DNA of 37,965 nucleotides, taken from IMG/VR virus record IMGVR_UViG_3300010052_000157, positions 1 to 37,965 of that record. The stretch is one strand, 5' to 3'. This stretch comes from a virus. Its lineage: Duplodnaviria; Caudoviricetes. Positions 1 to 37,965 of this stretch are shown one piece after another. The notes under the pieces are model-generated. The model was not told the DNA's origin and did not search any database. It worked only from the letters and a program-made list of their open reading frames with translations. Numbering within the stretch: position 1 is the first letter of the stretch; each line of letters begins with the position of its first letter. Both the position numbers and the translations under genes were made by a program.

Positions 1-168
1 GTCGCTCTTGACGCCGCTGGCCGTCGTGTGGAGCAGACAAGGGGAACCGTCCGGAGCGGTTGCCGCGACGACGGTGCCCGAATCCGATGCCGACCAGCTG
101 GTTGCGTCGGTCATGGCGTCGAGCACTGTCCCCTCGCTGATGATGTGATGGGACAGATCGCGGCTCAT
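1..168 (-). CDS. Partial (3'-truncated) tail-region hypothetical protein
   Basis: ATG at 168 overlaps the TGA of the upstream gene (ATGA); frame stays open to the window edge (MSRDLSHHIISEGTVLDAMTDATSW...). Not in the ORF track. Confidence 0.65.
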   Translation of the reverse strand, partial: MSRDLSHHIISEGTVLDAMTDATSWSASDSGTVVAATAPDGSPCLLHTTASGVKSD

Positions 169-545
169 CGCAGTCGATACTCCCCAGTGACCTTGGCGGT
201 CCCGACGATGTCAATGAAAATGCCGTTCGAGAAGTACTTCCCGCGCGTCACCCCAAGTCGGCCCGTAAAGGCGTTTGTGAAGGTGTGGCTGAACAGGACA
301 GTTCCAGCGGCGGACGTATTGTCGTAGATGATCACACCGCCAGCCGCAGCGGCTTCAATGAAGATGTCGCCGAGTTCGCCCTGACCGGAAACGATGTTCT
401 CGTCGGCTGTCTTGTTGGTGAATGTGAGGTCGTACCTCGGGGGCCGTGCTGGCAAGGGTGAAGTCGCCGAGATGGGCTGGCCAGTCACACCGTCGAGGAT
501 TGCTGCCGCGCCAACTGCGCCGGCGTCAGTGATGATCGTCTTCAT
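165..545 (-). CDS. Hypothetical virion/tail-associated protein
   Basis: 126 aa, GGAG SD upstream, beta-rich composition, within the tail operon. Confidence 0.7.
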   Translation of the reverse strand: MKTIITDAGAVGAAAILDGVTGQPISATSPLPARPPRYDLTFTNKTADENIVSGQGELGDIFIEAAAAGGVIIYDNTSAAGTVLFSHTFTNAFTGRLGVTRGKYFSNGIFIDIVGTAKVTGEYRLR

Positions 546-555
546 GATGGTCTCC

Positions 556-909
556 TTAAACGTCCGCGGTCACGCGGAGGATGTTGGTGCCGTCGCACCG
601 GACGATGGCCGTCTTGCCGTTGCCGATCGCGACACCGGTACCCGTGGCGCCAATGATCGTGATGGCGAACCCGCCCGAGGTGTTGTTGTGGACAACCCAC
701 TCCGCCCCATCGGTGAGCGGCACGATATAGTTGCGGCCGGCGGCGAGGGTGCCAGTGAAGACGAGGTGTCTGTTCTGGTACTCGGCCGCCTGGCCCGTAT
801 AGTTGGCGTCGGGCATGGCGACGGCTGCTCGCCCGTGCGAGAGCGCGACTCCGTTACCCTTGACCGAGGAGCCCGAGATGGCTCCCCCGAGAATCTGAGC
901 GTTTGACAT
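556..909 (-). CDS. Putative tail fibre/tail tip small protein
   Basis: 117 aa, G/T/A-rich; 'FTGTLAAGRNYIVP...WVVHNNTSGGFAITI' resembles tail fibre beta modules. Confidence 0.65.
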   Translation of the reverse strand: MSNAQILGGAISGSSVKGNGVALSHGRAAVAMPDANYTGQAAEYQNRHLVFTGTLAAGRNYIVPLTDGAEWVVHNNTSGGFAITIIGATGTGVAIGNGKTAIVRCDGTNILRVTADV

Positions 910-1680
910 CTATTCAGTCACCCTTAGCTTTCCGTCGATGATCAGCGAGGCCCCGGCCTGAACCGTGAGCGAGTTGAAGAACTGAACCTGATGGTTCAGA
1001 GGCACCCTGACGGACTCGCCAGATGCCAAAACGTCCTTGAGGAAGGGCACGTCTCCGCCAATGCGCTGGTAGGCGGTCCCGTCCCACCACCAGTCACCGG
1101 AGAGCGTCTTCGTCATTCCGCGCCACGTCGCCGGCGCTGTCGATGAAGGCTTTCCCGTGTCGGCTGTCGATCGCTCCGGAATCCCCGATCGGAGATAGAC
1201 GACGCCCGACTCGTCAACCGCAGTCACACCGCTCCCGTCCGTGAACGCGATACCCACAAGAACCGCGGGAAGGGTTGGTGCCGTCAGGTCGGTCCGAACA
1301 TCAAAGGTGCCGTCGCTTCGCAGCCACACGCAGTTGGTGCTCGACGCGTTGAGAACGACTTGCGCTTGGTCCCGAACCTCGACCGTGCCATCGATGTTCG
1401 CGTGGCCAGCGCTGATGAGTCCCTGCAATCCTGTGCCGGCCGACAGGGCGAGTCCGCTGCAGACGCCCATGGCACCGCCGCCGTAGCGAGCAAGCAAGTC
1501 CTGGCGCACCGCGTTCTCGTTGAGCCGCGCTGGGACCGAGCTCGCACCTTCACCCTGACCGAAGGCCGCAGCTTGCGGGATGTTGGGAGGGGAGAGCGCG
1601 ACCGAGTTGTCCTCGATCCAGACCGTGGTCGATGGCACCTGCGGAGCAGGCACCTGATTGGCTAGCAGTGTGATTGGCAA
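910..1680 (-). CDS. Putative minor tail/tail fibre-associated protein
   Basis: 256 aa, TTG start with GAGGTG SD; 'GLALSAGTGLQGLISAGHANIDG' is typical of tail fibre/baseplate N-terminal domains. Confidence 0.6.
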   Translation of the reverse strand: MPITLLANQVPAPQVPSTTVWIEDNSVALSPPNIPQAAAFGQGEGASSVPARLNENAVRQDLLARYGGGAMGVCSGLALSAGTGLQGLISAGHANIDGTVEVRDQAQVVLNASSTNCVWLRSDGTFDVRTDLTAPTLPAVLVGIAFTDGSGVTAVDESGVVYLRSGIPERSTADTGKPSSTAPATWRGMTKTLSGDWWWDGTAYQRIGGDVPFLKDVLASGESVRVPLNHQVQFFNSLTVQAGASLIIDGKLRVTE

Positions 1681-1681
1681 T

Positions 1682-4600
1682 TTACGTCACCTCAGTCCAC
1701 GTGGCACCGTCATCGATGCTGAAGAAGCGCGTCGGGCCTGGGTCGCCTCCCTTCTTGGCCAGCAATGACCAGGCACCTACAGATGGATCCCAGGACAGCC
1801 CGAACGTTTCGGGCTCGAACGTGATCTCCGAGCCGGCATTGTTCTGGATGGCCGTAGCGGCCGACATCGATGTGTCGCCCGGGCCTTGGAAGCGGAAGAA
1901 CAGCTTGCCGAGGCCAGCTGAACCGCTGTTGTAGCGGAACGCGATCGCAAGCGTCTCGCCCTCAGGGTTCGACACGATGCGCCCAAAGAAACCGGGGTTG
2001 ATCAGAGGCACCTCTGCCTCCCACGTCTCGCCGTCATCGTCGCTCGAGCGATAGCGGAGCGCTCCGAGTCTCGTGTAACCGACCCACAGCCGCCCCCATG
2101 CAGCGTAGGCAAGCGATGGCAGTGACGCTTCGTCTCCATTGGCAACCTCAACTTGTGTTTCAAATCCGAGCTTCGGCTGGCCGTGCGACCGCCGGACGAT
2201 CATCGAGTCGCGCTCGAGCACCTCGTCGTAGATCACGAGCGCTTCCCACCTGAGCCCGTCGGGAATGTGCAGCACGTCAGGCTCGCGTCCGATCTCGGCC
2301 GATGCGGGCCGGCGGGCGATCAGGCATCCTTGCCACGGCCGAATCGCTCCGATGCCATCAGCACCATGCCGGATCACGTGGAAGCCCTCGTTGTTATTGA
2401 CCGCCTGGCGGTGGAACGTCACCGGCCATCCGGAGACCTCTGGAATCAGGAGGCTGGTGTAGACGTCGGGGCCGTTGAGGCTCATGGCCTCGTTTCCTAT
2501 GTAGAACCGCCGCTCCTCGGCATAGCTCCACGTCTCGAGCCCCCAGACGCCCGTTTGCGCCAGCGTCGACTCGTTTCGGATACGACTCGGCCAGACGCAG
2601 ACCGGAGGGCACCCCGCGCCGTTCACAAGCAACGCATACGGGAAGCTGTAGCCGCGAGGAACCAGCATCGCGATCGCGGCGTCATCGGCGTCCTCCACCG
2701 CGGATGGAGTCTCGACCGCATCGAAGAAGACCGCAAGCTGCGTGGCGATGTCCTGATCGTGTGGATCTGCGAGGAGAGCCAGGTTTTTGAAGCAGATCCA
2801 ATCGACTGGGCTTGGCATCCAGGCGAGCTTTACTCCCGGGAGCGGCGGGACGCCTGGAGGCAACGCCAAGGGAGTCGCATGAAGCGATCCGCCGTAGTAG
2901 TGGGCGACGTTGCCAAACCGCACGCCCGGCCCGTCCGGCCATACGACAGCGTGGTTGCTCCGGTTCTCCGGGAACACGCTGACCTGGTCGGTGCTCCGGT
3001 AAAGAATCGGGAACTTGATCTCGCAGTCGCTGGCCGCTGAAGCGACCTCAATCGTAAAGAGCAGTTCGGCAGCCGTCCTGCCGGCAAGAAGCGAGAACGC
3101 GTGCACCCGCTCCGGGTCGACCATCGCGGCGTCCGACTCGCCTTGGTCGAGAAGGTCGAAGCCCTTGTCATCGAAGTAGAACTGGCCGAGATCCTGAGCG
3201 TAGCTCCCTGAGTAGATCGTGTCGGTTCCGTTTGATGGCCGGAGGTAGCGCCCGGGCACGCGCGTCAACTCGACCTTCGTGCCCGAATAGCCAACGAGCT
3301 CGACGATGACCTGGACGATGTTCGCGGGATCCCAATCGACTTCGAACTCGCTCGCGATGTGCGGCCACAGGTACGGCCACTGCGTGAACGATCCGAGGGC
3401 CACCTTCGCCTTGATGATCGTCTTCGTTGGATCCGGCGTCAGCGTGATGCCATCGGTCCCAAACGATCCGCTGCAGTCTTCAAACGACCAGGAGGCGGAC
3501 GAGAGAGAATCGAGCTCGAGTTCGCTGAGCGGCGTCACCGCGTCAACCCTGAAGGTCTCGTCTCCCCACCAGCTGGTCGGAGCGCCGAAGACGCCTTCAA
3601 TAAATCCAGCTTGGGCACCGTAGAGCAGCGGGGCCGTGAAGAGGGTGGTTCGCCTAAGCGTCCGTTCCGTTCCTGGAAGCGAGGGGTGTTCGCAATACTG
3701 ATCACCCTTCGACAGCCAGTAGCCGTTCGAGATCTTGTCGAGGAAGACCTTCCAGATGTCCTGGGCATCAGGAATCCCGTCGTCGTCGGTGTCGATCGTG
3801 TTGCGCGGGAACCAGTCGAAGAACGACCAGTGCCTCGAGCCCCAATAGTTGACATACCGCACGAGCGGATCCGCGTGGTACAGGTAGGGCAGCAGGTCCG
3901 GATTGTCGATGTCGTCATCGACGATCGGAGTGAAGGCCGCCCCTTGGGTGACATAGCAGATCTCGTCAGGTGGCGCCGTTGGCGGAATCACCGTGCCCGG
4001 CGGCTCCTCAGGGAGGGCCATCGGACAGGAGACCGGGCCGACGATCTGGGCCGTGTAACCGATCGCTTCGTAACGGAACTCGCTGTGCTCGGCCGGCGCC
4101 GGCACGGGGTAGCTGAACGTATCCTCGATCGGGTGTGGATCGTTGCCCACGACGGCGAGGAGACGAGACTGTCTCGGGTGGACCTCTTCAAGCGCTGGGA
4201 CCGTGTGGACACCTGAGCCGATTCCGTCAATGCCGCACGTGTGGAATGCGGTCTGCTGCGTCCTCGGCATGCCGCCGCGGTAGACCACTTCTCGGTGGCC
4301 TGAGCCGATCCGCTTGACCGACGCCGGAAGGTTGGGGACCGTCGTGACCTGCGCAGAATTGCCCCACCACGTGAGCCTAGACTTGTACACGTCGACGTGG
4401 CCGCCGGTCGCCGGGCCGTTCGTGCAGTAGAGTGGCTGGCCAGTCAGGTGCAGGGTCGTTTCTCGCTCGAGGTGCTGTTCGGCCGAGATCTCGACGGCTG
4501 CGGTCGTTGCGGCAACGAGAGTGGCCGGATCAGGAGATTCGCAGTCGCAGTCATCGTCCGTCGGAACGTCCAGAAGGTCGATGAGGACCGGGAGTCCTTG

Positions 4601-5215
4601 CCAATCGGACGAGCCTGGCTGCTTGAACCGCCATGCCGCGTCCGTGATGCGAGCCTTGCCGTAGGACTCGCTCGAACCCACAACCGTGCTGTGGTCGACC
4701 GCGCCGAGCACCGGAACGGGGTTCACCGCGGCCGAGGCGGTGTAACGCGGCGGGATGCCCAGGAGCGGGATGCCGGCCGTCGAGAAGAAGTACGTGTTGT
4801 CGAGGGTCGTTGCCCCTTCCGAATGGACCAGTGACCCGTTGAGATAGACCCTGAGCTCGCTGAACTTCAGCCTCCAGGCGCCGCCCGCCATCGAGTAGAG
4901 GACGCCGTCGTCAATCTGCACGACGTAGGGGATCCCGCCGGTCACGATCACCGTGCTCGAGAGCGTGATGGGGATGTCGACGCCCAGCAGCGGAATCCGA
5001 ACGTAGGCGTATGTGCCGATGAGCCCTGGGCCAGCGCCTTCGATGCCTTGCGCCGAGATCTCGATGCCTTTCTGGACGTACACCGAGTCCCAGCACCATT
5101 GGGTCGTCATGCCTGCGGCAACGATGACCTGGCCGCTCGCGATCGCCTTCTCGAACGTGATCGTGCCGCGCAGCTCGATCCGCTCGAAAGGAGCTTTCTT
5201 GTCTCGATAGGGCAT
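1682..5215 (-). CDS. Large minor tail/receptor-binding protein with C-terminal Asp-box (BNR) motifs
   Basis: 1177 aa; Asp-boxes SSDDDGETW and FSIDDGATW; DTDDDGIPD Ca-binding-like motif; downstream of tape measure gene. Confidence 0.65.
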   Translation of the reverse strand: MPYRDKKAPFERIELRGTITFEKAIASGQVIVAAGMTTQWCWDSVYVQKGIEISAQGIEGAGPGLIGTYAYVRIPLLGVDIPITLSSTVIVTGGIPYVVQIDDGVLYSMAGGAWRLKFSELRVYLNGSLVHSEGATTLDNTYFFSTAGIPLLGIPPRYTASAAVNPVPVLGAVDHSTVVGSSESYGKARITDAAWRFKQPGSSDWQGLPVLIDLLDVPTDDDCDCESPDPATLVAATTAAVEISAEQHLERETTLHLTGQPLYCTNGPATGGHVDVYKSRLTWWGNSAQVTTVPNLPASVKRIGSGHREVVYRGGMPRTQQTAFHTCGIDGIGSGVHTVPALEEVHPRQSRLLAVVGNDPHPIEDTFSYPVPAPAEHSEFRYEAIGYTAQIVGPVSCPMALPEEPPGTVIPPTAPPDEICYVTQGAAFTPIVDDDIDNPDLLPYLYHADPLVRYVNYWGSRHWSFFDWFPRNTIDTDDDGIPDAQDIWKVFLDKISNGYWLSKGDQYCEHPSLPGTERTLRRTTLFTAPLLYGAQAGFIEGVFGAPTSWWGDETFRVDAVTPLSELELDSLSSASWSFEDCSGSFGTDGITLTPDPTKTIIKAKVALGSFTQWPYLWPHIASEFEVDWDPANIVQVIVELVGYSGTKVELTRVPGRYLRPSNGTDTIYSGSYAQDLGQFYFDDKGFDLLDQGESDAAMVDPERVHAFSLLAGRTAAELLFTIEVASAASDCEIKFPILYRSTDQVSVFPENRSNHAVVWPDGPGVRFGNVAHYYGGSLHATPLALPPGVPPLPGVKLAWMPSPVDWICFKNLALLADPHDQDIATQLAVFFDAVETPSAVEDADDAAIAMLVPRGYSFPYALLVNGAGCPPVCVWPSRIRNESTLAQTGVWGLETWSYAEERRFYIGNEAMSLNGPDVYTSLLIPEVSGWPVTFHRQAVNNNEGFHVIRHGADGIGAIRPWQGCLIARRPASAEIGREPDVLHIPDGLRWEALVIYDEVLERDSMIVRRSHGQPKLGFETQVEVANGDEASLPSLAYAAWGRLWVGYTRLGALRYRSSDDDGETWEAEVPLINPGFFGRIVSNPEGETLAIAFRYNSGSAGLGKLFFRFQGPGDTSMSAATAIQNNAGSEITFEPETFGLSWDPSVGAWSLLAKKGGDPGPTRFFSIDDGATWTEVT

Positions 5216-5223
5216 GGTGCTGT

Positions 5224-5481
5224 CTAGAATCCGCCCAAGACATCATCGCTGGCGAAGTCGCTGATTCCGAGAACGAACGCTCGGCGGCCGTAGGTGGGCA
5301 ATGCTGGGTCTTCGTCTACGATGGGGGCGACGCGCTTGACGGGCAAGCTGAGAACGAAGGCCACTTGCTCATCCGTGAGGACACTCTGGATCGAGGTCGA
5401 CCGGGGCTGACCTGTGATCATATTGGCCTCGCGAAGGGCAAGGTCTCCTAAGGCCTTCTTGAAGATGCCTGCTGCGTCCAT
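5224..5481 (-). CDS. Hypothetical protein
   Basis: 85 aa; start overlaps the stop of the upstream gene (TAATG). Confidence 0.65.
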   Translation of the reverse strand: MDAAGIFKKALGDLALREANMITGQPRSTSIQSVLTDEQVAFVLSLPVKRVAPIVDEDPALPTYGRRAFVLGISDFASDDVLGGF

Positions 5482-8174
5482 TAGAACCTCACCTGCTGGA
5501 TCTCGTAAGTGGCCATTTGGTTAGAGTCGTTGCCCAGGTCAGGGCTGCAGGACCTCACGACGCATTGCCACTCGACGCCGCCGTCGTTGATGACGCAAGG
5601 ATCTCCGAACCGGAGCTTGCGCTTCTTGCCGCCGCCCTCTTCGTGATCGATGAAAGCAAGCGGTGCATGAACCCTGAAGAGCTTGTAGCCCTTGCAGAGA
5701 ATCGGATAGAGCCTGGCTCCAACGAAGGCCACCGCGGCTTCGGTCTGAAGCATCGGGTCGATGTACCAAAGAGGCACTTCTCGTCCGAGCCAGTCGGGAT
5801 TGTCGGGGCCAGGCGCGGCCGTCGAATCGGGATGGTGCCGATAGCTGTCTGGGTTGACCATAGACAGCGTGAGCTGATGGATCGGTGTCGACTCGAGGTA
5901 GCCGACGCCCGTAACGATGAGCTTGTTGGCCACTGGCCGCTTGATACGATCGCGCAAGCCGATGATCGGGATCGTAACCGCAGTCGATGCCGTGTGCTCG
6001 ATGTCCCGGATCGTGCCCTCCTCGATCTCCCGCGCTGCGTACGCACCGAGCGTGAACGCCTTTCCCTCCGGCTGTCGCTCCGTGGTGAAGTAGGCGACGT
6101 TCGTGTAAGGTGCCTTGGGCGGGAAGATCAGCTTCCACTTGCCGTAGTCACCGCCGTTCTCGTCATCGACTAGGGCAGCGCCAAGATAGTCGCGCGACAG
6201 ATACTCGATCGCCTGGCCGAGGTCTGAGAGCGGCCTGATGACGTACATGTTCTCGTCGGCGCCCAAGACCGGAAACAAGCGGACGTCCGAGTCCGGAATG
6301 TCAACCATGTCCGCGGAGAAGCCGCAGCGCCGCAGGAGGATCTTGATGGCGTCCGTGATCTTGTAGGGCACCCCGATGCCTGCGTTCGGATCCTGCATGA
6401 ACGAGAACATCGAAGTGTCTCGTGTCTCCTGGATCCGCAACCACCTACCGATCGACTTGACGTCGTAATCGTAGGCGACCGGGAAGGGGTGGGCCGTCCC
6501 CAACTTGCTCATGCCCGCGTTGTCTCGCCGGCGTCGCCTGTTCGCATCTGCGTCTTCGATGTAGCCGCGGTGCAAGATGACCCGCTTGGCTGGGTCCTCT
6601 GGGTCGTACTCCGTCTCGATTCGAACGGGGAACGAGATCGACTCGCGCAGAAGATCGAGTTGGCGCCGCGTGTCTGAGACCTTCCAACCAGCGTTGCAGA
6701 GTGACGGGTCGGACCCGCCGTCCATGATGGAGAGCGATCCCTTGCGAAGCGACCCGCCCTCGACGTTACGCCCCTCATAGGTGTCGAACGAGGCGGCCTT
6801 CACCGCGCGCATCGACAAGAGGGTCGGGCTGTTCAAGCCGTCTCCAAGAAGGTTGAAATCTGCGAGCCAGAACGTAGGCACGTAGCCGGGCGGGAAGTCG
6901 TATTCGGACCACCTTCCAGCCTGTCCGGATGTGGCGATCGTCCCAGAGCGATCGGCCGCGATCGGGCTGCCGCTCGAGCCCTTCAGCTGCATCGTCACGT
7001 CGGTAGCGCTCTGCTGGTCGAAGTACCACTCGATGCGCAGCGTCTGGCCCCATTCGAAGCCGCCCTGCGTGATCGAGAATTGCACGTTGCGGACGAAGCC
7101 CGATGTTCGGAGCTTCAGTCGCTTCACTCGGAACATCGACCGGAAAGGCCTCGGCATGTCCAGGCGGATCGCAGACGGCGTCGATGCGGGAGGATTCTGA
7201 TCCAACCTCGGCACAACCCAGTCATTCACTTTGATCAACCCAGCTGCAGCGGTCGCCGCGTTCGCAAGCGCTTCGACCTGGGGGGCTGCGCCACTGACAT
7301 CATCCACTGCCCACTCTGCGAGTCTGAACTCGATCTTGCGGGTGTCCTTCTGCCGCCTCGGCCGAATGAGCAGCAAGAAGTTCATGTTGGCCCCTGAACT
7401 AGGGTTGGGGAACTTCATCGTGGTACGTCGCTTCCACGTGTAGGCGGGGACAGGGGGCGGTTCCGTAACGGGCAGGGCTCGCCCGCGCTCGAAGAGCTGG
7501 ATCTCGCCATTGTCGAACACGACAGCCGCGTATTGGCCAGTGCCGAGGAAGTCATTGGTGTGGCCAGCTGGACCGCTGAAGTAGGCAGTTCCGATGACCA
7601 AGCCCTTCTGATTGACGTCGCCGTAGACCGTCAGTAGGAAGGCCAGCGGTTGATTCGGCGCATGCGCCTGCTTCGACACGAGGACCCGGTCCATGACCAG
7701 GTCATTCCCTTCAACCGTTGGACCCGGAAATGCCGCTTGGTCCGCTTCGAGCCTGAATGTGGCGGCGTTGTCGAGCCCCACTGTAGCGGGCTTGCGCTTG
7801 ACGAACGCGATGCCCGACACAGGAGGCAGAAGCGTTCCCCCGTAGGCGCCACCAACTTCCGGTTTGGTGCGACACAGATACCGCTGAACGAAGCCTGGAG
7901 GAATAAAGGCGTCAGCTGTCGTGAGGACTCCCTCGTCGCTGCCGATGCCCCAGAAGGGGGTTCGAACTGCCCGGACGTCTTCGGCAAGCTGGATTCCAAG
8001 GCCAGAGCTGTAGACCGTGCCCACAAGGTTTCCTGTGTTGAGCGCCATATCCAGAGCGCTCTTGATGACGCCAAATCCGTGCTCGACGATGACGTTGTCG
8101 TCGACGTCGTACACGATGTGCGTCTTGCGCCCAGGCGTGACGGCCGCTTCGGGGGTGTTTCCAAATCCAGGCAT
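5481..8174 (-). CDS. Putative tail tip/baseplate hub protein
   Basis: 897 aa; first same-strand gene after the tape measure gene. Confidence 0.6.
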   Translation of the reverse strand: MPGFGNTPEAAVTPGRKTHIVYDVDDNVIVEHGFGVIKSALDMALNTGNLVGTVYSSGLGIQLAEDVRAVRTPFWGIGSDEGVLTTADAFIPPGFVQRYLCRTKPEVGGAYGGTLLPPVSGIAFVKRKPATVGLDNAATFRLEADQAAFPGPTVEGNDLVMDRVLVSKQAHAPNQPLAFLLTVYGDVNQKGLVIGTAYFSGPAGHTNDFLGTGQYAAVVFDNGEIQLFERGRALPVTEPPPVPAYTWKRRTTMKFPNPSSGANMNFLLLIRPRRQKDTRKIEFRLAEWAVDDVSGAAPQVEALANAATAAAGLIKVNDWVVPRLDQNPPASTPSAIRLDMPRPFRSMFRVKRLKLRTSGFVRNVQFSITQGGFEWGQTLRIEWYFDQQSATDVTMQLKGSSGSPIAADRSGTIATSGQAGRWSEYDFPPGYVPTFWLADFNLLGDGLNSPTLLSMRAVKAASFDTYEGRNVEGGSLRKGSLSIMDGGSDPSLCNAGWKVSDTRRQLDLLRESISFPVRIETEYDPEDPAKRVILHRGYIEDADANRRRRRDNAGMSKLGTAHPFPVAYDYDVKSIGRWLRIQETRDTSMFSFMQDPNAGIGVPYKITDAIKILLRRCGFSADMVDIPDSDVRLFPVLGADENMYVIRPLSDLGQAIEYLSRDYLGAALVDDENGGDYGKWKLIFPPKAPYTNVAYFTTERQPEGKAFTLGAYAAREIEEGTIRDIEHTASTAVTIPIIGLRDRIKRPVANKLIVTGVGYLESTPIHQLTLSMVNPDSYRHHPDSTAAPGPDNPDWLGREVPLWYIDPMLQTEAAVAFVGARLYPILCKGYKLFRVHAPLAFIDHEEGGGKKRKLRFGDPCVINDGGVEWQCVVRSCSPDLGNDSNQMATYEIQQVRF

Positions 8175-8217
8175 GATTCCTCGCGGGATGGTTTACAATC
8201 AGATGGAGGGCAACGCG

Positions 8218-8763
8218 ATGGCAGTCACCTATCAGGATTGGTTAAAGTCAGTCAAGCAGTTCCTAGCCAGCCGTAGGCCGGACGTGAAGTTTGATCAACT
8301 GGACCCGAACCATCTTTACAGTTCGTTCCAGGCCGGACTGTCCCCAATAGACTTTGTGCAGCAGGGTCAGTTTAGGTTCAACCCTGCTGTGCCGCCCGCG
8401 CCGGCGTTCCAGCTACCGCAGGGTCAAGTGAAGCAGGCCACAAACCCTTTACACATCGTTTTGTTCGTAATCCTTTTCGGAGTCATTGGGTCGTGCATCG
8501 GATGCGGGCTTTTTCTGGGCAGCGTTCAATCTGATGTCGAGCGCAAGATGGCGTCCACCCCAACTTGTTCACAGGTGCAAGCCGCTGTACAGATTGGGAT
8601 GACAACGTCCCAGGTCACGGAAGCTATTGGAGGACCTGACAACGTCCAGGAAATGAACAGACTAGGCGTGACTACTCGCTACTGGTACTACCGGTGCCGC
8701 GACGGCCAGATTCAGATCGTCTTCGATTACGGCATAACGGTAACAAGCATCAACAGGTACTAA
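8218..8763 (+). CDS. Moron membrane protein with C-terminal SmpA/OmlA(BamE)-like domain
   Basis: GGAGG at 8205-8209 before ATG 8218; TM segment IVLFVILFGVIGSCIGCGLFL; 'VQIGMTTSQVTEAIGGPD...WYY...IVFD' pattern; antisense to the tail operon. Confidence 0.7.
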   Translation: MAVTYQDWLKSVKQFLASRRPDVKFDQLDPNHLYSSFQAGLSPIDFVQQGQFRFNPAVPPAPAFQLPQGQVKQATNPLHIVLFVILFGVIGSCIGCGLFLGSVQSDVERKMASTPTCSQVQAAVQIGMTTSQVTEAIGGPDNVQEMNRLGVTTRYWYYRCRDGQIQIVFDYGITVTSINRY

Positions 8764-8794
8764 CTTTCGCGCGGTTTTTGCTACAATGCGGAGA

Positions 8795-9148
8795 ATGAAA
8801 GGCGAGAAGCCATCGATCGCGCGCGTCTGGCTCGGAGTCGTCTCCGTGCTTCTGATCCTCTACGGGGTCTACGCACTAGTGATGGCCATTTGGACATTGC
8901 TTGCAGTCAACAAGAACGTGACCCTGCCTTATTCGCCCGACGTGACCGGGGTCTCAAAGGACGTAGCAGAGCGAGCGAACGAAAACTGGGTGGGTTTCGT
9001 GGTTGAGTTCGGCATTCTCAGGGCCCTAGTGTCGGCGCTCGTTGGGCTCTCCGGGCTCGTGTGGCTTGGGGTCATCGACAAGATAGAGCACATTCACCAC
9101 TTGACAGCCAACATCTGGAGAGAGCTCGCGGCCAAGAACACGCCCTGA
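8795..9148 (+). CDS. Moron membrane protein, 2 TM segments (start 8786 or 8795)
   Basis: Two hydrophobic stretches; TGCTACAAT (8779-8787) lies 7 nt before ATG 8795. Confidence 0.65.
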   Translation: MKGEKPSIARVWLGVVSVLLILYGVYALVMAIWTLLAVNKNVTLPYSPDVTGVSKDVAERANENWVGFVVEFGILRALVSALVGLSGLVWLGVIDKIEHIHHLTANIWRELAAKNTP

Positions 9149-9157
9149 GGATTAGCC

Positions 9158-10783
9158 CTAGAGCACGATCGCACCGAGAGCGACTGCCTGCCCGCGATAG
9201 TAGGCTTCGATGTTGGCGAACGACGTCGCCCCGAGGGGTAATGCGCCGCGTGCCGCACCCGATCCCCATCCCACGGCTCCCGTAAGGTCAGTTACGGCTC
9301 CCGTGAGTTCCTTGATGGCCTTCGTGTTGCTATCGATCGAGCTGCCCGACTTGGACTGCGATCCGCCACCACCACCGCCCAGTAGGTCCCACAACCACTT
9401 ACCGCCTTCCATTGCGCCCCTCACACCTGGGAGAACATCAGGAGCAACATTGAAGATGATCTGCATTTCCTGGGCTTTGGCAGAGACCTGATCCATAACG
9501 GCCAATAGGACTCGGAGCCCCATGTTCATGATGGGCAGGCCCTCGGCGCCGATCTTGGCGATGAGCACCTTGGTCTCTGACATCGCCTTGTTCGACATCA
9601 TGAACGCGTCGGCTGCTTCCCGCTGCTGGTTCGGGTCGAACATCATCGGGTCGTTCATGATCATGTCGCGCACGCCAGGAGACGCCTTGCGCAACATCCC
9701 CAACATCTCAAGGTCCATGCCAGACCGCGACGCCGCGCGGAAGGCAGAGGCCTCGTCAGGCATGTTCACGAGGCGATCGAGCATGCGCATGAACTTGCCG
9801 CTGTAGTCTGTGCTCCCGCCGTACTTGGCCGGAACTGCGTCGATCCCAGCTGCAGACATCTCGCTCATGGCAAAGATGTCGCCCCAAGCGCCCTCCGCCC
9901 ACTGCCTGGCCATGCTCGCCATGTCGCCCGGTCCCTTGCCGAACCCTGCGCCCAGCCCAGCCAACCGTCCGAAGTTCGGTCCACCACCTGCGGCAAAGCT
10001 CGCCGACCCGTACCCGCTGATCATGTCGCGGGCCTGCTTGGTCGCCTCGGCGAAGAGCTTCACGCCCGTCGTCGCTGCTGTGAACGCGATCGCGAATGGG
10101 CCAACCAGCGACAGCACGCGCATCGCCGCGCCCACGGCTGCACCGCCACCGCCACCACCGCCGCCGGCAGCAAGCACCGCGGCAGCGCCACCGCCTCCAC
10201 CGGCACCACCCGAAGCGCCCCCGAGCCCGGACAGGTCGAAGTCTGGGAGAGACGAGGCAGCCGATGCGGCCTTGCCAACCGGCCCCCCAAGCGCGCCGCC
10301 GGCCAGCTTCGTGATCATGTCGGCGATCGTGTCATCGCCCAGGAACCCTGCGGCTTTGGCCTTGCCGACGAGCGGCATGAACGGTCCAAGATTGAACCGC
10401 GAGGTCATGATCATGTCTTGGAGCGCGTACGCCGTGGGATTCTGACGGCGCTTGAGCGCGTTCTCTGCTCGTCTGGCCGATCCTTCTGCCCTGGCCAGCT
10501 GCAACTCGGCCATCTTCGTGGCGTTGGCGTCGCCGCTGGCCACGGCCTCCTGGTACGCCTTCTGTGCCTTGGTCAAACGTTCCCAGGGGTTCACCGCCCG
10601 CGAGGCGGACTGCGCTTGACGGTCGACCGCGCTCGAGACTGCATCGCTGCCGTTCACAAGCTGGAGCACGCTCTTCGTGAGTGCGTCCTGGTGCTTCGTC
10701 AGCGTCCCCATGGAATCAGCTAGGCGATCCAGGACATCCAGGACCGCGGCGCCGCCGGTTTCGATCTCGAGTCGTAGTGCCAT
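9158..10783 (-). CDS. Tail tape measure protein
   Basis: 541 aa, Ala/Gly/Met-rich, helical; directly follows the frameshifted chaperone pair. Confidence 0.8.
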   Translation of the reverse strand: MALRLEIETGGAAVLDVLDRLADSMGTLTKHQDALTKSVLQLVNGSDAVSSAVDRQAQSASRAVNPWERLTKAQKAYQEAVASGDANATKMAELQLARAEGSARRAENALKRRQNPTAYALQDMIMTSRFNLGPFMPLVGKAKAAGFLGDDTIADMITKLAGGALGGPVGKAASAASSLPDFDLSGLGGASGGAGGGGGAAAVLAAGGGGGGGGAAVGAAMRVLSLVGPFAIAFTAATTGVKLFAEATKQARDMISGYGSASFAAGGGPNFGRLAGLGAGFGKGPGDMASMARQWAEGAWGDIFAMSEMSAAGIDAVPAKYGGSTDYSGKFMRMLDRLVNMPDEASAFRAASRSGMDLEMLGMLRKASPGVRDMIMNDPMMFDPNQQREAADAFMMSNKAMSETKVLIAKIGAEGLPIMNMGLRVLLAVMDQVSAKAQEMQIIFNVAPDVLPGVRGAMEGGKWLWDLLGGGGGGSQSKSGSSIDSNTKAIKELTGAVTDLTGAVGWGSGAARGALPLGATSFANIEAYYRGQAVALGAIVL

Positions 10784-11074
10784 TTAGCCGTCCAGAGCAG
10801 AGAGTTCGCCGTACGGATCCTCAGACCCTCCGGCTTCAGCGTTGTCGATGATGTTTGCGTCGAAGAGATCCTCGAGCACGGAGGCCATGTCGAGGTGTTC
10901 GATGTCAGAGCCTGCTTCGACTCCGAGCCTAGCCGCGATGGCGCGGATCGTGTCGTTGATCGAGCAGAGCAAGCGATCGGAGCGTTCTACGATCGCAGGG
11001 TGATTGGCAAGGTTCTTGTGAACGCCGAGACGGACAAGCGTCAGCCGCGAGTCGTCCCGGTCGACGCGTTTCCC
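10784..11074 (-). CDS. Tail assembly chaperone, -1 frameshift extension (gpT-like)
   Basis: The -1 frame is open from the slippery site (GGG AAA CGC GTC GAC...) through the 10784..10972 ORF to its stop. Confidence 0.75.
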   Translation of the reverse strand, partial: GKRVDRDDSRLTLVRLGVHKNLANHPAIVERSDRLLCSINDTIRAIAARLGVEAGSDIEHLDMASVLEDLFDANIIDNAEAGGSEDPYGELSALDG

Positions 11075-11553
11075 GCTAGCGCATCGTTGCCTTCAGCCAG
11101 CAGCGCGAGCCACAGGTCAGCTAGGTCCGTGAACGGCATCGAGAGCAGTTCTTCGGGGTTGTAGAGCTCGCCGCCCTCGATCTTCACAATGGCCGTGTGG
11201 ACGATCGCCACGCTTCGACATTGATTCTTCGAGATAGCCTCGACGTCAAAGCCGAACAGCGGCTCACCCTCGACGATGAATCGCTGGATGAGCTCTTCCT
11301 GAAGTGATGCCACGCGGTGACCCTCGACGGCACCCAGGCGCTGCAGTCGCTCGCCGCGGATATGCCACGAAAGCACCCCCCGTTCCTTCAGTCGGGCTTC
11401 GGCTTCCCGCAGCTCCGAAGTGTCCTTCCCCTCCTTCTCTAAAGCTGCGATCGCGTCTTCGACGTCGCGCAGCGCGCTCTTGATCTCGAAGGGGACGGTG
11501 GCGACCCTCCTCTGCGTGAGGAGGGCCGGGCTGGGCCGGTTCGGATTCTGCAT
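11041..11553 (-). CDS. Tail assembly chaperone (gpG-like)
   Basis: 170 aa, between major tail protein and tape measure genes; slippery heptamer near the 3' end. Confidence 0.75.
   Translation of the reverse strand: MQNPNRPSPALLTQRRVATVPFEIKSALRDVEDAIAALEKEGKDTSELREAEARLKERGVLSWHIRGERLQRLGAVEGHRVASLQEELIQRFIVEGEPLFGFDVEAISKNQCRSVAIVHTAIVKIEGGELYNPEELLSMPFTDLADLWLALLAEGNDALAGNASTGTTRG
11068..11074 (-). other. Programmed -1 ribosomal frameshift site G GGA AAC
   Basis: Canonical X XXY YYZ heptamer in the correct phase (GCG GGA AAC). Confidence 0.85.
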
Positions 11554-12008
11554 TAGACGGCAGTCCTCGTGAGGTTGCCACCCGTCGACAGAGCGATCGG
11601 ACCCAAGGCGAGACGGAAGAGGTTCTTGCCCTTGGCGAAGTCAGGACCGCAGCCAGGGCGCCGAATGCCTTCATACACGTAGTTGTAGCCGCCCTGCGTC
11701 CAGGCGACTCGGAAGTAGTCGTAGCTGAGGAGCAGAGTCTCGAAGTCGCTTGGGACGCCCCACCTCATGATCTCTCGAAAGTCCATCGCGACGCCATCCT
11801 CGACGATGACCTCGTTCATGTTCTGAGAGTCGATCGGGCTGATGTTCTCGTTCGATCCTTCGAAGTTGTAGCGATAGTCCTCGAGCTTGCCCTCGAGGCT
11901 GACCGTCACCCCCGCGGTGAACGTGTTGTCCGAGCCCAGCGTGAGGGGTGTGATCGACTTGTTGGTGATGCCGCGGCCAAGGAGCCAGCGTTGCTTGAGA
12001 GCGCTCAT
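11553..12008 (-). CDS. Major tail (tube) protein
   Basis: 151 aa, beta-rich, strong GGAGG SD, located upstream of the chaperones. Confidence 0.7.
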   Translation of the reverse strand: MSALKQRWLLGRGITNKSITPLTLGSDNTFTAGVTVSLEGKLEDYRYNFEGSNENISPIDSQNMNEVIVEDGVAMDFREIMRWGVPSDFETLLLSYDYFRVAWTQGGYNYVYEGIRRPGCGPDFAKGKNLFRLALGPIALSTGGNLTRTAV

Positions 12009-12011
12009 GAG

Positions 12012-12176
12012 TTACTCGACCTCCTTCCAGTCGTGAACTTCGGTCTTGTCGGGCACCTTCTCCGCGCCGGCAGGAATCTCCTCGCCTTCGCCAAGTTCTC
12101 GCACCCGAACGATGGTGATGTTCCGCTCGCGCCCAAGGCCGCCCGCGGTGGTCGTTGACTTTTCCCTTACTTTCAT
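12012..12176 (-). CDS. Small hypothetical protein (54 aa, MKVREKSTTTAGG...WKEVE)
   Basis: ATGA overlap with the upstream gene; fills the gap exactly; below the ORF-track cutoff. Confidence 0.65.
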   Translation of the reverse strand: MKVREKSTTTAGGLGRERNITIVRVRELGEGEEIPAGAEKVPDKTEVHDWKEVE

Positions 12177-12577
12177 TTGTCTAGTGCCCTCCGAAGAGCT
12201 TCGGTGACATTGCGTTCAAGCACGGGCCTAGCCCATGCCTCAACTCGATCGAGGATCGGCCTGCGGATCATCAGCTTCGTGCCGTGCATGAAGTCCGCGT
12301 GCGGCGAGTCGTTCTCGAGCACCCACTTTCCGCTGGCCTCTTGCCGCACGGTCCACGCGCTTCGGAACACGCCCGATTGAACGTTGATGATCGCGGGGTC
12401 CGCCGGTGGCCGCGGATTGCGCCTGGCGTACTCGCCGCGAGCCTTGAAGGTGCCGGACGAGAGCTTGATGGCTTGCCGCTTGGCGCCTTGAGCTGTTCGA
12501 GCCGCGGCGACGTCGAGATTCCGCTGCGTCCGCTTGCGCATCGCCCGCAGATGGTTCTGGAGCTCCCGCGCGGTCAT
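12173..12577 (-). CDS. HK97 gp10-like tail completion/neck protein
   Basis: Basic; 'QSGVFRSAW...NDSPHADFMHGTKLMIRRPIL' matches the gp10-like pattern. Confidence 0.75.
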   Translation of the reverse strand: MTARELQNHLRAMRKRTQRNLDVAAARTAQGAKRQAIKLSSGTFKARGEYARRNPRPPADPAIINVQSGVFRSAWTVRQEASGKWVLENDSPHADFMHGTKLMIRRPILDRVEAWARPVLERNVTEALRRALDK

Positions 12578-13050
12578 TCACTCACCAAGAGCATTCCGGC
12601 CCACATGCCGGCCAGCAAGCGGGCATTCTGCTCGAGGAACACCTCGTTGGCCGGATTGCTGTCTGAGCAGTCCACCATGCCCTCATCGGTGAGCATGAAC
12701 GTCGTGTACTGGATCTCTGGCTTGAGAGCTGCGCTGAGCGTTTGCACCTTGGTCTCGATGGTCTCGATCGGTGTCGACGGCCCGTCGATGTAGTAGATCG
12801 ACACGGGTAGCCGGTAGAACTCGCCCTCCATCGGGCTGAAGTCGTCGTCGGGAACTAGGGGCCCGAGCTGCACGACAACGTAAGGCGGGTTGATGCCTGC
12901 GGCGCCGCCCTGCTGGTACTCCTCGATCAGCGATCGCCAGTTGAGCCGCGCGGCCCGGACTTCGCGCAGATTGGGCGACGTGGGCGGCAAAGCGAGCGCC
13001 GTGACGATGATCGGGGCCAGCTCATCGAGAACAGGTTGGATGATGTTCAT
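12574..13050 (-). CDS. Putative tail terminator
   Basis: Start at ATG 13050 (ATGA overlap); acidic; 'PPYVVVQLG'; synteny. Confidence 0.55.
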   Translation of the reverse strand: MNIIQPVLDELAPIIVTALALPPTSPNLREVRAARLNWRSLIEEYQQGGAAGINPPYVVVQLGPLVPDDDFSPMEGEFYRLPVSIYYIDGPSTPIETIETKVQTLSAALKPEIQYTTFMLTDEGMVDCSDSNPANEVFLEQNARLLAGMWAGMLLVSE

Positions 13051-13451
13051 GGGAACGGCGAAATGGTCTTCTTGGCGTAGATCGCCTTCTTGTTCGCGCG
13101 CCAGGCATGGTTCTGAGCATCGCCCTGGCAAACGAAGAACGAATCCGCCTCAGGGTGCCCAGGGGTGACGAGCTTGATGAACCAACCCTCGCCGACCTCC
13201 TGGTCAAGATGGAAGTGGAACACGTCGATCGTGAACATGTTGTCGACGTTGGTCCGGCCACCCGGCCGCGGCTCTGCAACCTCGGGCTTTGATTCCCAGT
13301 GGCAGCTCACGTTGCTGTAGGTCGGGCTGGCCTCGGCTGGGAAGGTTGGATCCGTTGCGACGTTGTTCGCTCCGATCGTGAACGGAGCTGTCGGCTTGTA
13401 GAGGTGGACGCGGTCGGTGTACGCGCGCTGCTGACGGCGGGAGAGTGCCAT
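13047..13451 (-). CDS. Putative head closure/stopper protein
   Basis: Start ATG 13451 coupled to the upstream stop; beta-rich; synteny. Confidence 0.55.
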   Translation of the reverse strand: MALSRRQQRAYTDRVHLYKPTAPFTIGANNVATDPTFPAEASPTYSNVSCHWESKPEVAEPRPGGRTNVDNMFTIDVFHFHLDQEVGEGWFIKLVTPGHPEADSFFVCQGDAQNHAWRANKKAIYAKKTISPFP

Positions 13452-14107
13452 CAGAGGCCCACCGTTTTCCGCTCGTAGATCTGAGCGATGGCCGCGGCTT
13501 CGTCTTCGAACGTCTTGCCGATCGTCTTGTAGAGCTCGATCGATCCTCGCTCGCTGACGTCGGCTTCCTTCCACTCGACGTCGCCGATCTGCGAGAACGA
13601 TTCTCGCACGCCGGACAGGACCATCGCCGCGGCGAGCTTGGTCACGGCTTCCTTGGCAAGGTCATCGGCAGCGGCCATCCGGCCCCACGTTCCTGTGATG
13701 CTGATGCTTTGCGGTAGTCCGATGATCGGGGTCAAGAACTCGATCACCTCATAGGGGCGGCTCGAGTCAGGCCCCAAGCGCTTCGGCCAGTAGTGTTGGC
13801 CCTGAGTGAGGGTCGCGTTCTGGACCTGGACGCTGGTGATGCTGATGAGCCCAGCCCCAAGACTGAGCATGCGGCCGCCGCCTCGAGGCGTGGCCAGATA
13901 GCCGGCGTTGAGGCCGGGAGGGTCGAACGTCCGGGTCTCGGTGACGCCCTCGAAGGGAATCCAACCCGTGAGTAGCTCGAACCGCTTTACTGCAGCGGCG
14001 ACGCGGGCCGCTGTCACCTGAGTGGTCGAGATGGCCGACCCGTCAGGCATGACGATCTGGTTGGCGGCCAGAAACGCCACGATATCCGTGTTGGTCGGCC
14101 AGCTCAT
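13451..14107 (-). CDS. Head-tail adaptor/connector
   Basis: 218 aa; helical ends with a beta insertion 'TRTFD...LISITSV...ISITGTWG...KEAVTKLAA'. Confidence 0.7.
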   Translation of the reverse strand: MSWPTNTDIVAFLAANQIVMPDGSAISTTQVTAARVAAAVKRFELLTGWIPFEGVTETRTFDPPGLNAGYLATPRGGGRMLSLGAGLISITSVQVQNATLTQGQHYWPKRLGPDSSRPYEVIEFLTPIIGLPQSISITGTWGRMAAADDLAKEAVTKLAAAMVLSGVRESFSQIGDVEWKEADVSERGSIELYKTIGKTFEDEAAAIAQIYERKTVGL

Positions 14108-14605
14108 TTACTTGCCCTCTTCCGGCTTCTTCTCGTCCTTCGGAGGCGCCGGTGGCTGAGGCTTCTTCTCGTCCTTCGGAGGCGCTGCAGGAGCAGCCTT
14201 AGGAGCTTCCCATTCGCCGCTGACCCAGATGGGAACGCCCTGCTGCCAGATGCCGTCGTTGCTCTTGATCGACCTCTGCAGCGCGGGGCCGTGGGCTGTG
14301 TCGACAAGTTGATAGAGTTGCACCTCGTGCGAGCTCAGCTTGGGGACGCCGTTGGAGTCGAACGACTCGGGATACTCTTCCGTGATCGAGAGAGGCACAG
14401 CGACGTCGCCGACGCGGACTCCCGTGACCTTCTTGAGGCCGGGAACAAGCAGGAGATTGCCTCCCGTGCCCACGAACTGGCGAGCGTTCGGGTCCCGCAT
14501 GCCCGGTCCGCGTGCATCCTGCACAGGCGGGAACAAGACAGATGGGTCAACGACGCCCATCATGAGGGCAGCGATGACAAGTCCGATAACTAGGGTGATC
14601 ATCAT
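14108..14605 (-). CDS. Hypothetical protein with N-terminal hydrophobic segment and Pro/Lys-rich tail
   Basis: GGAGG SD; 165 aa; lies between capsid and adaptor genes. Confidence 0.7.
   Translation of the reverse strand: MMITLVIGLVIAALMMGVVDPSVLFPPVQDARGPGMRDPNARQFVGTGGNLLLVPGLKKVTGVRVGDVAVPLSITEEYPESFDSNGVPKLSSHEVQLYQLVDTAHGPALQRSIKSNDGIWQQGVPIWVSGEWEAPKAAPAAPPKDEKKPQPPAPPKDEKKPEEGK
14124..14185. repeat. 26-bp direct repeat (2 copies) encoding APPKDEKKP
   Basis: ggcttcttctcgtccttcggaggcgc at 14124-14149 and 14160-14185. Confidence 0.9.
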
Positions 14606-14634
14606 TTGGTGGATCCCTCCTTCAAGGGATTGGT

Positions 14635-14663
14635 GAGGCCCGCCCTGGAACGGTACGGGCCTC
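14635..14663 (-). other. Stem-loop downstream of the capsid gene
   Basis: gaggcccg/cgggcctc inverted repeat; no U-tract. Confidence 0.5.
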
Positions 14664-14674
14664 GGTCAAGCGGT

Positions 14675-15943
14675 TTAGACCGCAGTCACGCCGGTGCTCT
14701 TGGCGAACACAGTGGCGCCCTTCATCTTCAGGACCTCGAATACGGAGACGAGGAACCCGTAGACCTGGGGCGACGCCCACGCCGGGGCGATTTCCTGAGC
14801 AACGTAGCCCTGGAACGAAGTGTTCGGAGCAAGCTCGGGGAGCTCGACTTGAGGAAGCACTTCGATCTCGAGAGCTGCCTTGCCATCGGGCAGGCGATCC
14901 GCGCAGAAGAGGATCGTGCCGGCGGCGAGGAATCGGCTCGGGATGATCGGCACGACTTCGCCCGTGATCGGGTGGAAGTAGCCGGTGACCGAGAAGCCCT
15001 CGTTGAAGCCGCTCGGGTCGGTGATCATCAGCCGGCGGATCGAGCCCGACGCGACGGCCAGGTTCTTCAGCGACTGAATCTCCTGGGCGTTCATGAGGAT
15101 GTAGGGCGACTGAGCACCCTGCTTCCACTGCCGCGTCAGCTGCGCATCGATGTGCGCGAACGTCAACGCACCGACCGTGGTCTGGACCTGGGCGGCGGGG
15201 ACACCGTTCGCCGTGGTGATCAGATTGACCAGGCCGTTGAAGGCCAGTGCCGTCGAGCCATCGCCCCAGGGCACCGCGGTCGCGGTCGCGTCACCGTTGA
15301 TGAGCGCGAACTCTTCGTTCAGCATCGTGTTCCGGAGAGCGTTGACCTTCTCCTGGGCGTACTGGTCGAAGAAGTTGCGGCCGCTCGCCATGGCGAAGCC
15401 GGTCACGGATCCGCGCTGGCCGAGGAGCTTGAACGACGCCGACTTGTCAGCGTAGACGCTCGTCAGTTCAGCCGGGGCGCCCGACTCGCCGAAGAAGATC
15501 TGCGCCGCCGAACCGCCACCAGGCTGATCGTACGACGATCCCCAGCCGCCGCCGAGGCTCGTGAGCTGCTTCCAGGACACGGCCTTGCCGGAGCCCGGGA
15601 CGCGCGGCAGACGGTTGCGAATCGGGGTCTCGATCGGGACAAGCGTCTTAGCCTCGGCCTCGAGGTTCTCTCGGACCGGGAAAGCGGTCATGCCCGAGGT
15701 GATGCCGCGCTGATAGCTCTGCAGCGTCAGAGTCATCTGAGCCAGGAGCTGAGCGGCATCGCCGGTGAACTCACCGCGCTCGAGAGCGGCTAGGTCGTTC
15801 TTGAGCTTGGCGTCGAGTTCGAAGTTCTCGAACCGCTGCATGAGCGAAACGCTCTTCGGCAGTGGCTCGCCCGGGCGCAACGCCGGGATCCCGCCCTCCA
15901 CTCGCATGAAGCCGGAGTGCGGAGCAATGAAGAGATCATTCAT
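14675..15943 (-). CDS. Major capsid protein
   Basis: 422 aa; 'PIETPIRNRLPRVPGSG', 'EEFALINGD', 'FNGLVNLI' typical of HK97-fold capsids; strong SD. Confidence 0.85.
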   Translation of the reverse strand: MNDLFIAPHSGFMRVEGGIPALRPGEPLPKSVSLMQRFENFELDAKLKNDLAALERGEFTGDAAQLLAQMTLTLQSYQRGITSGMTAFPVRENLEAEAKTLVPIETPIRNRLPRVPGSGKAVSWKQLTSLGGGWGSSYDQPGGGSAAQIFFGESGAPAELTSVYADKSASFKLLGQRGSVTGFAMASGRNFFDQYAQEKVNALRNTMLNEEFALINGDATATAVPWGDGSTALAFNGLVNLITTANGVPAAQVQTTVGALTFAHIDAQLTRQWKQGAQSPYILMNAQEIQSLKNLAVASGSIRRLMITDPSGFNEGFSVTGYFHPITGEVVPIIPSRFLAAGTILFCADRLPDGKAALEIEVLPQVELPELAPNTSFQGYVAQEIAPAWASPQVYGFLVSVFEVLKMKGATVFAKSTGVTAV

Positions 15944-15970
15944 GAGATTTCCCTCCTTGGGGGGTGTGAG

Positions 15971-17086
15971 TTAGCGAATCGCGGGCTCTGCGACACCGAG
16001 TCGCGCGAGCTCGCCCTTGATGGCGCTGATCCGCACGGCCGCTTGTTCTCGTTCGATGGGTGAGGCCGAGTCAGGGAGACTCATCAGCCGCTGGAACTCT
16101 GCAGAGAGCTCGTCGGCCTGGTCCTGATCTGCCTTCATCTGATTCGCGAGAAACTCGCGGTCGACGCCGTGCGACGTGCGCACGATCGGCGGTTGCGCCG
16201 GGGTGTTCTCCAGCTCCTTCACCCTCGCTTCCGCTGTCTCCACACGAGTTAGCGCGTCCGAGAGCTGTTGGGTGGCATTGTCGCGCTCGGTCTTGAGCGC
16301 GTCAAATCGGTTCGTGAGGTCATCGAATTCGGCGCGAGTAACCACGTCCTCATCGAGTCGCTGCAGCAGGTCATCGCTGGCTTCGGCGATCCGCTTGAGC
16401 AGGGACGGATCTTCGAGCTCGCCGCGGGCGCAGATCGGAGCCACGTAATCGGCGAACTCCATGATCGCCTCGCGGGCCTCGGCTTCCTTGTTCGCAGAGT
16501 TGCCGTTCTGGATGTCCCACAGGATGGAGGAGAGCACTTCCTGAGCCATGTAGCGAAGGGTGCCCTTCTCACGCTGGGCTACCTGGGTGGCGAACACGCC
16601 GCGCTCGATCTCCTCGACTTCGACTTCGTATTCGGTAGAAGCATCCTCGGCGCGAACGGCCGTGATGACTGCGTCGGGGTCCTTGGGGCGGTCGACAAGG
16701 CTGGTCTCGATCCAGCGGCACTTCTCGACGTCCTTGCCGCGCATGAGTGTCGCCTGAACGCCGACGCTGAGCCCCTTGTAGACGCCGCGCTTGACCTTGT
16801 TCCATGCGTCATCGTCGACAACCTCGAGCACCATCTTGGCGCCCGTGTCATCCCACTCGACGGATCGGGCAACGCCGACCGCATCGGGCTGGTGCATGCG
16901 CCGGACGTTCGCCCATCGCAGATAGTCGGGGGTTGCGTCCTCCATGGCCGTACGCTTGAGGCGGAGTCCGCCTTCACCGGCCACGGTCTCATTGACAAAC
17001 GCGTAGGCCTCGACCGTCCGATCATCGTCGTTGACACGCTTGATCTCGGCGAAGACCTGGATGGGCTTCATTGTGATGGTTTTCAT
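15971..17086 (-). CDS. Prohead protease with C-terminal scaffold
   Basis: 'RRMHQPDAVG', 'KVKRGVYKGLSVG', 'ETSLVDRP' protease motifs, followed by an acidic coiled coil. Confidence 0.85.
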   Translation of the reverse strand: MKTITMKPIQVFAEIKRVNDDDRTVEAYAFVNETVAGEGGLRLKRTAMEDATPDYLRWANVRRMHQPDAVGVARSVEWDDTGAKMVLEVVDDDAWNKVKRGVYKGLSVGVQATLMRGKDVEKCRWIETSLVDRPKDPDAVITAVRAEDASTEYEVEVEEIERGVFATQVAQREKGTLRYMAQEVLSSILWDIQNGNSANKEAEAREAIMEFADYVAPICARGELEDPSLLKRIAEASDDLLQRLDEDVVTRAEFDDLTNRFDALKTERDNATQQLSDALTRVETAEARVKELENTPAQPPIVRTSHGVDREFLANQMKADQDQADELSAEFQRLMSLPDSASPIEREQAAVRISAIKGELARLGVAEPAIR

Positions 17087-17119
17087 GGTTTTGGCCTCGT
17101 GTTTCGTGAGGAAGTGGCG

Positions 17120-17217
17120 TAAAATAGAAGTGGCCCTTAGAGGAGATGAGTCTCAGGTAGCTCATTAACCAGCGGAGGTAAGGCAAGCCAATCCGCGCCT
17201 CTAGGGGCTTTTCTTTT
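17120..17217 (+). ncRNA. Candidate structured antisense RNA overlapping the portal stop codon
   Basis: TAAAAT at 17120-17125; 11-bp closing stem 17133-17143/17198-17208 enclosing two hairpins; followed by ttttctttt. Confidence 0.45.
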
Positions 17218-19273
17218 CGAACATGGTTACGAGTAGGCGTACACGCCGGCCGTCGTGGACCTTGCGCATTGCAGCGATGTGAGTCTCGCTTTCGAACTCC
17301 ACGTGCCTGGCAGTCTTTGACTTAACGGCCATTCCCGACAGGAGCGTTTGAAGTTTCCCTTTGACCTCGGGATGCTTAGCGAGGATTTTCGCCAGACCGT
17401 AGCCGCGCTGCTTCCGCCCGTTCGGAACTTCACCCCAAGGCAGGTCGATTGCCCCGACTTCGGGATGATTCAGCGCACCAAGCGCGATACCAGCCTGGAT
17501 CTCCGACAGGAACTGTTCGGCTTCATGGGCCTTGCCGCGGAACTGGTTGTAGACCGGCCCGAAGGCGCCGTAGTGGCTCGGCTTGATCTTCCCCCTGACG
17601 TGGTGTTGCTGGAAGTGTGGGTGACTCGAGATGCGCCCACTCACCCAGCGCCCGTTCGCGTCCCGTGGTTGGCTTGGATCGTACTTGCGAAAGACTTCCC
17701 GGACATCATCGGCCGTTGAGCATGCGCTCAGGGCTTCCGAGATCTCGGCGCGGTCGAACTCGTTTAGCCACTCGGACGCAAACTCGCAGGCTGGCGATCC
17801 GTGCTCGCGTAGCCGAGACAACGCCTTGCGTTCCCACCTGCGAAGATCCGCAGCGCGCTGCTCGTCTTCGTCGGGATCCTCATCATCGGCCATGTCGCCT
17901 TCGGTGTCGTCGAACTCATCGGGCTTGACCGAACCAACAAGATCGTCACCGCCTTCGATCGGCTCGAGGCCCTCGGCCTGGCGAGCTTCGTTCGGGGTCA
18001 TCCACGGGCCGCCGACAGCCTTGGCCAGACGGTCCGTCCGTTCGGCGGGCTCCTCCTCGCCCTCGGTCACATTGACCACGGACAGGCTCGAGTAGCCTAG
18101 ACGCTCGAGGAGATCGTTGTAGAGATCAGCGCGCATCGCCAGCAGGCGGCCTACGCCAAACTGCGACGTGGCCGAGAAGCTCTCCTCCTGGCTGACCTTG
18201 TACTGCTCGCCCGCGTAGCCGATCGACGCCGGCTGTACACCGAAGATCGAGCACGTCCGGCGCATCAGCCAGAGCTCGAACTGTTGGAAATCGGCGTCCT
18301 TGCGGCTCTGAGTCCAGACCGGCTTCGTTCCGTCCGGGACCAGGCGGGTCTTGCGCCGGTCCGCCGTCTGGCCGGCAAGCATCGCATCGAAGTAGGCGGC
18401 GTATGTCTGCAACTGCTCGGGAGTCCATTCCTTGGGCACTGCGATCAGCTGGTCGGGCGTATTGCCGTCCGTGAGCCACGTGCGATTCCACTCGTCGGCC
18501 TTGAGCGCCGAGATCGTCACGCCGGCGAGCCATTCGACAGGCGAGCGGTAGTACGGCGTCGACGAGACCGGATACATGCCATCGTAGATCAGCTCGTCCA
18601 TCGAGATCGAGGGCCGGACGTTGACGCCCTGGACCCACTGCTCGAATGCGTCGTTCGGGTGCTGCCAGCCATAGGGGTCGACCTTGGGCTTGATCGTTGC
18701 TGAGTCAATCGCTACGACCTGATACGGCTTTCCGGTCCGCGTCTGCTGAATGAACGCAGCAAAGGCACCGATGACAAGGGCATCCTCGAAGATCTGATCC
18801 TCGAAGTGACGGCGCACGAGGCCGAATCCGCCCAACCCGCCGGCCCGCGAATCGAGCCAGGCCGCGGCTTGGTCGATCAGCCGCTTCGTTGCATCCGAAT
18901 CATCCTTGGCGTCCTTGGCCACCAGCTTGATCGGCACTGCTTGGACTTCGGTCTTGAGGTGGTTGATGCACGACCGCATCACGTCGTAGGTGTCCGCGAG
19001 CCGCCGGAGAGTCTCGAGATCGATCTTCGTGCGCGGGCGCATCCGCGGCGAGTGCGGCTGGCTGTAGATGAACGGATTGTCGAAGGCGTACATGCCTGGG
19101 CGGGGGCCCTGCGGCACGCTGTTGCCCTGGATGGCCGTGGCAAGCGCCTCTGCAGCTCGGCGCGTGGCCATCTGCTCTGCTTCCTGCCGAATGACGGCCG
19201 ACTGTTCGGCGACGCGAGCGTCGACTTGCGCGGCGATCTGTCGCTCGATTACGGTAAGTGGCCAGATTCTCAT
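17201..19273 (-). CDS. Portal protein fused to a C-terminal putative PBECR-like nuclease domain
   Basis: Portal motifs ('VVAIDSATIKP', 'ICSIFGV'-like RTCSIFGVQP, 'MTPNEARQAEGLEPIEGGD'); then KYDPSQPRDANGRW and 'IDLPWG...GYGLAKILAKHPE...LLVTMF'. Confidence 0.85.
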   Translation of the reverse strand: MRIWPLTVIERQIAAQVDARVAEQSAVIRQEAEQMATRRAAEALATAIQGNSVPQGPRPGMYAFDNPFIYSQPHSPRMRPRTKIDLETLRRLADTYDVMRSCINHLKTEVQAVPIKLVAKDAKDDSDATKRLIDQAAAWLDSRAGGLGGFGLVRRHFEDQIFEDALVIGAFAAFIQQTRTGKPYQVVAIDSATIKPKVDPYGWQHPNDAFEQWVQGVNVRPSISMDELIYDGMYPVSSTPYYRSPVEWLAGVTISALKADEWNRTWLTDGNTPDQLIAVPKEWTPEQLQTYAAYFDAMLAGQTADRRKTRLVPDGTKPVWTQSRKDADFQQFELWLMRRTCSIFGVQPASIGYAGEQYKVSQEESFSATSQFGVGRLLAMRADLYNDLLERLGYSSLSVVNVTEGEEEPAERTDRLAKAVGGPWMTPNEARQAEGLEPIEGGDDLVGSVKPDEFDDTEGDMADDEDPDEDEQRAADLRRWERKALSRLREHGSPACEFASEWLNEFDRAEISEALSACSTADDVREVFRKYDPSQPRDANGRWVSGRISSHPHFQQHHVRGKIKPSHYGAFGPVYNQFRGKAHEAEQFLSEIQAGIALGALNHPEVGAIDLPWGEVPNGRKQRGYGLAKILAKHPEVKGKLQTLLSGMAVKSKTARHVEFESETHIAAMRKVHDGRRVRLLVTMFEKKSP

Positions 19274-21000
19274 GAATTCTCCGGTCGAACTCGTGACATC
19301 AGGAAGTCCATCGCGGTCTTGTTGTGGATCCAGCCTCGAGGTCGAAGCTTCATCATCTGTTGGGCAAGCGCCACGGATCTCACTCGGTCGTCATGTGTGC
19401 CGCCGTCGCCACCCGCCTTTCCACCGGGCAGCTTGACGTATCTCATCAGCTCTTGCACGGTCGGGATGTGATTGAGCAGGATCTCGTTGTTCTCGATGAC
19501 CGCTGCGAGGTCGTCGTCAGCCATCGCCTTGGTCTTAGGCGTCGTCGGGAATCCTGGGCGCCTGGTCGTCGGGATCTTGTTCGCGTCGAACTCTTGGTGC
19601 ATGTACATGCCGAGGCCCTGCGTGTCCACCTGTTGCGGGTAGCCGGCCTCGTAGATCGCAGCGTCGAGGACAGCGTGGCCGTGGTTGTTGCGCTCGATGG
19701 CCATGAGCGCAGTCCCGTACCAGAAGCCCAGTTCGGCAAGGATGAGCCCGAACTCGCGCGGCGACCATCGGCCATGGAGCGATGCCACTTGATCACCCGA
19801 CGCCGAGTCGAACACGTCAGCGCTGCAGTAGTCATGGTCCGTGCCCTTGGTGTTCAGTCCCTCGGCCGGGTCAGCTCCGATCGCGTAGATCTTCTCCGCA
19901 TCAGGAAGGGCGTAGATCGTCAACTCGCCGGGCTGGAGAGCGCGTAGCCGGACGAGGCCCTCGGGCACAGGATATGTTGCCGGCGGGTTTGCCCTCAGGA
20001 AATCGATGCGGGACTGCAGCTGAGGCCGGTTGAAGTACGGGTTGCCAGAGCTTAGGAATGCTTCCTCTGGCGTCGACGGATGCTCCTGCGGCATCTTCCG
20101 CTTGAGGTCGTTCGACTTCCATCGATGCCACGAGACCTGCTCGAGCGATAGGTTGTGCCTCGCCTTGAGGTCACGCTCCGCTTCCGTCAACTCGAACCCT
20201 TCGGGCACGTCGCGGACATATTCGTCGTGCGCGAACCACGGTGAGAAGAACGCCTTGTAGTTCCCTCGTCCTTCCTCTGCCTCGAGCCAAAGCTCATGGT
20301 GCCATGTGCCGACACCGTTGGCCGTGCTCTCGAGCACAACGTTCCCGTCCTCTGGAACGGCCTCCATGAGGCCGGCCAGGATGTCCTCAGGATTCGGCCA
20401 GAAGGCAACCTCGGTGCCGTGCAGATTGTTGATCGTGCCGCCGCGGCCACCATGCGATGAGCCAGCCGTACCGACGCTGAACGAACTGTTCAACTTTGGC
20501 CAGTAATACTCGTAGCGATTCGCGTATTGTGTTTCCGGTCGCTGATCGTGAGGCAGGTGCTGGTAGAAGTACCGCACCATTCGGAAGATTCTCTGTGTCG
20601 ACTCGCGGTCGTGGGCGATAACCAGTGTGTTCGTGTTCGGTGTCGAGATCGTATCGAGGAAGAACAGCGCCTCGATGAGCGTCGAGAAACCCTGCTGTCT
20701 TGCCTTTAGGATCAGTGAGCGCAATCCGCGGAGCCGTGGCACCTCTCCAGACCAGTCGGGGACAAGCGAATTGAGGTAGCTCACCTGTACCGGGTTCGGG
20801 CTGAACTGTGTGGTTAAGCGCTTCTTGGTCCTGATCAGCAGGTCGGAGAACTCGAACTCGATCGGCTTCTCATCTTCCTTCTGCTCCGCAGGCGTGATTC
20901 CATCAGCGATCTGCAGAAGACATAAGTCGAACAAGCTTCTCGCGGATCCGGGCGCGGACACTGGGTGCAATCTCCTCTTGTTCGTCGTTGATGGCCGCAA
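19270..21000 (-). CDS. terL: Terminase large subunit (start uncertain)
   Basis: Walker A LKARQQGFST, Walker B LHGTE, motif III ESTANG, nuclease IGADPAEG and HDDRV. Confidence 0.93.
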   Translation of the reverse strand: MRPSTTNKRRLHPVSAPGSARSLFDLCLLQIADGITPAEQKEDEKPIEFEFSDLLIRTKKRLTTQFSPNPVQVSYLNSLVPDWSGEVPRLRGLRSLILKARQQGFSTLIEALFFLDTISTPNTNTLVIAHDRESTQRIFRMVRYFYQHLPHDQRPETQYANRYEYYWPKLNSSFSVGTAGSSHGGRGGTINNLHGTEVAFWPNPEDILAGLMEAVPEDGNVVLESTANGVGTWHHELWLEAEEGRGNYKAFFSPWFAHDEYVRDVPEGFELTEAERDLKARHNLSLEQVSWHRWKSNDLKRKMPQEHPSTPEEAFLSSGNPYFNRPQLQSRIDFLRANPPATYPVPEGLVRLRALQPGELTIYALPDAEKIYAIGADPAEGLNTKGTDHDYCSADVFDSASGDQVASLHGRWSPREFGLILAELGFWYGTALMAIERNNHGHAVLDAAIYEAGYPQQVDTQGLGMYMHQEFDANKIPTTRRPGFPTTPKTKAMADDDLAAVIENNEILLNHIPTVQELMRYVKLPGGKAGGDGGTHDDRVRSVALAQQMMKLRPRGWIHNKTAMDFLMSRVRPENS

Positions 21001-21487
21001 TCAAGGTGGCGACCAGGGCATTGGCCTGGCGGGCGTTGAGGTTCGACTCCATCAGCGCCTGCCGGCGCGAGTCAACTGCGATGAGCCTGGCTTTCTGGGC
21101 GGTGAGCCGTTCGAACTTGGCCTCGAGGGCTTCGAGCCCTTGGCCGCGGGCGAAGATCGCCTTGAGCGCTGCGGCGTCGCCAGCCTCGAACGCCTTGCGC
21201 GCCTCTGCCCAACTGGCGCCGGACTGGTCTCGCATCTGGGCGAGCGTCTCGAGGATCATCGCCTCTGTCGTGCGGATGTCCTCAGCCAGCGTGGCGAGCT
21301 CGGCGTCCTTCTCGAGCTCGTCGTAGAGGTCGCGAAGTCCGGTCGGCAGGTACTTCGATCGACGGCCGTGCTTGAGCGGCGCGCCGGTCGATAGCCCGCC
21401 ATGCAGCCGGCAACGGCCGTTGGCCATCGGTGGCCGCTTGCACTCTCCGCCCGATCGTGTCTTGGCTCCGCAGTGCTTCTTGCTCAT
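20903..21487 (-). CDS. Terminase small subunit-like protein with HGGxSTG domain
   Basis: CGAKTRSGGECKRPPMANGRCRLHGGLSTG; directly upstream of terL. Confidence 0.8.
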   Translation of the reverse strand: MSKKHCGAKTRSGGECKRPPMANGRCRLHGGLSTGAPLKHGRRSKYLPTGLRDLYDELEKDAELATLAEDIRTTEAMILETLAQMRDQSGASWAEARKAFEAGDAAALKAIFARGQGLEALEAKFERLTAQKARLIAVDSRRQALMESNLNARQANALVATLIAAINDEQEEIAPSVRARIREKLVRLMSSADR

Positions 21488-22014
21488 CCGAGAGGTCGAT
21501 AGCCCTCCACTTCGTCCGGCTTGGGCTTGAGCTTGTCGTCAAACGGGTCTTGCTCGAGCTGCTTCAGCTTGCCTTCGAGGAGCTTCGAGAGCCAGGCGAG
21601 CCGCTTGAAACCCATCTTGCCGATGTTCTCGAGGATGCTGAGCGCCTCGGTGGCGATCACGATCGCGAGCACGGCCGTGACGACGGTCGAGTGGGCAGTG
21701 ACGAGGCCCGGAAGATGCCGAGTAACGACCGCGGCGACGATGATGCTCGAACCGTAGGCGACGATCTTGACCAGGATCCGCGAGAGCTTCGTGCTCGTGA
21801 TCGCTTGGCCGGTGGCGAACGCAGCGACGAATCCGGTGAGCGTGTCCAGGAACATCAACCCGAACGCGGCCGCTGCCATGTTGCGCACGACGTCGGAGCC
21901 GAAGATGTACTCGGAGGCAATGGCCAGCGCGACGCCGCCCCACTTGAGGACCGGGTAGTCAGTGAACGCCTTGGCGACGTAGGTCGGGATCAGGTGAAGG
22001 TCTCTCATGGTCAA
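21484..22014 (-). CDS. Phage holin (holin_4-like)
   Basis: Multiple TM segments; 'DTLTG', 'EALSILENIGKMG'; charged C-terminus. Confidence 0.85.
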   Translation of the reverse strand: MTMRDLHLIPTYVAKAFTDYPVLKWGGVALAIASEYIFGSDVVRNMAAAAFGLMFLDTLTGFVAAFATGQAITSTKLSRILVKIVAYGSSIIVAAVVTRHLPGLVTAHSTVVTAVLAIVIATEALSILENIGKMGFKRLAWLSKLLEGKLKQLEQDPFDDKLKPKPDEVEGYRPLG

Positions 22015-22343
22015 TCAACATCCCAGTCGTTCTTTGCCTCGCTCCACTTGACCATCGGGACCGTCTTGCCTGCGAGATCGTGTTGCGAGTCCGAACAAAA
22101 CTCGATCTGCCCGTCACGAACGAACAGATGGCAAATGGCTCCATCGTTTGATCTCGCGTGGACAAGCAGCGAAGGCGAAAACGTGGGGCGCTCCATGTTG
22201 CCGTCGAAACACCACGTCGGATAGCCGGGCTCTGGCTTAATCCGATACGGATGCTCGCGCCCGCAACCAGGGCAGTGAAACGCAAGAATAGCGGTCTCCC
22301 CGGACTTATCCGGGTACGGAAACAGAACGTCGCCGTCTTTCAT
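22011..22343 (-). CDS. DUF6527-like Cys/His protein
   Basis: Start ATG 22343 (ATGA overlap); CPGC..H, 'FDGNMERPTFSPSLL', 'CHLFVRDGQIEFCSDSQHDLAG'. Confidence 0.7.
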   Translation of the reverse strand: MKDGDVLFPYPDKSGETAILAFHCPGCGREHPYRIKPEPGYPTWCFDGNMERPTFSPSLLVHARSNDGAICHLFVRDGQIEFCSDSQHDLAGKTVPMVKWSEAKNDWDVD

Positions 22344-22879
22344 GCCGACCTCCAGGGCTTGATTTCGCGGCCGCATCGTTGGCTCACGGCCTTGCAGAAC
22401 AGCGACAAGGGGAACGGCTTCGAATACGGTAGGTGCTCGACAGGACCGCGCGGGTCGAACTTGCGCCCGGGGCTGATGATCGCGTGCGTCGTGATCCACT
22501 GGATCGAGGGGTACGCGGTGCACTCAGCTGCACACCACTCAACCATGGCGTCCCACTGCTTGATCGAGATCGGTGTCTTCCCGTCCTCGATGTTGCTGGC
22601 AGCGATGCCCAGCGAGTAGGCGTTGACGCCTGGCCCGTTCGGGCCGTTGCTCTTGCCGGCGTGATAGGCGACATGGCTGTCCTTCACGCACTTGAGGATC
22701 GTGCCGTCTCCGTCAACGTCGTTCGGATCCGAGACGATCGCGTGATAGCTGAGCCCGATCTTGTCGAGCCAACTGGACGAGCTGCGCGCCGAGCTTCCCG
22801 CGGTGCCATGCAGCACGATCGTGGTCACCGGTCGCTTGCGCTTGCCGAACGCGAGGTGCAACAAGTTGATGATCTTCAT
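22340..22879 (-). CDS. Endolysin, N-acetylmuramoyl-L-alanine amidase (Amidase_2)
   Basis: IVLHGT, SYH, AYHAG, NAYSLGI, H...PGRKFDP zinc-amidase motifs. Confidence 0.9.
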   Translation of the reverse strand: MKIINLLHLAFGKRKRPVTTIVLHGTAGSSARSSSSWLDKIGLSYHAIVSDPNDVDGDGTILKCVKDSHVAYHAGKSNGPNGPGVNAYSLGIAASNIEDGKTPISIKQWDAMVEWCAAECTAYPSIQWITTHAIISPGRKFDPRGPVEHLPYSKPFPLSLFCKAVSQRCGREIKPWRSA

Positions 22880-23038
22880 GGCGTTGGGGAGGCCCCGCGC
22901 GTAACCACGGGGCCTTGGAGGTTTCTCGTCGAGGCGGCCCGGGTGCGTTACGTCTGGACAATGGTTGGACCCGTTGGCGTCTCAGCCACCCGTGGCATCG
23001 TGCCGAAGAACTTGTTACGATGGGGCCGCGTCGGGGTC

Positions 23039-23076
23039 CAAAGCACGAAAGCCCCACCGCAGGGCGCAGTGAGGCT
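23039..23076 (-). terminator. Intrinsic terminator-like hairpin in the late leader (tR'-like)
   Basis: agcctcactgc/gcggtggggct stem followed by ttcgtgcttt on the minus strand. Confidence 0.55.
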
Positions 23077-23123
23077 AAATTGACGAACGCCCGCACCTTT
23101 CAGGCACGAGCGTCCTCGCAAAC

Positions 23124-23129
23124 ATTATA
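23124..23129 (-). promoter_or_regulatory. Putative late promoter -10 (TATAAT)
   Basis: Perfect TATAAT upstream of the lysis/structural operon in an AT-rich patch; -35 weak. Confidence 0.6.
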
Positions 23130-23237
23130 CGATCAATCCAAGAAGAAAGCATCCATCTTCTTCATTTCAGGTTCAAAATCGGGCAAGATGGGCAACACGT
23201 GGCCCTGAAAATGCCGATTTGTAGTAGTCAGGAGCGA

Positions 23238-23693
23238 TCAGATCTCGAGCTTTGGCTGCATGTGGACCGGCATAACGACTTGTGGGGGGCCAGCAACAAT
23301 CGGAAACCCGCCACTTCGCAACTTTGCTGCAAGCGACTCGTCGAAGGTTACAAAGTAGCCGCATCCAATGGCAAGCGCAGTGGCGACATGCACGGCGTCC
23401 GGAGGCTTAACTCCGATTTGCTCGCCAATGTCGCCCGCTGATCTCGCGATTAGTCGGGATAGTTGATGTGGTTGTGCCTTGTGCCCATCGAACAGCGAAT
23501 CCATGACCTTTGGGTCTCTCCGGCATTCCGCGAATATCAGCGTTGATGCGGCAAGAACCTTGCGGCCCTTGGCGACCTCTGAGAAGAGGTACGTCAACCC
23601 GTCTCGCTCAGGCTGGGGGCGATCTTCGTTGTCTAGCCATGAGATGACAACACAAGTATCGACATAGACAAGTTCATCTCGACCAGCTGTCAC
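23238..23693 (-). CDS. PIN domain (VapC-like) ribonuclease
   Basis: YVDTCVVI, STLIFAEC, KPPDAVHVATA, FVTFD: the conserved acidic residues are present. Confidence 0.88.
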   Translation of the reverse strand: MTAGRDELVYVDTCVVISWLDNEDRPQPERDGLTYLFSEVAKGRKVLAASTLIFAECRRDPKVMDSLFDGHKAQPHQLSRLIARSAGDIGEQIGVKPPDAVHVATALAIGCGYFVTFDESLAAKLRSGGFPIVAGPPQVVMPVHMQPKLEI

Positions 23694-24447
23694 GAATCGA
23701 TCGCACCTCCGCTACTGAGTCTCCTGAGCCAGGAGTGGTGGAACCGCGGGTTTGCAGCCACACTTCAGGGTCCGTTGGGCGCAGAACCCTCAACGCGTTC
23801 ATCGACACTTCGAATGGGAAGGCGTCAAACTTCCGATACTTCAGCAACCCTTCAACATCGACGACCTCACCGATCGCCTCAATGATCGCAGGGAGTAGAT
23901 CCTTCTTGAACACGCAGGTGACCCGATACGGCGGCACCTCGGAATAGATTCGGAAGGTCGGCTTTCTTGATCTAATGTTGATCGCCTGCAACCTGCCGGT
24001 AATGGCTCCGTGGGACTCGGTGTAGCCGCCGAGAATATTGTCAGCCGCGATAGCAAGGGTCTCATCCAACTCAATGCTTTTGCCATCAAACTGGATCTCG
24101 GCGACACGATTGTCGTTTACGAACGCGCGCGTCATTGTGCTGATTCGCCGCACTGCGTCATGAGTCAAGCCCTTGACCTTCTTACCCTTGCGGAGATTGC
24201 TGATTGCACGTTGAACGTGATCGCGCTCGCTCTTCAGTGGCCTAGACGTTCGCTCGCGAACAGGTAGCACGTCGAGCATGAGTGGGCTGTTCCTACTTAT
24301 CCTCGTAACCTGAAGAGTCACGCCAGGTCCAACAATTCCTCGTAGCGCAGACTGAAACAGCTCGATGTATTCGATCACATCTCGAAGATCGACAGGATCA
24401 TCGTCTAGATCGATCTTGAGTTTGATCTGCGCCAGCTCTGCACTCAT
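23674..24447 (-). CDS. Hypothetical PIN partner (OB-fold-like domain with VapB-like C-terminal tail)
   Basis: GGAGG then ATG 24447 (alternative start 24462); 'ITGRLQAINI...FRIY...VTCVF...VDVEGLLKY'; overlaps the PIN start. Confidence 0.7.
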   Translation of the reverse strand: MSAELAQIKLKIDLDDDPVDLRDVIEYIELFQSALRGIVGPGVTLQVTRISRNSPLMLDVLPVRERTSRPLKSERDHVQRAISNLRKGKKVKGLTHDAVRRISTMTRAFVNDNRVAEIQFDGKSIELDETLAIAADNILGGYTESHGAITGRLQAINIRSRKPTFRIYSEVPPYRVTCVFKKDLLPAIIEAIGEVVDVEGLLKYRKFDAFPFEVSMNALRVLRPTDPEVWLQTRGSTTPGSGDSVAEVRSIRDSWSR

Positions 24448-24481
24448 TGCTACCTCCAACATTCCATATTAGCGGATCGTG

Positions 24482-25162
24482 TCAAGCTGCCCCTTTGATC
24501 ACCTCTCGTCCGACGGGGATCAGGCGGTTCACTGCCTCGCGGTGCAGCTGCTTCAACCCAACGTCGACGCACCGGCCTGGGTTCGGACCGTCATAGTCGA
24601 CCAGTAGCCGGCGCACCAGCTCATCCGGCCGGAAGGTGTGGATCGTGCGCGCCTGATCGTGATAGGGGCCAGACCTCGGATAGAGGTGCAGCAGCAGCGG
24701 AGCAGTCCAATCGTCGCATTCCTTGATGGCCGTCTCGACCATGACCTTGATCTCGAGCGGTGACGCAAGCGCCCTGTCCCGGAAAGGCGAGACGCTTCGG
24801 TGCTCGATCACGATATCACCGCCAACACGTTCGTCGATCGCAATCGGTCGGTGATCCCCGCTGACGCCGTACGCCCTGCCGGTCTCCTTGGACACGGTCT
24901 CCCACGCCAGGCGCTCTCCGAGCTCGCGGCCGGAACGTTCATCGATGATCGGGATCCGGCGCATGACGACTTCATGGACGGGCACGACCACCCGCATCGA
25001 GTGCCACACCTGCGTAGCCCAGACGTCGATCAGTAGGCGCGCGGTCTCGACTTCCGGACGTCCCCAGAATCGTGCGTTCGTGTTGCCGGCGGGAGCGCCT
25101 CGCCGATAGGGTTCTTGCTCTTCCATGGGGTTCTGTCTGCTGCTCGTTTCCTGTTCGCTCAC
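24482..25162 (-). CDS. Hypothetical protein at the late-regulator (Q-like) position
   Basis: 226 aa, AAGGAG SD; last gene of the replication operon. Confidence 0.6.
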   Translation of the reverse strand: MSEQETSSRQNPMEEQEPYRRGAPAGNTNARFWGRPEVETARLLIDVWATQVWHSMRVVVPVHEVVMRRIPIIDERSGRELGERLAWETVSKETGRAYGVSGDHRPIAIDERVGGDIVIEHRSVSPFRDRALASPLEIKVMVETAIKECDDWTAPLLLHLYPRSGPYHDQARTIHTFRPDELVRRLLVDYDGPNPGRCVDVGLKQLHREAVNRLIPVGREVIKGAA

Positions 25163-25190
25163 TTGCTTTCAATCTCCTTGATCACTGGCG

Positions 25191-25475
25191 CTAGTCCCAG
25201 GTTTTCAAAACTTGGGACAAAACTTGGGACAAACCGCCTTGGTCCAGCCCCTGGACAATATCCCCCCCAATCCCCCCTTCCCAAAGATGGAGTGGAGGCG
25301 GGTTCGTTATTCAGTTTTGGCTCAGGATCCGGGCTGTTCCCAAGTTCCCAAGTTTCTATGAGGCGGGAAACCTGGGAAATCGAGCTTTGAACCTAGTCCC
25401 AAGTTTTATTCCCAAGTTCCCAAGTTTTCGAGAAACTTGGGACTAGACTCATTTGAACCTCGTCCCAAGTTTTTT
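25191..25475. repeat. Iteron cluster, putative replication origin
   Basis: 11 copies of TCCCA(A/G)GTT in both orientations in the non-coding gap downstream of the helicase gene. Confidence 0.8.
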
Positions 25476-25488
25476 TCGGTCTTGGCTC

Positions 25489-27018
25489 CTAATCGCCTCC
25501 CCTGTACACGTTGCCGTAGCCTTCCGACTCGGCGAATGGGTCGTATTCGGGAAGCCCCCAATGTTGGTAGCCGCCCTGGTTGGAGACGAGAAGCTTGAGT
25601 GATTCCTTCGCCCGGTAGATCGTGTTCTTGCTGAAGCCGGCGTCGATGCCTGAGGAGACGATGTCCTTGGCCGGCCTGGATCCACCCGTGAGGAAAGTGA
25701 TGAGCCACCGCTCGCATTCCTTGCGGCGCTCGGCTGTCGGGCCGCGGCTGCCATCATCGCTATCGCGGCGCTTGTTGAACGGATTCTCGCCGGCGGACTC
25801 GATGTACTGCACCTCGAGATCGACTCGCCGGAACTGAAACGTGTCGCCTCGAGGGACGAGGATCGAGCCCTTCTCATCGGTTACCACGACCACGCCGCGG
25901 TAGTGGGCGTCCTCCTTGCTTTGAGGATGCCAGCGAAGGACCATCTGCCCGCGGAACGAGTTGCGGAACTGGACGGATCCCATGCCGAGGTCCGATGCCG
26001 ACTTATCGACCGTTCCTTTGCTCGTGTGGCGCACGACGGCGCAAACAGCACCCGTCTCTGTGGCGATGTGGTTCACCAGCTGGCAGACGGGCAGGGCCTG
26101 GAGCGCATCGTTCGTGTTCGTGCCTGAGGGGAGGAAGTAGAAGAACGGGTCGAAGATGACGAAGCCGAAACCGCCGCGGCGCACCGTCTGGATGATCTCC
26201 TCGGCATACTCGGGCGTGAGCGTCCGGCCATCGTTGCTGTAGGCGATCCAACCGGGGACACCGCCGTTGGCGCGGTAGATGGTCTCGTACTCCTCGGCGC
26301 GATCAGCGTCGCGATAGAGCAGGAGCGTACGGACGGGCGGTCCATGGACCTTGCCGAAAGCGGACACGCCTTTTGAGAGCCCTGCTGCAACCGAGAGCAG
26401 CCAGCTGGTTTTGCCCGTGCCGCCGTCAGCGTCGACCAAGACCGACTTGCCCTTGGGGAAATACGGCTCGATCAGATAGTCGACCGAAACCGGCTCGAAG
26501 TCGCCATTGAAACTGATGATCGTCGAGAGCCCGGGGCCGTCGACCTTGGCCGGGTTTCTCAAGCCCTGCGCAAGTTTCGGAGTGACGGCCAGCATCTTCG
26601 AGAGAGAGCTCGTGTCGATCTCCTGCAGCGCTCTGACCAGGCGGCGGCGAAGCACGCGCTTTCCATAATCCTCGAGAACGATGGCGCCGTAATACTCGAT
26701 GTTGGCCGCACTCGGGACGGACTCAGCAATCTGGATGAGATAGTCTTCGCCGCCGATGAGGGCGAGCCCGCCATAACGCAGGAGAGCGTTCTTCACGGTG
26801 AGCAGCTCGACGGCCGTGCCTTCCGCCTTCAGTGCGTGGATGACCTTGGCAATCTCGAAGTGGGCTGGAAATCCGAACGCCTTCGCCGGCACATTGTCAC
26901 AGAACCATGCGAGGTGCTCGGGCTTGCCGATGATGGCCGCTCCAAGCGTCGCCATCTCAGCTTCCAGATTCAGGATATGGTTGTCGGTATCAGGCTGCGT
27001 CTGGTTCGCCATCGCCAT
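25489..27018 (-). CDS. Replication helicase: DnaB N-terminal domain + AAA_25/RepA-like ATPase
   Basis: 'NLEAEMATLGA...VPSAANIEYY' DnaB-N; Walker A ADGGTGKT; Walker B VIFDP; 'VRHTSK', 'GSVQF'. Confidence 0.85.
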   Translation of the reverse strand: MAMANQTQPDTDNHILNLEAEMATLGAAIIGKPEHLAWFCDNVPAKAFGFPAHFEIAKVIHALKAEGTAVELLTVKNALLRYGGLALIGGEDYLIQIAESVPSAANIEYYGAIVLEDYGKRVLRRRLVRALQEIDTSSLSKMLAVTPKLAQGLRNPAKVDGPGLSTIISFNGDFEPVSVDYLIEPYFPKGKSVLVDADGGTGKTSWLLSVAAGLSKGVSAFGKVHGPPVRTLLLYRDADRAEEYETIYRANGGVPGWIAYSNDGRTLTPEYAEEIIQTVRRGGFGFVIFDPFFYFLPSGTNTNDALQALPVCQLVNHIATETGAVCAVVRHTSKGTVDKSASDLGMGSVQFRNSFRGQMVLRWHPQSKEDAHYRGVVVVTDEKGSILVPRGDTFQFRRVDLEVQYIESAGENPFNKRRDSDDGSRGPTAERRKECERWLITFLTGGSRPAKDIVSSGIDAGFSKNTIYRAKESLKLLVSNQGGYQHWGLPEYDPFAESEGYGNVYRGGD

Positions 27019-27211
27019 CCTTGCGTGAACGCCTGTATCTCTCGATCGTGGCAGCGCGCTCCGCTACTGCCTCCCGGTGCTGAGGTGAATCTGTTCCGTG
27101 AAGTTCCTCCATGAGAGCGACGTTGCTGTTCGCCCTCGATACGTCTTCGAATGTGATCGGTCCTGCTTGCACAGGGGCCTCTAACGCGCGCCGGCGCGAT
27201 CGCGTAGCCAT
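26990..27211 (-). CDS. Small hypothetical protein (73 aa)
   Basis: ATG 27211 coupled to the RuvC stop (TGATG). Confidence 0.5.
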   Translation of the reverse strand: MATRSRRRALEAPVQAGPITFEDVSRANSNVALMEELHGTDSPQHREAVAERAATIERYRRSRKDGDGEPDAA

Positions 27212-27666
27212 CAGACAAGCCTCCGGCCGTACTCGGCGATACAGATAGCGTCCGCGATTCCAGAATGCGGAATACGGCAACCCTTGCGGACGAGCTCGGC
27301 GGACGGGTACGCCCTGCGCACGTAGGCGACTGCAGCGCTCTTGTCCTTCGACGTGCCCGATAGGACGGCCTTCTGCCACGCCTGAGGCGTGACGAGCTCT
27401 AGACGGATCCCGAGGGCCGCGACGACACCCTTGATGCCGCCGTAGCCCTCCCCAAACTTGAACGTGCTCGAGACGCCTTGCTTCGGCATGGCGTGGACCT
27501 TCTCGATGACGACGAGATCCGGAACCGATGCGCGCATGATCCGAGCGACCTCGGCCAGGTCGATCTCCGTCCCGGCCAAGGGCATCGGCCAGACCGTGAC
27601 CTGACCACCAACGATGATGGCTAGGCCGCCGGTCTGACCAGGGTCAATCCCGAGCACGCACGTCAC
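27211..27666 (-). CDS. RuvC-like Holliday junction resolvase
   Basis: LGIDPG, VVIEKV, SSTFKFG, VTPQAWQK, ADAICIA; GTGA overlap at the start. Confidence 0.88.
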   Translation of the reverse strand: MTCVLGIDPGQTGGLAIIVGGQVTVWPMPLAGTEIDLAEVARIMRASVPDLVVIEKVHAMPKQGVSSTFKFGEGYGGIKGVVAALGIRLELVTPQAWQKAVLSGTSKDKSAAVAYVRRAYPSAELVRKGCRIPHSGIADAICIAEYGRRLV

Positions 27667-28793
27667 GCCGCCACCCTCTTCCACTCCGTGAGGAGAGACG
27701 CGTCGATCTCGCGTTGCTTGAATGGCGGCATGGCGCTGTAGACATCGAGCCAGCCTTGGTATCTCGCATCGAATTGCGCGATCTGATCGTCGGTGACTCG
27801 GCTCAGCTGGGTCAGCGGGCCAAGGTCGGCGATGTGTGCCTTGATGCTCGCCTTATCATCCGGCCAACGCCTGCGTACCGAGCGCGTGAGCGCGTGGATG
27901 AGCTGGACGGTCGCCTCGGGCACGACGCCATCCAGCGGCATCGGCGGCGCGAAGACCTCTTCGATCTGCTCCGCCTTCGGTTCTTCGACCTTCGGCGGCT
28001 CGAGACGCTCACCAGCAGCCGCGAGCCGCTTCGCTCTCGCCATCGCCGCTCGCTCCTGTGGGGTCATGGGCTCAGGCACATCGATGCTGAGCGATCGGAG
28101 CGCCTGGCGAATGCCGGCGGTGTCCATGTCACGCAGCTCAGGGTGCCTTGAGTTGCGCGTTGAACTGTAGAGGAACTTGAGCCGATCCGGGATCGACTTG
28201 TCCGCATACTTCGCCCAGAGCTCGAGCAGGCGATCCTGCCAAGTCTGAGACGACGTGCCGCTGGAGCTGACTACGTCCTTTGCAACTGATTCGATGCCCG
28301 TGTACGCGCCGTCGGCTGGCTTCGGATCTTCCTTCGGCTCAGTCTCAACCGGCTTCGGCAACCGGCTCAGAAACTCCTCTTCCTGCTCGTCAGCGTCGTC
28401 GGTGATGTCCTTGCACCCCAATCCAGCGCATCGCTCGTTTTTGCAGTTAGGGCACCAATCCTCAATCACGGCGCCGGGAGATTGGCCCGCGATCATCGTA
28501 TCGATGTCGTCATTCAGCGTCGGGCCAGGCTCTGGAAACTCCATGCCCTCATGGCGCAGAAGCGGGGTTTCGGTCACCGGTGCGGTTACGGGCGTCAAGC
28601 CCAGATCAGCGGCTAGGCGGTCGAGGCCCTCATCGGTCGGGCGAATCGGGATCCTGAATGGCACCGGCTCGAACTCTGCGCGGAGCAGATCGAAAAGCTC
28701 ACGAGCCTCTGCCTCGACAATCGCGGTCGTGTGATCTCCGATGCGGATGCAGTACATGCGCTCGAGCGCGATGGTCTTGAGGTCTTGGCTCAC
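27663..28793 (-). CDS. Hypothetical protein with CxxC-x4-C-x4-C cluster
   Basis: 376 aa, coupled to both neighbours; WCPNCKNERCAGLGC. Confidence 0.7.
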   Translation of the reverse strand: MSQDLKTIALERMYCIRIGDHTTAIVEAEARELFDLLRAEFEPVPFRIPIRPTDEGLDRLAADLGLTPVTAPVTETPLLRHEGMEFPEPGPTLNDDIDTMIAGQSPGAVIEDWCPNCKNERCAGLGCKDITDDADEQEEEFLSRLPKPVETEPKEDPKPADGAYTGIESVAKDVVSSSGTSSQTWQDRLLELWAKYADKSIPDRLKFLYSSTRNSRHPELRDMDTAGIRQALRSLSIDVPEPMTPQERAAMARAKRLAAAGERLEPPKVEEPKAEQIEEVFAPPMPLDGVVPEATVQLIHALTRSVRRRWPDDKASIKAHIADLGPLTQLSRVTDDQIAQFDARYQGWLDVYSAMPPFKQREIDASLLTEWKRVAA

Positions 28794-29755
28794 ACGTCCT
28801 CCAGATCGGGCATCGGCCCGAACAGCGAATCATCATCATCGTCATCGTCGTCGTCCTCGGTCGCAGACGCAACGTCGGGCGGATCGGCGAGCGGCTGATC
28901 GTCTCCTGTCGGCGCAGGCACCCCGTCGACGATCTCCGCAGTGACCGTGCCGCCGTCGCCTGCTGCAAACTCCATCAGCGACTCAAAATCCGCAGCGCCT
29001 TCCGCCTTGGCCCTGAGGGCAATCTCGCCCCACTCGAATCCGTTTGCGCCGCAGCGTGTCTTGAAGGCCGACACTTGATCTGGGGTTAGGCCGAGCGACT
29101 TGAGAAACTGACCTGAACCGGGGAACTTTGGCTGCGCCTTCGAGGCCTCGGCGTTGTCGGCCATATCCTCGACGTCCTGAGTGAACCGATCGGACAGGCC
29201 GATGGTCACAACCACCGCTGCGACCAGCGCGCGCTTCTCTGCCATCTTGAGAACCGTGTTCTCGCAGTCCCGGGGACGATCGATGTACTTGGACTCAAGG
29301 GAGCTGCAAACACCGATTCCGGATCCGACCACTTCCCCGGTCATCTTGTGAATGAGCCGGCACCGAACGACATAGCGGTAAAGCCCAAGACTCGTTCCGG
29401 ACTCCTCAACCCACCGGAACTCCCGATCTCCGCGGTGGCGGTTAAGCCACTCCTTCTTTCGCTTCGTCCAAAGGCACTCACGATCGTGGTCGACTTCTTC
29501 CGCGACCACCTCGAAGTCAGCCATCAGGCCGAAAGCGATCATGAGCGCCTCGGCGCCTGGCTTCAGCAGAGTGGGCTTTCCGCCAGTGCCAGGAATCTGG
29601 CCGTAGTCTCGGCCCTCCTTGAGGGCTCCCTGAATGATCTGCGCGACCTGGTCATGGCGCTGGATGATCTGGGCAGGAGCCACGAGCGGCATGAGCATGC
29701 CGGCGTCCGGCCGGGCAAGAGTAGGAGCCTCGACTTGCGCGAGTTCGTTAGACAT
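28790..29755 (-). CDS. Putative recombination/ssDNA-annealing protein with acidic tail
   Basis: GGAGG then ATG 29755; 'LKEGRDYGQIPG...KPTLLKPGAE', 'NTVLKMAEKRALV...FTQDVED'; poly-Asp C-terminus. Confidence 0.6.
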   Translation of the reverse strand: MSNELAQVEAPTLARPDAGMLMPLVAPAQIIQRHDQVAQIIQGALKEGRDYGQIPGTGGKPTLLKPGAEALMIAFGLMADFEVVAEEVDHDRECLWTKRKKEWLNRHRGDREFRWVEESGTSLGLYRYVVRCRLIHKMTGEVVGSGIGVCSSLESKYIDRPRDCENTVLKMAEKRALVAAVVVTIGLSDRFTQDVEDMADNAEASKAQPKFPGSGQFLKSLGLTPDQVSAFKTRCGANGFEWGEIALRAKAEGAADFESLMEFAAGDGGTVTAEIVDGVPAPTGDDQPLADPPDVASATEDDDDDDDDDSLFGPMPDLEDV

Positions 29756-29792
29756 GGTTGGCCACCTCCTTGGAGTGGTGTAAATTGCCGGG

Positions 29793-30089
29793 ATGGAAAG
29801 ACCGAGCCACGACGAGCGGCTGGCGCTCGTGATTGAGGCGCTGCGGATGGAGCAGAGTCGCGTGAGCCTTGCAGTGAAGATCTCCAAGGCATGGGGGAGC
29901 GACTGGGATGGCAACGACGAATCGAACGCTATCCTGCGTCGACTCCAGGCAGTCCTTCACGCGCGATCCAATCTCCTTGAGTCCGAAGGCAACATGGACC
30001 TGGCCGTCGATCAGGCGATCGCTTACGCTGGATCGCTGAACACCGAAGGGGTTAACCATGCGATTCGCTCCCTGTTCGAAGTTCAGTAA
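29793..30089 (+). CDS. Small antisense hypothetical protein (98 aa)
   Basis: Fills the gap between minus-strand genes; TAAATT at 29781-29786 lies 6 nt before the ATG. Confidence 0.55.
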   Translation: MERPSHDERLALVIEALRMEQSRVSLAVKISKAWGSDWDGNDESNAILRRLQAVLHARSNLLESEGNMDLAVDQAIAYAGSLNTEGVNHAIRSLFEVQ

Positions 30090-30258
30090 CGCGGAGCAGC
30101 GCCGACTCAAGATCGTGGATCGCGCTCTTGGCATGCGCGATCGCAAAGGCTAAATCGCTCTCCGCGGCGACAAGGGCTCGCTCCGGCGCATCGGCTGGCG
30201 TCAACAGGACCCTAGCGCCCGTAGCTTGCAGCAGCTTTTCAGTCTGCGTAAGTTCCAA
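30052..30258 (-). CDS. Small hypothetical protein (68 aa)
   Basis: TTG start with AAGGAGG SD. Confidence 0.55.
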   Translation of the reverse strand: MELTQTEKLLQATGARVLLTPADAPERALVAAESDLAFAIAHAKSAIHDLESALLRVTELRTGSESHG

Positions 30259-30293
30259 CTAGGCCACCTCCTTGGTGGTTTGTGCCTCTACCC

Positions 30294-30399
30294 TTGGCAT
30301 CGGGGCCTGCCCTGCGCTACAATGAACGCGGAGAGACGTGTTCCTCCAAATCAGCCCGGTCTCGCTCGTGCTAGGAGCCATGAGACCGGGTTCTCTTTT
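30294..30399 (+). ncRNA. Candidate antisense sRNA with own promoter and terminator
   Basis: TTGGCA(30294-99)-N18-TACAAT(30318-23); stem cccggtctc/gagaccggg (30355-63/30382-90) followed by ttctctttt. Confidence 0.5.
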
Positions 30400-30409
30400 G
30401 CCTGCCATG

Positions 30410-30628
30410 CTAGGCGGCCTCCGGCGCTCCACTCGGGTTATCACCCAACGAAGTGCTCTTGAGCTTCCTTCGCCACCAGTAGTAGGTCTCTCGAGGGATC
30501 CCCACACGACGGCACGCACGTGATGGCCCAATCTCAGGAAACACGCTGAGCAAGGCATCCACTTCGGCCACCTTTTCCCTAGTCGTCTTGCCTGGTTTTG
30601 AATCGGGCGTTTGGATTTCGTGCGACAT
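30410..30628 (-). CDS. Cro-like HTH protein
   Basis: 72 aa; 'GPSRACRRVGIPRETYYWWRRK' HTH; divergent from the repressor. Confidence 0.75.
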   Translation of the reverse strand: MSHEIQTPDSKPGKTTREKVAEVDALLSVFPEIGPSRACRRVGIPRETYYWWRRKLKSTSLGDNPSGAPEAA

Positions 30629-30635
30629 CGGTCAT

Positions 30636-30668
30636 ATAATAGCACAGCATTTACACAAGACTGTGCAA
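30636..30668 (-). promoter_or_regulatory. Operator/promoter for the cro operon (OR/PR-like)
   Basis: TTACACA-agac-TGTGCAA near-palindrome at 30651-30668; extended -10 TGCTATTAT at 30644-30636. Confidence 0.75.
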
Positions 30669-30701
30669 CTTCTAGAAAAAAAGGCGTGGAAACTGTTCTT
30701 C

Positions 30702-31358
30702 ATGGCAGAGGAAGAACACAAAGAGCTAGCGAGCATTCGCAAGGCTCTTCGGCTCACCCTGGACGAGATGGCACCAAAGGTCGGGGCGCTGAATTCCTCG
30801 CAATACAAGAACTGGGAATACGGCCGCGCTCGAGTTCCTAGGCAGGCTTTAGTGCGAGCCAGGGCGCTGCTGGCTGGGGAGCGTATTTCCGACGTGGGAG
30901 AGCCCAGAGGGGCCATGAGCGAAACGGAGGTTCCGGTGCCCTACATTGGACGCGTGGCTGCATCATCAAAAATTGCTTGGGCGAATCCGCTCGAAGCTGA
31001 CCTCACGGAGTACCTGCCGGTGCACATGGTGTCCATGCGCGGTATCTTCTGCGCCCGTGTTGACGGCGACTCCATGATGCCGTTGCTTCAGCCGGAGGAC
31101 CTTGCCGTGTTCAAGGCAGCGGAATACGCTCGGACGGGGTCGATAGTGTATTACGTGCACGAAGAGACCCAAACTGCGACGATCAAGGTCTTGAAGCACG
31201 ATGGCGTTCGGCCTGTCCTCCACCCTCTCAATCCAGCCTACGAGCAGGAGCCCGCGAACGGGAAATGCCTTGGAATTCTCGTCGGGTTTGTCCGGACGAT
31301 CGGCAAGAGAACGATCACCGACTACGACCCCGAGGGGCTCCGTCCAGACTTTTTTTAA
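30702..31358 (+). CDS. CI-like repressor (HTH + S24 peptidase)
   Basis: 'IRKALRLTLDEMA...QYKNWEYG' HTH; 'RVDGDSMMP' catalytic Ser and 'ATIKVL' Lys; start taken at ATG 30702. Confidence 0.9.
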   Translation: MAEEEHKELASIRKALRLTLDEMAPKVGALNSSQYKNWEYGRARVPRQALVRARALLAGERISDVGEPRGAMSETEVPVPYIGRVAASSKIAWANPLEADLTEYLPVHMVSMRGIFCARVDGDSMMPLLQPEDLAVFKAAEYARTGSIVYYVHEETQTATIKVLKHDGVRPVLHPLNPAYEQEPANGKCLGILVGFVRTIGKRTITDYDPEGLRPDFF

Positions 31359-31386
31359 TCTGCGGCGCACTTTTTTAGTGCAACTA

Positions 31387-31417
31387 TTGCACAACTCTGT
31401 GCAAACTGTGTTATGAT
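31387..31417 (+). promoter_or_regulatory. Operator/promoter for the early plus-strand operon (OL/PL-like)
   Basis: Perfect TTGCACA-actc-TGTGCAA at 31387-31404; extended -10 TGTTATGAT at 31409-31417. Confidence 0.8.
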
Positions 31418-31455
31418 GTTCCTAGTGGTCGCTAGCACCGGCCACAGAGGAACAC

Positions 31456-31623
31456 ATGAAGCAACTCAAGAAGAACGAGAGCAAGCCATCCAAGGCCCCT
31501 CGCCATTCGACTCACCGCGAACTCCGCGGTTCTGATCGCCGAGCCATCCGCCGCGAGTGGCGCGAAGCACAGGCGATCATCCTCCACCCGAGCCTCTTCG
31601 CCGGGCAGCTGGAGGTGGCGTAA
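31456..31623 (+). CDS. Small basic Arg-rich protein (55 aa)
   Basis: GAGG SD; MKQLKKNESKPSKAPRHSTHRELRGSDRRAIRREWREAQ...; stop coupled to the next ATG; not in the ORF track. Confidence 0.65.
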   Translation: MKQLKKNESKPSKAPRHSTHRELRGSDRRAIRREWREAQAIILHPSLFAGQLEVA

Positions 31624-32003
31624 TGCCCGAACCTCGATCCAAGTTCGTCCAGAGCATCATCGACATGGGCGCCGTCGAGGACGCCAAGCGTTTCACCGCG
31701 ATCGTCCGCGACATGAAGAAGTTCACCGATGCGCTCACCGAGGGCGTCACGGAGTTCGGGCAGCGCCACAAGAAGCTCGGTGAGTCGCTCGGCAAGATCG
31801 AGCCCCAGCGCCGCGCCGATGTCCTCGGGCTCCAGCTGGTCGGCCACCTCGGCACGGATGCTGTTCGCGTCCACGACCTGGCCGATGAGATCATCCGCCA
31901 AGCCCACCGACTCAAGGAGATCGCTTCGCGCGAACTCTGCGAGGACTGGGCCGAAACCCAGCTCGACGCCTCGATCAAGGTCATTCAGGGAGGTGCCGCG
32001 TAA
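31623..32003 (+). CDS. Hypothetical protein
   Basis: GGAGG SD; TAATG coupling at 31621-31625. Confidence 0.7.
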   Translation: MPEPRSKFVQSIIDMGAVEDAKRFTAIVRDMKKFTDALTEGVTEFGQRHKKLGESLGKIEPQRRADVLGLQLVGHLGTDAVRVHDLADEIIRQAHRLKEIASRELCEDWAETQLDASIKVIQGGAA

Positions 32004-32164
32004 TGGCTTGCACCTGCCGTAACCTAACGGACTGGGAGCCCTACGGCGACACCTACGTCGCCCGTGAGACCTTCGAGCAATGCGACGAGTGCTATGAGCG
32101 CGACGTCATGCGGGAGCTCGATGAGCAGTTCGCCGAGTTCAATGCCGATGAGGTCTCGCGATGA
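32003..32164 (+). CDS. Small Cys-containing protein (53 aa; CxC...CxxC)
   Basis: GGAGG SD; coupled at both ends; MACTCRNLTDWEPYG...QCDECYE; not in the ORF track. Confidence 0.65.
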   Translation: MACTCRNLTDWEPYGDTYVARETFEQCDECYERDVMRELDEQFAEFNADEVSR

Positions 32165-32661
32165 GCGCAGCACCCACCATCTACACGCTCGCGGAGGACG
32201 TGCTGCGTCTTCACGCGCTGCTCCTCGATGCCGAGTGCACCGAAGAGACCATCGACCAGGCTATCACCGAGTTCTTGCGCGGCGCGGGAACGGAGAAGCT
32301 CGAGCAGTACTGCAAGCTCATCCGTTCCTTGGGCCGTGAGGCCAAGGCGATCCGCGAGGAGGAGAAGGACCTCGCTGCCAAGCGCAAGGCTCGCGAGAAT
32401 GCCGAGGAGCGCATGAAGGGCCGGCTGCAGATGGTCCTCGAGGCCGGTGGGCTGTCGAAGATCGACGCAGGTGTGTTCAGCATCGCACTCCAGAACAATC
32501 CGCCGGCACTCACGATCGACGAAGGGACCGACCTCCCGGATGAACTGATGATCGTGCCCCCGCCCGTGCCGAACAAGGACCTGATCCGAGAGCGGCTTGA
32601 GGCCGGCGAAGAGATTCCTGGCTGCCGCCTGACCCAAGGGAGGCACGTTCGCATCAGGTGA
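32161..32661 (+). CDS. Siphovirus Gp157 family protein
   Basis: 'AKAIREEEKDLAAKRK...FSIALQNNPP...PNKDLI...GEEIPGCRL'. Confidence 0.88.
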   Translation: MSAAPTIYTLAEDVLRLHALLLDAECTEETIDQAITEFLRGAGTEKLEQYCKLIRSLGREAKAIREEEKDLAAKRKARENAEERMKGRLQMVLEAGGLSKIDAGVFSIALQNNPPALTIDEGTDLPDELMIVPPPVPNKDLIRERLEAGEEIPGCRLTQGRHVRIR

Positions 32662-32867
32662 ACATCGACCTCCCACCTACCCCCGCCCAGCGCCAGCCGG
32701 CCGTTCTCGTCCAACCGGATCCCATTTACCGGCTCATGGGCGGGACCCGGCTGGACCATGTCGTCATCCGCGGCCAGAAGGCACACGCCTACGTTAACGG
32801 CCGCTACTGCTGTCTCCGCGCCAAGAACGTGCGGCTGATCGCCAAGGAGAACCAAGAACCGAAATGA
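32658..32867 (+). CDS. Hypothetical protein
   Basis: 69 aa, 4-bp overlaps at both ends. Confidence 0.6.
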   Translation: MNIDLPPTPAQRQPAVLVQPDPIYRLMGGTRLDHVVIRGQKAHAYVNGRYCCLRAKNVRLIAKENQEPK

Positions 32868-33955
32868 GCACCCTCGTAACCAAGAAAGGTATCGCCAACC
32901 TCGCAGCCAATCTCTGCCAGCGACACGTCCTCGCCGAGCTCTTCGACCGCATCATCAAGGGCAAGTCCGACCCGATCACGATGAGCCAACTGGCCGGCGC
33001 GATCAATGTCACCACGGCCGAAGTCCATGAGGCCCTGCGAGCGCTCGAGCGCCGTGGCCTGCTCAAGATCGTAAGCGCCCACGACTGGGACGAGATCGGG
33101 TCCTTCTGCCTTGATGGAATCACGATCGATCTCGAGGTGGACCAGCTGGCCATCGCCACCCAGACGCGCCCCGAACCGTCGACGCCAAGCCGAGAAGTGA
33201 GCGGTATCGACCAGTTCGAGCTCGAGGGTGAGGCGAGGAGCGAGATCATCCGAGCGACGGTCTTGCCGCAGCGAAACATGGACGACACCTTGAACGGCTG
33301 GTTTACGCTGAACATCGTCCGCAACCCTGGCCTCGACGGCGAGTTCCTGATCCTCGACAAGGAGTTTCCAGACCTGCTCGAGGCGTGGGGTTACTGGGAT
33401 GAGTGGGCCGAAGGCTACAAGAAGGATGCCCTCAGCGATGAGCGCTTCCTCGACTGGATCGCTGAGATCGCGTCGCTGCCGAAGGAGACGGCCAAGGACG
33501 GCGACCACGAGGTTTCCGTCGTTGAACTGGCTACCGAGGAGTTCGAGCGCCTCGTGAGCTTGGTGCTCGAGGATGATGAGCGTCAGCGAGAGCTGACCAT
33601 CGAGTCGGGCGAGTGCATCTATCTCGACCGCTGCTATCGCCGATCGGACGATGGCGAAGCCTATCCCGACACCGTTGGGGCTCAGGAGCCGTTGCCCGAC
33701 TTCGATCAGGCCTTCGACATCACGATCGCCACGGCCGGCGGCGACCGACGCATCGCCGTCAACTGGACGCCCGAGGCGCTTGGGTCGGGAGTGCCGATGT
33801 CGCACTTCGAGTTCATCCCTGAATGGGACACGGATCAGGTGTGGCGACGCGAGGTCTTGCGCAACCGGATCCCGGGCGAGCACGACGAGTTCGTCCAGTT
33901 TGCGAGGCGCCTGGCGCAGGAGCACTACGACAAGCACGGAGGTGGCCAGTCGTGA
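32864..33955 (+). CDS. Acidic protein with N-terminal winged HTH
   Basis: 'ITMSQLAGAINVTTAEVHEALRALERRGLLKI'. Confidence 0.7.
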   Translation: MSTLVTKKGIANLAANLCQRHVLAELFDRIIKGKSDPITMSQLAGAINVTTAEVHEALRALERRGLLKIVSAHDWDEIGSFCLDGITIDLEVDQLAIATQTRPEPSTPSREVSGIDQFELEGEARSEIIRATVLPQRNMDDTLNGWFTLNIVRNPGLDGEFLILDKEFPDLLEAWGYWDEWAEGYKKDALSDERFLDWIAEIASLPKETAKDGDHEVSVVELATEEFERLVSLVLEDDERQRELTIESGECIYLDRCYRRSDDGEAYPDTVGAQEPLPDFDQAFDITIATAGGDRRIAVNWTPEALGSGVPMSHFEFIPEWDTDQVWRREVLRNRIPGEHDEFVQFARRLAQEHYDKHGGGQS

Positions 33956-34464
33956 AGCGGTGCGGCGACCTCATCGCAATTGGATTGGCGGGCATGGCGT
34001 TCACGTGGATGATCGTGGACGCCATCCCGAAGCTCGCGGGCAGGGTGTTGGCCGAAGAGACGGACCGCATGTACCCTGAGCCCGAGCTCATCTCGCCGGC
34101 GGCGGTATCGCTAATCGCAATGTCGATGCCGGGACCCGAGCCGGTGAACCCGTGGAAGCGCACCAGGATCACGACCTACGGGCCGGGCTACCACGGCAAG
34201 ACGACCAACAGCGGCGAGCGGTTCGACGACAACAAGCTCACCGCGGCGGCTCCCGTGAAGGGCAAGACGAAGGCCGGGCGGCACATTCCGAGCATCCCGT
34301 TCGGCACCTACGTCGAGGTGCGCTATGGCGCGCGTTCGGTGGTTGTGAAGATCAACGACACCTGCGTCGGCGGCACTCTCGACCTCAGCAAAGCGGCCAT
34401 GACGGAGCTGCTCGGGCGATACGAGGAGACAACGCTCAAGGGCGAGTGGCGGGTGGTGAAATAG
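33952..34464 (+). CDS. RlpA-like double-psi beta-barrel protein with N-terminal TM/signal
   Basis: GGAGG then GTG 33952; 'YGPGYHGKTTNSGERFD...TAA...IPFGTYVEV...SVVVKIND...LDLSKAAM'. Confidence 0.8.
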   Translation: MKRCGDLIAIGLAGMAFTWMIVDAIPKLAGRVLAEETDRMYPEPELISPAAVSLIAMSMPGPEPVNPWKRTRITTYGPGYHGKTTNSGERFDDNKLTAAAPVKGKTKAGRHIPSIPFGTYVEVRYGARSVVVKINDTCVGGTLDLSKAAMTELLGRYEETTLKGEWRVVK

Positions 34465-34659
34465 ATGGCGAAGTGCCGCAAGATCTGCTTCCCGAATGAG
34501 GCTGAGGCCCGCGAATACGTGGATTGGAAGCGTCGTGGCCCTAGAGGTCGTAGTTTCCGCCGGGTGAGGTTCTACGCCTGCAAAACCTGCGGGTACATCC
34601 ACTTTACGCGCATGACCGTTGCCGAGTTTGAGCAACACGCCAAAGGGGCAACGCGATGA
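34465..34659 (+). CDS. Small putative Zn-binding protein
   Basis: C.K..F...EA and YACKTCGYIH motifs. Confidence 0.65.
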   Translation: MAKCRKICFPNEAEAREYVDWKRRGPRGRSFRRVRFYACKTCGYIHFTRMTVAEFEQHAKGATR

Positions 34660-35255
34660 TCGTCGAACACGAGAACCAGGTGCCATGGCCAGCTGGCCGA
34701 GGCATCACGGCATCCCGCAAGAGCGGGCCGTTCAAGACGAACATGACCGACGCCTGCGAACGAATCGAGCGTGAAGTGGGCGCATTCACCCGCGCGGGTC
34801 GAGACTGGCGTACCCGGAGCCTTCGCATCTACGCAGAGTGTCAGCTTGGCGTCCGTAATCGGTTCCTTGCAAACCAGCGCGGGCTACTCGATCCTCGCGT
34901 AGCTGTCGAGTTCGATCTCGACGGTCAGCAGTACATCATCGTCGCCGATCGATACGTCGAGCCATGGCAGAACCTGTGCGGAATCGCCGAGTACATCAAG
35001 GCGATCAGGGCACAGGAGCGAAACGGGATCTTCACCGCTGACGAGATGTTCGCTTCATTCGCTGCCCTGCCCTCGGCGCGATCGCGCCACTGGTCCGAGG
35101 TGCTCATGGTGCCGAAGTCGGCCACGCGCGAGCAGATCGACCGCGCGTACCGTGAGCTCGTCCGCAAGCTGCATCCCGACGTCGGCGGCGATCACGAGGA
35201 AATGGTGCTGCTGAACGTCGCCTACGACCAGGCGAAGGCCGAGGTGGGTGGCTGA
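34656..35255 (+). CDS. Protein with C-terminal J domain
   Basis: 'WSEVL...[15 protein letters not shown]...LNVAY' with the HPD motif. Confidence 0.85.
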
Positions 35256-36355
35256 TGGCCGACAAGACCGCTATCGAGTGGACCGACCGCACATGGAACC
35301 CAGTGAGCGGTTGCACGCGGGCGTCTGCAGGATGTGACAACTGCTACGCGGTTACGATGACCAAGCGGCTCGAGGCCATGGGCCAAGAGAAGTATTCAGG
35401 CCTCGTCAACATCGGCAAGGGGCACTTCAACGGAGCAGTCAAGTGCCACGAGGACGCGCTGTTGCTTCCGTTGAAGTGGCGCAAACCTCAGCGGGTGTTC
35501 GTGAACTCGATGAGCGACCTCTTCCACAAGGAAGTGCCGTTCGAGTTCATTGACAAGGTATTCGCGGTGATGGCTTTGTGCCCGCACCTGACGTTCCAGA
35601 TCTTGACCAAGAGGCCGGAGCGAGCGGCGGAGTATTTCTCAAAGGTCAAGACGGGCTTTGATGAGCCCGGGTACGGCGGGGCTACCGCTATTCTTGACGC
35701 CGCTGAGTCGGTCGCGCCACGATCAGTCCTGCAGCGGCAGGGATTGTTGATCTTCAATGGGGGCCGCTACATCGCTATAGCGCGATGGCCCCTTCCAAAC
35801 GTATGGATCGGCACCAGCGTTGAGGATCAGAAGACCGCTGACGAGCGAATCCCGCACCTGCTGGCGATCCCCGCCGCGGTTCGGTTCCTGTCGTGCGAGC
35901 CGTTGCTTGGGCCGGTGAACCTAGGGGGATCACTCGACGCCGACCGAGATAATCCTTGCGGATGCGGGGACGGAGAATGCCACGAATGCTGGCGCAGCCC
36001 AAGCGCTCCTGCTGTTCACTGGGTGATCTGCGGCGGCGAGAGTGGGCCACACGCAAGGCCGATGCATCCCGATTGGGCGCGGTCGCTCCGGGACCAATGC
36101 CAAGCAGCGGGGGTTCCGTTCCTGTTCAAGCAGTGGGGCGAGTGGGCTCCTGGCGTCGATCCATCCCCATGTCTTCACTCTGGCTGGGTGCGAGCAACTG
36201 CGGACGCCAAGTATACGCACCCAAGCGGATTCAGCAAGTCATCCAAGACGCTCGCCGAAGAGGGTTTTGCCTTCATGGAGCGTGTCGGCAAAAAAGCCGC
36301 CGGCCGACTTCTCGACGGGCGAACGTGGGATCAGTTCCCTGAGGTGACCGCGTGA
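35255..36355 (+). CDS. DUF5131 / phage Gp37-Gp68 family protein
   Basis: '[14 protein letters not shown]...GCDNCYA', '[10 protein letters not shown]', 'LTKRP', 'SCEPLLG', 'GGESG', 'FKQWG'. Confidence 0.92.
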
Positions 36356-36669
36356 CAGTTAGCCAGATGTCGCTCTTCTCCGACGCGGTGATGGCTTCGA
36401 CTTGCGTGGCCTGCCGTGATGAGCCGAGAGAGTTTGGGCCGTTCGCCGGTGGATTCCAAGTAGGCGACAGGGTGCGCGTTGTTGGCAGTACAAGCTGGGG
36501 ACAGTACACGGGCCGCATGGGCACGGTCGTAGAGTTCACCGGCACCCTAGCCGGCTGGAGGGGGCGTACCGTTCCAGTCGTGCTCGACGGAGGCTACACG
36601 AGCGGCGACGGCGTTTACTGCGTTAACAGCTGGCGCCCTTTCTGGCCTCAAGACTTGGAGGTTGCGTGA
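36352..36669 (+). CDS. Hypothetical protein (SH3/KOW-like)
   Basis: '[11 protein letters not shown]...GRMGTVVE'; GTGA overlaps. Confidence 0.6.
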
Positions 36670-37031
36670 GCGAATCGCCCTGCTTGACAGCCGTAGAGGC
36701 CCGGCTCTATCTGCGATGCTCGGAGCGTCAGTTCAAGGCGCTGCGCAAGCTCGGGCACGTCAAACCGCTACCCGTCACCGGGGCATTCTTGAAGTCAGAC
36801 CTCGACGCGCTGATCGAATCACTGCGCGCGATTAGGGATACCGTGATAGGATTAGATACCGATGGCAACACAGAGAAAGGACGGCCGGTGGATGGCCTAC
36901 GCGAGGATTGCACGGGGGCCGAAGGGGAGGATCGCAGTCTACGGAGCAACGGCCGCAGAAGCCGACCGGGAAGCCAGGGCGATCGAGGCCGAGGCGCGTA
37001 TCCCCGACCTTCCGGATTTTTCACAGGGTAG
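36666..37031 (+). CDS. Excisionase-like HTH protein
   Basis: 'LTAVEARLYLRCSERQF...FLKSDLDALI'; directly upstream of, and overlapping, the integrase. Confidence 0.65.
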   Translation: MSESPCLTAVEARLYLRCSERQFKALRKLGHVKPLPVTGAFLKSDLDALIESLRAIRDTVIGLDTDGNTEKGRPVDGLREDCTGAEGEDRSLRSNGRRSRPGSQGDRGRGAYPRPSGFFTG

Positions 37032-37965
37032 CTTCTCGCACTTCGTCTACAAGATCTGGGTGCCGCGGACCTACCCGGAGATCCGCAACACGACGCGCGA
37101 GTTCTACGACGCGCTGCTCGTGCATCACATCCTTCCGCAGCTCGGCAAACTGCCAATCGCCGAAGTGGGCTACGCGGAGATGGAGGCCCTCAAGAGATCG
37201 ATCAGCCGGCGAGACAAGCGCGAGGGCGTACCGTCTCCGAAGCGGGTCCGCGAGATCCTGATGCTCACGAAGACGATCTTGGGTCTTTTCACAAAGATCG
37301 AGCGAGCCAAGGGCAGCCAGGCCAGGGAAGACTGGTCGCTCGTGCGCATGCCTGACGTGCCACGCAAAAAGGACCGGCCAGAGCCAGAGCCGGACTTTAC
37401 GGAGCGTCTGCTCAGCCAGGCCGCGGGGCACTGGATGGAAGGCCCGCTCTTCTGCGCTTTGCTGCTCGGCTTGCGCCGTGGCGAGGTCTGCGGGCTCAAG
37501 TGGAGCGCGATCAACCGCGAGCGCATGGTGATCGAGATCAGGGAGCAACGCCACCCGAAGCTGAAGGCCGGCAGCGTCACCAAGGGCGAACCGCGGTCGC
37601 TACCCGTGCCGGAGGCATTCCTGCGCCACATCGATGAGCTCGGCGACCGTGGCAGCGTCTACGTCTTCACGATGCCGCTGCGCAAAGGCGGCCGGGTGCC
37701 ACTGCTAGAGAACGAACTGTCGAAGCAGACGCCGAGGCTCTGCGCGAAGGCAGGACTGCAGCGCCGCACATTCCACGACCTACGCGCATTTGCGGCATCG
37801 AACCTCGTGGCGCTTGGCGTCGACCTGGTCACGGTCATGGAGATTCTGGGCCACACCAAGCTCGACACAACCGAGCTGTACGTGACCTCGAGAGAGAAGA
37901 GCAAGCGCGAAGCGCTCTCCAAATTGCTGAACGCCCGTCTAGGTGACAACAGAGAAACGGGGTAG
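36862..37965 (+). CDS. int: Tyrosine recombinase/integrase
   Basis: GLRRGEVCGLKW (R), FHDLRA (HxxR), LGH, TELY (Y); N-terminal RKDGRW arm-binding-like motif. Confidence 0.95.
   Translation: MATQRKDGRWMAYARIARGPKGRIAVYGATAAEADREARAIEAEARIPDLPDFSQGSFSHFVYKIWVPRTYPEIRNTTREFYDALLVHHILPQLGKLPIAEVGYAEMEALKRSISRRDKREGVPSPKRVREILMLTKTILGLFTKIERAKGSQAREDWSLVRMPDVPRKKDRPEPEPDFTERLLSQAAGHWMEGPLFCALLLGLRRGEVCGLKWSAINRERMVIEIREQRHPKLKAGSVTKGEPRSLPVPEAFLRHIDELGDRGSVYVFTMPLRKGGRVPLLENELSKQTPRLCAKAGLQRRTFHDLRAFAASNLVALGVDLVTVMEILGHTKLDTTELYVTSREKSKREALSKLLNARLGDNRETG

Follow-up and report, generated by a model that had tools for sequence, protein, structure and literature searches.

How a cell that produces phage particles withstands a predicted nuclease domain fused to a head protein, with no immunity gene beside it, is the question raised by the portal gene of a provirus, the entire 37,965-base record of which (the window) was analysed. 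To our knowledge, neither a target nor an immunity factor is known for PBECR domains. Up to 26% of polyvalent proteins contain such a domain (PMC5512222; statements on cited papers refer to the accessible parts of their texts). A first-pass annotation had proposed that a structured RNA, antisense to the operon at the 3' end of the portal gene, stands where the immunity gene would be expected and serves the domain as antitoxin, decoy substrate or cofactor. The analysis described here revealed a conserved module of nuclease domain and RNA, which is real and apparently undescribed.

Portal gene and PBECR1 domain

The portal gene lies on the minus strand between the terminase gene and that of a probable head protease, which is followed by the major capsid gene (Table 1). 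The window sequence was confirmed in contigs of DNA run X1, and relatives were found in the other three of the four runs (X2, X3 and X6). Elsewhere in the window, a PIN-domain gene (23238-23693, -) stands immediately upstream of the lysis genes and is preceded by an unnamed 262-aa gene. Two unannotated ORFs lie opposite the tail genes (8017-9148, +), with a box and a strong hairpin at 8317. Three large ORFs of the late region (1682-5215, 5481-8174 and 9158-10783, all -), of 1177, 897 and 541 aa, gave no match in Pfam, PHROG or NCBIfam.

Table 1. Features of the portal gene, its downstream spacer and the predicted antisense RNA in the window.
Feature	Position	Strand	Basis
Portal protein gene, 690 aa, variable C-terminal domain	17201..19273	-	Pfam PF04860, PHROG 2662
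PBECR1 domain (predicted BECR-fold RNase), K61, H66, R102, T115	17204..17569	-	Pfam PF18809
Likely head maturation protease, next gene of the operon	15971..17086	-	PHROG 80, E 1.8e-10
-10-type promoter box TAAAAT, weak -35	17120..17125	+	sequence; same post-domain position as boxes of homologues
Predicted antisense RNA, ~85 nt, three-way junction, U-rich tail; ends inferred	17131..17217	+	folding
P1 5' arm	17133..17143	+	sequence, pair probability
P2 hairpin GAUGAG/CUCAUU (P2 of the first-pass annotation, 17146-50/17161-65)	17145..17166	+	folding
P3 GCGGA/UCCGC (arms 17172-76/17192-96)	17172..17196	+	pair probability
P1 3' arm, overlapping the portal stop codon (17201-03, -)	17198..17208	+	sequence
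U-rich tail	17209..17217	+	sequence

The C-terminus of the portal protein matches PF18809 with E 1e-07 and 32.8 bits (cut-off 27.6) over residues 603-641, whereas its PBECR1 homologues match over the entire profile. The structure model of the domain (pLDDT 88) has BrnT and two CdiA toxins, all BECR-type, as its top structural matches, which are weak (Z 5.1-5.7, rmsd 3.1-4.0). Foldseek with this model gave nothing at E 0.001, a sequence search for a solved homologue of the domain gave none, and a plasmid search gave zero matches. Of 88 domains, that of the window included, 86 have H66 and all have T/S115; a catalytic role of the His and the Thr, assigned by position, follows PMC5512222. The window PBECR1 has the His and the Thr expected of an active RNase, an activity that is predicted here as it is in the accessible text of that paper.

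In relatives of the portal protein, the C-terminal slot holds PBECR3, LPD3, an unnamed domain, a His-phosphatase, MuF or 2H, or is empty. The protein thus carries a variable C-terminal effector on a head protein, as MuF-type polymorphic toxins do, the head protein being the portal and not MuF. The unnamed domain, of ~130 aa, occupies the slot in P0155, P0156, P0158 and P0172 and has no Pfam or NCBIfam match.

The spacer between the portal and protease genes is 114 nt long. No ORF of at least 30 aa with its own start lies wholly within it; a 54-aa ORF starting with TTG at 17186 (17022-17186, -) begins in the spacer and runs into the next gene. A separate immunity gene between portal and protease is absent, as had been implied in the first-pass annotation.

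Predicted antisense RNA in the window

The plus strand of 17087-17217 folds with -48.1 kcal/mol (z -2.78), which 2 of 200 shuffles equalled, as compared with -32.0 (z -1.06; 27 of 200 shuffles) for the minus strand. Pair probabilities at the tested pairs of P1, P2 and P3 were 0.999-1.0. The helices, the TAAAAT box and the stop-codon overlap agree with the sequence in every coordinate given in the first-pass annotation. The -35 element is weak, as described there, and a consensus scan of the window lists neither a promoter nor a terminator at the site of the RNA.

Rfam 15 at the gathering score gave no match in the window, and none up to E 10 in 16950-17350; a tRNA search with ARAGORN gave none. 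A likeness to the hammerhead, pistol and C4/CI RNAs was dropped in the absence of an Rfam match.

A multi-way junction follows 8 of the 56 comparable boxes in the window, and of these eight, the box at 17120 stands out by the lowest energy per base and by the only U-rich tail. The window site by itself is moderately unusual; it stands above chance because the arrangement recurs in homologues.

Recurrence at homologous loci

At E 0.001, the window domain has 1040 relatives; the top 150 are mostly internal domains of long proteins. Three sources of loci were used: 5 phage records, the top 80 of 231 viral loci, and the top 80 of 94 genome matches, which yielded 79 loci. Hits ending before query residue 110 or with fewer than 160 bases downstream were dropped. 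The resulting 164 hits were reduced at 90% identity to 88 distinct downstream regions, the window among them. With few exceptions, the hits fall in virion or polyvalent proteins, and the reading frame is open across the downstream region in nearly all of the 88. The domain accounts for 122 aa of the 690-aa portal protein and elsewhere is found in proteins of up to 7283 aa.

Of 87 distinct homologous sites, 53 have an antisense box with a multi-way junction after the domain, mostly within open reading frames; the combination occurs at 2 of 87 on the sense strand and at 0/85, 0/87, 0/86 and 3/86 at four control offsets. Among 86 intact domains, the tested interval is without a TAnnnT box in 7. 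The mean fold z of the 95 bases after the domain was -2.70 for the antisense and -2.38 for the sense strand, and -0.1 to -0.8 at eight other offsets. Fold stability hardly separates the strands, the antisense strand being the more stable in 48 of the 88 regions.

The promoter boxes are more telling. Between 80 and 120 bases after the domain, the antisense strand contains TAnnTTTG, which we take to be the Bacteroidota -7 consensus, at 23 of 28 Bacteroidota loci (0.5 expected) and at none of the 43 others. TAnnAT/TAnAnT is present in the same interval and orientation at 34 of the 43 others (4.0 expected) and at 3 of the 28 Bacteroidota loci. On the sense strand of this interval, host-type boxes were found at 0/28 and 8/43 loci, respectively. 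Hence, the type of box follows the host group, and the RNA is assigned to the antisense strand because the promoter boxes settle the strand and folding energy does not.

The arrangement is carried by the cultured phages BPP-1, PBC5, Itty13 and Atu_ph08. Rfam 15 gave two tRNAs and otherwise nothing on 40 homologous loci (no match on the first 20). Pattern scans for close copies of the window RNA returned only two phages, L166 and L167 (see below), and chance matches.

Fold of the core family

For a covariation analysis, 22 of the 88 regions, which share loop motifs and lack an optional middle hairpin, were picked by hand and aligned on sequence alone. Three 7-bp stems and five loop-loop pairs were read off this alignment. 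In the 22 RNAs, 94.4% of the 571 cells are paired, as compared with 33-55% in slid controls, and two-sided changes occur in 23 of the 26 pairs (counts not corrected for phylogeny). RNAalifold gave the same three stems.

The loop-loop contact was checked in a fit-free manner in 59 of 87 regions, with the two loops anchored on columns outside the test. L2[2]-L3[12] is a Watson-Crick pair in 57 of the 59 (U-A in 37, G-C in 20), and both pair types are present in both main clades of the domain tree, which is a quick and poorly resolved one. L2[1]-L3[13] is paired in 58 of 59 regions with four pair types, and L2[3]-L3[11] likewise in 58, where it is invariant. The first two of these pairs have the top two loop-loop MI scores, not corrected for phylogeny.

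On the antisense strand, the stems contain 37 G-U as against 9 A-C oppositions. Compensatory changes within coding linkers alter the encoded residues. The L3 motif in coding linkers stays in one reading frame, and L3 position 3 is G in 98%. Taken together, the alignment supports for the core family a compact three- or four-way junction with kissing loops (a loop-loop pseudoknot). Such a compact RNA with paired loops would suit a protein ligand better than an antisense binder.

Association of the RNA with the nuclease domain

In four loci with tandem PBECR1 domains (L091, L123, L131 and L142), each domain has one RNA; in L142 (1470-2460), domain, RNA and promoter are tandemly duplicated as a 513-base unit. 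After non-nuclease domains of the same proteins, host-type boxes are rare (InPase 0/19, ParB 1/10, LPD5 0/5, LPD22 1/6), as compared with 3/4 after MuF-C and 3/5 after LPD3; PBECR2, PBECR3 and PBECR5 gave 1/3, 1/2 and 0/1, respectively. Domain ends in these counts were extrapolated from Pfam.

At 6 of the 7 MuF-C loci that were folded, the domain is followed by an antisense hairpin of another kind, which has an (A)AUUGG loop and mostly a promoter box. The hairpin loci are L195:3776-3850 (933W L0134), L150, L153, L095, L135 and L196. A folded antisense RNA with a box was also observed after LPD3 (L112, L138 and L164), LPD13 (L136) and PBECR2 (L108). Gene gp30 of phage Mu, a single case inspected by eye, overlaps the next gene, G, and has no such box; its domain is called inactive in PMC5512222.

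No box at ~90-110 nt with a junction was found among portal relatives without PBECR1, namely 17 loci and 5 further ones with a stop; this set includes some duplicates and many distant relatives, and one of the 5 stops is premature. The DNA comparison covered portal fusions other than P0128 and those of the P0161 type. At the stop of one PBECR1-less portal gene (L183:4175-4270), two strong hairpins (z -6.5) are present with no promoter box. The idea that the RNA accompanies the nuclease domain is thus borne out, both by the 53 of 87 homologous sites and by the portals that lack domain and arrangement alike. The further proposal of a module embedded in the head operon describes the layout in the window correctly; as to the family, the RNA goes with the domain and not with the head operon, and lies mostly in linkers of giant polyvalent proteins.

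In an Akkermansia assembly (G003 C88, L101:696-3857), PBECR1 (2001-2363) is inserted in frame in MutS domain III, and its RNA (~2357-2455, -) is antisense and four-way. The MutS bearing this cassette is the only MutS match in the genome. As judged by such arrangements, the domain and its RNA are shown to move as a unit.

Other arrangements were encountered among the loci. In L138, the RNA recurs 117 bases further on (2477-2556, -), this second copy having neither a domain nor a clear box, and the upstream open frame contains a tRNA match of 60 bits (1110-1181, +). PBECR1 shares one open frame with an AraC-type HTH in L126, and with NUDIX and DUF2213 in L073.

Relation of the window RNA to the family

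Conserved structure beside homologous domains, for which a homologue alignment with a covariation test had been suggested in the first-pass annotation, was found in the core homologues; the window RNA itself is missed by the family models. Covariance models R1 and R2, built without it, left it unmatched at E up to 10 and 5, respectively. It is devoid of the conserved loop sequences of the family. The 3' part of its P3 weakly resembles the 13-nt L3 loop, the best in-place 13-mer (17185-97) scoring a non-significant -2.9 with the L3 weight matrix. In its best fold, GCGGA/UCCGC forms a nested helix and the loop-loop contact is absent. A family-like refold was rejected, having -22.9 without the pseudoknot as compared with -37.3 for the fold of the first-pass annotation, i.e. 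14 kcal/mol worse.

Several other divergent members are likewise missed by R1, yet have the box and the junction. Counted from the conserved FE codons, P1 begins after 7 nt and the box after 96 nt, both inside the range of the homologues. The window RNA is linked to the family only by position, strand, size, promoter spacing and the layout of a multi-way junction.

In the sister phages L166 and L167, a deletion has left the last 26 codons of PBECR1, and the RNA and the box remain (L166:4560-4640); protein P0157 has the same domain deletion. Between the window and L166, the RNA (17133-17208) has 1 difference in 76 nt, as compared with 20 in 78 in the domain remnant and 206 in 1199 in the portal core. 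The sole difference changes an A-U pair of P1 to G-U on the plus strand, and this G-U is present in L167 as well; the box in L166 is TAGAAT. The first 100 bases of the protease gene have 3 differences. Because the start of the protease gene is also near-identical, the conservation of the RNA may be explained in part by recent DNA exchange.

Possible function of the RNA

The protein is the likely partner of the RNA because there is one RNA per domain, each domain family has its own RNA fold, the two loops are paired to one another and no immunity ORF is present. The RNA may directly neutralise the PBECR1 RNase domain, as an RNA antitoxin acting like those of type III and failing the operon features of that type; on the sequence evidence, we hold this reading with about even confidence. 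Host RNA polymerase would transcribe the RNA from the antisense box, probably constitutively in the lysogen and through late expression. The RNA would then bind the predicted RNase domain directly, as a pseudo-substrate, and keep it inactive in the virion-producing cell, and the activity would be released once the protein enters a cell without the RNA. Release in the next cell is plausible for giant injected proteins. It is doubtful for the portal fusion, as the portal should stay in the head; there the RNA may only protect the producing cell. Against neutralisation count the retention of the RNA in the sister phages despite domain loss and the failure of the family models to match the window RNA.

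The RNA is fully complementary to the mRNA and may pair with it. A silencer acting in cis, which by pairing with the late mRNA after the nuclease domain would trigger decay and curb leaky expression in the lysogen, perhaps also superinfection, would account for a convergent, complementary RNA that overlaps the stop codon in the window. Needing no protein partner, it also fits an RNA kept after domain loss. RatA and SR4, type I antitoxins with 3' overlap, count in its favour. STnc6030 of prophage BTP1 offers a phage precedent, being antisense to late genes and excluding superinfection (PMC7067206). For silencing, one RNA per mRNA would suffice, whereas the number of RNAs follows that of the nuclease domains and their fold is specific to the domain; likewise, pairing with its own complement requires neither loops that pair mutually nor bases kept at third codon positions (98% G at L3 position 3). 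Silencing is for these reasons considered unlikely.

One RNA per domain and a compact fold would fit equally well if the RNA were cargo or a cofactor, bound or trimmed by the domain and carried into the virion as a decoy against RNA-based defence in the next host. In PMC5512222, packaging and injection are assumed for PBECR domains, and RNA binding is proposed for an inactive one. This role appears improbable given that 86 of 88 domains retain the candidate catalytic residues, that a promoter of host type on the strand opposite the late operon suggests expression in the lysogen, that the MutS cassette has no virion to enter and that the RNA resembles neither tRNA nor any Rfam family.

The in-frame insertion in the only MutS found in G003, the exact tandem copies of domain, RNA and promoter in L142 and the variable portal C-terminus would also be expected of a selfish cassette that maintains itself by addiction and enters genes in frame with no benefit to the phage. 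The fold is not known to have mobilising activity, almost every hit lies in a virion or polyvalent protein, and addiction presupposes a neutralising mechanism, whether direct, antisense or by way of cargo, so that we give this explanation very little weight. A structure of the minus-strand mRNA (terminator, processing or translation signal), or conservation owing to the linker peptide or the 54-aa ORF starting at 17186, would agree with the single frame of the L3 motif and the good folding of the sense strand (mean z -2.38) and is scarcely credible in view of host-matched boxes on the antisense strand only, 37 G-U against 9 A-C, homologues within long open frames and compensatory changes that alter encoded residues; a minus-strand terminator or processing hairpin, which the first-pass annotation had named among the cases that would overturn its proposal, is very unlikely.

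Beyond PBECR1, we lean slightly towards the view that BECR-type virion effector domains form a class of protein-RNA modules. Each family (PBECR1, MuF-C, LPD3 and perhaps more) would have its own RNA gene written backwards in linker codons and would move as an in-frame cassette, even into mutS, the RNA being a ligand of the domain, as immunity factor or as cargo for the next host. A cognate RNA, if true, would explain how a cell can produce an RNase that forms part of a structural protein, or of one thousands of residues long, with no place for an immunity gene behind it, and why PBECR domains are shuffled so freely. It would imply an RNA-antitoxin architecture unlike type I or III and RNA genes hidden in coding linkers, missed by intergenic searches. 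It would also offer a direct route to the cloning and assay of PBECR nucleases, for which cultured carrier phages exist.

Comparison with known systems

A search of the openly accessible literature, as far as main texts and abstracts go, gave no account of these RNAs. In the accessible main texts of PMC5576092 and PMC5512222 the word "antisense" is absent, as is "noncoding RNA" in the latter, and no RNA partner is described there. The accessible part of the Minerva preprint (10.64898/2026.09.22.753630) has none of the terms BECR, MuF, polyvalent and portal, and that of a BECR preprint (10.64898/2026.08.28.747851) lacks "noncoding".

A variable C-terminal effector on a head protein is shared with the MuF polymorphic toxins (PMC5576092) and the PBECR polyvalent proteins, among which a PBECR-portal fusion has been described (PMC5512222). 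Immunity to MuF toxins is attributed to a small downstream ORF, present in 89.4% of 191 (PMC5576092), whereas the window portal has none.

As in type I and other cis-antisense systems, the RNA in the window is complementary to and convergent with the mRNA of the putative toxin. Type I toxins are small stand-alone genes, whereas the nuclease here is a 122-aa domain of a large protein. Three-way junctions of ~70-90 nt, as found here, are also formed by the purine riboswitch aptamer and the P1 C4 and P4 CI RNAs; the riboswitch has an L2-L3 contact, and C4 and CI are phage immunity RNAs. In contrast to these, the RNA described here has no Rfam match and is antisense and downstream, not in a leader. 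The OOP RNA of phage lambda is another RNA antisense to phage genes. STnc6030 of the Salmonella prophage BTP1 is likewise antisense to phage genes and expressed in the lysogen, where it overlaps a DNA-injection gene; it differs in being 786 nt long, in acting by mRNA pairing, and in having no compact conserved fold reported and no tie to a nuclease domain in the accessible text (PMC7067206).

In the AbiF/RCd22 system of a C. difficile prophage, a prophage toxin is neutralised by a structured RNA through direct binding, in cis and in trans, as would be the case here. Its toxin is a Cas13-related Abi_2/AbiF protein and not BECR, the toxin gene stands alone, and the RNA has two repeated motifs (bioRxiv 10.1101/2025.04.15.648962).

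Type III systems (ToxIN, CptIN and TenpIN) likewise combine an endoribonuclease with a small RNA of tertiary fold and occur in phages (PMC12283969); the pseudoknot of their RNAs has its counterpart in the loop-loop pseudoknot supported in the core family and is absent from the best fold of the window RNA. In type III, the RNA consists of tandem repeats that precede the toxin gene on the same strand and share its promoter, with a terminator between the two (PMC12283969), whereas here the RNA is single, downstream and antisense, often inside codons, and has its own convergent promoter box. Unlike a type III toxin, the predicted nuclease belongs to a virion protein, and the sequence before it codes for the portal.
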